A DNA stretch of 6,274 nt, taken from a virus. Taxonomy: Duplodnaviria > Heunggongvirae > Uroviricota > Caudoviricetes. Positions 1 to 6,274 of this stretch are shown here, one piece after another. The first letter of the stretch is position 1. The number at the start of each line of letters is the position of its first letter. The stretch spans positions 1 to 6,274 of the IMG/VR virus record IMGVR_UViG_2617270976_000005; one strand, given 5' to 3'. The translations under genes were made by a program, and so were the position numbers. The notes under the pieces are model-generated. The model did not search any database, was not told where the DNA came from, and was given only the letters and a program-made list of their open reading frames with translations.

Positions 1-1
1 T

Positions 2-397
2 GGTCTGAGAAATGATGCCGGAGAATTGATAGGTGTGGCGACAGCCGGTAGACCTGTTGCACGACATTTGGACGATGGATTAACGCTTGAAGTAAATCGC
101 ACATGTACCACAGGAGAACGCAACGCTAACAGCGCGCTTTATGGTGCTGTCTGGCGGGCAGCAAAGGCTATGGGTTATCAACGTTGTATTACGTACACCC
201 AGGCAGATGAATCAGGAGCATCTCTCCGCGCAGCTGGTTTTGTTCGTGTGAAAGAGCTTCCTCCAAGAAAAAGCTGGGCGGAATCAAGCGTCGCCCTGCG
301 GAGTAAACGCGATCCGGTCGGAAACGGTGGTGTTCCTCGTGTGCTCTGGGAAATCAGGAGAATGAGTACCACTGGCATTCGCATCAAAGGAGAGTGA
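2..397 (+). CDS. Hypothetical phage protein, 5'-partial (frame open to window edge; first in-window starts are TTG 26 / GTG 35)
   Basis: Open frame from position 2 to TGA 395-397, protein-like composition, stop 1 nt before the next ATG (399). No family recognised from memory. Confidence 0.5.
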   Translation, partial: GLRNDAGELIGVATAGRPVARHLDDGLTLEVNRTCTTGERNANSALYGAVWRAAKAMGYQRCITYTQADESGASLRAAGFVRVKELPPRKSWAESSVALRSKRDPVGNGGVPRVLWEIRRMSTTGIRIKGE

Positions 398-398
398 T

Positions 399-662
399 AT
401 GGCAACTTTGACAAAAAAAGAACAAGCATGGTTGAGCGAATTACAGGACGTTCTTGATCGCTGTCCATCACCGAAAAAAATTGGTTTTTACACCATTGGC
501 GATAAAAGCATTTACCTGTATGACCTGCGCCGCATGGATGAAATCATGGAGGCTCTTGATAATCGTTCGTCAATGGATTGGTGTGTTGCTGTCCATGATA
601 TGAATGCAGGGTTTGATGAAAAGATTTTGTTCCCCTCATCAGTTGAAAGCACTGCGGGTTAA
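399..662 (+). CDS. Hypothetical protein, 87 aa
   Basis: ATG 399 preceded by AAGGAG (387-392, 6-nt spacing); tightly coupled to the upstream ORF; provided ORF track. Function unknown. Confidence 0.55.
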   Translation: MATLTKKEQAWLSELQDVLDRCPSPKKIGFYTIGDKSIYLYDLRRMDEIMEALDNRSSMDWCVAVHDMNAGFDEKILFPSSVESTAG

Positions 663-672
663 GGAGTAACAC

Positions 673-978
673 ATGACCACTATTACCAAAGAACGTATTG
701 AATTGTTCATTAAAAACCCGCTTGAAAACGGGCTTACCCGTGGTGAACAAATGGAACTGGCACGGATTGCGCTGGCATCGCTGGCAGCAGAGCCAGCCGG
801 TAAATTGCATGAATACAAACCAGTGGGATATCAGCGTCTGGTCGATGAGTTAACCATGCTGGTAAAGCAGTTAACCTGGCAACTGAGGAAAGCGAAGCCA
901 GACTGCAAATTACCGGATAAGGCGATGAGTTATCTGGAGCGGAACGGACTGATAAGCGTGGAGGATATTTTACGATGA
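673..978 (+). CDS. Hypothetical protein, 101 aa
   Basis: ATG 673 preceded by AAGGAG (661-666) overlapping the upstream stop; ORF track. Function unknown. Confidence 0.6.
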   Translation: MTTITKERIELFIKNPLENGLTRGEQMELARIALASLAAEPAGKLHEYKPVGYQRLVDELTMLVKQLTWQLRKAKPDCKLPDKAMSYLERNGLISVEDILR

Positions 979-1058
979 CCTGGCCTGAAGCATTAACAAC
1001 GGTAGGAATTGCGATGGCGGTGGCGCTGGTGGTGTATTCGATTTGCCGCTGGGGATAA
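975..1058 (+). CDS. Putative 27-aa hydrophobic micro-protein (MTWPEALTTVGIAMAVALVVYSICRWG)
   Basis: ATG 975 overlaps the stop of the preceding ORF (ATGA), GGAGG 11 nt upstream, single predicted transmembrane-like segment. Below the ORF-track size cutoff; my own translation. Confidence 0.25.
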   Translation: MTWPEALTTVGIAMAVALVVYSICRWG

Positions 1059-1065
1059 AAACGGT

Positions 1066-1093
1066 TTGCGGGAAAAGGAGAGTTAAGTAGAAT
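1066..1093 (+). promoter_or_regulatory. Candidate sigma70 promoter for the hok transcript (TTGCGG, 16-nt spacer, TAGAAT)
   Basis: Hexamers read by eye at 1066-1071 and 1088-1093; would give a leader of about 170 nt before hok. Not computed. Confidence 0.2.
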
Positions 1094-1269
1094 TGCAGCG
1101 GGTGCTTGAGGCTATCTGTCTCAGGCATGAACACCAAAAGGCAGATAGAGAAAAGCCCCAGTTAACATTACGCGTCCGGCAAGACGCTTAACATTAATCT
1201 GAGGCCATATCTATGCTCTACACACGTAGGTTAGCCTCTTACGTGCCGAAAGGCAAGGAGAAGCAGGCT

Positions 1270-1425
1270 ATGAAGCAGCAAAAGGCGATGCTAATCGCCC
1301 TGATCGTCATCTGTTTAACCGTCATAGTGACGGCACTGGTAACGAGGAAAGACCTCTGCGAGGTACGAATCCGAACCGGCCAGACGGAGGTCGCTGTCTT
1401 CACAGCTTACGAACCTGAGGAGTAA
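1270..1425 (+). CDS. hokD: Hok/Gef-family type I toxin, 51 aa (membrane-depolarising peptide)
   Basis: Translation MKQQKAMLIALIVICLTVIVTALVTRKDLCEVRIRTGQTEVAVFTAYEPEE matches my recollection of HokD/RelF and is near-identical to Gef. AAGGAG 1255-1260, 9 nt before ATG 1270. An in-frame upstream ATG at 1213 would give a 70-aa form. Confidence 0.85.
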   Translation: MKQQKAMLIALIVICLTVIVTALVTRKDLCEVRIRTGQTEVAVFTAYEPEE

Positions 1426-1494
1426 GAGACCGGGCGGGGGAGAAATCCCTCGCCACCTCTGATGTGTCAGGCATCCTCAACGCACCCGCACTTA

Positions 1495-1521
1495 ACCCGC
1501 TTCGGCGGGTTTTTGTTTTTA
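1495..1521 (+). terminator. Rho-independent terminator downstream of hok
   Basis: ACCCGC / UUCG loop / GCGGGT hairpin followed by TTTTTGTTTTT. Confidence 0.7.
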
Positions 1522-1644
1522 TTTTCAACGCGTTTGAAGTTTTAGATGGTGCCGGAATAGAATCAAAAATACTTAAGTAGCGCGCAGGGAGAAGAGGGAT
1601 GGACCCCGAAGGGGAAGAGCTATTTATCTGGAAGGATTCTGAAG

Positions 1645-1818
1645 ATGAAAATCGAAGAATTACGTGAAATTTTTAGTGAAGATGGCCTCTATGCTGTGCG
1701 CGTTGAGAATGGGGGTATTACCTACACAGCGTTAATTCCTGATGATCATGTAGTGTTATCTGTTGAGGCATTCATTGAATACTTGGAAAGACTCGGTTTC
1801 AAGGTAGTTCGGGAATAA
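1645..1818 (+). CDS. Hypothetical small acidic protein, 57 aa (MKIEELREIFSEDGLYAVRVENGG...)
   Basis: ATG 1645 with AAGGA 8 nt upstream; protein-like composition; my own translation. Not in the ORF track (under cutoff). Confidence 0.4.
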   Translation: MKIEELREIFSEDGLYAVRVENGGITYTALIPDDHVVLSVEAFIEYLERLGFKVVRE

Positions 1819-1826
1819 GTTATAAT
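1797..1826 (+). promoter_or_regulatory. Candidate promoter with consensus -10 TATAAT (1821-1826) and weak -35 (TTTCAA/TTCAAG)
   Basis: Perfect TATAAT hexamer directly after the stop of the 57-aa ORF; the -35 is poor. Confidence 0.3.
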
Positions 1827-1877
1827 ACGTGAGCCAGCCTGAACAACTGGCAACCTGCAGCGCCATTGGAGATGACA

Positions 1878-2138
1878 ATGGCGCATAATTTCAAATTTCG
1901 CAATTCTGATTCTGCCTTTGCCAGCAGGCACGGGTGGCGTTCTCACGCATTCAAATATGACTGGTATCAGCACGATCCCTGTACTGAAGAACAGGCCGAA
2001 TGGCTGATTCATAACTACCGCAGACGTGGATATGAGTTTAGGAAAGCCCTCAGTGGCGCTTATTGTTCGCCAGCAGCGACTGAAATTAAGCCTGTCCGGA
2101 CGGCTGGCAATAAAAATTATTGCAGAGCCACCGGATAA
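1878..2138 (+). CDS. Uncertain ORF, 86 aa; 3' part overlaps rusA out of frame
   Basis: ATG 1878 with GGAG 6 nt upstream; the first ~50 codons look protein-like, the remainder is an alternate-frame read of the RusA-like region. May mark a mosaic junction. Confidence 0.25.
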   Translation: MAHNFKFRNSDSAFASRHGWRSHAFKYDWYQHDPCTEEQAEWLIHNYRRRGYEFRKALSGAYCSPAATEIKPVRTAGNKNYCRATG

Positions 2139-2307
2139 GCGTCGTCGTGACCTGGACAATATTCTGAAAGCACCACTGGATGCGCTGACGCACGCGGGGT
2201 TGTTAATGGACGATGAGCAGTTTGATGAAATCAATATTGTACGTGGCCAGCCAGTATCTGGTGGACGGCTGGAGATAAGAATTACAGAGGTGGGTGTGCA
2301 TGAATAA
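2026..2307 (+). CDS. rusA: RusA-family Holliday-junction resolvase homolog, apparently N-terminally truncated (93 aa versus about 120 aa)
   Basis: ...AEPPDKRRRDLDNILKAPLDALTHAGLLMDDEQ...GGRLEIRITEVG aligns with the catalytic acidic region of E. coli RusA (PDRRRRDLDN...DALTKAG...DD...GGRLELTITEMG) as I recall it. In-frame TGA at 2005-2007 blocks upstream extension, and the GTG/ATG start has no clear RBS. Confidence 0.6.
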   Translation: MDMSLGKPSVALIVRQQRLKLSLSGRLAIKIIAEPPDKRRRDLDNILKAPLDALTHAGLLMDDEQFDEINIVRGQPVSGGRLEIRITEVGVHE

Positions 2308-2989
2308 CCAGTATTTACAGTTTGTTCGTGAGCAACTCATGATTGCCACTGCAGATCTCAGTGGGTCGACAAAATGCCAGCTGGAAGCCTGGCAGGAAAA
2401 TGCCCTGTTCGATACAGGGCGTTACAGACGCAAAAAAATTCGTTACCGCGATGAGGTAACCGGAAAAATGATCACGCGGGATAATCCCCCGATCCAGGGT
2501 AAACAATCACTGGCGAAAGGCTCATCAATTGCGCTGGTCAGTCCTGTTGAGTTTGCAACATCATCGTGGCGGCGTGCCGTTCTGGAACTGGAAGAACATC
2601 AGAAGGCGTGGTTGTTGTGGTGTTATGGCGGAAACATTTGCTGGGAGCATCAGATCGCGATAACGCAGTGGGTGTGGAGTGAATTTAAAACTCAGTCCGG
2701 CTCCAGAAAAATTGCAGTGAAAACGCTGGAGCGTGTGAAGAAGTTGATCTGGCTGGCGGCACAGGATGTCAGAGGATGGGTTACCGGGTGTGAGGTCTAC
2801 CAGAGACAGGAGCTTGCCAGACTGTGTGGAGTTAAGCCTGATAACTGGAGCCATAATTATGCGAACTACTGGCGTGAGATGTGCGATATTTTTAAGCGCC
2901 TCGATAGAGAATCCTTGATTTGCTCCGTGAAAATAAGAGCGCAACAAAAAGCGACCTTTTCACGACGAGATATTGCAAAAGTCAATTAA
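2300..2989 (+). CDS. Putative late-gene antiterminator Q-like protein, 229 aa
   Basis: Call rests mainly on synteny: overlaps the rusA stop, AGAGG RBS, followed by a promoter-like element and strong hairpin terminator, then late cargo. No similarity to lambda Q itself; family assignment would need an HMM search. Confidence 0.55.
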   Translation: MNNQYLQFVREQLMIATADLSGSTKCQLEAWQENALFDTGRYRRKKIRYRDEVTGKMITRDNPPIQGKQSLAKGSSIALVSPVEFATSSWRRAVLELEEHQKAWLLWCYGGNICWEHQIAITQWVWSEFKTQSGSRKIAVKTLERVKKLIWLAAQDVRGWVTGCEVYQRQELARLCGVKPDNWSHNYANYWREMCDIFKRLDRESLICSVKIRAQQKATFSRRDIAKVN

Positions 2990-3010
2990 ATCGCGTATGT
3001 TTCGTATAAA
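2973..3010 (+). promoter_or_regulatory. Candidate late promoter (PR'-like): TTGCAA, 17-nt spacer, TATGTT; alternative -10 TATAAA at 3005-3010
   Basis: Hexamers read by eye, overlapping the 3' end of the Q-like gene, about 45 nt upstream of the hairpin terminator. Confidence 0.2.
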
Positions 3011-3050
3011 TCTGATATTTTGCCGATTTTGTACGTGATGGCAAAGTAAG

Positions 3051-3078
3051 AAAAAACCACCGCCAGGTGGTTTTTTTT
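3051..3078 (+). terminator. Rho-independent terminator (tR'-like), possibly bidirectional
   Basis: AAAAAA-CCACC-gcca-GGTGG-TTTTTTTT: short GC stem flanked by an A-tract and an 8-T tract. Confidence 0.7.
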
Positions 3079-3201
3079 ATGTCCGAAAATCGCGTCAGTA
3101 CAGTAAACGCGCTGGTGGTTGCGAATACGGGTCTTTCAGCTTGCTGGCTTTTTCGACAAGAGTTATTGGTATGTCACGTTAACCGGAAAAGGGAAAAAGA
3201 C

Positions 3202-3399
3202 ATGCTAAAACAGCAGGATATGACAGAAACCGCCAGAGTGGTGTTTAATGAATTAAGCGTTACCGACCCGGCGACAGTCAGGGAGATTGCGCAGAATACT
3301 TACCTTTCACGCGAACGCTGCCAGTTAATACTGACCCAGCTGGTTATGGCGGGTCTGGCAGACTATCAGTTCGGTTGTTACAGACGCCTTCAGTCCTGA
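3202..3399 (+). CDS. Small winged-helix-like DNA-binding protein, 65 aa (possibly PapI/FaeA-like)
   Basis: ATG 3202 with AAAGGGA upstream. The TVREIAQNTYLSRERCQLILTQLVMAGL segment has helix-turn-helix spacing that I can align by eye with PapI ([26 protein letters not shown]). The longer ORF-track version (3067) starts inside the terminator T-tract and was not used. Confidence 0.4.
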   Translation: MLKQQDMTETARVVFNELSVTDPATVREIAQNTYLSRERCQLILTQLVMAGLADYQFGCYRRLQS

Positions 3400-3412
3400 A
3401 GGCTTTTTTATT
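3386..3412 (+). terminator. Hairpin with U-tract overlapping the stop codon of the small wHTH ORF
   Basis: GCCTTCAG-tc-CTGAAGGC followed by TTTTTTATTT. Confidence 0.55.
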
Positions 3413-3550
3413 TGTGGTAAATGGGCGGCTGGTGGGTGTTAGGGGCACTCACCAGCCATCTGCTCATGCGTCCGGATCACAAGCAAACCTCAGGCCCATC
3501 TGCTTTGCGCAAAAGCAGAATGAGCCTATCAGAGACAGGCTTAATGATCC

Positions 3551-4600
3551 ATGTTTAACACTGTAAAAATATCCAGTTGTGAGTTGATCAACGCTGACTG
3601 CCTGGAATTTATCCGGTCGTTACCCGAAAATTCTGTTGACCTGATAGTCACGGACCCGCCGTACTTTAAAGTGAAGCCTGAGGGCTGGGATAACCAGTGG
3701 AAGGGCGACGATGATTACCTGAAGTGGCTGGACCAGTGTCTGGCGCAGTTCTGGCGGGTGCTGAAACCTGCCGGAAGTCTTTACCTGTTCTGTGGCCATC
3801 GCCTGGCGTCTGACATTGAAATCATGATGCGTGAACGCTTCAGTGTGCTGAACCATATTATCTGGGCGAAGCCGTCCGGACGCTGGAACGGGTGCAACAA
3901 GGAAAGCCTGAGGGCATATTTCCCCGCCACAGAGCGCATTCTGTTCGCGGAACATTATCAGGGGCCGTATCGCCCGAAAGATGCCGGGTATGAGGCGAAG
4001 GGCAGGGCACTGAAACAGCATGTGATGGCCCCGCTGATTTCTTACTTTCGTGATGCGCGCGCGGCCCTGGGGATAACGGCAAAACAGATTGCAGATGCCA
4101 CAGGAAAGAAAAACATGGTGTCGCACTGGTTCAGTGCCAGTCAGTGGCAGCTACCGAACGAAAGCGATTATCTGAAATTACAGTCGCTGTTTGCCCGGGT
4201 GGCAGAAGAGAAACATCAGCGCGGTGAACTGGAAAAGCCCCACCACCAGCTGGTGGATACGTATACGTCACTGAACCGGCAGTATGTGGAGCTGCAGAGT
4301 GAATATAAGCATCTGCGGCGGTATTTTGGTGTGACGGCGCAGGTGCCGTACACGGATGTGTGGACACATAAACCGGTGCAGTTCTATCCCGGGAAACATC
4401 CGTGCGAAAAACCGGCAGAAATGCTGCAGCAGATAATCAGCGCAAGCAGTCGTCCGGGTGACCTGGTTGCAGATTTTTTTATGGGCTCAGGTTCAACGGT
4501 AAAAGCGGCACTGGCGCTCGGGCGTCGTGCGATTGGCGTTGAACTGGAGACCGGACGTTTTGAGCAGACAGTCAGGGAAGTTCAGGATTTAATCGTTTGA
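3551..4600 (+). CDS. DNA methyltransferase, N6_N4_Mtase family (beta-class amino-MTase, likely N6-adenine), 349 aa; no adjacent endonuclease
   Basis: N-terminal catalytic motif IV LIVTDPPYF (nt 3653-3664) and C-terminal AdoMet motif I DFFMGSGST, in beta-class order, with a central HTH-like insert (ITAKQIADATGKKNMVSHWF). An in-frame TGA at 3545-3547 fixes the start at ATG 3551; the RBS is weak. Confidence 0.9.
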   Translation: MFNTVKISSCELINADCLEFIRSLPENSVDLIVTDPPYFKVKPEGWDNQWKGDDDYLKWLDQCLAQFWRVLKPAGSLYLFCGHRLASDIEIMMRERFSVLNHIIWAKPSGRWNGCNKESLRAYFPATERILFAEHYQGPYRPKDAGYEAKGRALKQHVMAPLISYFRDARAALGITAKQIADATGKKNMVSHWFSASQWQLPNESDYLKLQSLFARVAEEKHQRGELEKPHHQLVDTYTSLNRQYVELQSEYKHLRRYFGVTAQVPYTDVWTHKPVQFYPGKHPCEKPAEMLQQIISASSRPGDLVADFFMGSGSTVKAALALGRRAIGVELETGRFEQTVREVQDLIV

Positions 4601-4611
4601 AACGGATGAGA

Positions 4612-4641
4612 TTGCAGAATTAATTACGCACCATTATTATT
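4612..4641 (+). promoter_or_regulatory. Candidate promoter for the tRNA cluster (TTGCAG, 17-nt spacer, TATTAT)
   Basis: Hexamers at 4612-4617 and 4635-4640 place a start site about 2 nt before the first tRNA. Confidence 0.35.
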
Positions 4642-4649
4642 CTGCTTCC

Positions 4650-4725
4650 GGCCCTTTAGCTCAGTGGTGAGAGCGAGCGACTCATAATCGCCAGGTCGCT
4701 GGTTCAAATCCAGCAAGGGCCACCA
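4650..4725 (+). tRNA. tRNA with CAU anticodon, most likely tRNA-Ile2 (lysidine type, ileX/ileZ-like); tRNA-Met not excluded
   Basis: Manual cloverleaf: acceptor GGCCCTT/AAGGGCC, D-arm GCTC/GAGC, anticodon loop CUCAUAA, T-loop TTCAAAT, encoded CCA. Close to E. coli ileX as I recall it. Confidence 0.85.
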
Positions 4726-4732
4726 TCACAAA

Positions 4733-4812
4733 CCGCCATTAGCTTATCAGGAAGAGCAGACGACACGATAACAGGGTTGTTGGTGCGGGGGCGGGTCCCC
4801 GATGGCGGTCCA
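4733..4812 (+). pseudogene. Degenerate tRNA-like relic between the two tRNAs
   Basis: Perfect 7-bp acceptor stem CCGCCAT/ATGGCGG, then the same TA + GCT(T) start of the D-arm as the flanking tRNAs, a discriminator and CCA; but no foldable anticodon arm and a non-canonical 6-nt T-loop (GCGGGT). Confidence 0.3.
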
Positions 4813-4825
4813 TTATCGGTATTCA

Positions 4826-4902
4826 GCGTTGTTAGCTCAGCCGGACAGAGCAATTGCCTTCTAAGCAATCGGTCACTGGTTCGAATCCAGTACAGCGCGC
4901 CA
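4826..4902 (+). tRNA. tRNA-Arg, anticodon UCU (reads AGA, and AGG by wobble)
   Basis: Manual cloverleaf: acceptor GCGTTGT/ACAGCGC (one G-U pair), D-arm GCTC/GAGC, anticodon stem ATTGC/GCAAT with loop CUUCUAA, T-loop TTCGAAT, encoded CCA. Confidence 0.9.
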
Positions 4903-5009
4903 TATTCATTCTTCCAGATTCCTTTCGGCAGAGCCTTATACTGAAATATACCTGGCTCAGGATATTGTTGAAAATATTATATGTTTGTCAAAAATAAAAG
5001 TTCTGTTAA

Positions 5010-5366
5010 GTGTTGATTGAGTGTTTGTTATACGGTCTAATGGTTTTTTCAGCATTAAATATTTATCATTCATATGGTGTGGGTAGAGTGAATATTGATG
5101 AGGCGTCGGGGTGTTTCATCCTTAGGCAGCGTATTGATATAGTCAATGCAGAACGAGCAAAGGCCTTCAGCCGTTTGACAGTTTTGTTCTGTACTCCTGA
5201 TCGTCTTTCGGGAAGAGACGTTATTATTCTGAATAGTGATGCTATACAGAGGGTTTGCGATGAGTTCATGGTGGCTAATTCAGAATTATTTGCTCTTGTT
5301 CAGGAGTACAACAGAATAGCCAGGACCTGTGGTATGGATGAACTTCGGATTACTCATCTGGGGTAG
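5010..5366 (+). CDS. Hypothetical protein in an AT-rich cargo region, 108-118 aa depending on start (GTG 5010 or ATG 5040)
   Basis: ORF track. Composition is more protein-like than the overlapping antisense frame, but neither start has a convincing RBS. No family recognised. Confidence 0.3.
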   Translation: MLIECLLYGLMVFSALNIYHSYGVGRVNIDEASGCFILRQRIDIVNAERAKAFSRLTVLFCTPDRLSGRDVIILNSDAIQRVCDEFMVANSELFALVQEYNRIARTCGMDELRITHLG

Positions 5367-5446
5367 ATACATATCTGGATTATCACCGGTTACGGTAAAA
5401 AGTGATTGCTTACTGTTTTTGTGAATGGCATTGCAGCAGCCGGATA

Positions 5447-5533
5447 ATGTCAGTGCTGGCTGACGGTGTGCTGGTGGCGGGTGTGGTGGTTGCTGCTTTC
5501 CCGTTGCTGAAAAAGAAAACGCTAGACTGTTAG
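5447..5533 (+). CDS. Speculative 28-aa hydrophobic peptide (MSVLADGVLVAGVVVAAFPLLKKKTLDC)
   Basis: My own translation; single hydrophobic stretch with C-terminal KKK. Weak RBS; an in-frame GTG at 5402 would give 44 aa. May be a chance ORF in GT-rich sequence. Confidence 0.15.
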   Translation: MSVLADGVLVAGVVVAAFPLLKKKTLDC

Positions 5534-5757
5534 CCGGGTATCAGTTAGCGGGAGAAATTTTTAAATACTTCACAATTCAGGCGGTTGACTGTTGTCTGGT
5601 TTGCGGGGAGTTTGTTAAAAGAAACTGGCATGGTGAATCCCCCTGTGCGGAGGGGCAATCAGCGAGTAGGTATATGGGATAATCGCGGATTCAGGTGCTG
5701 GTACTGAATTCACCGGGAGGCACCCGGCACCATGCAATGGCACATAGCGCCACTCTC

Positions 5758-5788
5758 CAGCCCCTCTCCGGAGGGGCTGTTTATATTG
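5758..5788 (+). terminator. Strong rho-independent terminator
   Basis: Perfect 9-bp GC-rich stem CAGCCCCTC / tccg / GAGGGGCTG followed by TTTATATTGATTTT. Confidence 0.6.
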
Positions 5789-5810
5789 ATTTTGTCAGAT
5801 GTGAGTAAAC

Positions 5811-5844
5811 TCCTTATGGACTTTGTTGTTTTAGTCCATAAGGA
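5811..5844. repeat. Perfect 12-bp inverted repeat with 10-nt spacer (TCCTTATGGACT-n10-AGTCCATAAGGA)
   Basis: Read directly from the sequence; no U-tract follows on either strand, so more likely an operator or RNA structure than a terminator. Confidence 0.6.
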
Positions 5845-5896
5845 CATATTTGCAGAGTGCAACGGTTATTAAAGCATTCATTCAATACGTTATCTG

Positions 5897-6274
5897 GGTG
5901 ATGCTGCCAACTTACTGATTTAGTGTATGATGGTGTTTTTGAGGTGCTCCAGTGGCTTCTGTTTCTATCAGCTGTCCCTCCTGTTCAGCTACTGACGGGG
6001 TGGTGCGTAACGGCAAAAGCACCGCCGGACATCAGCGCTATCTCTGCTCTCACTGCCGTAAAACATGGCAACTGCAGTTCACTTACACCGCTTCTCAACC
6101 CGGTACGCACCAGAAAATCATTGATATGGCCATGAATGGCGTTGGATGCCGGGCAACAGCCCGCATTATGGGCGTTGGCCTCAACACGATTTTACGTCAC
6201 TTAAAAAACTCAGGCCGCAGTCGGTAACCTCGCGCATACAGCCGGGCAGTGACGTCATCGTCTGCGCGGAAATG
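5897..6274 (+). mobile_element. IS1 insertion sequence, left end and first 378 bp (continues past the window)
   Basis: Left terminal inverted repeat GGTGATGCTGCCAACTTACTGAT at 5897-5919, and insA at the expected offset (IS1 nt 56). Confidence 0.95.
5952..6227 (+). CDS. insA: IS1 InsA (transposition repressor / N-terminal part of the InsAB' transposase), 91 aa
   Basis: Translation [43 protein letters not shown]...LKNSGRSR matches IS1 InsA as I recall it. Confidence 0.95.

Follow-up and report, generated by a model that had tools for sequence, protein, structure and literature searches.

Chi density and map position

We found that a 6,274-nucleotide stretch of prophage DNA (positions 1 to 6,274 of IMG/VR record IMGVR_UViG_2617270976_000005; hereafter the window) carries a genuine cluster of Chi sites, at a density far above that expected by chance or from the host chromosome. 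We consider it probable (roughly 65%) that this cluster is part of the accumulation of Chi between ori and cos in RecBCD-dependent lambdoid phages that have neither a recombination module nor an inhibitor of RecBCD. An exact-match scan of the window located GCTGGTGG on the + (top) strand at 1025, 3111, 3428, 4249 and 5470 (Chi1 to Chi5) and on the − (bottom) strand at 4243-4250, the same six positions and strands that a preliminary description of this DNA had given.

The chance expectation of about 0.1 per strand in that description is correct for a uniform model. Expectations were 0.135 (+) and 0.05 (−) from order-0 composition and 0.45 (+) and 0.10 (−) from an order-2 Markov model, versus 5 (+) and 1 (−) observed. 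Dinucleotide shuffles gave an expectation of 0.20 matches on both strands together, and none of 200 shuffles reached six. In addition, GCTGGTGG was the single commonest 8-mer on the + strand of the window, while its 24 one-mismatch neighbours had two copies in all on that strand. When synonymous codons were shuffled within ORFs, a mean of 1.31 sites was obtained, compared to four in-ORF Chi sites in the window (P = 0.008). Furthermore, the window contains 0.80 (+) and 0.16 (−) Chi per kb versus 0.202 (+) and 0.055 (−) in a chromosomal background of 109 kb that lies beside a related prophage and is not the window's own flank, an approximately 4-fold difference (Poisson P about 0.006-0.01). The preliminary description had reasoned that a match with the chromosome in both Chi density and orientation would imply passive amelioration; density did not match this 109-kb flank, whereas orientation did (83% + in the window, 79% on the leading strand of the flank). 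Against the upstream rate of its own relatives, the window, which was picked for its density, is unremarkable (P = 0.18).

The window corresponds to the right-arm regulatory part, or nin–Q–methylase–tRNA segment, of an mEp460/LLS-type lambdoid prophage. It contains nin genes, hok/sok, a truncated rusA, Q, a small ORF, a DNA methylase gene, two tRNA genes, a DUF3927 gene and STnc100, with every gene on the + strand; Q, RusA, Hok and the methylase were identified by a Pfam search. The window is 96-100% identical to E. coli prophages, and the RecBCD of such a host reads GCTGGTGG. The GTG-start form of the Q protein had no database record; through its ATG-start form and the methylase, the only 100% matches to the window were short draft contigs of up to 15 kb, and relatives therefore stood in for the left arm and the chromosomal flanks. 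The position of the late antiterminator gene Q (2300..2989, +; Pfam Phage_antiter_Q, E = 4.6e-82) fixes the orientation of the phage map, with late transcription and cos to the right. Many E. coli prophage contigs encode the exact Q protein, followed after 8-9 kb by Nu1/A terminase genes on that strand. Where E. coli contigs have identical Q and methylase proteins, the distance from these to the Nu1/A terminase, gpW and portal genes further downstream is 8-9 kb, again on one strand. The gene order is lambda-like, with Q, late genes and cos/terminase running rightward on one strand. In the relatives, from which its position relative to the Chi sites of the window was deduced, cos is located about 6 kb downstream of the window.

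Just after Q there is a tR'-like intrinsic terminator-like hairpin with a T-run (3051..3078, +), which marks the left boundary of a conserved block of 480 bp, followed by an annotated 65-codon ORF (3202-3399, +). The N6/N4 DNA methyltransferase gene (3551..4600, +; Pfam N6_N4_Mtase, E = 2.2e-44), 73% identical to the LLS methylase region, carries Chi4 and the reverse Chi; Chi5 lies in the gene for a 43-codon DUF3927 membrane peptide (5402-5533, +), and Chi1 in an unannotated hydrophobic ORF of 27 codons (975-1058, +). The five + sites had been described as lying on the coding strand, which is right in that all genes are on +, but only Chi4 and Chi5 lie inside annotated genes. The prophage has decayed by a 1.27-kb deletion and an IS1 element, which makes its present-day function doubtful.

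Individual sites and their conservation

Chi1 (1025..1032, +) is read as x-CTG-GTG-x (Ala-Leu-Val-Val) in the 27-codon ORF and was intact in six of six homologous haplotypes, with flank identity as low as 85%. Chi2 (3111..3118, +), intact in 22 of 27 haplotypes, follows the terminator by approximately 33 nt and precedes the annotated 65-codon ORF, within an unused in-frame extension of that ORF. The intergenic Chi3 (3428..3435, +) was intact in 21 of 23 haplotypes and makes up the 5' arm of a stem-loop (3421-3467) that is stable (−30.7 kcal/mol, z −5.7) and was kept in eight haplotypes including LLS. The haplotype comparison gave no compensatory pairs in this hairpin, and thus no covariation support.

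The palindromic context claimed for the fourth site was also found: the reverse copy and Chi4 together form the 14-bp palindrome CCACCAGCTGGTGG. Its left half is the reverse Chi (4243..4250, −; CCACCAGC on the + strand), within codons His-His-Gln-Leu-Val. Because 18 of the 22 haplotypes of the methylase have it, including some as little as 75% identical, the reverse Chi is probably the older member of the pair. Chi4 (4249..4256, +; in-frame CTG-GTG, Leu-Val, of the methylase) was intact only where identity reached 95.8% or more, the remaining relatives reading GCTGGTCA, and it reappears at the homologous LLS position 40138. Chi5 (5470..5477, +; in-frame CTG-GTG, Val-Leu-Val-Ala, of the DUF3927 gene) was intact only at identities of 98% or above and reads ACTGGTGG or TTTGGTGG in more distant relatives. 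The CTG-GTG frame occurs at four of the five + sites.

Neither Chi2 (intact fraction 0.86, rank 264 of 554 octamer windows) nor Chi3 (0.95, rank 198 of 554) was better conserved than its flanks in the same alignment. These ranks give no signal of site-specific purifying selection, which was rejected; Chi3 may be held by its hairpin. A favourable 3' flank of Chi has A or G at nucleotides 4-7 (Taylor 2016, PMC5041463). Purines occupy one of these four positions at Chi1, three at Chi2 and two each at Chi3, Chi4 and Chi5, with the best context at none; prediction of Chi strength from the flanks was uninformative and was dropped.

Chi in related prophages and phages

For the family sample, the Nu1-type small terminase gene served as the anchor in 80 IMG/VR loci, with 10 kb taken on each side. 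In pooled counts, the 10 kb upstream of Nu1 contained 0.39 (+) and 0.21 (−) Chi per kb, versus 0.037 (+) and 0.007 (−) in the 10 kb of head genes downstream. Pooled counts alone were rejected as evidence of enrichment because the 80 loci are related: when each homologous segment was counted once, the upstream values fell to 0.16 (+) and 0.05 (−) per kb, which is host-like. After correction for shared ancestry, widely shared upstream modules had approximately 0.8 Chi per kb versus approximately 0.02 in head modules; the contrast is limited to widely shared modules, and the upstream excess comes from about a dozen site families that are widely shared. The shared head modules are Chi-poor despite a higher G+C (0.538 vs 0.479) and a similar skew. 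Judged in these relatives, Chi is concentrated in the right arm, from ori to cos. Chi was also tried as a marker of mosaic boundaries and rejected, since 17.8% of 670 unique breakpoints in the 80 loci were within 200 bp of a Chi compared to 22.6% of random shared positions.

The nearest intact relative has 11 top-strand and 3 bottom-strand Chi between cro and Nu1 (21 kb) and none in its terminase genes (locus L010), and a further prophage (L001) has 12 from cro to Nu1 and none in its head genes. mEp460, the closest phage match to the window, has 7 top-strand Chi in 45.9 kb, and LLS has 20 top-strand and 3 bottom-strand sites. Lambda (NC_001416), given in the preliminary description as a phage with no native Chi, indeed has none on either strand. 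A Pfam search of the early-left ORFs of mEp460 found no Gam, Bet, RecT or Erf; the only matches were Int, Xis, a DnaQ-like exonuclease (as in LLS), DUF1482, DicB, DUF1391 and repressor. The annotation of L001 agrees, with no early-left recombinase or RecBCD inhibitor.

The 5 top:1 bottom orientation of the window is mostly the active sense for RecBCD entering at the right cos end. The claim of co-oriented enrichment holds for the 5:1 ratio itself, but the ratio is no greater than expected from composition alone (81% of window Chi on +) or from the host leading strand (79%). Among the 80 related loci, the + share was 64-70%, below the composition prediction of 78%, and the observed/expected ratio was 14.7 for the 'inactive' orientation versus 7.3 for the active one. 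Both orientations were enriched upstream of cos and depleted in head genes, and the inactive-orientation Chi of Nu1-type relatives tends to sit nearer ori. In E. coli 131, a related prophage has its late strand on the leading strand of the flank, which is the Chi-rich one. Published models of Chi in lambdoid phages have RecBCD entering from the right end only. It seems to us a long shot that the ori-to-cos interval has two-sided protection against RecBCD, covering entry at the cos end as well as at ori-derived ends; if it were so, the ori-derived ends could be, for instance, rolling-circle tails or broken forks, and the Chi3 hairpin arm and the palindromic Chi4 pair might be two-way sites and not accidents.

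Explanations and comparison with known systems

According to our preferred reading, mEp460/LLS-type phages, with no recombination module and no RecBCD inhibitor, would rely on the RecBCD-RecA pathway of the host. When terminase cuts cos, the left end would be covered and the right end left open; RecBCD would enter the right end, move leftward past the lysis genes and then Q and nin, and approach the 5'-GCTGGTGG-3' of the top (late-gene) strand from the 3' side. Degradation would stop at Chi and RecA would be loaded, so that the genome is saved and recombinant concatemers are made for packaging, and the five + Chi of the window would be members of this right-arm accumulation. The sites, their strand, their excess over all the null models used and their map position with respect to the terminase genes of relatives come from this analysis; the RecBCD mechanism, and the RecBCD-dependent growth of a related phage, come from the literature. 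Selection of Chi in phage DNA against RecBCD, as proposed in the preliminary description, is the published explanation for this class, and the window fits it; selection on these five sites themselves did not find support. The fit lies in the map position, the strand relative to cos, the approximately 4-fold density and two sites shared with LLS, and orientation carries little weight. We infer that the prophage had neither Gam nor a recombinase, that its five Chi are active and that they were placed by selection rather than descent.

Descent and composition, with no selection on Chi here, offer a less probable account that still deserves weight: a handful of Chi-bearing modules would by chance be widely shared in E. 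coli lambdoid prophages, a G-rich skew and the abundant Leu-Val pair CTG-GTG on an all-+ coding strand would favour + Chi, and a long-resident, decaying prophage would drift to host-like Chi content and leading-strand orientation. This agrees with the CTG-GTG frame at four of five + sites, the 81% on + predicted from composition, the 79% + of a host flank that is co-oriented with the related prophage's late strand, the host-level upstream density in non-redundant counts, the ordinary conservation of Chi2 and Chi3 relative to their flanks and the decay shown by IS1 and the deletion; moreover, Zheng et al. caution that Chi builds up in cryptic prophages as it does in the chromosome (PMC12315714). 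However, amelioration cannot overshoot its target, and the density is approximately 4-fold that of the host flank; head modules have approximately 0.02 Chi per kb despite higher G+C and similar skew, the synonymous shuffle gave P = 0.008, one-mismatch neighbours are almost missing, and the same pattern is present in the virion-derived relatives LLS and mEp460. Passive amelioration during long residence, the outcome that the preliminary description had set against selection, is therefore insufficient alone, since it explains neither a density approximately four times that of the host flank nor head genes of the same phages that are almost free of Chi.

Host-level selection would likewise not give four times the chromosomal density, nor would it spare the head genes of the same prophage, which makes it very unlikely that prophage Chi, co-oriented with replication, aids RecBCD fork repair and lowers the cost of carriage. 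This idea was raised by Bobay et al. (PMC3784561) and is in line with the late strand of a related prophage in E. coli 131 lying on the Chi-rich leading strand of the flank. We give even less credence to a local reason, unrelated to RecBCD, for each site, whereby Chi3 would be kept as an arm of a conserved stem-loop ahead of the methylase gene, the forward and reverse copies at Chi4 as His-His-Gln-Leu-Val codons, and Chi1, Chi2 and Chi5 as Leu-Val in short hydrophobic peptides. The codon frames fit, CCACCAGC is kept to 75% identity in the methylase, and the hairpin at 3421-3467 (−30.7 kcal/mol, z −5.7) is found in eight haplotypes including LLS. Yet five unrelated constraints that all give one octamer, also the top 8-mer, would be left unexplained; synonymous alternatives were available and unused, the + copy at Chi4, like Chi5, is a recent change and not a conserved codon pair, and the Chi3 hairpin has no compensatory changes.

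Chi marks DNA as 'self' for RecBCD. A phage whose exposed end is filled with Chi would escape degradation and borrow the recombination machinery of the host instead of its own, and would probably escape CRISPR spacer capture too. This strategy was described for lambdoid phages in 2013 and tested with phage LLS in 2025, and the window is one more example of it, with no new idea. For annotation, a dense top-strand Chi cluster by Q suggests that a prophage probably belongs to the RecBCD-dependent, Gam-less class.

The Chi pattern of the window is already published for lambda-like phages without their own recombination genes and is ordinary, not novel. Bobay, Touchon and Rocha (2013, PLoS Genet 9:e1003825, PMC3784561) found Chi concentrated between ori and cos in lambdoid phages without a recombinase or Gam, with Chi in Rec− Inh− lambdoids up to 3 times the E. 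coli core density (PMC3784561). The window shares with that class the host group, the nin-to-terminase region and the excess (about 3-4 times here), and in both studies lambda, with Gam and without Chi, serves as the contrast. Their study is without an analysis of strand orientation, whereas here both orientations were enriched upstream and depleted in head genes.

In phage LLS, 20 of 23 Chi are actively oriented (Zheng, Casjens, Davidson, Amundsen and Smith 2025, Genome Res 35:1767, PMC12315714), Chi sites cluster at the right end and RecBCD helps growth (PMC12315714). The window has in common with the LLS class a lambda-like map, Chi as the top octamer, mostly top-strand sites and right-end clustering, and with LLS itself a methylase gene between Q and the lysis genes. 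LLS 39318 and 40138 are positional homologues of Chi3 and Chi4 at 73% overall identity, the former inside a 22-nt invariant island, and the LLS immunity region is closest to mEp460, likewise the closest phage match of the window. The two differ in that nucleotide identity is 73% over 1.2 kb only, that the relatives of the window have a Nu1/A-type terminase, unlike LLS, and that LLS is a viable phage with growth data, whereas the window covers 6.3 kb of a decayed prophage known from sequence alone. The high-Chi class of Zheng et al. has at least 8 top-strand Chi per genome (PMC12315714), a threshold that counts whole genomes, whereas the window is a segment with 5 in 6.3 kb. The prophage would fall into this high-Chi class lacking a Rec module, with the absence of Gam and recombinase deduced from relatives, as the early-left operon lies outside the window.

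As summarized in PMC12315714, chi+ lambda red gam (Lam/Stahl 1974; Faulds 1979; Kobayashi 1982) has the same octamer and follows the same rule, in that Chi is active only when facing the open right cos end and helps when Gam is absent; those sites are single laboratory mutations in a Chi-free phage, whereas the window has several natural prophage sites. The E. coli chromosome has the same motif at a similar strand ratio (79% vs 83%), and the window is the denser of the two.

Chi excess and its setting in the prophage segment

A pattern search of the whole window located the Chi octamer GCTGGTGG on the + strand at 1025, 3111, 3428, 4249 and 5470 (Chi1 to Chi5) and on the − strand at 4243-4250, the same six positions and strands as in the preliminary description. 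The palindromic context that it had noted for the fourth site and the reverse copy is a perfect 14-bp palindrome, CCACCAGCTGGTGG, at 4243-4256, which encodes His-His-Gln-Leu-Val in the methylase. Dinucleotide-preserving shuffles gave a mean of 0.20 matches, and six were reached in none of 200; Markov expectations were 0.135 (order 0) and 0.45 (order 2) for the + strand and 0.05 and 0.10 for the − strand. In addition, GCTGGTGG is the most frequent + strand 8-mer of the window, and its 24 single-mismatch neighbours amount to two copies altogether on that strand. The cluster is correctly observed and statistically real, and the excess is specific to Chi, not general to G/T-rich sequence.

Using Pfam, Rfam and ARAGORN, we placed all window genes on the + strand: three small nin-region ORFs (before 978), hok/sok (the hok toxin gene with the sok antisense RNA, 1100-1425), a Rem-like ORF (1645-1818), a 5'-truncated rusA (2053-2307), the Q antiterminator (2300-2989) with a tR'-like terminator (3051-3078), a 65-codon ORF (3202-3399) with a terminator of its own behind it, an N6/N4 DNA methyltransferase (3551-4600), a tRNA with anticodon CAT (4650-4725; Ile in the RefSeq annotation of relatives), tRNA-Arg with anticodon TCT (4826-4902), a DUF3927 peptide (5402-5533), a copy of the STnc100 sRNA (5599-5788) and IS1 (from about 5897 past the window end at 6274; InsA ORF 5952-6227). 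The tRNA pair (4650-4902) stands where Stx phages have stx just downstream. In relatives, the Nu1/A terminase, gpW and portal genes come next on the same strand, with the Nu1 start ~6 kb past the right end of the window; together with the gene map, this makes the window a right-arm segment, from replication genes to cos.

BLAST searches showed a mosaic lambdoid prophage segment whose best phage match is mEp460, and in no complete E. coli genome did a single locus cover over 75% of it. Bases 1-4646 matched draft E. coli contigs at 100%. A 254-kb contig matched 1-2052 and 2051-5896 at 99.8-100%; between these two parts it carries a further 1.27 kb, DUF968 and the start of rusA, which the window has lost. 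The deletion point is at ~2051-2053, and the missing part corresponds to 7231-8502 of the nearest intact relative, L010 (a 90-codon ORF, DUF968 and the 5' part of rusA); the remaining RusA ORF covers profile positions 36-124 only. In L010 the deleted segment has one + Chi (7556) and two − Chi (7962, 8014), and in some other relatives two + sites. Furthermore, the prophage is interrupted downstream of the sRNA by the IS1 copy, to which the ~15,000 plasmid hits of the E. coli search are due. The window prophage thus shows decay.

Chi4 and Chi5 lie in annotated genes (methylase and DUF3927), Chi1 within an unannotated 27-codon hydrophobic ORF, and Chi2 ~33 nt past the tR'-like terminator, in a stretch that would extend the 65-codon ORF in frame but is unused, while Chi3 is intergenic. 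The frame is x-CTG-GTG-x (Leu-Val) at Chi1, Chi2, Chi4 and Chi5. When synonymous codons were shuffled within each ORF, keeping its own codon pool with the Chi codons included, the four in-ORF sites compared with a mean of 1.31 (P=0.008); with codons sampled from pooled window-wide usage, 0.42 were expected. Codon usage is a partial contributor to the Chi count and insufficient as its full cause.

Conservation of the individual sites

Chi1 was intact in 6/6 homologous haplotypes, Chi2 in 22/27 and Chi3 in 21/23. An intact Chi4 was confined to relatives with at least 95.8% identity, the others having GCTGGTCA, and an intact Chi5 to relatives with at least 98%; judged by these haplotypes, both + sites are evolutionarily recent. 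The reverse Chi was intact in 18/22 haplotypes, down to 75% identity. The − strand Chi of the palindrome is the widespread and probably the older state, and the + strand Chi occurs in close relatives only, plus the Chi-rich lambdoid phage LLS, where the − copy is gone by a synonymous CAC to CAT change.

A 480-bp block (3070-3550) contains Chi2 and Chi3 along with the 65-codon ORF, which has weak TrmB-like HTH similarity, and two terminators. The block is kept across differing Q alleles and downstream cargo (a methylase or an AraC-type gene), with a sharp conservation drop at both edges. Within it, no extra conservation of Chi2 and Chi3 over other octamers was found, and the haplotype comparison therefore gave no site-level evidence of selection on the window Chi.

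Chi3 also forms the 5' arm of a very stable predicted RNA stem-loop at 3421-3467 (arms 3427-3438 and 3446-3457; MFE -30.7 kcal/mol, z -5.7), between the terminator of the small ORF and the methylase start. The structure is retained in 8 haplotypes, among them that of LLS, where an invariant 22-nt island, AAATGGGCGGCTGGTGGGTGTT, stands between diverged flanks. No compensatory changes were seen in the stem-loop, changes in the 3' arm being one-sided and wobble-compatible. In some relatives this 3' arm is a full reverse Chi.

Regional distribution in Nu1-type prophages and the host

We fetched 80 IMG/VR loci via the Nu1-type small terminase and not via the Chi-bearing region. The 10 kb upstream of Nu1 (G+C 0.479) had 0.39 (+) and 0.21 (−) Chi per kb, 7.3 and 14.7 times the order 2 expectation, whereas the 10 kb of head genes downstream (G+C 0.538) had 0.037 and 0.007 (0.47 and 0.56 times). 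One-mismatch neighbours were near expectation on both sides. Because the loci are related, redundancy was corrected in two ways. Counting each homologous segment once gave host-like upstream densities of 0.16 (+) and 0.05 (−) per kb, and copy-number weighting located the upstream excess in widely shared modules: segments in at least 10 loci had ~0.8 Chi per kb upstream (14.5 effective kb, ~12 effective sites) and 0.02 downstream (17.3 effective kb, 0.3 sites). By this weighted comparison the regional contrast is robust, its basis being a dozen or so common sites. Clustering by flanking sequence gave 28 (+) and 12 (−) independent upstream site families. The + share of upstream Chi was 64-70%, below the 78% predicted from composition, and the window was no outlier in the family (six sites, P=0.18; five of six on +, P=0.31).

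Lambda-type head genes that are widely shared among these loci are depleted of Chi on both strands (~0.5 observed/expected) despite a higher G+C than upstream. The − strand sites lie mostly 6-9 kb before Nu1, toward the replication genes, and are almost absent from the last 2 kb before cos; + strand sites are spread more evenly. A placement of Chi near mosaic boundaries was rejected, homology breakpoints among the 80 loci not being enriched close to Chi.

As host reference we used 109 kb of chromosome adjoining a related prophage in E. coli strain 131, with 0.202 (+) and 0.055 (−) Chi per kb (79% on +); the late-gene strand of that prophage is the Chi-rich strand of the flank. Densities in the window are 0.80 and 0.16 per kb, ~four and ~three times these rates (Poisson P about 0.006-0.01). 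The preliminary description had offered passive amelioration as the alternative if Chi matched the chromosomal background; against this flank the orientation matches, the strand ratio being equal, but the density does not. The prophage in strain 131 has 12 Chi from cro to Nu1, and 7 kb of its head genes are free of Chi.

RecBCD, rival explanations and known Chi-rich lambdoids

By the RecBCD/cos mechanism of established lambda genetics (as cited in PMC12315714), cutting at cos leaves the left end covered by terminase, and RecBCD enters at the right end, travels leftward and reads 5'-GCTGGTGG-3' on the strand with its 3' end at the right. At Chi, degradation gives way to the loading of RecA; where a phage has neither Gam nor its own recombinase, this switch protects the genome and supplies the recombination that concatemers require. 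The five + sites have the orientation read from the right end and lie ~6-11 kb from its predicted position. We consider RecBCD switching at Chi the likeliest reason for the abundant sites in the lineage of the window prophage, with a probability of about two in three. The window prophage presumably had neither Gam nor a recombinase, its Chi sites would be active, and selection rather than descent may underlie their presence in this copy.

Descent combined with composition and host-like drift accounts for the strand ratio and the absent site-level conservation but leaves the fourfold excess over the host and the Chi-free head genes unexplained, and we regard it as unlikely. A benefit to the host through fork repair makes no prediction of a density above that of the chromosome and seems quite improbable. 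Constraints that act locally on the single sites, for example the hairpin or the Leu-Val codons, do not explain the same octamer in five unrelated places and are highly improbable as the cause. The RecBCD reading in the preliminary description, co-oriented sites possibly under selection, is essentially the published one, but co-orientation adds little beyond composition.

Chi abundance in lambdoids is already known computationally (2013) and experimentally (2025). Bobay, Touchon and Rocha (2013; PMC3784561) surveyed 275 lambdoid phages and prophages and found over-representation of Chi at a median observed/expected of 2.3 (3.1 without recombinase), avoidance in phages with Gam or Abc2, and a concentration from replication genes to terminase at up to three times the E. 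coli core density; orientation was absent from that analysis. Enrichment in the 'inactive' orientation over the same interval of Nu1-type phages is outside the main text of both papers and opens a new reading, to which we give low probability. As the preliminary description stated, lambda has no native Chi (0 on both strands); mEp460 has 7 top and 2 bottom. Early-left ORFs of mEp460 matched only integrase, excisionase, a DnaQ-like exonuclease domain, DUF1482, DicB, DUF1391 and repressor, and none showed likeness to Gam, Bet, RecT or Erf. LLS, isolated by Zheng, Casjens, Davidson, Amundsen and Smith (2025; PMC12315714), has no Rec module; Chi is its top octamer, RecB and RecC enhance its growth, and in cI and cro it most resembles an mEp460 phage. 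The same study found at least 8 active-orientation Chi in 62/68 no-Rec-module lambdoids and argued that neither codon usage nor G+C is the cause. Our recount of LLS gave 20 top and 3 bottom Chi. Its 39309-40470 aligns with window 3419-4581 at 73% identity, and its Chi at 39318 and 40138 occupy the positions of Chi3 and Chi4.

Follow-up and report, generated by a model that had tools for sequence, protein, structure and literature searches.

The hok/sok family is a textbook system in which a small membrane toxin is held in check by an antisense RNA. In plasmid R1, the tac element at the 5' end of the hok mRNA can pair in three alternative ways, the protective role of a 3' stem-loop is likewise known from R1 work, and mutational data back the R1 mechanism (PMC9841398). 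In the Stx phages, the HokW toxin localises to the inner membrane and causes growth arrest, and the sokW RNA, which was seen by northern blot and is transcribed from its own promoter, neutralises HokW partly via RNase III and Hfq; mutations around the sokW -10 element exposed toxicity (PMC8621323). Following mitomycin C treatment, sokW vanishes and HokW is produced in a RecA-dependent manner, preceding endolysin by about 1 h, and deletion of hokW-sokW from phage Sp5 postponed growth arrest by about 40 min and halved phage release (PMC8621323). In relatives, namely hokW-sokW (PMC8621323) and R1 (PMC9841398), Hok toxicity, its neutralisation through Sok, and mRNA processing at the 3' end have been demonstrated. 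A further member of the family, HokD, served as a previously characterised toxic control in a toxicity assay (bioRxiv 10.1101/2025.08.07.668861).

The locus considered here occupies positions 1066-1521 of a phage-derived stretch of 6,274 nucleotides (hereafter the window; positions 1 to 6,274 of IMG/VR record IMGVR_UViG_2617270976_000005). It is very probably a complete and canonical type I toxin-antitoxin system of the hok/mok/sok kind, an allele of hokD with an intact leader carried as cargo by a lambdoid and probably defective prophage in its nin-to-Q region. It belongs to the hokD/hokW type, which many lambdoid prophages of E. coli have in their early region, and by sequence is closely related to hokW-sokW of Stx phages. 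Such a system is already known and very common, with nothing new about it, and its importance extends little beyond correct annotation. In such loci RefSeq annotates only the toxin ORF, leaving mok, Sok, and the RNA elements without annotation. The question that the locus touches is the purpose of prophage-borne hok genes, be it addiction, lysis timing, or exclusion, and sequence alone is insufficient to answer it.

The original prediction of a complete-looking hok type I locus is borne out by Pfam, by Rfam family RF01794, and by the presence in the window of all elements of the R1 hok mRNA, namely tac, its metastable partner, ucb, the mok Shine-Dalgarno sequence (SD), dcb, the protective 3' stem-loop, fbi, and the terminator (Table 1). 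RF01794 ('sok') matches positions 1100-1275 on the + strand over the full model (1-157), scoring 117.1 bits where the gathering score is 59. Since the model runs along the hok sense strand, what the match identifies is the hok mRNA leader, including the complement of Sok, and not Sok expression. Other Rfam hits in the window scored below threshold and were dismissed: one to isrK at 1434-1515 (24.9 bits, with 50 needed), and further ones around 2996-3120 to isrK, Phe_leader, and STnc370.

Table 1. Features of the hok/mok/sok locus, in order of window position.
Feature	Position	Strand	Description and basis
Presumed hok promoter	1066-1093	+	-35 TTGCGG (1066-1071), 16-nt spacer, -10 TAGAAT (1088-1093); putative
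Full-length mok-hok mRNA, about 417 nt	1100-1516	+	5' end from RF01794 alignment, 3' end from terminator
tac, GGGUGCUUGAGG	1100-1111	+	Three mutually exclusive partners: fbi, ucb, 1118-1128
Upper part of 5' tac hairpin, 10 bp	1112-1148	+	1112-1121 pairs with 1139-1148
Metastable-hairpin partner of tac	1118-1128	+	Nascent-transcript fold
Predicted Sok antisense RNA, 71 nt	1221→1151	-	Coordinates carried over by alignment from annotated sokW of 933W
ucb (anti-SD of mok)	1153-1161	+	Partner of mok SD in closed form, of tac in open form
mok SD, GAGG	1201-1204	+	8 nt 5' of ATG at 1213
mok reading frame, 70 codons	1213-1425	+	In frame with hok, common stop codon
Predicted Sok promoter	1229-1257	-	-35 TTGCCT (1252-1257), 17-nt spacer, -10 TAACCT (1229-1234); sequence and 933W homology
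dcb, GCCUC	1234-1238	+	Pairs with 1201-1205 (GAGGC) in open form; Rfam consensus, local fold of 1199-1245
hok SD, AAGGAG	1256-1261	+	Sequence; 8 nt 5' of hok ATG
hok toxin gene, 51 aa	1270-1425	+	Pfam HOK_GEF, PHROG 251, identity to K-12 HokD
GC-rich 9-bp stem-loop	1433-1454	+	Expected protective 3' end of processed (truncated) hok mRNA
fbi, CCUCAACGCACCC	1475-1487	+	Complementary to tac, one bulged C
Intrinsic terminator	1494-1521	+	Terminator scan; 7-bp stem, UUCG loop, U run

The toxin gene had been predicted as a Hok/Gef gene with a ribosome-binding site, and both the gene and its SD are confirmed at the positions given in Table 1. The product matches Pfam HOK_GEF (PF01848; E=2.9e-23, 81.6 bits, cutoff 22) and PHROG 251, 'MokW-like host killing' (E=2.8e-33), and is 100% identical at the protein level to HokD/RelF of E. 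coli K-12. The NCBIfam Hok models also match, yet fall under their curated cutoffs (48.5 bits vs 73). The codon for Tyr47 (1408-1410) lies inside an invariant UACGAA, and the hok SD overlaps the -35 hexamer of the predicted Sok promoter.

Upstream of hok, an in-frame ATG had been noted that opens a frame of 70 residues, the size of mok, along with a doubt as to whether canonical mok is in frame with hok at all. The frame is confirmed, and ends at the hok stop codon. The doubt was apt for R1, where the mok ATG occupies 116-118 and the hok ATG 174-176, a distance of 58 nt, and mok is consequently out of frame (PMC9841398). In the window the two ATGs are 57 nt apart, and mok is therefore in frame with hok, as it is in K-12 mokC/hokC and 933W mokW/hokW, where the ATGs are also separated by 57 nt and each ORF pair ends at a common stop codon. 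Because this geometry equals that of the window, the 70-residue in-frame ORF is the normal mok of the subfamily. The frame of mok relative to hok is not conserved across the family: of 37 aligned loci (described below), 26 space the two ATGs by 57 nt, 8 by 58 nt, and 2 by 56 nt, and one has no mok ATG. This variability agrees with the published view that it is translation of mok that matters, and not its product. The GAGG that serves as the mok SD is invariant in the 37 loci, and is sequestered by ucb in the minimum free energy (MFE) fold of the full-length mRNA.

An antisense Sok RNA had also been anticipated, opposite positions 1180-1260. Such an RNA is indeed predicted, by the mapping of 933W sokW onto the window, with the difference that it would run from 1221 to 1151. 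The predicted Sok and the mok start codon overlap by 9 nt, an arrangement that is the same as the K-12 sokC/mokC layout, and the fold of this RNA (-28.6 kcal/mol, z = -5.4) consists of a long hairpin between a 15-nt single-stranded 5' tail and a U tail. The minus-strand promoter that the original prediction had proposed as a check was missed by a strict consensus scan, and is recognised here by -35 and -10 hexamers that are identical to those of 933W sokW; the putative Sok start is 7 nt downstream of the -10. The strict sigma-70 scan of the window found neither the hok nor the Sok promoter, since the former matches 8/12 consensus positions, where the threshold was 9/12, and the latter 7/12. 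The assignment of both relies on where they lie and on their homology to 933W and R1; the presumed hok promoter ends 6 nt 5' of position 1 of the RF01794 model.

The predicted leader of ~170 nt proved accurate, being 170 nt long provided that the mRNA starts at 1100, which corresponds to RF01794 position 1. The MFE fold of the presumed full-length transcript (1100-1516; -170.3 kcal/mol, z = -6.4) has its 5' and 3' ends paired, with tac and fbi forming 12 bp around one bulge (duplex energy of -21.5 kcal/mol). In the same fold, ucb positions 1155-1161 (GCC.CAG) pair with 1199-1205 (CUG.GGC), burying the mok SD. A fold of the first 31 nt (1100-1130) instead yields the hairpin of tac with 1118-1128, at -16.9 kcal/mol, and tac pairs with ucb in a fold of the 61-nt 5' region and in the Rfam consensus. 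At the other end, the UUCG-loop terminator that had been predicted to close the locus was found by a terminator scan, with stem arms AACCCGC and GCGGGUU on either side of the loop (1494-1511), followed by a U run.

Within the leader, a 9-bp stem had been pointed out in which CUAUCUGUC (1112-1120) pairs with GGCAGAUAG (1140-1148). The stem is real, contains a single wobble (U1119·G1141), and is lengthened to 10 bp by U1121-A1139. On its own it is not above chance, as a stem of at least 9 bp with no more than one G·U pair occurs in 17% of 500 dinucleotide shuffles of 1066-1521; it is the conservation over 37 loci (93% of cells paired, with 3 pairs altered on both sides) and the Rfam leader match that argue for its reality. 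It is not the fold-back element: the stem forms the top of the 5' tac hairpin, whose base is formed by tac and ucb, and the real fold-back element, fbi, had been overlooked.

For RNAs ending at 1470 or 1458, the presumed 3' ends of processed mRNA, the published open conformation is not the MFE. When forced, it lies 5.5 kcal/mol above the MFE for the guessed processed end at 1458, and because of this cost the energy model fails to reproduce the refolding. Support for the ucb/dcb refolding would thus come from homology and conservation, and not from the energy model.

Conservation was examined in an alignment of 37 loci. Scanning a single genome for each species gave 53 loci, of which 34 intact and distinct ones were aligned with the window, 933W, and a Rac record, the set covering Escherichia, Kluyvera, Citrobacter, Pseudocitrobacter, Photorhabdus, and Pantoea. 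Across this alignment, the closed, full-length structure has 92.0% of its cells paired (44-51% when the partner is slid), the open, truncated structure 96.9% (45-56%), and the metastable hairpin 96.6% (29-52%), figures that are inflated relative to the slid controls because the window itself supplied the sequence from which the structures were derived, and because the sequences are mutually related. The 3' stem-loop is 97.4% paired, with 2 pairs altered on both sides. The helices formed by tac with ucb (99.6% paired) and by the mok SD with dcb (100% paired) are invariant, and so give no covariation signal.

Changes on both sides of a pair were found at 12 pairs of the closed structure and at 3 of the metastable hairpin. 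The fourth position of tac is U in Escherichia and C in Photorhabdus, and both of its partners go from A to G: the pair with fbi is U-A (24 loci) or C-G (11 loci), and that with the metastable partner (column 28) is U-A (24 loci) or C-G (12 loci). In sequence terms, these coupled changes are the covariation expected of a multi-state switch. Similarly, the GAGG/CCUC pairing of tac with fbi becomes GAGA/UCUC in Kluyvera and Photorhabdus. The column counts understate the pairing of tac with fbi, as MAFFT misregisters the 5' half of fbi in Photorhabdus, which is without the bulged C; the per-locus tac and fbi strings display this pairing directly. Compensatory changes across genera imply that selection acts on the RNA structures.

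The locus is widespread. A megablast search found the region in 4939 of 5426 complete E. coli genomes, and at least 80% of the query was covered in 3927 of them, with a median of two places per genome and hokD as the annotation. Positions 1066-1513 are base-for-base those of the locus annotated hokD (RefSeq) in E. coli PCN033, and 102 phage records match, including 933W and VT2-Sakai at 93.8% identity. When the whole window was used as query, coverage above 75% was reached in no complete E. coli genome, and one IMG/VR locus (L085) is identical to the window over 1-4646. The flanking ORFs encode a Mom-like/XF1762-family protein, members of PHROG 1714 and PHROG 660, RusA, antiterminator Q (PF06323), and an N6 methylase, and two tRNAs also lie among the phage genes of the window. 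The earlier placement of the locus in a phage early region is upheld by these PHROG phage families, RusA, and Q, which put it in the nin-to-Q delayed-early region. Among 80 IMG/VR loci with an identical toxin, the tac leader is present in 77, and relE lies upstream in 2, the arrangement of the K-12 Qin prophage. DUF968, RusA, or Q is found downstream on the same strand in 59 of the 80, and on the opposite strand in none. The prophage to which the window belongs has a truncated rusA, is missing the DUF968 gene, and contains IS1; from these sequence features it looks defective, in which case an induction-linked role of the locus may no longer apply.

For this locus we infer the mRNA ends, Sok expression, 3' processing, and toxicity, and the canonical molecular mechanism can be carried over from plasmid R1 by homology with high confidence, as the required sequence elements are all present. 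A weak promoter would give rise to a stable mRNA of ~417 nt, ending at about 1516. During its synthesis, tac would be kept in the metastable hairpin with 1118-1128, and in the finished RNA tac would pair with fbi while ucb masks the mok SD, a closed form that would neither be translated nor bind Sok. Slow 3' trimming towards the 1433-1454 stem-loop would then take away fbi, upon which tac and ucb would pair, the mok SD would pair with dcb in a stem that keeps it open to ribosomes, and the Sok target would be exposed. As long as it is transcribed, the unstable 71-nt Sok would pair over the mok start, and the duplex would be destroyed. Once Sok transcription is off, mok would be translated in frame with hok, opening the hok SD for synthesis of the 51-residue membrane toxin. 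Most likely, by analogy with hokW-sokW, the locus would stay silent in lysogeny and fire on loss of Sok, for example upon prophage induction or loss of the element. The Hok so produced would damage the inner membrane, adding to lysis or to post-segregational killing. Counting against this explanation, the best available, chromosomal hokA, hokB, and hokC reportedly do not mediate post-segregational killing (bioRxiv 10.1101/2025.08.07.668861).

What such firing would achieve can be read in more than one way. One possibility, which we hold tentatively, is that the locus helps the phage: loss of Sok on induction would lead to early membrane damage by Hok, earlier lysis, and greater phage release, with stabilisation of the prophage being incidental. 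The loss of sokW, the timing of HokW, and the deletion phenotype in Sp5, the sole direct data on a close relative, all point this way (PMC8621323), as does the co-orientation of hok with the pR-to-Q transcription unit, seen here and in 59/59 informative IMG/VR loci. Those phenotypes nonetheless come from a single study, with a two-fold effect, of a phage that has the locus at a different genome position, and the prophage at hand, without part of rusA and without the DUF968 gene, may not be inducible.

A more specific version, which we regard as quite unlikely, is that the nin position and the fixed orientation upstream of DUF968-RusA-Q may wire Hok to induction as a timed lysis helper. Crossing the locus in the sense orientation, N-antiterminated transcription from pR would run into the convergent Sok promoter and occlude it, and such read-through would deplete Sok and turn Hok on. 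If true, pR read-through would explain the otherwise unexplained RecA-dependent loss of sokW in Sp5. In its own phage, hokW is located elsewhere, a counterpoint to this idea.

Alternatively, the locus could serve in defence, with a lytic phage stopping host transcription, Sok being depleted, and Hok killing the cell in an abortive infection or exclusion response. This is unlikely, even though hok is about four-fold enriched in prophages in a recent survey (bioRxiv 10.1101/2025.08.07.668861), and even though, in the account given in PMC8621323, R1 hok/sok at high copy number cut the plating efficiency of T4 by 42% and made plaques smaller. As related there, the T4 effect is weak and requires high copy number, and slow 3' processing of hok mRNA would seem to suit a fast lytic cycle poorly. 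Furthermore, the same survey saw no enrichment of hok near defence systems (bioRxiv 10.1101/2025.08.07.668861), and Hok, Mok, and a 27-residue upstream ORF gave no PADLOC match at E<=0.01. Help in lysis would therefore appear to be better supported than defence as the role of the window locus.

Lastly, that the locus is a silent relic, with intact sequence and a Hok that is never made natively, a state that has been suggested for the hok loci on the E. coli K-12 chromosome, most of which are inactivated by IS elements or rearrangement (PMC12214031), is very unlikely, for while the surrounding prophage has deletions and IS1, and the hok and Sok promoters are both weak consensus matches, every regulatory element is kept here (K-12 hokD is without anything upstream of window 1256), those elements show compensatory changes across genera, the leader is kept in 77/80 IMG/VR loci with an identical toxin, and the 94%-identical hokW-sokW is active at its native position (PMC8621323).

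Of the systems compared, hokW-mokW-sokW of 933W and Sp5 (AF125520) shares 93.8% nucleotide identity with the window over 1066-1497, and its HokW is 92% identical to the window Hok. The likeness extends to mokW, which is also a 70-residue frame that shares its stop codon with the toxin gene and whose start is overlapped by sokW for 9 nt, and to tac, ucb, dcb, fbi, and the Sok promoter hexamers, which are the same in both. The two loci differ in several bases of the Sok 5' tail and its target, around 1205-1225, and at the C-terminus of Hok. Moreover, the UUCG terminator of the window is absent from 933W, where hokW lies near the right end of the genome and not in a nin-to-Q region.

With hok/mok/sok of plasmid R1, the locus shares the order of elements, the 70-codon mok, the pairing of the mRNA ends through tac and fbi, the metastable hairpin, and the complementarities for a ucb/dcb switch (PMC9841398). 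The mok SD is at about +102-105 in the window and about +105 in R1, and the mok ATG at +114 and +116, respectively, with mok in frame in the window (57 nt between ATGs) and out of frame in R1 (58 nt). As for the toxins, R1 Hok is no more than 44% identical to HokW, the 92% identical relative of the window Hok (PMC8621323). Whereas R1 is a plasmid, the window is part of a prophage, and post-segregational killing has been shown, among the systems compared, for R1 only. Chromosomal hokC (gef)/mokC/sokC of E. coli has mokC in frame and ending at a common stop codon, sokC overlapping the mokC start by 9 nt, a HokC 82% identical to the window Hok, and the same tac/fbi logic. Its Sok hairpin region is shorter than that of the window, leaving an alignment gap of 18-20 nt, and it is a chromosomal locus, not a prophage one, the K-12 copy of which adjoins IS186.

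A further comparison is with hokD (relF) of the K-12 Qin prophage, the DNA of which is 95% identical to window 1256-1712, a segment that runs from the hok SD and ORF through the 3' stem-loop, fbi, and the terminator into the downstream flank. Homology starts exactly at 1256; immediately upstream K-12 has relBE, with relE ending 71 nt before hokD, and tac, ucb, Sok, the mok start, and dcb, all of which the window retains, are absent. Since K-12 hokD is homologous only from 1256 onward, the window shows the intact, ancestral-type leader that K-12 lost, and cleanly exemplifies hokD in its intact form, the K-12 copy having given up its leader to relBE.

An unannotated hydrophobic ORF of 27 codons lies upstream of the hok/mok/sok type I toxin-antitoxin module; the preceding gene ends within the start codon of this ORF (ATGA). 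Position 975 of the window, where this ORF begins, is also the exact start of homology to the Stx2 phage 933W, to E. coli PCN033 and to strain 131, and sequence comparison indicates that the small ORF travels with the hok module. Its frame and length are preserved in six copies, in which synonymous and non-synonymous changes are mixed. Searches of PHROGs, PADLOC and NCBIfam returned no match for this ORF.

Features in and around the hok locus and downstream of it (window coordinates)
Feature	Position	Strand	Remarks
27-codon ORF	975-1058	+	MTWPEALTTVGIAMAVALVVYSICRWG
UACGAA	1408-1413	+	contains Hok Tyr47 codon UAC
rusA ORF	2026-2307		GTG start, 93 aa
tRNA, anticodon CAT	4650-4725	+	ARAGORN: Met
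tRNA-Arg, anticodon TCT	4826-4902	+	
STnc100 sRNA family match	5599-5788	+	Rfam, 132 bits vs gathering score 47
IS1 end	5897-6274		insA ORF at 5952-6227

The prophage that carries the module looks defective at 1819-2307. Related prophages have a DUF968 gene separating hokD from rusA, which is missing here, and the rusA ORF lacks roughly the first 33 codons relative to a 126-aa homologue. Further downstream the prophage region is cut off by the IS1 end, and from 5896-5897 onward the window DNA matches unrelated positions in other genomes. In IMG/VR, positions 4732-9377 of another contig (L085, IMGVR_UViG_2617270976_000002) are 100% identical to window 1-4646; in L108, which belongs to the same UViG set, hok also starts at 1270, yet the identity is just 99.4%.

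Both phage-borne tRNAs lie downstream of Q and the methylase, and the STnc100 match is located downstream of the tRNAs. Whereas ARAGORN reads the CAT tRNA as Met, its counterpart in related prophages is labelled tRNA-Ile in RefSeq.

Among the compared loci, one from a genome whose record says E. coli (L007, 2816-3266) has a mutated tac, the 5' element of the hok mRNA (…GCATGTGGCTATGTGCC…), and in a Shigella flexneri copy (L049, 3001-3150) Hok is frameshifted. Both are decayed relatives; they illustrate the appearance of a hok relic, with which the window copy contrasts.

The UACGAA motif is invariant in all aligned hok loci (37/37). Its Tyr47 codon aligns with HokB position 46, and TadA A-to-I editing gives HokC, HokD and HokE a cysteine at the site matching that position; for K-12 hokD, an editing level of 6% is reported (PMC12214031).

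Follow-up and report, generated by a model that had tools for sequence, protein, structure and literature searches.

A winged-helix gene and a structured leader RNA upstream of an M.EcoGII-family adenine methyltransferase: a possible guarded DNA-modification module of lambdoid prophages

The window (the whole 6,274-nt stretch of DNA that was analysed, from a virus of the Caudoviricetes; IMG/VR record IMGVR_UViG_2617270976_000005) encodes an N6-adenine DNA methyltransferase of an already characterised type, M.EcoGII. The enzyme is accompanied by a 65-aa winged-helix protein and a structured leader RNA that appear to serve the control of a toxic enzyme. The small protein is conserved and almost always accompanies the methyltransferase. 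We propose, with a probability of roughly 0.4, that small gene, leader and enzyme make up a guarded module, self-contained and carried by lambdoid prophages, that modifies DNA with a logic like that of com-mom in phage Mu; the small protein may serve in it as an RNA binder, a partner of the enzyme or a DNA regulator.

All elements of the locus lie on the + strand, downstream of the antiterminator Q gene (2294..2989; Pfam Phage_antiter_Q PF06323, E 4.8e-82). In E. coli CE10 the homologue of this gene carries the annotation antitermination protein Q, and the Q product would supply terminator read-through in lytic growth. Both ORFs of the first-pass annotation were confirmed in place downstream of Q: the small winged-helix protein gene (3202..3399), a member of phrog_331 annotated as 'TrmB family' or hypothetical, and the gene for the 349-aa methyltransferase (3551..4600). 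The small gene is flanked on both sides by intrinsic terminators. T1 (3051..3080), 5' of the gene, is strong and tR'-like, with the stem ACCGCCAGGTGGT followed by a T-run, and an equivalent terminator is found in nearly all related loci regardless of the upstream gene. T2 (3386..3411) consists of GCCTTCAGTCCTGAAGGC followed by TTTTTTAT, with the stop codon of the small ORF inside the loop. A hairpin at the T2 site, with differing stem sequences, is kept in most Enterobacteriaceae loci (alignment judged by eye) and is absent from the three Providencia genome loci; Proteus-type modules have a strong terminator at the equivalent site, between both genes. A conserved box (3140..3176; CTTGCTG-N12-AGAGTTA..GTATGTCA), approximately 25-60 nt 5' of the small ORF, is a candidate promoter or operator: its columns are invariant in 23 loci from many genera, and it was found in 52/76 Morganellaceae phage loci. 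A scan of the + strand at 3080-3550 and of the equivalent stretch in a Kluyvera locus gave no sigma-70 promoter, the box falling below the consensus threshold. Two tRNA genes (4650..4725 and 4826..4902; ARAGORN and Rfam tRNA) lie 3' of the module, one with a CAT anticodon (ileZ in the annotation of relatives) and the other Arg-TCT (argO). tRNA genes are likewise located 3' of the module in phiP27 and Stx phages (phiP27 annotation).

The enzyme is an orphan beta-class DPPY adenine methyltransferase, as had been recognised from the sequence at first reading. It matches Pfam N6_N4_Mtase (PF01555) with an E value of 2.2e-44 over residues 29-340, and its motifs (VTDPPYF at residues 33-39 and FFMGSGST near residue 310) follow the beta-class order of catalytic motif, target-recognition domain and SAM motif; no nuclease-like family match was obtained among the other ORFs of the window. 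Alignments to relatives in the PDB (RsrI, CcrM, MboIIA and others) break into an N-terminal and a C-terminal block, one on either side of a central insert. The suggestion that this HTH-like insert is the target-recognition domain agrees with the published description of the domain in the M.EcoGII family. Compared with M.EcoGII itself, 332/350 positions are identical (~95%) over the full length, including the four-helix target-recognition domain at 160-237, and a few of the mismatches may be reading errors because the reference was machine-read from the SUPREM supplement. The length of 349 aa, the order of DPPY motif, target-recognition domain and FxGxG motif, and the prophage location are also shared, with no substantive difference between the two enzymes.

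M.EcoGII and its 95%-identical paralogue M.EcoGI (333/349) are non-specific adenine DNA methyltransferases from prophages of E. coli O104:H4 (Murray et al. 2018, PMC5778455), silent in the lysogen and toxic once expressed. Transformation with DNA at 80% m6A was 4-5 orders of magnitude lower, and the cloned methyltransferase gene was the source of active, non-specific M.EcoGII. M.EcoGII methylates RNA as well in vitro. From the identity, and because M.EcoGI, equally diverged from M.EcoGII, is also non-specific, we infer that the window's enzyme methylates without specificity; it is probably also silent in the lysogen and toxic. Phage 1720a-02, named as a relative in PMC5778455, is the best phage match. 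The first-pass annotation had placed such methyltransferases at this position in some Shiga-toxin phages, and the same gene is indeed found there in phiP27, 1720a-02 and many Stx2a/2c/2d phages; its idea that progeny DNA is pre-methylated against restriction is a view already in print for M.EcoGII. The published work on M.EcoGII left the upstream small gene and the leader out of consideration, and the small protein appears to have been absent from the characterisation of the enzyme. In the literature searched, the pairing is undescribed for this family, as had been supposed, with one paper listing both genes without comment.

The small ORF is a real gene under purifying selection: dN/dS is 0.17-0.23 in its own frame versus 1.1-1.7 in the other two (Nei-Gojobori, 25 loci). 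A longer, 110-aa reading from GTG 3067 crosses T1, and homologues are conserved only from MLKQQDMT; this version was therefore rejected in favour of a start at ATG 3202. The protein matches phrog_331 with an E value of 4.7e-37 and has approximately 330 homologues across Enterobacterales; its N-terminal MLKQxDMT motif and helix-3 LTQ motif are invariant. The family is mildly acidic, with a median pI of 5.3 and a net charge of -1, and the window's protein has two Cys only. The AlphaFold2 model (mean pLDDT 92.3) has helices at residues 9-16 (H1), 26-33 (H2) and 37-49 (H3) and a beta-hairpin wing at 53-62, a predicted fold that is a canonical winged helix and bears out the first reading of the sequence. 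The best Foldseek matches in the PDB (top 50) include MarR and IclR regulators, O-methyltransferase winged-helix domains, SelB and MotA, with ArsR regulators also among the best structural matches; all are matches of a generic kind, with E about 1e-3, in which MarR-type regulators do as well as O-methyltransferase domains. When the family was used as a profile against PDB sequences, only marginal winged-helix matches resulted.

The likeness to PapI/FaeA proposed in the first-pass annotation fails. HMM searches with 24 members of the family gave no FaeA (PF04703) match at E≤0.1 and weak matches to TrmB, DprA_WH and MarR_2, and PapI is outside the Foldseek top 50. The genomic setting is a lambdoid late region, from Q to the tRNA genes, and not a fimbrial operon with Lrp sites and Dam GATC pairs. 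The 'TrmB family' annotation is likewise unsupported: the Pfam TrmB score (19.7 bits) is below the gathering cut-off of 25.6, and the protein, only 65 aa long, lacks the C-terminal sensor domain of TrmB architecture. Membership of the winged-helix superfamily is all that is supported, and 'TrmB family transcriptional regulator' overstates what is known. In a Rosetta-stone fusion check, the representative search yielded two long matches only (P0165 and P0173), both containing several repeats of short query stretches (residues 31-54 and 24-43) and taken for repeat matches.

The methyltransferase is directly downstream in 28/29 species-level loci found via the small protein, the sole exception being a decayed remnant. 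The spacer between the genes is 142-154 nt in 29 of 32 measured loci (27 of these 29, the window and four phage or E. coli loci). Because the best 120 methyltransferase homologues listed are all at least 75% identical, divergence was followed in Proteus/Providencia-type phage loci; here the small ORF is upstream in 79 of 80 diverged loci found via the methyltransferase. Adjacency persists at identities of 40-55% for the small protein and 57-62% for the enzyme, and despite different upstream neighbours and a replaced spacer. The pair is also intact in phiP27 and Stx2c phages, although other genes are inserted between Q and the pair, and a Stx2c phage has swapped the type of small protein (50% identity) with the enzyme still 87% identical. 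Among 5426 complete E. coli genomes the region was matched in 2549, with at least 80% of it covered in 2007.

Most lineages have a structured leader of ~140 nt between the small gene and the enzyme, and the ~150-nt spacer is more conserved at the nucleotide level (mean identity 76%) than the flanking coding sequences (70% and 72%). The leader of the window (3414..3550), recognised by conservation and covariation, comprises the hairpin P1 (3421-3467), helix P2 (3474-3479 with 3545-3550), which abuts AUG 3551, an adjoining AAG/CUU helix with covariation (3481-3483 with 3540-3542), P3 (3493-3499 with 3520-3526) and P4 (3500-3518), all on the + strand. The model has 31 pairs, with 97.1% of cells paired versus 25-45% with slid partners, and six compensatory pairs, a number reached by 0/500 shuffles; with 40 sequences these values are 94.5% and eight. 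The folding z-score is -5.7. At three positions the commonest pair is G-U, an indication of + strand RNA. The leader is thus a covariation-supported RNA structure, and it has no Rfam family: searches of the whole window (E≤1) and of 3080-3570 (E≤10) gave no family over the leader or the box. P1 is retained in a shortened leader variant. At the enzyme, the last leader helix closes at position -1 relative to the start codon, no canonical Shine-Dalgarno sequence is present and the median core anti-SD pairing is -2.4 kcal/mol versus -4.3 kcal/mol at the small ORF; predicted accessibility at -12..+3 is 0.37, barely below the 0.41 of the small ORF start. Proteus-type modules keep the protein and lack a leader of this kind, and their SD is canonical.

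Within the spacer, a 45-aa ORF at 3421-3558, overlapping the methyltransferase start, was rejected as a gene: its ATG opens a 7-codon ORF ending in TAG in most loci, indels break the frame, and the substitutions are compensatory in the hairpin, not synonymous. The leader was also matched in 20 plasmid records.

In the guarded module that we favour, transcripts in the lysogen would end at T1 or T2, and the toxic enzyme would not be made. Following induction, Q-modified RNA polymerase would pass both terminators; the leader would hold translation of the methyltransferase low or conditional, and the small protein would act on the leader RNA, most likely on the P1 hairpin, tuning the amount of enzyme. 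The methyltransferase would modify adenines of replicating phage DNA without sequence preference, progeny would evade restriction of Types I, II and III on entering the next host, and over-methylation, which cripples DNA, would be avoided. A promiscuous anti-restriction methylase would be released only in lytic growth. The identity to M.EcoGII, synteny, purifying selection, the conservation and covariation of the leader and the com-mom precedents count for this reading, as do the recurring inter-gene terminator of the leaderless Proteus-type module and the weak anti-SD pairing at the enzyme. Other observations count against parts of it. An acidic pI is atypical of a nucleic-acid binder. The sequence of helix 3 shows no covariation with changes in the P1 stem, and the predicted accessibilities, with no clear difference between the two starts, give the putative sequestration of the start site no clear backing. 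M.EcoGII was active from the cloned methyltransferase gene, presumably with the small protein absent. Proteus-type modules, with a canonical SD and no such leader, keep the protein, whose role must therefore be independent of this leader in at least some loci. Tenable, if doubtful, is the stronger version in which protein and leader form an unrecognised riboregulatory pair gating the methyltransferase, or the protein is a missing subunit that alters the targets of M.EcoGII in vivo. As part of such a pair, the protein may be the winged-helix counterpart of Mu Com, and the leader a new class of cis-regulatory RNA.

Com of phage Mu is a small protein that binds mom mRNA, unlocking its translation. 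In FluMu, a com-like gene precedes Hin1523, a non-specific adenine methyltransferase (Drozdz et al. 2012, PMC3299994), and a 2025 review groups Mom with M.EcoGII as lysogen-silent and toxic. The locus described here is like both Mu com-mom and Hin1523/Hia5 in that a small gene lies directly 5' of a toxic late DNA-modification gene, and the pair is conserved (28/29 and 79/80 loci, as above). The Mu modification gives broad protection from restriction, and RNA structure where its gene begins contributes to the control (PMC3299994). Com belongs to the Cys4 zinc fingers, and the small protein, with two Cys and a winged-helix fold, does not; the module is therefore an analogue of com-mom and not a member of it. 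Mu-like phages are C-dependent, whereas the lambdoid phage of the window is Q-dependent; RNA binding and translational activation are properties of Com that the window's protein may share.

A somewhat unlikely alternative is that the small protein works as a partner of the enzyme itself, be it a subunit, chaperone, inhibitor or targeting factor, modulating its activity or choice of substrate (phage DNA versus host DNA or RNA) and not its expression. PNB-2, encoded upstream of another Stx-phage methyltransferase, M.EcoPA8orf6770P, co-purifies with it in a 1:1 ratio and shifts its activity to 16S rRNA (Gong, Chakraborty and Koudelka 2023, PMC10810198). PNB-2 is likewise a small predicted winged-helix neighbour 5' of a methyltransferase, a likeness by description; that pair is co-transcribed with a terminator before it, and the enzyme is weak alone and an rRNA methyltransferase in the complex (PMC10810198). 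M.EcoPA8orf6770P is, however, an MT-A70 enzyme with a DPPW motif at another phage gene position (gp5), whereas the window's enzyme has DPPY and belongs to PF01555. A partner role is consistent with the persistence of the pairing in leaderless Proteus-type modules, with RNA methylation by M.EcoGII in vitro and with the acidic pI, which is compatible with protein binding; the conserved N-terminal peptide, together with the hydrophobic helix-3 face, could provide a contact surface. The winged-helix dimerisation domains of SAM-dependent O-methyltransferases are among the best Foldseek matches, but so, at equal score, are MarR-type regulators, in a set of matches that is generic. Cloned M.EcoGII was, moreover, fully active and non-specific, presumably with the small protein absent, and the exchange of small-protein type in the Stx2c phage, at 50% identity beside an 87%-identical enzyme, argues against obvious co-divergence.

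The C proteins of restriction-modification systems are small HTH proteins, encoded 5' of a potentially lethal enzyme, that time its expression; they have an Xre-type HTH, use palindromic C-boxes and control endonucleases. None of these last three features is seen in the window's module, and we consider it unlikely that the small protein is a DNA-binding transcription regulator with a comparable role. Such a regulator would bind the box 5' of its own gene and/or the inverted repeat of the spacer, and may be expressed alone in the lysogen, between T1 and T2, silencing or timing the methyltransferase. The canonical winged helix, with MarR, IclR and ArsR among its best structural matches, would suit this role, as would the conserved box, the terminator-flanked gene (like an autonomous moron unit) and P1, which is an inverted repeat at the DNA level. 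The box resembles neither a sigma-70 promoter nor a palindromic operator, however, and pairing on the + strand (97% versus ~88%, our own estimate from pair counts) together with the G-U pairs favours RNA over a DNA palindrome. The compensatory changes in the P1 stem beside a constant helix 3, and the acidity of the protein, also argue against it.

It is improbable that the genes have no functional link, being co-inherited as a block with the spacer conserved for another reason, such as an RNase III site in the late transcript. Inserts in lambdoid late regions do move as blocks, and the imperfect ~18-bp P1 hairpin seems to resemble phage RNase III sites, but adjacency outlasts the protein divergence (40-55% and 57-62%), change of neighbours and replacement of the spacer noted above, and the only enzyme-less locus is decayed. 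Least credible, and already largely refuted, is the methylation-dependent, heritable switch of the Dam/GATC type, with a PapI-like regulator and an adenine methyltransferase, that the first-pass annotation had raised: both PapI and the small protein are small winged-helix proteins, and an invariant GATC directly precedes the methyltransferase start codon, but its place in helix P2 and its complementarity to the 3' tail of 16S account for this GATC, the FaeA/PapI signal is absent from the 24 family members and from the top structural matches, and an enzyme family that has no recognition motif and is reported to be silent in lysogens has no means of writing a heritable mark at specific sites.

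M.EcoGII has found wide use in the laboratory, with MadID, RNA labelling and protection assays among its applications, and its native biology is almost unstudied. On the match counts above, the module would be present in roughly four of every ten complete E. coli genomes, as well as across Enterobacterales, and many Shiga-toxin phages carry it directly upstream of stx. The flanking terminators, the conserved box and the conserved structured spacer RNA are features beyond the earlier description of the locus. If the guarded-module reading is true, the leader would be a new candidate cis-regulatory RNA motif, and the com-mom principle would extend from Mu-like to lambdoid phages. The dedicated winged-helix protein and leader offer a testable handle on the safe deployment of a genome-wide, self-harmful DNA modification.

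The window covers the junction between the early and late regions of an E. coli-type lambdoid prophage, and all features described here lie on the plus strand. It begins with an XF1762/Mom-like gene (26-397; NCBIfam XF1762 family, E 6.9e-43; phrog_1384 'Mom-like DNA modification protein', E 4e-27), followed by a hok/sok type I toxin-antitoxin locus (1100-1425; Rfam sok, 117 bits; Hok-like peptide inside ORF 1213-1425), a RusA gene and the antiterminator gene Q (2294-2989; PF06323, E 4.8e-82). Downstream of Q are a strong intrinsic terminator, T1 (3051-3080), a small ORF of 65 aa (3202-3399), a second terminator, T2, that holds the stop codon of this ORF in its loop (3386-3411), and, after a spacer of 151 nt between the two genes, a methyltransferase gene of 349 aa (3551-4600); the first-pass annotation had both ORFs correct in position and description. 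There follow only two tRNA genes (4650-4902; CAT, labelled ileZ in relatives, and Arg-TCT), separated by 100 nt as they are in phiP27. After them come an AT-rich ORF of 118 aa (5010-5366; GC about 0.37-0.44; phrog_2873, unknown function, E 1.7e-70), an STnc100-like RNA (5599-5788; full-length Rfam STnc100 match, 132 bits, E 6.8e-30) and an IS1 end (5923-6274), whose InsA-like ORF (starting at 5952, close to the window's right edge) we take to be IS1-like.

The XF1762/Mom-like ORF may provide the prophage with a second DNA-modification function beside the M.EcoGII-type enzyme discussed below. In E. coli CE10, hokD occupies the place equivalent to that of hok/sok, and there are three tRNA genes compared to two in the window. 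A possible PR' promoter (TTGCAA-17 nt-TATGTT, then TATAAA) lies ahead of T1 (2974-3080) and would yield a short transcript of ~70 nt ending at T1; this segment has only weak isrK/Phe-leader-like matches in Rfam, and it matches StxS of 933W-type phages in position, not in sequence. The 118-aa ORF occupies the insert ('moron') position that follows the tRNA genes and that holds stx in Shiga-toxin phages. The STnc100 match is located 3' of this ORF, a region for which convergent prophage sRNAs were reported by Tree et al.

The methyltransferase is an already known enzyme, and its function is no surprise. It matches PF01555 (Pfam, E 2.2e-44) and has the beta-class motif order, with DPPY towards the N-terminal end and FxGxG towards the C-terminal end. 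It is identical to M.EcoGII at 332/350 positions, although the reference (the sequence printed in the SUPREM supplement) was machine-read and the true identity may be slightly higher. Its central insert, flanked by two blocks that align to solved relatives, had been guessed to be the target-recognition domain, and the published description of the M.EcoGII family bears this out. M.EcoGII, a protein of 349 aa, and M.EcoGI, a paralogue identical to it at 333/349 positions, are both prophage-encoded and methylate adenine completely non-specifically; lysogens do not express them, their expression is harmful, and heavily methylated DNA itself functions poorly (Murray et al., PMC5778455). These authors presume that the genes are turned on at induction, defeating restriction, and name phage 1720a-02 as the carrier of a very similar gene (PMC5778455). 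This phage is the best phage match to the region (95.3% DNA identity). The 1.66-kb region is matched in 2549 of 5426 complete E. coli genomes (with at least 80% query coverage in 2007) and is also found in phiP27 and many Stx2a/2c/2d phages; the window's copy of the pair is one among thousands.

Pairing of the small ORF with the methyltransferase is strongly conserved. When the small protein was used as a query, with one genome taken per species, an M.EcoGII-type gene was found directly 3' of the small ORF in 28 of 29 loci. The sole exception (L022, an Enterobacteriaceae genome locus, 3980-4302) is a degraded version of the module from which the methyltransferase has been deleted, and which keeps an N-terminally truncated small ORF and an intact leader RNA (100.8 bits). 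In Proteus penneri, the two genes are parted by an inserted gene for a secreted protein. With the diverged Proteus enzyme (57% identity) as the query, 80 phage contigs were found, and in 79 of them a homologue of the small ORF precedes the enzyme gene in the same orientation. The pair is intact despite genes that part it from Q, such as those for a GIY-YIG nuclease in phiP27 and a lipoprotein in an Stx2c phage. Compared to the window, the enzyme of the Stx2c phage is 87.5% identical, but the small protein only 50%.

The small ORF is a genuine gene for a winged-helix protein, with a dN/dS of 0.17-0.23 in frame versus 1.1-1.7 out of frame and an AlphaFold2 model (pLDDT 92.3) of canonical H1-H2-H3-wing topology. 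The protein is included in phrog_331, a family of unknown function, and its family is a narrow one, with just 60 cluster representatives reaching E<=0.001 among 1.84 billion proteins; all homologues with a source name are from Enterobacterales. Foldseek searches of the PDB and viral models gave generic winged-helix matches (E about 1e-3), including MarR/OhrR, IclR, ArsR and O-methyltransferase winged-helix domains as well as the SelB mRNA-binding domain, MotA and Z-alpha-like domains. The PapI/FaeA likeness suggested by the first-pass annotation does not hold, as FaeA/PapI had zero Pfam matches (E<=0.1) among 24 family members. TrmB (15/24), DprA_WH (14/24) and MarR_2 (12/24) were matched, all below gathering scores, so the database label 'TrmB family' is an over-annotation. 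Its members are mildly acidic, with a median pI of 5.3; the MLKQxDMT peptide at the N-terminus and helix 3 (C-Q-L-I-L-T-Q-L) are conserved, and helices 1-2 and the wing occur in at least three exchangeable types.

The spacer is 142-154 nt long in 29 of 32 measured loci, and its mean nucleotide conservation (76%) is higher than that of the small ORF (70%) and of the enzyme gene (72%), in both of which synonymous sites are near saturation. RNAalifold predicts a structured leader (3414-3550) with a long imperfect hairpin (P1) and then a P2 domain enclosing P3 and P4; the P2 helix (GAUCA/UGAUC) stops one base short of the enzyme AUG. Among 26 sequences, 97.1% of cells are paired, versus 25-45% with slid partners, and compensatory changes occur at six pairs, a result reached by 0/500 shuffles. 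An alignment of 40 sequences (94.5% paired, 8 compensatory pairs, 45 compensatory cells) was made with a covariance model and, being fitted to it, leans towards structure. At three positions the most frequent pair is G-U, and on the reverse strand roughly 9% of the pairs would be lost (estimated from pair counts), indicating that the signal is that of a gene-sense RNA, not a DNA palindrome. The window copy has a folding z of -5.7, and the leader has no Rfam family match. GATC (within TGATC) is invariant directly 5' of the enzyme start in 26/26 aligned loci (3545-3549 in the window), and the window's pairing arm contains another (3475-3478). The TGATC segment is complementary to GGAUCA of the 16S rRNA 3' tail and is also a Dam site. 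The leader is not universal: among the 80 Morganellaceae-type phage loci, the covariance model matches 33 and one further group keeps P1 alone, and Proteus-type modules have, in place of the leader, a terminator and then a canonical Shine-Dalgarno sequence in a small hairpin.

At almost all loci a terminator precedes the small ORF, and between the two lies an invariant box. In the window, this box (CTTGCTG-N12-AGAGTTA..GTATGTCA; consensus ending ..GTnTG) lies between T1 and the small ORF (3140-3176). It is conserved from Escherichia through Providencia/Proteus phages, and AT-rich Morganellaceae versions run on into an inverted repeat (GGTCAGAGTTA...TAACTGACC); a promoter scan found no match between the box and a consensus sigma-70 promoter. 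The hairpin or terminator at the end of the small ORF is seemingly kept, with differing stems, in most Enterobacteriaceae loci (read by eye, uncounted), and a strong terminator is located at the equivalent place in Proteus-type modules.

The reading that we favour, at a probability of about 0.4, is that the small protein may act on the leader as a gate over the enzyme, similar to com-mom of phage Mu, the closest worked-out parallel to this module. Mu Com is a small protein, encoded just upstream of mom, that binds the mRNA and opens a translation-blocking structure; mom is a toxic, late, broad-spectrum DNA-modification gene, and in Mu-like prophages of Haemophilus and Neisseria it is replaced by a non-specific adenine methyltransferase gene behind a com-like gene (PMC3299994). 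A 2025 review explicitly puts Mom and M.EcoGII together as silent and toxic. Besides this parallel, a gate is favoured by a promiscuous enzyme, silent in lysogens and harmful once made, by the two terminators that precede it downstream of Q, by the leader at its start codon and by the co-inherited small protein. Core Shine-Dalgarno pairing at the enzyme start is weak (median -2.4 kcal/mol versus -4.3 for the small ORF) and rises to -5.7 when GGAUCA in the 16S tail is counted as well; the leader sequence that pairs with GGAUCA is the very one that the predicted P2 helix would sequester. Our confidence is limited because the protein is acidic, the computed accessibility of the enzyme start site is not clearly reduced, and the small protein persists at loci without this leader. 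One main rival is that the small protein is a protein-protein partner of the enzyme, for which PNB-2 and a different, MT-A70-type Stx-phage methyltransferase provide a precedent (PMC10810198). The other is a conventional DNA-binding autoregulator that would act via the upstream box. The Dam/PapI-type epigenetic switch proposed earlier finds no support.

Within the literature searched, the two genes are given side by side and uncommented, and no account of the small protein, the leader or the box was found. The three-part conserved architecture is best described as a member of the guarded phage DNA-modification operons, and its leader and obligate winged-helix partner are worth testing for phage or RNA specialists.

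Follow-up and report, generated by a model that had tools for sequence, protein, structure and literature searches.

A chimeric tRNA pseudogene between ileZ and argO in the late region of a lambdoid Escherichia coli prophage

Late region and tRNA array

The window, i.e., the whole stretch of 6,274 nucleotides analyzed here (positions 1 to 6,274 of IMG/VR record IMGVR_UViG_2617270976_000005), is the late-regulatory part of a lambdoid prophage of E. coli that has no Shiga toxin genes. The gene order is hok/sok, Q, DNA methylase, tRNA array, small cargo genes, and STnc100, with the following features.

1100-1275: sok, part of the hok/sok module (Rfam, 117 bits)
1213-1425: Hok/Gef open reading frame (ORF), part of the hok/sok module
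2294-2989, + strand: antiterminator Q gene (Pfam PF06323, E = 4.8e-82)
3051-3076 and 3386-3403: terminator-like hairpins after Q
3551-4600, + strand: N6/N4 DNA methyltransferase gene, directly upstream of the tRNA array (Pfam PF01555, E = 2.2e-44)
4650-4725, + strand: intact tRNA with anticodon CAU, ileZ type (tRNA-Ile2-like; ARAGORN; Rfam RF00005, 72.5 bits)
4826-4902, + strand: intact tRNA-Arg with anticodon UCU, argO type (ARAGORN; Rfam RF00005, 68.0 bits)
5010-5366: AT-rich ORF, phrog_2873, downstream of the array
5402-5533: DUF3927 gene
5599-5788: small RNA STnc100 (Rfam, 132 bits)

The tRNA array lies downstream of Q on the same strand and upstream of the lysis/cargo genes, which is the layout of a lambdoid late region; matching arrays were found in locus L126 and in phages mEp460, phiP27, PhiR47_1, and YeP1. 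The arrangement of methylase followed by array is common to phiP27 and Stx2a phages. No sigma-70-like promoter was predicted between the methylase stop codon and the first tRNA, and the array would most simply be part of the Q-dependent late transcript. At most 75% of the window was covered at one place in any complete E. coli genome, and the tRNA segment alone was 100% identical in E. coli AR_0069 (NZ_CP020055). The phrog_2873 ORF was intact in 81 of 82 homologous loci, with substitutions biased to the third codon position.

Exactly two tRNAs were called in the window by both ARAGORN and Rfam RF00005 (gathering threshold, 29 bits), and they flank an uncalled element of 80 nt, in agreement with a sequence-only reading of this DNA that had described two intact tRNAs (CAU and Arg UCU) around a relic of about 80 nt. 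That reading started the array at position 4612, which falls in the spacer between the methylase stop codon (4600) and the first tRNA, 38 nt before the latter begins. Small ORFs running across the tRNA genes overlap the middle element (4704-4868 on the minus strand and 4777-4944 on the plus strand). The gene names ileZ, argN, and argO were taken from GenBank, and the anticodon UCG of argN from ARAGORN. The CAU gene is named ileZ in GenBank records AP012540 and AJ298298 and is annotated as tRNA-Ile by RefSeq PGAP in identical prophages.

The codons AUA, AGA, and AGG make up 11.3, 12.1, and 9.7 per thousand codons in the window ORFs and together 9 of the 119 codons in the AT-rich ORF at 5010-5366. 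The window frequencies are above E. coli averages, so codon compensation by ileZ and argO, as had been suggested from the sequence for the downstream cargo, is mildly supported.

Anatomy and folding of the middle element

The middle element occupies the slot of argN, hereafter slot 2, and is composed of the following parts.

4733-4812, + strand: chimeric tRNA pseudogene, slot 2 (argN position), 80 nt (alignments, no tRNA call, shuffle tests)
4733-4739, + strand: 5' strand of the acceptor stem, CCGCCAT, with 7 of 7 pairs to 4802-4808 (sequence, fold)
4742-4757, + strand: D arm with stem GCTT (4742-4745) / GAGC (4754-4757), loop ATCAGGAA, and a T13.G wobble
4758-4765, + strand: 8-nt insertion AGACGACA relative to Lys(UUU)-type alleles (alignments)
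4766-4782, + strand: remnant of the anticodon arm, CGATAAC / GTTGTTG, with the 3-nt loop AGG at 4773-4775 (minimum free energy [MFE] fold)
4786-4801, + strand: T arm with stem CGGGG (4786-4790) / CCCCG (4797-4801) and the 6-nt loop GCGGGT
4802-4812, + strand: 3' strand of the acceptor stem, ATGGCGG (4802-4808), discriminator T, and encoded CCA (4810-4812)

As read from the sequence, TA separates the 5' acceptor strand from the D stem, and GTG separates the central hairpin from the T stem. The element is only 3 to 4 nt longer than a normal tRNA and keeps the canonical 7-bp acceptor stem, D arm, discriminator base, and CCA. The canonical 7-nt anticodon loop with U33 and an anticodon is absent in every register, as is the canonical 7-nt T loop with T54, psi55, C56, and A58. 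The T loop reads GCGGGT in place of TTCGAGT, so that T54, T55, and A58 are absent, and a run of G occupies 4787-4791 of the T arm. The element thus carries two separate lethal lesions, in the anticodon loop and in the T loop. The sequence-only description was accurate for the perfect acceptor stem, the D arm, and CCA; the anticodon arm, however, has not been lost as a whole, only its 7-nt loop. The destroyed T loop had not been noted there.

No tRNA was reported in the element by ARAGORN at default settings, when introns were permitted (-i), or when the thresholds were lowered stepwise to 70% of the default (-ps90, -ps80, and -ps70). RF00005 found nothing in 4700-4840 at E ≤ 10 except the tail of ileZ, and Rfam at the same cutoff returned only chance-level matches to unrelated families, both for the element and for a sister allele labeled "tRNA-OTHER." The MFE structure is a four-arm cloverleaf in which the anticodon position holds a hairpin of 7 to 9 bp with a 3-nt loop; an alternative drawing of this arm has an 11-nt loop. 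The central hairpin folds at -5.2 kcal/mol (z = -1.27), and 22 of 200 shuffled sequences fold equally well. Because its central hairpin is no more stable than those of shuffled sequences, the cloverleaf is not evidence of selection. The fold z-scores of the element (-1.29), argN (-0.91), and argO (-1.56) did not separate it from real tRNAs.

A working tRNA of unusual architecture, still decoding through an 11-nt anticodon loop, a four-base anticodon, or a 4-nt intron, was considered on account of sister alleles with an intact T arm, in which relaxed ARAGORN settings draw either an anticodon "aaca" or a Cys(ACA) with a 4-nt "intron" and some of which PGAP labels "tRNA-OTHER." We know of no such short 4-nt introns in bacterial tRNAs. 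The scorable fold is weakly present in these sisters but not in the window allele, which was called under no ARAGORN setting and whose T loop is without T54, T55, and A58. No reading made by hand yielded U33 in a 7-nt loop, and sister copies tolerate acceptor mismatches and slippage of the G run. Decoding by the element is next to impossible on these grounds.

Origin of the interior and variation among copies

The window was aligned with mEp460_ev081, phiP27, and two Stx2a phages. Near-identity among the phages extended over ileZ, argO, the spacers, and the outer portions of the middle gene; the interior was sharply different. The element lies between ileZ and argO with an acceptor and flanks of the argN type, and its homology to tRNA genes is not due to chance, because argN of Stx2 phages can be aligned column by column with its flanks and outer arms. 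The three-tRNA array that the sequence-only reading ascribed to Shiga-toxin phages does exist, as ileZ-argN-argO of Stx2 phages at exactly this position, and the middle member had rightly been taken for dead, being the positional homologue of argN with no call by ARAGORN or RF00005.

The anticodon arm of argN, CCAGC-CUUCGAA-GCUGG with the anticodon UCG, is lacking from the element, and the 28-nt interior from the D stem to the T stem showed no more similarity to it than shuffled versions did (P = 0.48). The interior did resemble the arms of another slot-2 family, with a z-score of 2.95 (P = 0.006) against a Lys(UUU)-type arm and of 3.72 (P = 0.002) against the "UGA" arm of a form called "Ser(tga)." Point-mutational decay in situ of argN, the tRNA-Arg(UCG) gene, with its anticodon arm substituted, would fit the position, the flanking spacers, the acceptor stem, and the T stem, which are all as in argN. 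The interior, however, is no better than shuffled sequence against the argN arm, and ordinary point decay of argN is therefore ruled out; it matches the arm of another family, the sharp border between near-identical flanks and a dissimilar center is unlike drift, and no intermediate between the argN arm and the block was seen among the 103 argN-type copies listed. An argN with a rotted anticodon arm, which the sequence-only reading had implied, is thus very improbable.

Other alleles came to light when shorter ileZ-argO spacings and the motif CGATAAC...GTTGTNGGTGCGG were searched for. Alleles called Lys(UUU) sit on the same scaffold as the element with the arm CGATAAC-CATTTAA-GTTGTAG, and the form called "Ser(tga)" with the arm CGATAAC-CTGAG-GTTGTAG. 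The interior of the element shares the stem ATAAC/GTTGT with the arms of loci L252, L253, and L227 and the variable loop GGTG with the Lys(UUU)-type family; it differs from the arms of these other alleles by the insertion AGACGACA, by the reduction of the loop to AGG, with which the anticodon UUU is gone, and by one A>T change. The stem of the "tRNA-Pseudo-TTG" of Yersinia phage YeP1 is identical to that of the Lys-type alleles, and a full-length BLAST search with a Lys-type tRNA as query matched the phiP27 relic (E = 4e-9). The acceptor is of the argN type in the element (CCGCCAT/ATGGCGG) versus CCGCCAC/GTGGCGG in the Lys-type tRNAs, and the T arm is of the argN type in phiP27-type alleles. 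With ends of the argN type and an interior of the Lys(UUU) type, the relic therefore unites two slot-2 alleles in one chimeric gene. Each of the four possible pairings of interior type with T-loop state exists, namely, intact argN, L067 (an otherwise intact argN carrying the broken T loop), phiP27 with L036 and L125, and the window, which shows that recombination takes place inside the 80-nt gene.

The interior block was found nowhere in the phage collection outside the context of the ileZ-argO array, and it had no second home in complete E. coli genomes (2071 places with the block versus 2062 with the whole relic). An origin of the block by inversion was rejected, the reverse complement of the argN arm being unlike it; an integrase attachment site and an intron were rejected as well, both gene ends being kept with only 3 to 4 nt extra.

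The sequence variation among sister copies was assessed in a sample drawn from IMG/VR by anchors at the ileZ 3' end and the argO 5' end, which left the middle sequence out of the choice of copies; together with other loci, the sample comprised at least 219 clusters. The relic-type interior was present in at least 116 clusters, none of them called by ARAGORN among the matches listed, and the argN type in at least 103, 95 of which were called Arg-UCG by ARAGORN. Polymorphisms were counted in 110 aligned and anchored relic-type copies. An acceptor-stem mismatch was present in 12 of the 110 (11 C.A and 1 G.G), in no case compensated; T8 was changed to G in 14; a G>C change at 4767, which breaks a pair of the central hairpin, was found in 15; and the G run varied from G5 to G16, being longer than that of the window in 28. 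Position 4765 was polymorphic for A/G. In the T stem of argO, a compensatory swap from C-G to G-C (4876 with 4890) was found in 13 sister copies. Nucleotide diversity per segment was not decisive, since its values are inflated in the spacers by mosaic recombination and in argO by two truncated copies, and the kind of change was used instead to judge constraint. Uncompensated damage in the relic against compensated change in argO is the contrast expected between a dead and a maintained tRNA, and the relic is decaying, as its sister copies show uncompensated damage. The decay suggested earlier for the array as a whole is confined to the middle slot, with ileZ and argO both maintained.

In the viral sample, the downstream sequence was of the window type in 82 of the 100 informative cases with the window-type allele and never carried stx, and alleles with an intact T arm went with stx2e or stx2g. 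The 80-nt relic was found in 1813 of 5426 complete E. coli genomes (about a third), nearly always unannotated in RefSeq. In 1813 of the 1819 carrier genomes (best copy per genome), the 36-nt interior had at most one mismatch, and lineages with differences at 8 of 20 spacer positions had the same relic interior. This uniformity could reflect constraint, but a recent spread through recombination accounts for it just as well. A scan of one genome per species with relaxed anchors found five loci, in Escherichia plus two probable contaminated metagenome-assembled genomes, and gave no distant homologues for covariation analysis.

A tRNA-like RNA that does not decode, acting as a nuclease decoy or as a structured spacer for processing of ileZ and argO by RNase P/E, would be in line with the kept cloverleaf, with an interior block that is highly uniform across about 2000 copies, and with retention far in excess of deletion (one deletion against more than 116 relic copies among the IMG/VR matches listed). 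Cleavage of anticodon stems is known for the Toprim nucleases AriB and P2-OLD (PMC12409363, PMC12445682). The hairpin stability, however, is at chance level, stem-breaking polymorphisms are never compensated, the G run of the T arm varies from 5 to 16, uniformity is expected of a young, recombining module, and arrays without a spacer keep both tRNAs (PhiR47_1 with tRNAs 1 to 3 nt apart and L218 with 2 nt). A functional mimic without an anticodon, suggested by the cloverleaf and the uniform interior and argued against by the uncompensated polymorphisms, is a residual possibility and quite unlikely.

The element is homologous to tRNA genes, has lost essential elements, and shows polymorphism that ignores structure, and is by these properties a pseudogene. 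We consider it a dead, chimeric slot-2 tRNA with argN-type ends and a Lys(UUU)-type interior that was built stepwise, with a probability of about 85%. In the order we infer, recombination between slot-2 alleles would have brought a Lys(UUU)-type interior, from the D loop to the variable loop, into an argN-type gene. The 8-nt insertion after the D stem and the reduction of the anticodon loop from 7 nt to 3 nt, with the anticodon gone, would have followed, a stage that appears to survive in the Stx2e phage phiP27 and in Stx2g prophages, where the T arm is intact. Finally, the T loop would have lost T54, T55, and A58 (TTCGAGT to GCGGGT), leaving a G run prone to length slippage. The relic is probably transcribed together with its neighbors as part of the Q-dependent late RNA, and RNase P may still cut it. 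It cannot decode, and it persists by hitchhiking with the maintained tRNA genes on either side of it in a highly successful prophage module.

Slot 2 in related phages and comparison with known systems

Slot 2, the X of ileZ-X-argO, is one conserved scaffold with the acceptor CCGCCAY and common D and T arms. Its anticodon arm is that of Arg-UCG (argN) in Stx2 phages and elsewhere that of Lys-UUU, Arg-UCU, or odd and pseudo forms. A second, independent relic, a Lys-type allele with a 16-nt internal deletion, occurs at least 30 times among the viral copies and also in 393 complete genomes, of which many are O157:H7. Complete deletion of slot 2 was seen in one IMG/VR locus among the matches listed (L218), where 2 nt separate ileZ from argO. 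Live prophage Lys(UUU) alleles are present in up to 771 genomes. The base at position 33, to our knowledge a near-universal U in tRNAs, is C or A in the Lys(UUU) alleles (A33 in L253 and C33 in PhiR47_1). The array after Q in PhiR47_1 consists of CAU, Lys-UUU, Thr-UGU, and Gly-UCC with the tRNAs 1 to 3 nt apart, and other related arrays consist of CAU, X, Arg-CCG or Arg-UCU, and Gly-UCC. A search of a limited set of literature for ileZ, argN, and argO gave no match.

The relic is an ordinary and unremarkable pseudogene in a known array, very common and unannotated; of greater interest is the variable tRNA in slot 2. The relic explains why pipelines report two tRNAs, three, or a "tRNA-OTHER" for one common prophage module. 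Its block type, T-loop state, and G-run length offer a cheap lineage marker for lambdoid late regions. The wider pattern is a middle slot that swaps its anticodon arm by recombination on a fixed scaffold and is repeatedly inactivated, while the outer tRNAs are kept.

Phage tRNAs that replace host tRNAs attacked in defense provide a first comparison. The tRNA-Thr(UGU) of lambdoid phage 21 counteracts P2-OLD, a nuclease that cleaves anticodon stems (PMC12445682), and a T5 tRNA-Lys variant counters AriB of PARIS (PMC12409363, PMC11464382), whose cleavage site is U36AAUC|A41 (PMC12409363). Related arrays, e.g., that of PhiR47_1, carry these specificities, and the slot-2 Lys alleles differ from the AriB site at positions 39-41. 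By analogy with other phage tRNAs (PMC12445682, PMC12409363, PMC10264068), an anti-defense role is plausible for the two tRNAs of the window, as had been proposed, and likewise for live slot-2 alleles. It does not apply to the relic, because the slot-2 member of the window, unlike the defense-replacing phage tRNAs, has no anticodon and cannot replace any tRNA. Slot 2 as a whole might be an exchangeable anti-defense cassette, in which swapped arms (Arg-UCG, Arg-UCU, Lys-UUU with non-U33 loops, and others) may supply nuclease-resistant substitutes against PARIS-, OLD-, or PrrC-type systems and of which the window relic would be a spent copy. In the boldest version, the relic itself may be a tRNA mimic without an anticodon that is still released by processing of late RNA and serves as a decoy for nucleases which recognize the tRNA body and cleave the anticodon stem. 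The cassette idea is highly doubtful; if the Lys, Thr, and Arg alleles of slot 2 were nuclease resistant, the distribution of live and dead alleles would record the tRNA-targeting defenses faced by temperate E. coli phages.

The Stx2-phage array ileZ-argN-argO (Stx2a_WGPS8, AP012540; Stx2_EH2201, LC567829) has the same order, spacing, and position after Q and methylase as the array of the window, and its ileZ and argO are near-identical to the window copies. The middle gene of the window differs in that it is not a tRNA-Arg(UCG), its interior being replaced and the gene dead, and unlike in Stx2 phages, the array is followed by the phrog_2873 ORF and the DUF3927 gene and not by stx.

In phiP27 (Stx2e, AJ298298) and Stx2g prophages (NZ_CP015229), the interior block is identical base for base to that of the window, and the acceptor type is shared; their alleles are the direct sisters of the window allele. 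The phiP27 record annotates ileZ and argO only and leaves the middle interval unannotated; in NZ_CP015229, the block with an intact T arm is an 81-nt "tRNA-OTHER" by PGAP. The T arm of these alleles, GGGGTTCGAGTCCTSG or GGGGTTCAAGTCCTCG, is intact or almost so, and relaxed finders can score them, whereas the window allele has the extra T-loop lesion and is unscorable.

The slot-2 Lys(UUU)-type tRNAs (L251-L254 and L258, the related L013 and PhiR47_1 tRNA-Lys, and YeP1) share the scaffold of the relic, and L251-L254 and YeP1 also have the anticodon stem ATAAC/GTTGT and the variable loop GGTG of its interior. They differ from the relic in having a 7-nt loop with UUU and the acceptor CCGCCAC/GTGGCGG, and in being without the 8-nt insertion.

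Mosaic surroundings of the tRNA array

The region is a recombination mosaic. Immediately upstream of the array, the sister copies (IMG/VR loci with the same slot-2 relic type) carried the antiterminator gene Q directly in 65 cases and the methylase gene in 27. In complete E. coli genomes, no single site matched over 75% of the window, and identity was 96.2% in the best match. The following features were located upstream of the array:

1100-1425, complete hok/sok-type toxin-antitoxin module (sok RNA, 117 bits; 70-aa Mok/Hok ORF, PF01848)
3051-3076 and 3386-3403, a pair of hairpins resembling terminators, after Q and before the methylase gene

The hok/sok-type module is located within the prophage. 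The hairpin at 3051-3076 is bidirectional, with both T and A runs, and together with that at 3386-3403 is a candidate terminator for read-through by Q-modified polymerase.

Polymorphism and alternative states of the array

The Arg-UCU tRNA gene argO was polymorphic among the 110 aligned sister copies, with a compensated swap of C-G to G-C in the T stem (4876/4890) in 13 copies, A at 4895 instead of the T4.G69 wobble of the window in 21 copies, and loss of the encoded CCA at 4901 (CCA to CTA) in 16 copies. In the relic, an anticodon-less chimeric tRNA pseudogene, the G run of the T arm (4787-4791) is a homopolymer of varying length, namely, G5, G6, G9, G10, G12, and at most G16 in the sister copies, where the long forms go with T>G at 4740. 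This variation probably reflects slippage in DNA without constraint, and the run length could serve as a lineage marker.

A second dead slot-2 tRNA, independent of the relic of the window, was observed between ileZ and argO in locus L220 (IMGVR_UViG_2531839664_000026). This Lys(UUU)-type allele has a 16-nt internal deletion in the anticodon arm, lacks annotation, and is common in O157:H7. Of the complete E. coli genomes, 393 carry it, one example being NZ_AP018488 (2015851-2015929). In locus L218 (IMGVR_UViG_2558860275_000006, 2113-2145), the whole middle element is deleted, leaving a gap of 2 nt between ileZ and argO. A further form comes from a Yersinia lambdoid phage:

1501-1578 of L260 (Yersinia phage YeP1), slot-2 scaffold tRNA, annotated as 'tRNA-Pseudo-TTG'

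The YeP1 tRNA has the scaffold in common with the slot-2 alleles and the ATAAC/GTTGT stem in common with those of Lys(UUU) type but differs in its loop, CATTGCC; since scaffold and stem are present in this phage, the variable slot reaches outside Escherichia.

Cargo downstream of the array

5010-5366, AT-rich ORF of phage family phrog_2873, likely start ATG at 5040
5402-5533, DUF3927 protein of 43 aa, matching phrog_1470
5599-5788, sRNA STnc100, full-length match, 132 bits

The 3' end of STnc100, an sRNA linked to the PasD prophage sRNAs by a 2026 preprint, is a strong terminator hairpin (5758-5779). The description of phrog_1470 reads TciB-like, with inhibition of cell division or resistance to colicin. 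Of 82 homologous loci, 81 kept the phrog_2873 ORF intact; substitutions in this ORF showed a third-position bias, and AUA, AGA, or AGG accounted for 9 of its 119 codons. It has no PGAP annotation in E. coli AR_0069, where the prophage and the window share an identical tRNA segment. In Stx phages, its position is occupied by stx.

Lys(UUU) prophage tRNAs and defense nucleases

Position 33, where U is near-universal, is A or C in the tRNAs called Lys(UUU) in the viral and prophage loci L251-L254, L258, L259 (phage PhiR47_1, 2499-2575), and L013. Compared with the published AriB cleavage context (PMC12409363), the prophage Lys(UUU) tRNAs are mismatched at positions 39-41. Downstream of Q, PhiR47_1 carries an array of CAU, Lys-UUU, Thr-UGU, and Gly-UCC tRNAs, the specificities that PARIS AriB and P2-OLD are reported to target (PMC12409363, PMC12445682).

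Follow-up and report, generated by a model that had tools for sequence, protein, structure and literature searches.

A small conserved gene of probable moron character in the stx2AB slot of a lambdoid prophage

The window, i.e., the whole analyzed stretch of 6,274 nt (positions 1 to 6,274 of the IMG/VR record IMGVR_UViG_2617270976_000005), represents the part of a lambdoid prophage that carries late regulators and cargo. Its annotated features, with coordinates counted from the first nucleotide of the window, are as follows.

1100–1425: hok/sok type I toxin–antitoxin module, upstream of the RusA–Q block (Rfam sok at 1100–1275, 117 bits; hok-like ORF at 1213–1425)
Between the hok/sok module and Q: RusA
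2294–2989, + strand: Q antiterminator (Pfam PF06323, E 4.8e-82), the presumed driver of read-through into the cargo
2973–3080, + strand: candidate late promoter pR' with the tR' hairpin (TTGCAA-17-TATGTT or TCAATT-17-TATAAA, by direct reading of the sequence)
3051–3076: the tR' hairpin itself, strong and bidirectional, with a T run (terminator scan)
Between the tR' hairpin and the methyltransferase: small winged-helix-like ORF
3551–4600, + strand: N6/N4 DNA methyltransferase (Pfam PF01555, E 2.2e-44), common to Stx2 phages
4650–4725, + strand: tRNA with a CAT anticodon, ileZ-like (ARAGORN, Rfam; annotated as tRNA-Ile in O104:H4 and Stx2a_1447)
4826–4902, + strand: tRNA-Arg(tct), argO-like, left flank of the slot (ARAGORN; Rfam tRNA, 68 bits; aligns with argO of Stx2a_1447)
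4903–5087, + strand: AT-rich cargo leader (GC 0.315), with the left recombination boundary with Stx phages at about 4915
5010–5087, + strand: in-frame 5' extension of ORF92, the source of the 118-aa and 108-aa readings, probably untranslated leader
5088–5366, + strand: ORF92, a 92-codon CDS with a GTG start and a TAG stop at 5364–5366, member of PHROG 2873/4827
5402–5533, + strand: second cargo gene, encoding a DUF3927/TciB-like small membrane protein (Pfam PF13064, E 2.3e-25; PHROG 1470)
5599–5788, + strand: full-length STnc100-family sRNA, right flank of the slot (Rfam RF02076, 132.4 bits, E 6.8e-30)
5814–5896, − strand: last 26 codons of an iraM-like anti-adaptor gene, cut by IS1 (intact form of 111 aa in O104:H4, WP_000871291.1)
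5897–6274: left end of IS1, starting at 5897, with insA at 5952–6227

The tR' hairpin reads AAAAAACCACC-TGGC-GGTGGTTTTTT. Together with the probable pR', it would yield a short leader RNA of the 6S/StxS/IsrK type; the isrK-like Rfam match over 2973–3080 was weak (19 bits, below threshold), and a Phe-leader match was likewise below threshold. Between the two tRNA genes, at 4726–4825, the middle member of an ileZ–argN–argO trio has decayed: some 40 nt in the body of argN are exchanged or scrambled, and no tRNA was detected within this interval by ARAGORN. The same two-tRNA arrangement is present in E2348/69; O104:H4 and the Stx2 phages keep all three tRNAs. On the other side of the cargo, the STnc100-family sRNA ends in a terminator hairpin at 5758–5779 (terminator scan), and a 2026 preprint (10.64898/2026.05.13.724894) links STnc100 to the PasD sRNAs of EPEC. 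In both O104:H4 and E2348/69, PGAP places a pseudo 'hypothetical protein' over the STnc100-like sRNA on the opposite strand.

The segment at 4903–5366 had been singled out in the original prediction as AT-rich cargo carried directly behind the Q, methyltransferase and tRNA genes, at the site where Shiga-toxin phages carry stxAB. Both the composition and the placement were confirmed: the GC content falls to 0.315 at 4901–5100 and lies at 0.395–0.435 over 5001–5400, against 0.51–0.55 in the methylase and tRNA block (flanks about 52%), and Q, the methylase and two tRNAs lie immediately upstream. The position itself could be defined by comparison with the Stx2a phage 1447 (Sawaravirus), with which the window aligns at 92% from 3053 to 4915 through the methylase (92–94% identical in that region), ileZ, argN and argO. 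This alignment ends 13 nt past argO, and blastn homology returns only at 5570–5795 (L013 7729–7981), just downstream of stx2B, so that the interval 4916–5569 (654 bp) takes the place occupied in phage 1447 by the 1365 bp stx2AB segment. Homology with the Stx2 phages thus resumes at the STnc100-like sRNA. The flanks therefore align on both sides of stx2AB, as the original prediction would have it, and the comparison of the locus in related prophages that had been proposed with it found the slot filled by stx2AB in Stx2a_1447 and empty in phi296, a stx-less Traversvirus in which the STnc100-like element lies within 66 nt of argO.

The stx2AB cassette of phages such as Stx2a_1447 is framed by the methylase, ileZ, argN and argO on the left and by the STnc100-like element, nanS-p and a holin on the right; it has the same strand, and its upstream late leader is 92% identical. 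The claim that a single ORF fills the slot did not stand, as two genes are present, ORF92 and DUF3927. The latter follows ORF92 in 74 of the 76 IMG/VR loci and is annotated by PGAP in O104:H4. We propose that 4916–5569 constitutes a two-gene accessory ("moron") cassette composed of ORF92 and the DUF3927/TciB-like gene, and that this cassette fills a variable late-operon slot bounded by phage tRNAs (ileZ, decayed argN, argO) on the left and by the STnc100-family sRNA on the right.

Classical lambdoid late-region morons, as defined by Hendrix and colleagues, include bor, lom and other genes between Q and S. ORF92 resembles them in being an extra gene that is absent from some related phages, has a deviant AT-rich composition and is inserted between conserved late-operon blocks. 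It differs in that neither a clear dedicated promoter nor a terminator immediately behind ORF92 is seen in the window; moreover, bor and lom encode envelope proteins, whereas the ORF92 product is predicted to be cytoplasmic. On balance, the designation of ORF92 as a moron is very probably correct.

The original prediction had also described an ORF of 108–118 aa. An open frame at 5010–5366 indeed exists, giving 118 aa from GTG 5010 or 108 aa from ATG 5040, but the conserved product is the 92-aa form that begins at GTG 5088. Of 2000 mononucleotide shuffles of 4903–5400, 20 contained a stop-free run of 118 codons or more, and ORF length alone is therefore only mildly unusual; it is the comparative evidence that makes the gene real. 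A database search identified two further E. coli clades with approximately 57–64% amino-acid identity to the window protein. In codon alignments of the three E. coli clades (68–72% nucleotide identity), no indel was found over the 92 codons, differences were distributed as 24/21/42 over codon positions 1/2/3, and NG86 dN/dS was 0.24–0.27. Near-identical copies in IMG/VR were intact in 80 of 80 cases, and their eight polymorphic sites (1/1/6 by codon position) comprised six synonymous and three non-synonymous changes. These patterns argue that ORF92 is, with little room for doubt, a genuine protein-coding gene under purifying selection. The suggestion that the region might be unconserved did not hold for 5088–5366, given this dN/dS and homologues across six genera.

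Several lines of comparison place the real start at GTG 5088 and leave the 108-aa and 118-aa forms as unsupported 5' extensions. The GTG at 5010 is replaced by GTA in E2348/69 and in phage mEp460, frame-breaking indels separate the clades upstream of 5088 (relative to L009/L011), and the residues encoded by 5010–5087 are not conserved beyond the near-identical clade. The distant homologues all start with the residue equivalent to GTG 5088, and in the ETEC4075 orthologue (WP_001017777.1, 92 aa) PGAP sets the start exactly at this position. Shine–Dalgarno-like purines are located 6–11 nt upstream of the equivalent start in every lineage, ranging from AGGAG in ETEC4075 to only a weak GGGT in the window, and within the leader (4903–5087) only the last 45–75 nt are conserved between clades. 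In some copies of the L009 clade (L003–L008), an IS3-family element is inserted just upstream and has replaced the 5' leader, which creates a chimeric 119-aa reading (P0017) and leaves the 92-codon core untouched. Within ORF92, at 5202–5220 (+ strand), there is a terminator-like hairpin followed by a T-rich tail, probably a chance match.

The RefSeq annotation implies a different view of the locus, that of a frame open by chance within a non-coding leader or RNA element. No PGAP feature is present at this site in O104:H4, in E2348/69 or in any listed genome of the two commonest clades; the GTG start and the weak Shine–Dalgarno sequence are consistent with this, as is the occurrence of equally long stop-free runs in 1% of shuffles. 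Nevertheless, an accidental frame would not be expected to show a gapless alignment with a dN/dS of 0.24–0.27 and an excess of third-position changes, nor to have homologues of constant length in six genera and a confident AlphaFold2 fold. PGAP itself calls the orthologue where the Shine–Dalgarno sequence is AGGAG, and the leader, viewed as a possible non-coding RNA at 4903–5100, gave no Rfam match and no significant structure (fold z −1.19). We regard the absence of a gene as highly improbable.

The sequence had been described as unrecognized. This is accurate in that the protein has no assigned function and no match in Pfam, NCBIfam, PADLOC or PDB, but it does match PHROG 2873, and roughly one in four complete E. 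coli genomes encodes it. The 118-aa frame matched the PHROG 2873 profile with E 1.7e-70 (residues 11–118 covering profile positions 1–108) and the 92-aa form with E 2.5e-58; PHROG 4827 was matched with E 1.2e-5 by the window protein and down to 2.5e-16 by its relatives. Among the nine family members scanned, all nine matched PHROG 2873 and eight matched PHROG 4827. Both are function-less groups without structure or literature, and the 108-position profile of PHROG 2873 takes in a 16-residue N-terminal extension, against the translation of which our comparative data argue. Profile searches identified homologues of 91–110 aa in prophages of Citrobacter, Salmonella, Serratia, Morganella and Xenorhabdus, and conserved positions in the family are C9, L12, R23, N64, E66, V71, N75 and A78. 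Scans of ORF92 and nine family members against Pfam, NCBIfam and PADLOC gave nothing above noise: PADLOC assigned no family to the window protein and one weak match (HEC-06, E 0.009) to one of the nine members. A PDB sequence profile search with ORF92 returned nothing below E 0.3, an exact-sequence look-up of P0013 returned no record, a scan of genome contigs recovered only the E. coli representative, and literature searches on the protein accession, Sb55, the PHROG identifiers and the tRNA gene names yielded nothing relevant.

ORF92 was detected in 1312 of 5426 complete E. coli genomes (24%), with at least 95% identity in 1185 and at least 80% coverage in 1303 of the carriers. These include O104:H4 outbreak strains and EPEC E2348/69, and extend to human, animal, wastewater and river isolates. 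Among isolated phages, tblastn matches to the family were limited to mEp460_ev081 and three Salmonella phages of the ST64B type (ST64B, S.Typ Adana and As1), and the family is thus mainly a prophage gene. The annotation of matching loci was checked in 78 listed rows, drawn from about 1185 complete genomes of the window clade and 80 of the L009 clade: no RefSeq feature lay under the match in any of 38 listed near-identical (at least 98%) copies of the window clade or in any of 40 sampled copies of the L009-type clade. A gene of the ORF92 family was annotated by RefSeq/PGAP only in the clade with the AGGAG Shine–Dalgarno sequence, and the gap is probably due to the combination of a weak Shine–Dalgarno sequence and a GTG start.

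The context of the gene is similar across several genera. In Citrobacter, Serratia and Morganella prophages it is encoded on the late strand, after Q and before the holin and endolysin genes, often with phage tRNAs or the same methylase upstream. The Q proteins that precede it belong to three unrelated families, PF06530, PF03589 and, in E. coli, PF06323. The Citrobacter homologue is followed by a TerB-like gene and then by DUF3927, echoing the window, with two holins beyond, and in the L009 E. coli clade the gene is located after a prophage AraC-like regulator. ST64B encodes a distant, uncharacterized family member of about 100 aa, Sb55 (33% identity, E 6e-8, in tblastn with the Serratia member P0041), which is also in the late region but lies behind the lysis cassette, after the spanin, adjoining an HNH endonuclease and the terminase. 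A clade with a 91-aa product (P0037; 46 contigs) is carried by E. coli Rep3 plasmids, away from any late operon, with the gene at 6001–6276 (L017–L019); a PapB-regulated K88-like fimbrial operon lies on one side of it and a cation-efflux gene on the other. As judged from these arrangements, the family has no exclusive tie to the stx slot: several genera carry it between Q and their lysis genes, ST64B carries it behind the lysis genes, and it also occurs on plasmids.

AlphaFold2 modeling of ORF92 gave a pLDDT of 83.8 with 8 sequences and of 87.8 (pTM 0.75) with 22 sequences. The model comprises a helix at 3–33, a loop at 34–49 with a conserved TPDR motif, a second helix at 50–81 and a short C-terminal tail, strand-like and with an alternating hydrophobic pattern. 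The protein is accordingly predicted to be soluble and cytoplasmic, forming one long antiparallel two-helix hairpin with the TPDR loop at its tip. Fold searches with this model returned only generic hairpins; prefoldin beta-type subunits and other helix-loop-helix hairpin proteins, such as the TraM anti-activator and the hairpins of membrane-fusion proteins, are among the nearest known systems. The N-terminus, MNIDEASGCFILRQRIDIV, contains no hydrophobic signal sequence as judged by reading rather than by a dedicated predictor, and no transmembrane segment or catalytic motif is visible. Thus, the profile and structure-prediction searches suggested with the original prediction produced a PHROG 2873 match, a confident AlphaFold2 hairpin and generic fold matches. 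A DNA mimic or anti-restriction role was considered and rejected on account of a family pI ranging from 4.9 to 9.9. With respect to the IraM-type anti-adaptors, BLASTP (E up to 100) produced no alignment with the prophage IraM-like protein WP_000871291.1.

The location in the stx slot invites the idea of a toxin-like or otherwise secreted virulence cargo replacing Stx, or of a rearrangement-derived fragment of a known gene; the position is all that favors it. The absence of any resemblance to the Stx subunits, noted in the original prediction, was borne out by BLASTP, which gave E 16 against Stx2A and no alignment against Stx2B. Unlike the secreted AB5 toxin, the unrelated ORF92 product is a predicted 92-aa cytoplasmic hairpin without signal peptide or membrane segment. 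Nor is the gene a disrupted fragment of a known one, as it belongs to a full-length family of consistent size without a Pfam domain, and its presence in Serratia, Morganella and Citrobacter prophages and in many kinds of E. coli isolates also stands against a virulence cargo. We find this explanation barely credible.

With regard to expression, neither a promoter scan nor a custom scan of eight loci revealed a convincing sigma-70 promoter for ORF92, i.e., a pair of good hexamers. The three E. coli clades share a −10-like hexamer (TATCAT or TATAAT) 20–24 nt ahead of the start, and Serratia and Morganella have TATAAT/TACAAT 37 nt upstream of the gene; no −35 element accompanies any of these hexamers. 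In the window, no terminator separates ORF92 from DUF3927, and intrinsic terminators lie directly after the gene in L014, L020, L022 and L025. A coordinate search of the EPEC E2348/69 RIL-seq supplements, in the portion available to us, found nothing at the ORF92 coordinates. The expression of stx2 depends on Q and pR', and the leader upstream of ORF92 (3053–4915) is 92% identical to the Stx2-phage leader that serves stx2 expression. Because of the lack of a convincing promoter of its own and the location on the late strand, we infer that most ORF92 transcription would come from pR' read-through after Q synthesis, i.e., on prophage induction, and would also cover the tRNAs and lysis genes. By synteny with the Stx2 phages, Q-dependent expression is somewhat favored. 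Since the protein has no catalytic motif, signal peptide or membrane segment, it most likely acts stoichiometrically, the helical hairpin binding a host or phage protein; we put the odds that it is a small protein-binding factor at about even.

Taken as a whole, the best explanation, to which we assign a probability of roughly 0.6, is that ORF92 is an ordinary late-operon moron, expressed by Q-dependent read-through and encoding a cytoplasmic protein-binding product. Counted against it are the omission of the gene by PGAP in the two commonest clades, the weak GGGT Shine–Dalgarno sequence and the GTG start, as well as the plasmid clade that lies off the late operon and the ST64B homologue behind the lysis genes. 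The main rival, which we hold to be unlikely, is that of a lysogenic-conversion moron, transcribed in the uninduced prophage from a weak or activator-dependent promoter of its own, with Q read-through incidental and a benefit to the host such as superinfection exclusion, anti-phage or anti-plasmid action, or stress tolerance. The conserved −10-like hexamers, at 20–24 nt in the three E. coli clades and 37 nt in Serratia and Morganella, together with the terminators right behind the gene in the four lineages named above, would fit an independently transcribed moron expressed in the lysogen. The AT-rich cassette, unlike its flanks in composition, agrees with this, as does the retention of an intact gene in degraded prophages (ETEC4075), on Rep3 plasmids and, at 80% coverage or more, in 1303 of 1312 genomes. 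However, none of the hexamers has a −35 element, the ORF92–DUF3927 junction in the window lacks a terminator, and the PADLOC defense match is limited to a single weak one in one member.

The proximity to lysis genes in other genera raises an alternative that we regard as very unlikely, namely that ORF92 is a lysis-timing accessory, a small cytoplasmic helical protein that might modulate a holin or antiholin. T4 RIII is the analogue of such a role, and no homology is claimed. In Morganella, the gene directly precedes the holin; in Serratia, two small unnamed ORFs separate it from the lysozyme, and in both it heads the protein genes that follow Q, the methylase or the tRNAs; in Citrobacter only the TerB-like and DUF3927 genes stand between it and the two holins. 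In E. coli, by contrast, the holin is more than 3 kb away, beyond DUF3927, the sRNA, iraM and nanS-p; the ST64B homologue follows the spanin, the plasmid clade has no lysis genes nearby, and the holins accompanying the gene belong to unrelated families (PF16931, PF05449 and PF04971). A bolder and distinctly doubtful proposal is that ORF92 founds an unrecognized class of small helical-hairpin effectors that would head the Q-controlled late transcript of Enterobacterales lambdoid prophages, in the slot used elsewhere for Shiga toxin, and would bind and reprogram a specific host machine on induction. Candidate targets would include protease adaptors, RNA polymerase and factors linked to tRNA or translation, in view of the recurrent placement beside phage tRNAs. 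If true, ORF92 would be a widespread means of host manipulation coupled to induction, carried by roughly one in four E. coli genomes and invisible in RefSeq annotation.

Our preferred explanation of an ordinary late-operon moron is more modest, and nothing that we found points to a toxin or a new mechanism. The PHROG family was already catalogued, without a function, and the slot is a known hot spot; against this background, ORF92 is an ordinary moron and not a toxin analogue. What the analysis contributes is the corrected gene model, the exact slot boundaries, the predicted fold, the taxonomic range and the systematic omission from RefSeq. As the region between Q and the lysis genes carries induction-coupled cargo such as Shiga toxin, any conserved gene at this site is a candidate for altering host physiology during induction. 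Pan-genome, GWAS and transcriptome studies based on annotated CDSs would miss ORF92, since RefSeq omits it in the two commonest clades. The immediate value of the analysis lies in an annotation fix, a 92-aa CDS with a GTG start, and in a defined target for deletion and interaction experiments.

Two further observations concern the surroundings of the gene. In the plasmid contig L017, a tRNA-Thr-like sequence is located about 580 nt upstream of the family gene, and the arrangement looks like a captured phage fragment. Behind the ORF92 homologues in Citrobacter, ETEC4075 and Morganella lies a hairpin of the GGCTCGCTACGGCGGGCCTTTTT type (L014 6330–6360, L025 5345–5365 and L022 6305–6330), which resembles the hairpin found in Stx2a_1447 directly after argO and before stx2A (compared site, L013 6365–6395). 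Judging by this resemblance, the GGCTCGCTACGGCGGGCCTTTTT-type hairpin may mark the slot border as a common site of recombination or termination.

Follow-up and report, generated by a model that had tools for sequence, protein, structure and literature searches.

The DNA analyzed here, a stretch of 6,274 nt from a virus of the Caudoviricetes (referred to below as the window), runs into an IS1 element at its right end, and the tract in front of this element raised the question of what a hairpin-rich sequence without an obvious gene represents in a phage genome. A first-pass annotation had described two related GC-rich hairpins, a smaller hairpin between them and a perfect palindrome, and had offered three readings: a structured small RNA, the 3' untranslated region of a cargo gene, or the operator of a gene displaced by IS1. 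The best overall explanation, held here with considerable confidence, is that positions 5592-5794 are a copy of the small-RNA gene STnc100, proposed to act as an Hfq-type sRNA, and that the palindrome is the 3' end of iraM.

Family membership and prophage position

The tract was scanned with the covariance models of Rfam, as the earlier annotation had suggested. Model RF02076 (STnc100) was matched at 5599-5788 on the plus strand over its full length (positions 1-206 of 206), with a score of 132.4 bits against a gathering score of 47 and an E-value of 6.8e-30. The identical tract in O104:H4 obtained the same score. Lambda-like prophages carry STnc100 as a known small-RNA gene, and the hairpin-rich tract is one of its ordinary copies. 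The family assignment of the window copy is close to certain: the score exceeds 47 bits, the helices show compensatory changes, and the copy lies in the late region of a lambdoid prophage. The first of the three readings, a structured small RNA, was supported by the full-length Rfam match to a family whose members are transcribed. STnc100 is already catalogued, and the tract is not new. In a review, STnc100 is one of the sRNA families found most abundantly in bacterial genomes, with no function listed for it (PMC9029176).

All three GC-rich hairpins are located inside STnc100, at 5639-5654 (helix P1), 5713-5727 (helix P3) and 5758-5779 (terminator stem). Their original description was accurate: CCCCTGTGCGGAGGGGC (5640-5656) and CCCCTCTCCGGAGGGGC (5761-5777) form an 88% direct repeat 121 nt apart, and both the 9-bp terminator stem and the smaller CCGGG/CCCGG hairpin were recovered at the positions of the terminator and of P3. 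The likeness of the two related hairpins was limited to E. coli-type copies, the terminator sequence being unrelated in other genera, and the same limit applied to the complementarity of the P1 3' strand with the terminator 5' strand. That the two hairpins form a riboswitch or an antiterminator was rejected, since their similarity and complementarity occur only in E. coli-type copies. A search of the tract for riboswitch or ribozyme families returned no Rfam match at E up to 1.

It is hardly credible that the hairpins are chance GC-rich repeats, generic extragenic palindromes or part of a minus-strand "hypothetical protein" of PGAP. The likeness of the two GC hairpins would suit such a reading, and coding annotations do exist on the opposite strand, namely a partial pseudo-CDS placed by PGAP antisense to the RNA (L001 6249-6374) and a 132-aa antisense CDS that overlaps PasD1 in E2348/69. 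However, the antisense ORF in the window has only 42 aa and is flagged as incomplete by PGAP, changes within the family preserve pairs and not codons, and the hairpin structure is far beyond chance, given the Rfam E-value and the compensatory base changes across the family. A ubiquitous palindrome family of the REP type, which the first-pass annotation had considered, did not fit either, as the element is strictly tied to one position in the lambdoid late region. Its copies occupy this position with fixed polarity, unlike dispersed REP or extragenic palindrome families, a comparison made by position.

Matches to the tract were found in 2859 of 5426 complete E. coli genomes, at up to 12 places per genome, and in more than 1000 complete E. 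coli genomes the tract was 99.6% identical. Species-representative genomes of many enterobacterial genera yielded 110 stretches with a 22-nt core of the element (5711-5732), which was also present in at least 120 viral contigs.

STnc100 was always located between the Q antiterminator or tRNAs and the lysis genes of lambdoid prophages, and its polarity was the same across 230 loci. Q was always upstream, on the same strand in 83 of 86 hits; lysis and SASA-esterase genes were almost always downstream on the same strand, and iraM was downstream on the opposite strand in 16/16 loci. The element often follows phage tRNA genes directly, and in some phages two or three complete units follow one another in tandem. 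In the window, Q (PF06323), a DNA methylase and phage tRNAs lie upstream (ARAGORN called only two true tRNAs), and in the IS1-free allele esterase, holin and lysozyme genes follow downstream. The window copy has the position and orientation that are fixed in the family: it occupies the "moron" slot of a lambdoid prophage, after which the lysis genes would be expected. This slot is also the site of EcOnc27/sRNA103 in Stx2 phages.

The earlier statement that no ORF of 60 aa or more spans 5370-5896 was correct, but the interval is not free of genes. It contains the 27 C-terminal codons of iraM (minus strand) and a gene for a small hydrophobic DUF3927 protein of 43 aa (5402-5533, plus strand; Pfam PF13064, E 2.3e-25). 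This gene is the syntenic upstream neighbour of the sRNA, preceding STnc100 in O104:H4 and both PasD1 and PasD2 in E2348/69.

The palindrome and the interrupted iraM gene

The palindrome (5811-5844) is, as had been reported, a perfect 12-bp inverted repeat, with arms at 5811-5822 and 5833-5844 that are 100% complementary and separated by a 10-nt loop. On the minus strand it folds at -18.8 kcal/mol (z -5.55), a value equalled by 0 of 200 shuffles, and on this strand it holds the iraM codons PYGLKQQSP and the stop. The palindrome is outside the sRNA and is the 3' end of the convergent iraM gene.

The remnant of this anti-adapter gene at 5814-5896 (minus strand) comprises the last 27 codons and the stop, with truncation by IS1 at 5897; iraM in the window is a truncated pseudogene. 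Its translation, PDNVLNECFNNRCTLQICPYGLKQQSP followed by the stop, is identical to the intact 111-aa O104:H4 protein from D86 to the C-terminus; the codon of the first residue is partial and is completed by the first base of IS1. The intact O104:H4 protein scored 162 bits with NCBIfam IraM (NF007393), against a cut-off of 121. IraM protects RpoS and is represented by b1160 of K-12 and by prophage alleles. The window remnant is the exact C-terminus of the prophage allele but keeps only 27 codons, the rest having been removed by IS1. In comparison with K-12 IraM, the prophage allele is four codons longer, and these extra codons, missing in K-12, form part of the palindrome.

IS1 starts at 5897 (GGTGATGCTGCC...), in agreement with the 53 bp originally given between it and the palindrome. 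Its left end, with the inverted repeat GGTGATGCTGCCAACTTACTG... and the start of insA, occupies 5897-6274 on the plus strand and runs off the window. Homology to the IS1-free allele stops at 5896, and thousands of records label the stretch matching 5897-6274 as an IS1 family transposase. A search of complete E. coli genomes did not recover the same iraM::IS1 junction in this orientation; the junction query was covered in only three of them, and there only as 2-3 separate pieces.

The proposal that the palindrome is an operator, or another protein-binding regulatory site, of a gene displaced by IS1 draws on the fact that a perfect 12-bp inverted repeat is unlikely by chance in 6 kb. It is nevertheless very improbable, because the repeat is inside the coding 3' end of the convergent iraM, spans the stop codon and is far from any promoter. 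The 64-nt segment with the palindrome occurs in 1365 E. coli genomes and lies under annotated iraM in every record listed, and neither K-12 iraM nor alleles with 73% and 37% identity contain the palindrome. In addition, a synonymous GGG/GGA difference in O104:H4 keeps a G.U pair in the iraM RNA and breaks the DNA symmetry. At most, the palindrome would serve as a 3' stem-loop of the iraM mRNA.

Fold and transcription unit

The fold was tested on 111 diverse copies of the element, drawn from many genera of enterobacteria and aligned with MAFFT without fitting to the structure. The structured 5' domain (5628-5735, plus strand) of the window copy is a four-way junction closed by helix H0 (5628-5635 with 5728-5735), which was 91% paired in the 111 copies, with GC/AU and UA/CG exchanges. 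Helix P1, the first hairpin of the earlier description, joins 5639 with 5654, 5640 with 5653, 5641 with 5652 and 5642 with 5650, with A5651 bulged and a conserved 7-nt loop, CUNNGCG. In this register P1 was 99.8% paired, with changes on both sides at three of four pairs; the register of the minimum-free-energy fold was poorer (84% paired, both-side changes at one of five pairs). The middle hairpin M (5687-5711) pairs 5687-5694 with 5704-5711, and its outer six pairs were 86% paired with many compensatory changes.

Helix P3 (5713-5727, CCGGG-AGGCA-CCCGG) is stacked directly on H0 and is nearly invariant. Among 182 unique copies gathered by the 5' anchor alone, 137 contained the exact 22-nt core; the others mostly carried single substitutions, chiefly C-to-U, which would keep G.U pairs.

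H0, P1 and M all showed compensatory changes; 77.8% of cells were paired, compared to 42-48% with slid partners, and the covariation score of the fold was reached by 0 of 500 shuffles. RNAalifold, run on the same alignment, which is gappy, returned only the invariant P3. Across genera there was almost no variation in P3 and its loop, in the GAAU junction or in the loop of P1, and the flanks were mosaic.

The loop of M carries the 3' strand of a pseudoknot, UGCUGGU (5696-5702), which pairs with the 5' strand AUCAGCG at 5658-5664. A column-wise count on the 111-copy alignment, in which the variable strands are not aligned in register, found 38% of cells paired, and the pseudoknot was assessed instead by an alignment-free comparison of own and swapped partners. 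At least five contiguous complementary bases were present in 164 of 173 unique family members, in 88 different duplex sequences. With its own partner a strand paired over 6.08 bases, compared to 4.21 +/- 0.09 with swapped partners, and the corresponding duplex energies were -10.6 and -7.7 +/- 0.2 kcal/mol, respectively. Across the family the loop strand lies flush with the 3' side of the M loop. The window copy contains this pseudoknot; a description of it was not found in the literature text searched by family name and conserved core. The search for the conserved core sequences returned only one primer table.

Upstream of the domain, a sigma-70 promoter was predicted at 5592-5621 (plus strand), with a -35 hexamer TTGTCT (5592-5597), a -10 hexamer TAAAAG (5616-5621) and an 18-nt spacer whose last two bases are TG (5613-5614). 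In an alignment the hexamers correspond to TTGACT/TAAAAA of PasD1/2 and to TTGCCT/TAAAAA of phage 933W. In 157 unique upstream sequences a T-A-A-n-T-T signal was present at -14 to -9 and a T-rich -35 at -38 to -33, relative to GGTGAA. The -10 hexamer TAAAAG is imperfect, and a consensus promoter scan gave no call for the sRNA promoter, because the last base of the -10 is G. The 5' end of PasD1 estimated from RNA-seq (NC_011601.1 position 1060260) coincides in the alignment with G5628, where the closing helix begins. By this alignment, transcription in the window likely starts near G5628, probably about 29 nt inside the 5' boundary of the RF02076 model.

The structured domain is followed by a mostly single-stranded linker, AAUGGCACAUAGCGCCACUCUC (5736-5757, plus strand), which varies among family members and, by homology to PasD, is a candidate seed region. 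The linker leads into the second hairpin of the earlier description, a predicted intrinsic terminator (5758-5794, plus strand) with its stem at 5758-5779 and an interrupted U-tract, UUUAUAUUGAUUUUG. The stem has 9 bp, of which 7 are GC pairs, a 4-nt loop and the tail TTTATATTGA, and it was terminator-like in the scan. A GC-rich stem-loop followed by a T-rich run, as expected of an intrinsic terminator, is present at 5758-5794, where it folds at -20.3 kcal/mol (z -3.8). Most copies have a hairpin and a T-run at this place, with differing sequence. The U-tract is interrupted (UUUAUAUUG) and no U-rich stretch precedes the hairpin, so that the 3' end in the window is predicted to be a weaker Hfq module than that of the 933W copy. 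In a lysogen, an RNA of about 160 nt would be produced, starting from its own sigma-70 promoter at about G5628 and stopping at the terminator.

An alternative is that the element acts in cis, as a 3' UTR, processing site or stability element of the Q-dependent late transcript or of a cargo mRNA, and that the short RNA is a by-product of processing. Its constant late-operon orientation between Q and the lysis genes is consistent with this, as is its position in Stx2 phages, where it starts 75 nt after stx2B, for example in 933W. From lambda biology, polymerase modified by Q would read through the STnc100 terminator, which also suits a cis role. However, the promoter-like signal keeps a constant distance to the structured domain in upstream sequences that have no other relation to each other, and the estimated PasD 5' end falls exactly on the first base of the closing helix. 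The occurrence of two or three complete tandem units in some phages and the expression of copies in uninduced cultures (PMC5331693) also argue against a cis element, which is considered improbable.

The more specific proposal of a cargo-gene 3' UTR was not supported, as the DUF3927 gene intervenes and the RNA has its own conserved promoter-like signal. The supposed cargo gene, a 118-aa ORF at 5010-5366, had no Pfam or NCBIfam family match; its stretch occurs in 1186 genomes and was left unannotated by PGAP in the identical genomes listed. The cargo reading was rejected on the basis of this ORF being without a family and unannotated.

Relatives and possible mode of action

Several members of the family, or close to it, have been detected as RNA. 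In EDL933, eleven STnc100 copies gave RNA-seq reads and one was confirmed by Northern blot (PMC5331693). EcOnc27 is Hfq-bound, as seen by cross-linking, and detected by Northern blot (PMC4104026, PMC7873438), and PasD is an abundant Hfq-dependent sRNA (PMC8550237). Published RT-qPCR primers (PMC12370729) match 5629-5648 and 5702-5721 exactly, and the 93-nt amplicon corresponds to 5629-5721 as stated.

In comparison with the STnc100 model, the window copy has the same helices, invariant core, prophage position and 3'-terminal terminator. It differs in the interruption of the U-tract after the terminator and in its convergent gene, which is iraM instead of an anti-sRNA of the AsxR/AgvB type. EcOnc27/sRNA103, located downstream of stx2B in phages Sp5 and 933W, belongs to the same family, the 933W copy scoring 207.7 bits. 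It shares with the window copy the slot between tRNAs or moron and lysis genes, the positions of the promoter hexamers and the invariant blocks, with about 79-87% identity over the shared 230 nt, whereas the pseudoknot strands, insert, linker and terminator differ.

Immediately after STnc100, 933W carries the convergent AsxR, which the window lacks. The AsxR/AgvB anti-sRNAs belong to the same type of locus, in which convergent sRNAs are paired at the moron position 3' of PR' (PMC4104026, Tree et al. 2014). A search of the window for these families (RF02703, RF02702) gave no match at E up to 1, while a match is present in 933W; their place is occupied in the window by the iraM 3' end.

PasD1 and PasD2 of EPEC E2348/69 resemble the window copy in the upstream DUF3927 gene, the promoter layout, the first bases GCAUGGUGAAUCC and the terminator, and their size of 172-173 nt is similar to that of the predicted window RNA. 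Their scores of 37.7 and 41.4 bits do not reach the Rfam threshold of 47, and their P1 and P3 are degenerate, whereas both helices are intact in the window. In PasD, the seed UGUGAG and the RIL-seq chimeras are located in the stretch just 5' of the terminator (PMC8550237). This seed was absent within 5628-5794, the predicted window transcript, and an assignment of the window RNA as PasD-type was rejected on account of the missing UGUGAG and the intact P1 and P3. A common ancestor of PasD and STnc100 is argued for in a preprint from the Storz laboratory, which also presents a consensus structure.

On the model of these relatives, the window RNA would probably be, like EcOnc27/sRNA103 and PasD, an Hfq-associated regulator acting in trans. 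The variable stretch immediately preceding its terminator may pair with mRNAs or other sRNAs, and the invariant pseudoknotted 5' domain would then be a stabilising or partner-binding module. Such an Hfq-associated base-pairing mechanism is put forward tentatively, by analogy, as a plausible mode of action. The effects of sRNA103 on fimZ and espA are indirect or only predicted (PMC7873438). The near-invariance of P3 and the junction exceeds what the scaffold of a seed would seem to need.

A different weighting of the same parts would place the function in the invariant four-way junction (5628-5735), as a specific binder of a protein or ligand or as a tRNA-like mimic, possibly coexisting with seed pairing; this is regarded as unlikely. 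The pseudoknot kept through 88 sequences with its loop strand flush with M, the helices that vary only by compensatory changes, and the near-invariance of P3 and its loop, the GAAU junction and the P1 loop amid mosaic flanks are all compatible with it. In order and length the arms also resemble a cloverleaf, with a closing helix of 8 bp, then a 4-bp arm, a long one and one of 5 bp that stacks on the closing helix, and the element often directly follows phage tRNA genes. On the other hand, ARAGORN and the Rfam tRNA model gave no call on 5628-5735, the P3 loop has 5 nt and is not a 7-nt T-loop, and no riboswitch or ribozyme family matched at E up to 1. A conserved expression platform is lacking, the complementarity of P1 and terminator being restricted to E. 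coli-type copies, and PasD remains an abundant Hfq-dependent sRNA with degenerate P1 and P3. It is doubtful that the 5' domain, a four-way junction with an H-type pseudoknot, is a dedicated binding or mimic module of lambdoid phages across the Enterobacteriaceae, with the 3' linker as a secondary, swappable seed.

The window itself is of little importance, being one of thousands of near-identical catalogued sRNA copies together with the debris of iraM. For the family, the comparison refines the STnc100 fold: it corrects the register of P1, brings out a pseudoknot supported by covariation and places the likely start on the first base of H0. The STnc100 family is of interest, as it is abundant, adjoins Shiga toxin genes, and includes the Stx2-phage copy, whose variation was, in one study, the strongest genomic predictor of haemolytic uraemic syndrome (PMC12711010).

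The hairpin-rich tract as an STnc100 RNA

An Rfam scan of the whole window returned a full-length match to STnc100 (RF02076), an sRNA family of lambda-like prophages, at 5599-5788 on the plus strand (132.4 bits, gathering score 47, E 6.8e-30). The copy in the window is a true member of the family, in agreement with the earlier idea of a structured small RNA. The three GC-rich hairpins pointed out in the first-pass annotation correspond to its helices P1 and P3 and its terminator. Their description was reproduced: the repeat finder gave two related GC-rich cores (5640-5656 and 5761-5777, 88% identity, 121 nt apart) and a 9-bp inverted repeat (5758-5766/5771-5779), the second hairpin being followed by TTTATATTGA and terminator-like by scan, while the small CCGGG/CCCGG hairpin was present at 5713-5727. 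A perfect 12-nt inverted repeat was likewise recovered (arms 5811-5822 and 5833-5844, spacer 10 nt).

As claimed, 5370-5896 is crossed by no ORF of at least 60 aa; the tract still holds two coding features, the end of iraM (minus strand) and a 43-aa DUF3927 gene (5402-5533, plus strand; Pfam E 2.3e-25). This gene for a small hydrophobic protein lies directly 5' of STnc100 or its relative PasD in the window, in the O104:H4 str. 2011C-3493 prophage (L001 6033-6164) and at both PasD loci of EPEC E2348/69 (L235 2062-2220; L236 1959-2117); the linkage is conserved.

The alternative that the hairpins belong to a generic extragenic palindrome family was not sustained, because the position and orientation of STnc100 within prophages are constant. 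Q preceded it on the same strand in 83 of 86 hits, the SASA esterase and lysis genes almost always followed it on that strand, and iraM followed on the opposite strand at 16/16 loci. The order in O104:H4 was Q, methylase, three tRNAs, DUF3927, STnc100, iraM (minus strand), SASA esterase, holin and lysozyme. The 527-nt tract 5370-5896 occurs at 99.6% identity in more than 1000 complete E. coli genomes, and parts of it in 2859 of 5426, at up to 12 places per genome.

In some phages STnc100 is present as two or three complete copies in tandem, spaced by 260-480 nt (L233 3561-3754 and 4030-4218; also loci L126, L143, L157, L166 and L177), and these copies differ in pseudoknot strands and inserts. 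Antisense to STnc100, PGAP places a partial 'hypothetical protein' pseudogene in O104:H4 (L001 6249-6374, equal to window 5618-5743, minus strand), and in E2348/69 a 132-aa antisense CDS overlaps PasD1 (L235 2301-2699). Both calls are probably spurious, because the substitutions are pair-preserving.

Fold of the 5' domain and a pseudoknot

The family was sampled with the 22-nt core CACCGGGAGGCACCCGGCACCA (5711-5732), which gave 110 stretches from species-representative genomes (Kosakonia, Enterobacter, Klebsiella, Citrobacter, Raoultella, Buttiauxella, Pantoea, Erwinia and others) and at least 120 viral contigs. From these, 111 copies with mutual identity below 88% were aligned with MAFFT, an alignment fitted to no structure. 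The nested helices, all on the plus strand, were paired in 77.8% of cells overall compared with 42-48% for slid partners, and the covariation score was reached by none of 500 shuffles.

The closing helix H0 (5628-5635/5728-5735) was 91% paired, with GC/AU and UA/CG exchanges, and the middle hairpin M (5687-5694/5704-5711) was 86% paired over its outer six pairs, with many compensatory changes. P1 comprised pairs 5639-5654, 5640-5653, 5641-5652 and 5642-5650 with A5651 bulged; it was 99.8% paired, and three of its four pairs changed on both sides. The register given by free-energy minimisation performed worse (84% paired, one pair with both-side changes). An alternative pairing of 8 bp could join the 3' strand of P1 (5649-5656, GGAGGGGC) to the 5' side of the terminator stem (5760-5767, GCCCCUCU), in E. 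coli-type copies only, the terminators of other genera being unrelated.

As the 111-copy set was chosen by the P3 core, P3 was assessed in a second collection anchored on the 5' block alone. The exact core was present in 137 of 182 unique copies, and the variants were mostly single substitutions, chiefly C-to-U, that would retain G.U pairs. This argues that P3 and the junction are constrained in sequence as well as in pairing.

Just 3' of P1, the strand AUCAGCG (5658-5664, plus strand) is complementary to the M loop UGCUGGU (5696-5702), and this complementarity was maintained family-wide although the strands vary in sequence. At least five contiguous pairs were possible in 164 of 173 unique copies, through 88 distinct duplex sequences. 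The longest complementary run of a sequence averaged 6.08 with its own partner strand and 4.21 +/- 0.09 when partners were swapped, and the duplex energies were -10.6 and -7.7 +/- 0.2 kcal/mol, respectively. Column-wise counting gave 38% pairing only, as the MAFFT alignment does not bring the variable strands into register; the case for the predicted pseudoknot rests on these alignment-free tests. Within the M loop, the pairing strand lies directly against the 3' side and 1-2 nt remain 5' of it, a placement in which a short linker could span the deep groove of a 6-7-bp helix. No mention of this pseudoknot turned up in the text-searchable literature, the figures of a Storz-lab preprint lying outside that search.

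Predicted transcript and possible mode of action

Upstream sequences of 157 unique copies, otherwise dissimilar, shared T-A-A-n-T-T at -14 to -9 and a T-rich -35 at -38 to -33 from the G of GGTGAA, a signal that predicts a start about 2 nt before GGTGAA. The predicted plus-strand promoter of the window consists of TTGTCT (5592-5597), TG (5613-5614) and TAAAAG (5616-5621), with a start near G5628, and its hexamers align with TTGACT/TAAAAA of PasD1/2 and TTGCCT/TAAAAA of phage 933W. The PasD1 5' end estimated by RNA-seq at NC_011601.1 position 1060260 (PMC8550237) falls on the G homologous to G5628. The transcript would therefore open at the first base of H0 and stop after the terminator, with a length of about 160 nt. 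The RT-qPCR primers of PMC12370729 match 5629-5648 and 5702-5721 with no mismatch and give a 93-nt amplicon as stated, and so directly support the expression of this type of sequence. Farther 5', the stretch 5569-5590 (TCACAATTCAGGCGGTTGAC) is nearly identical in the window and 933W, where the flanks differ; it has a second TTGAC(T/A) motif whose spacing to the -10 is a misfit, and could be a regulator site or second promoter.

Among the relatives, EcOnc27 (= sRNA103) was recovered by Hfq cross-linking and seen on Northern blots (PMC4104026, PMC7873438). It is the Hfq-bound forward RNA (PMC4104026, PMC7873438, PMC12711010) in the convergent sRNA pairs that Tree et al. described for the moron site in eight Sakai prophages (PMC4104026). 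Phage 933W has its own STnc100 copy (207.7 bits), starting 75 nt after stx2B, with the anti-sRNA AsxR convergent to it; the Rfam scan found no AsxR/AgvB partner in the window. PasD1/2 show Hfq-dependent stability and many RIL-seq partners, and the PasD seed UGUGAG and chimeric reads map just 5' of the terminator (PMC8550237). The window copy is not itself PasD, whose score falls short of the Rfam threshold and whose P1 and P3 are degenerate.

By analogy with PasD, the variable linker 5736-5757 would be a candidate seed that the 5' domain protects or presents. Such base pairing by the window copy is a tentative reading, to which slightly less than an even chance is given, because its U-tract is interrupted, UGUGAG is absent from its predicted transcript, no STnc100 target is validated (a review lists the family without function; PMC9029176) and the 5' domain is invariant. 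That invariance suggests a specific partner. A 5' domain acting as a binding module or tRNA-like mimic is kept as a serious though less likely alternative; tRNA detectors were negative, as were all riboswitch and ribozyme models in the Rfam scan of the window.

The palindrome, iraM and the prophage setting

IS1 does abut the tract, beginning at 5897, the exact end of homology to the IS1-free allele. That allele carries iraM on the minus strand, from window 5814 on, and the encoded protein matches the NCBIfam IraM model (162 bits, cut-off 121). Minus-strand translation of 5814-5897 gave PDNVLNECFNNRCTLQICPYGLKQQSP and a stop, identical to the IraM C-terminus from D86 on, the first residue being a partial codon completed by IS1's first base. 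The 12-bp repeat thus spans the final ten codons of iraM plus its stop codon; IS1 took away the other 84 codons and the promoter. Lying inside this 3' coding end, the palindrome is not the operator of an IS1-displaced gene, as had been proposed, and it was rejected as a part of the sRNA.

A 64-nt segment around the palindrome was found in 1365 genomes, identically in 692, and under annotated iraM in all among the matches listed. In O104:H4 a synonymous GGG stands in place of GGA, with a G.U pair preserved on the RNA strand of iraM. No such repeat is present in K-12 iraM or in the alleles with 73% and 37% identity, whose ends lie four codons sooner or are different, and the repeat is thus a lineage-specific feature of one iraM allele. 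With a fold of -18.8 kcal/mol (z -5.55), it plausibly forms the 3' stem-loop of that allele's mRNA.

Three complete genomes (NZ_CP103592.1, of ST131 strain 4224, H52 and H53) have iraM adjoining IS1 at 99.6-100% identity to the window, the match split into two to three pieces, which suggests an IS1 copy located here or close by, but differently oriented or arranged. In viral contig L161, downstream of its STnc100 copy, a diverged iraM (73% IraM identity) has its stop codon about 15 nt away from the STnc100 terminator hairpin taken in reverse complement, so that a single hairpin separates the convergent genes, without the 12-bp palindrome.

The rest of the window is a lambdoid prophage late-regulatory region with a hok/sok type I toxin-antitoxin module (1100-1425), the Q antiterminator (PF06323), a DNA methylase (PF01555) and two tRNA genes. 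The Rfam sok match (1100-1275, 117 bits against 59) overlaps the start of a Hok-like ORF (MKQQKAMLIALIVICLTVIV...) ending at 1425. About 60 nt past the Q gene (2294-3080 region), a strong hairpin and T-run, AAAAAACCACCGCCAGGTGGTTTTTTTT, at about 3052-3079 had weak, sub-threshold isrK and STnc370 hits; by analogy with lambda 6S RNA, StxS and IsrK, it looks like a short PR'-tR' transcript. The tRNA genes (4650-4902), separated by 100 nt, are Arg-TCT and one with a CAT anticodon, called Met by ARAGORN yet annotated as tRNA-Ile in the homologous O104:H4 gene; that near-identical prophage has three (Ile, Arg, Arg; L001 5284-5533) against two here. The 118-aa ORF at 5010-5366, previously taken as a cargo gene, had no match in Pfam or NCBIfam; the stretch occurs in 1186 genomes, is unannotated by PGAP among the 100%-identical matches listed, and may not be a gene.

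The tract is a real feature, but one known before and commonplace for a prophage of E. coli. What is added here to STnc100 is a corrected P1 register, a covarying pseudoknot and a likely start site, together with the assignment of the palindrome to the 3' end of an iraM gene truncated by IS1.
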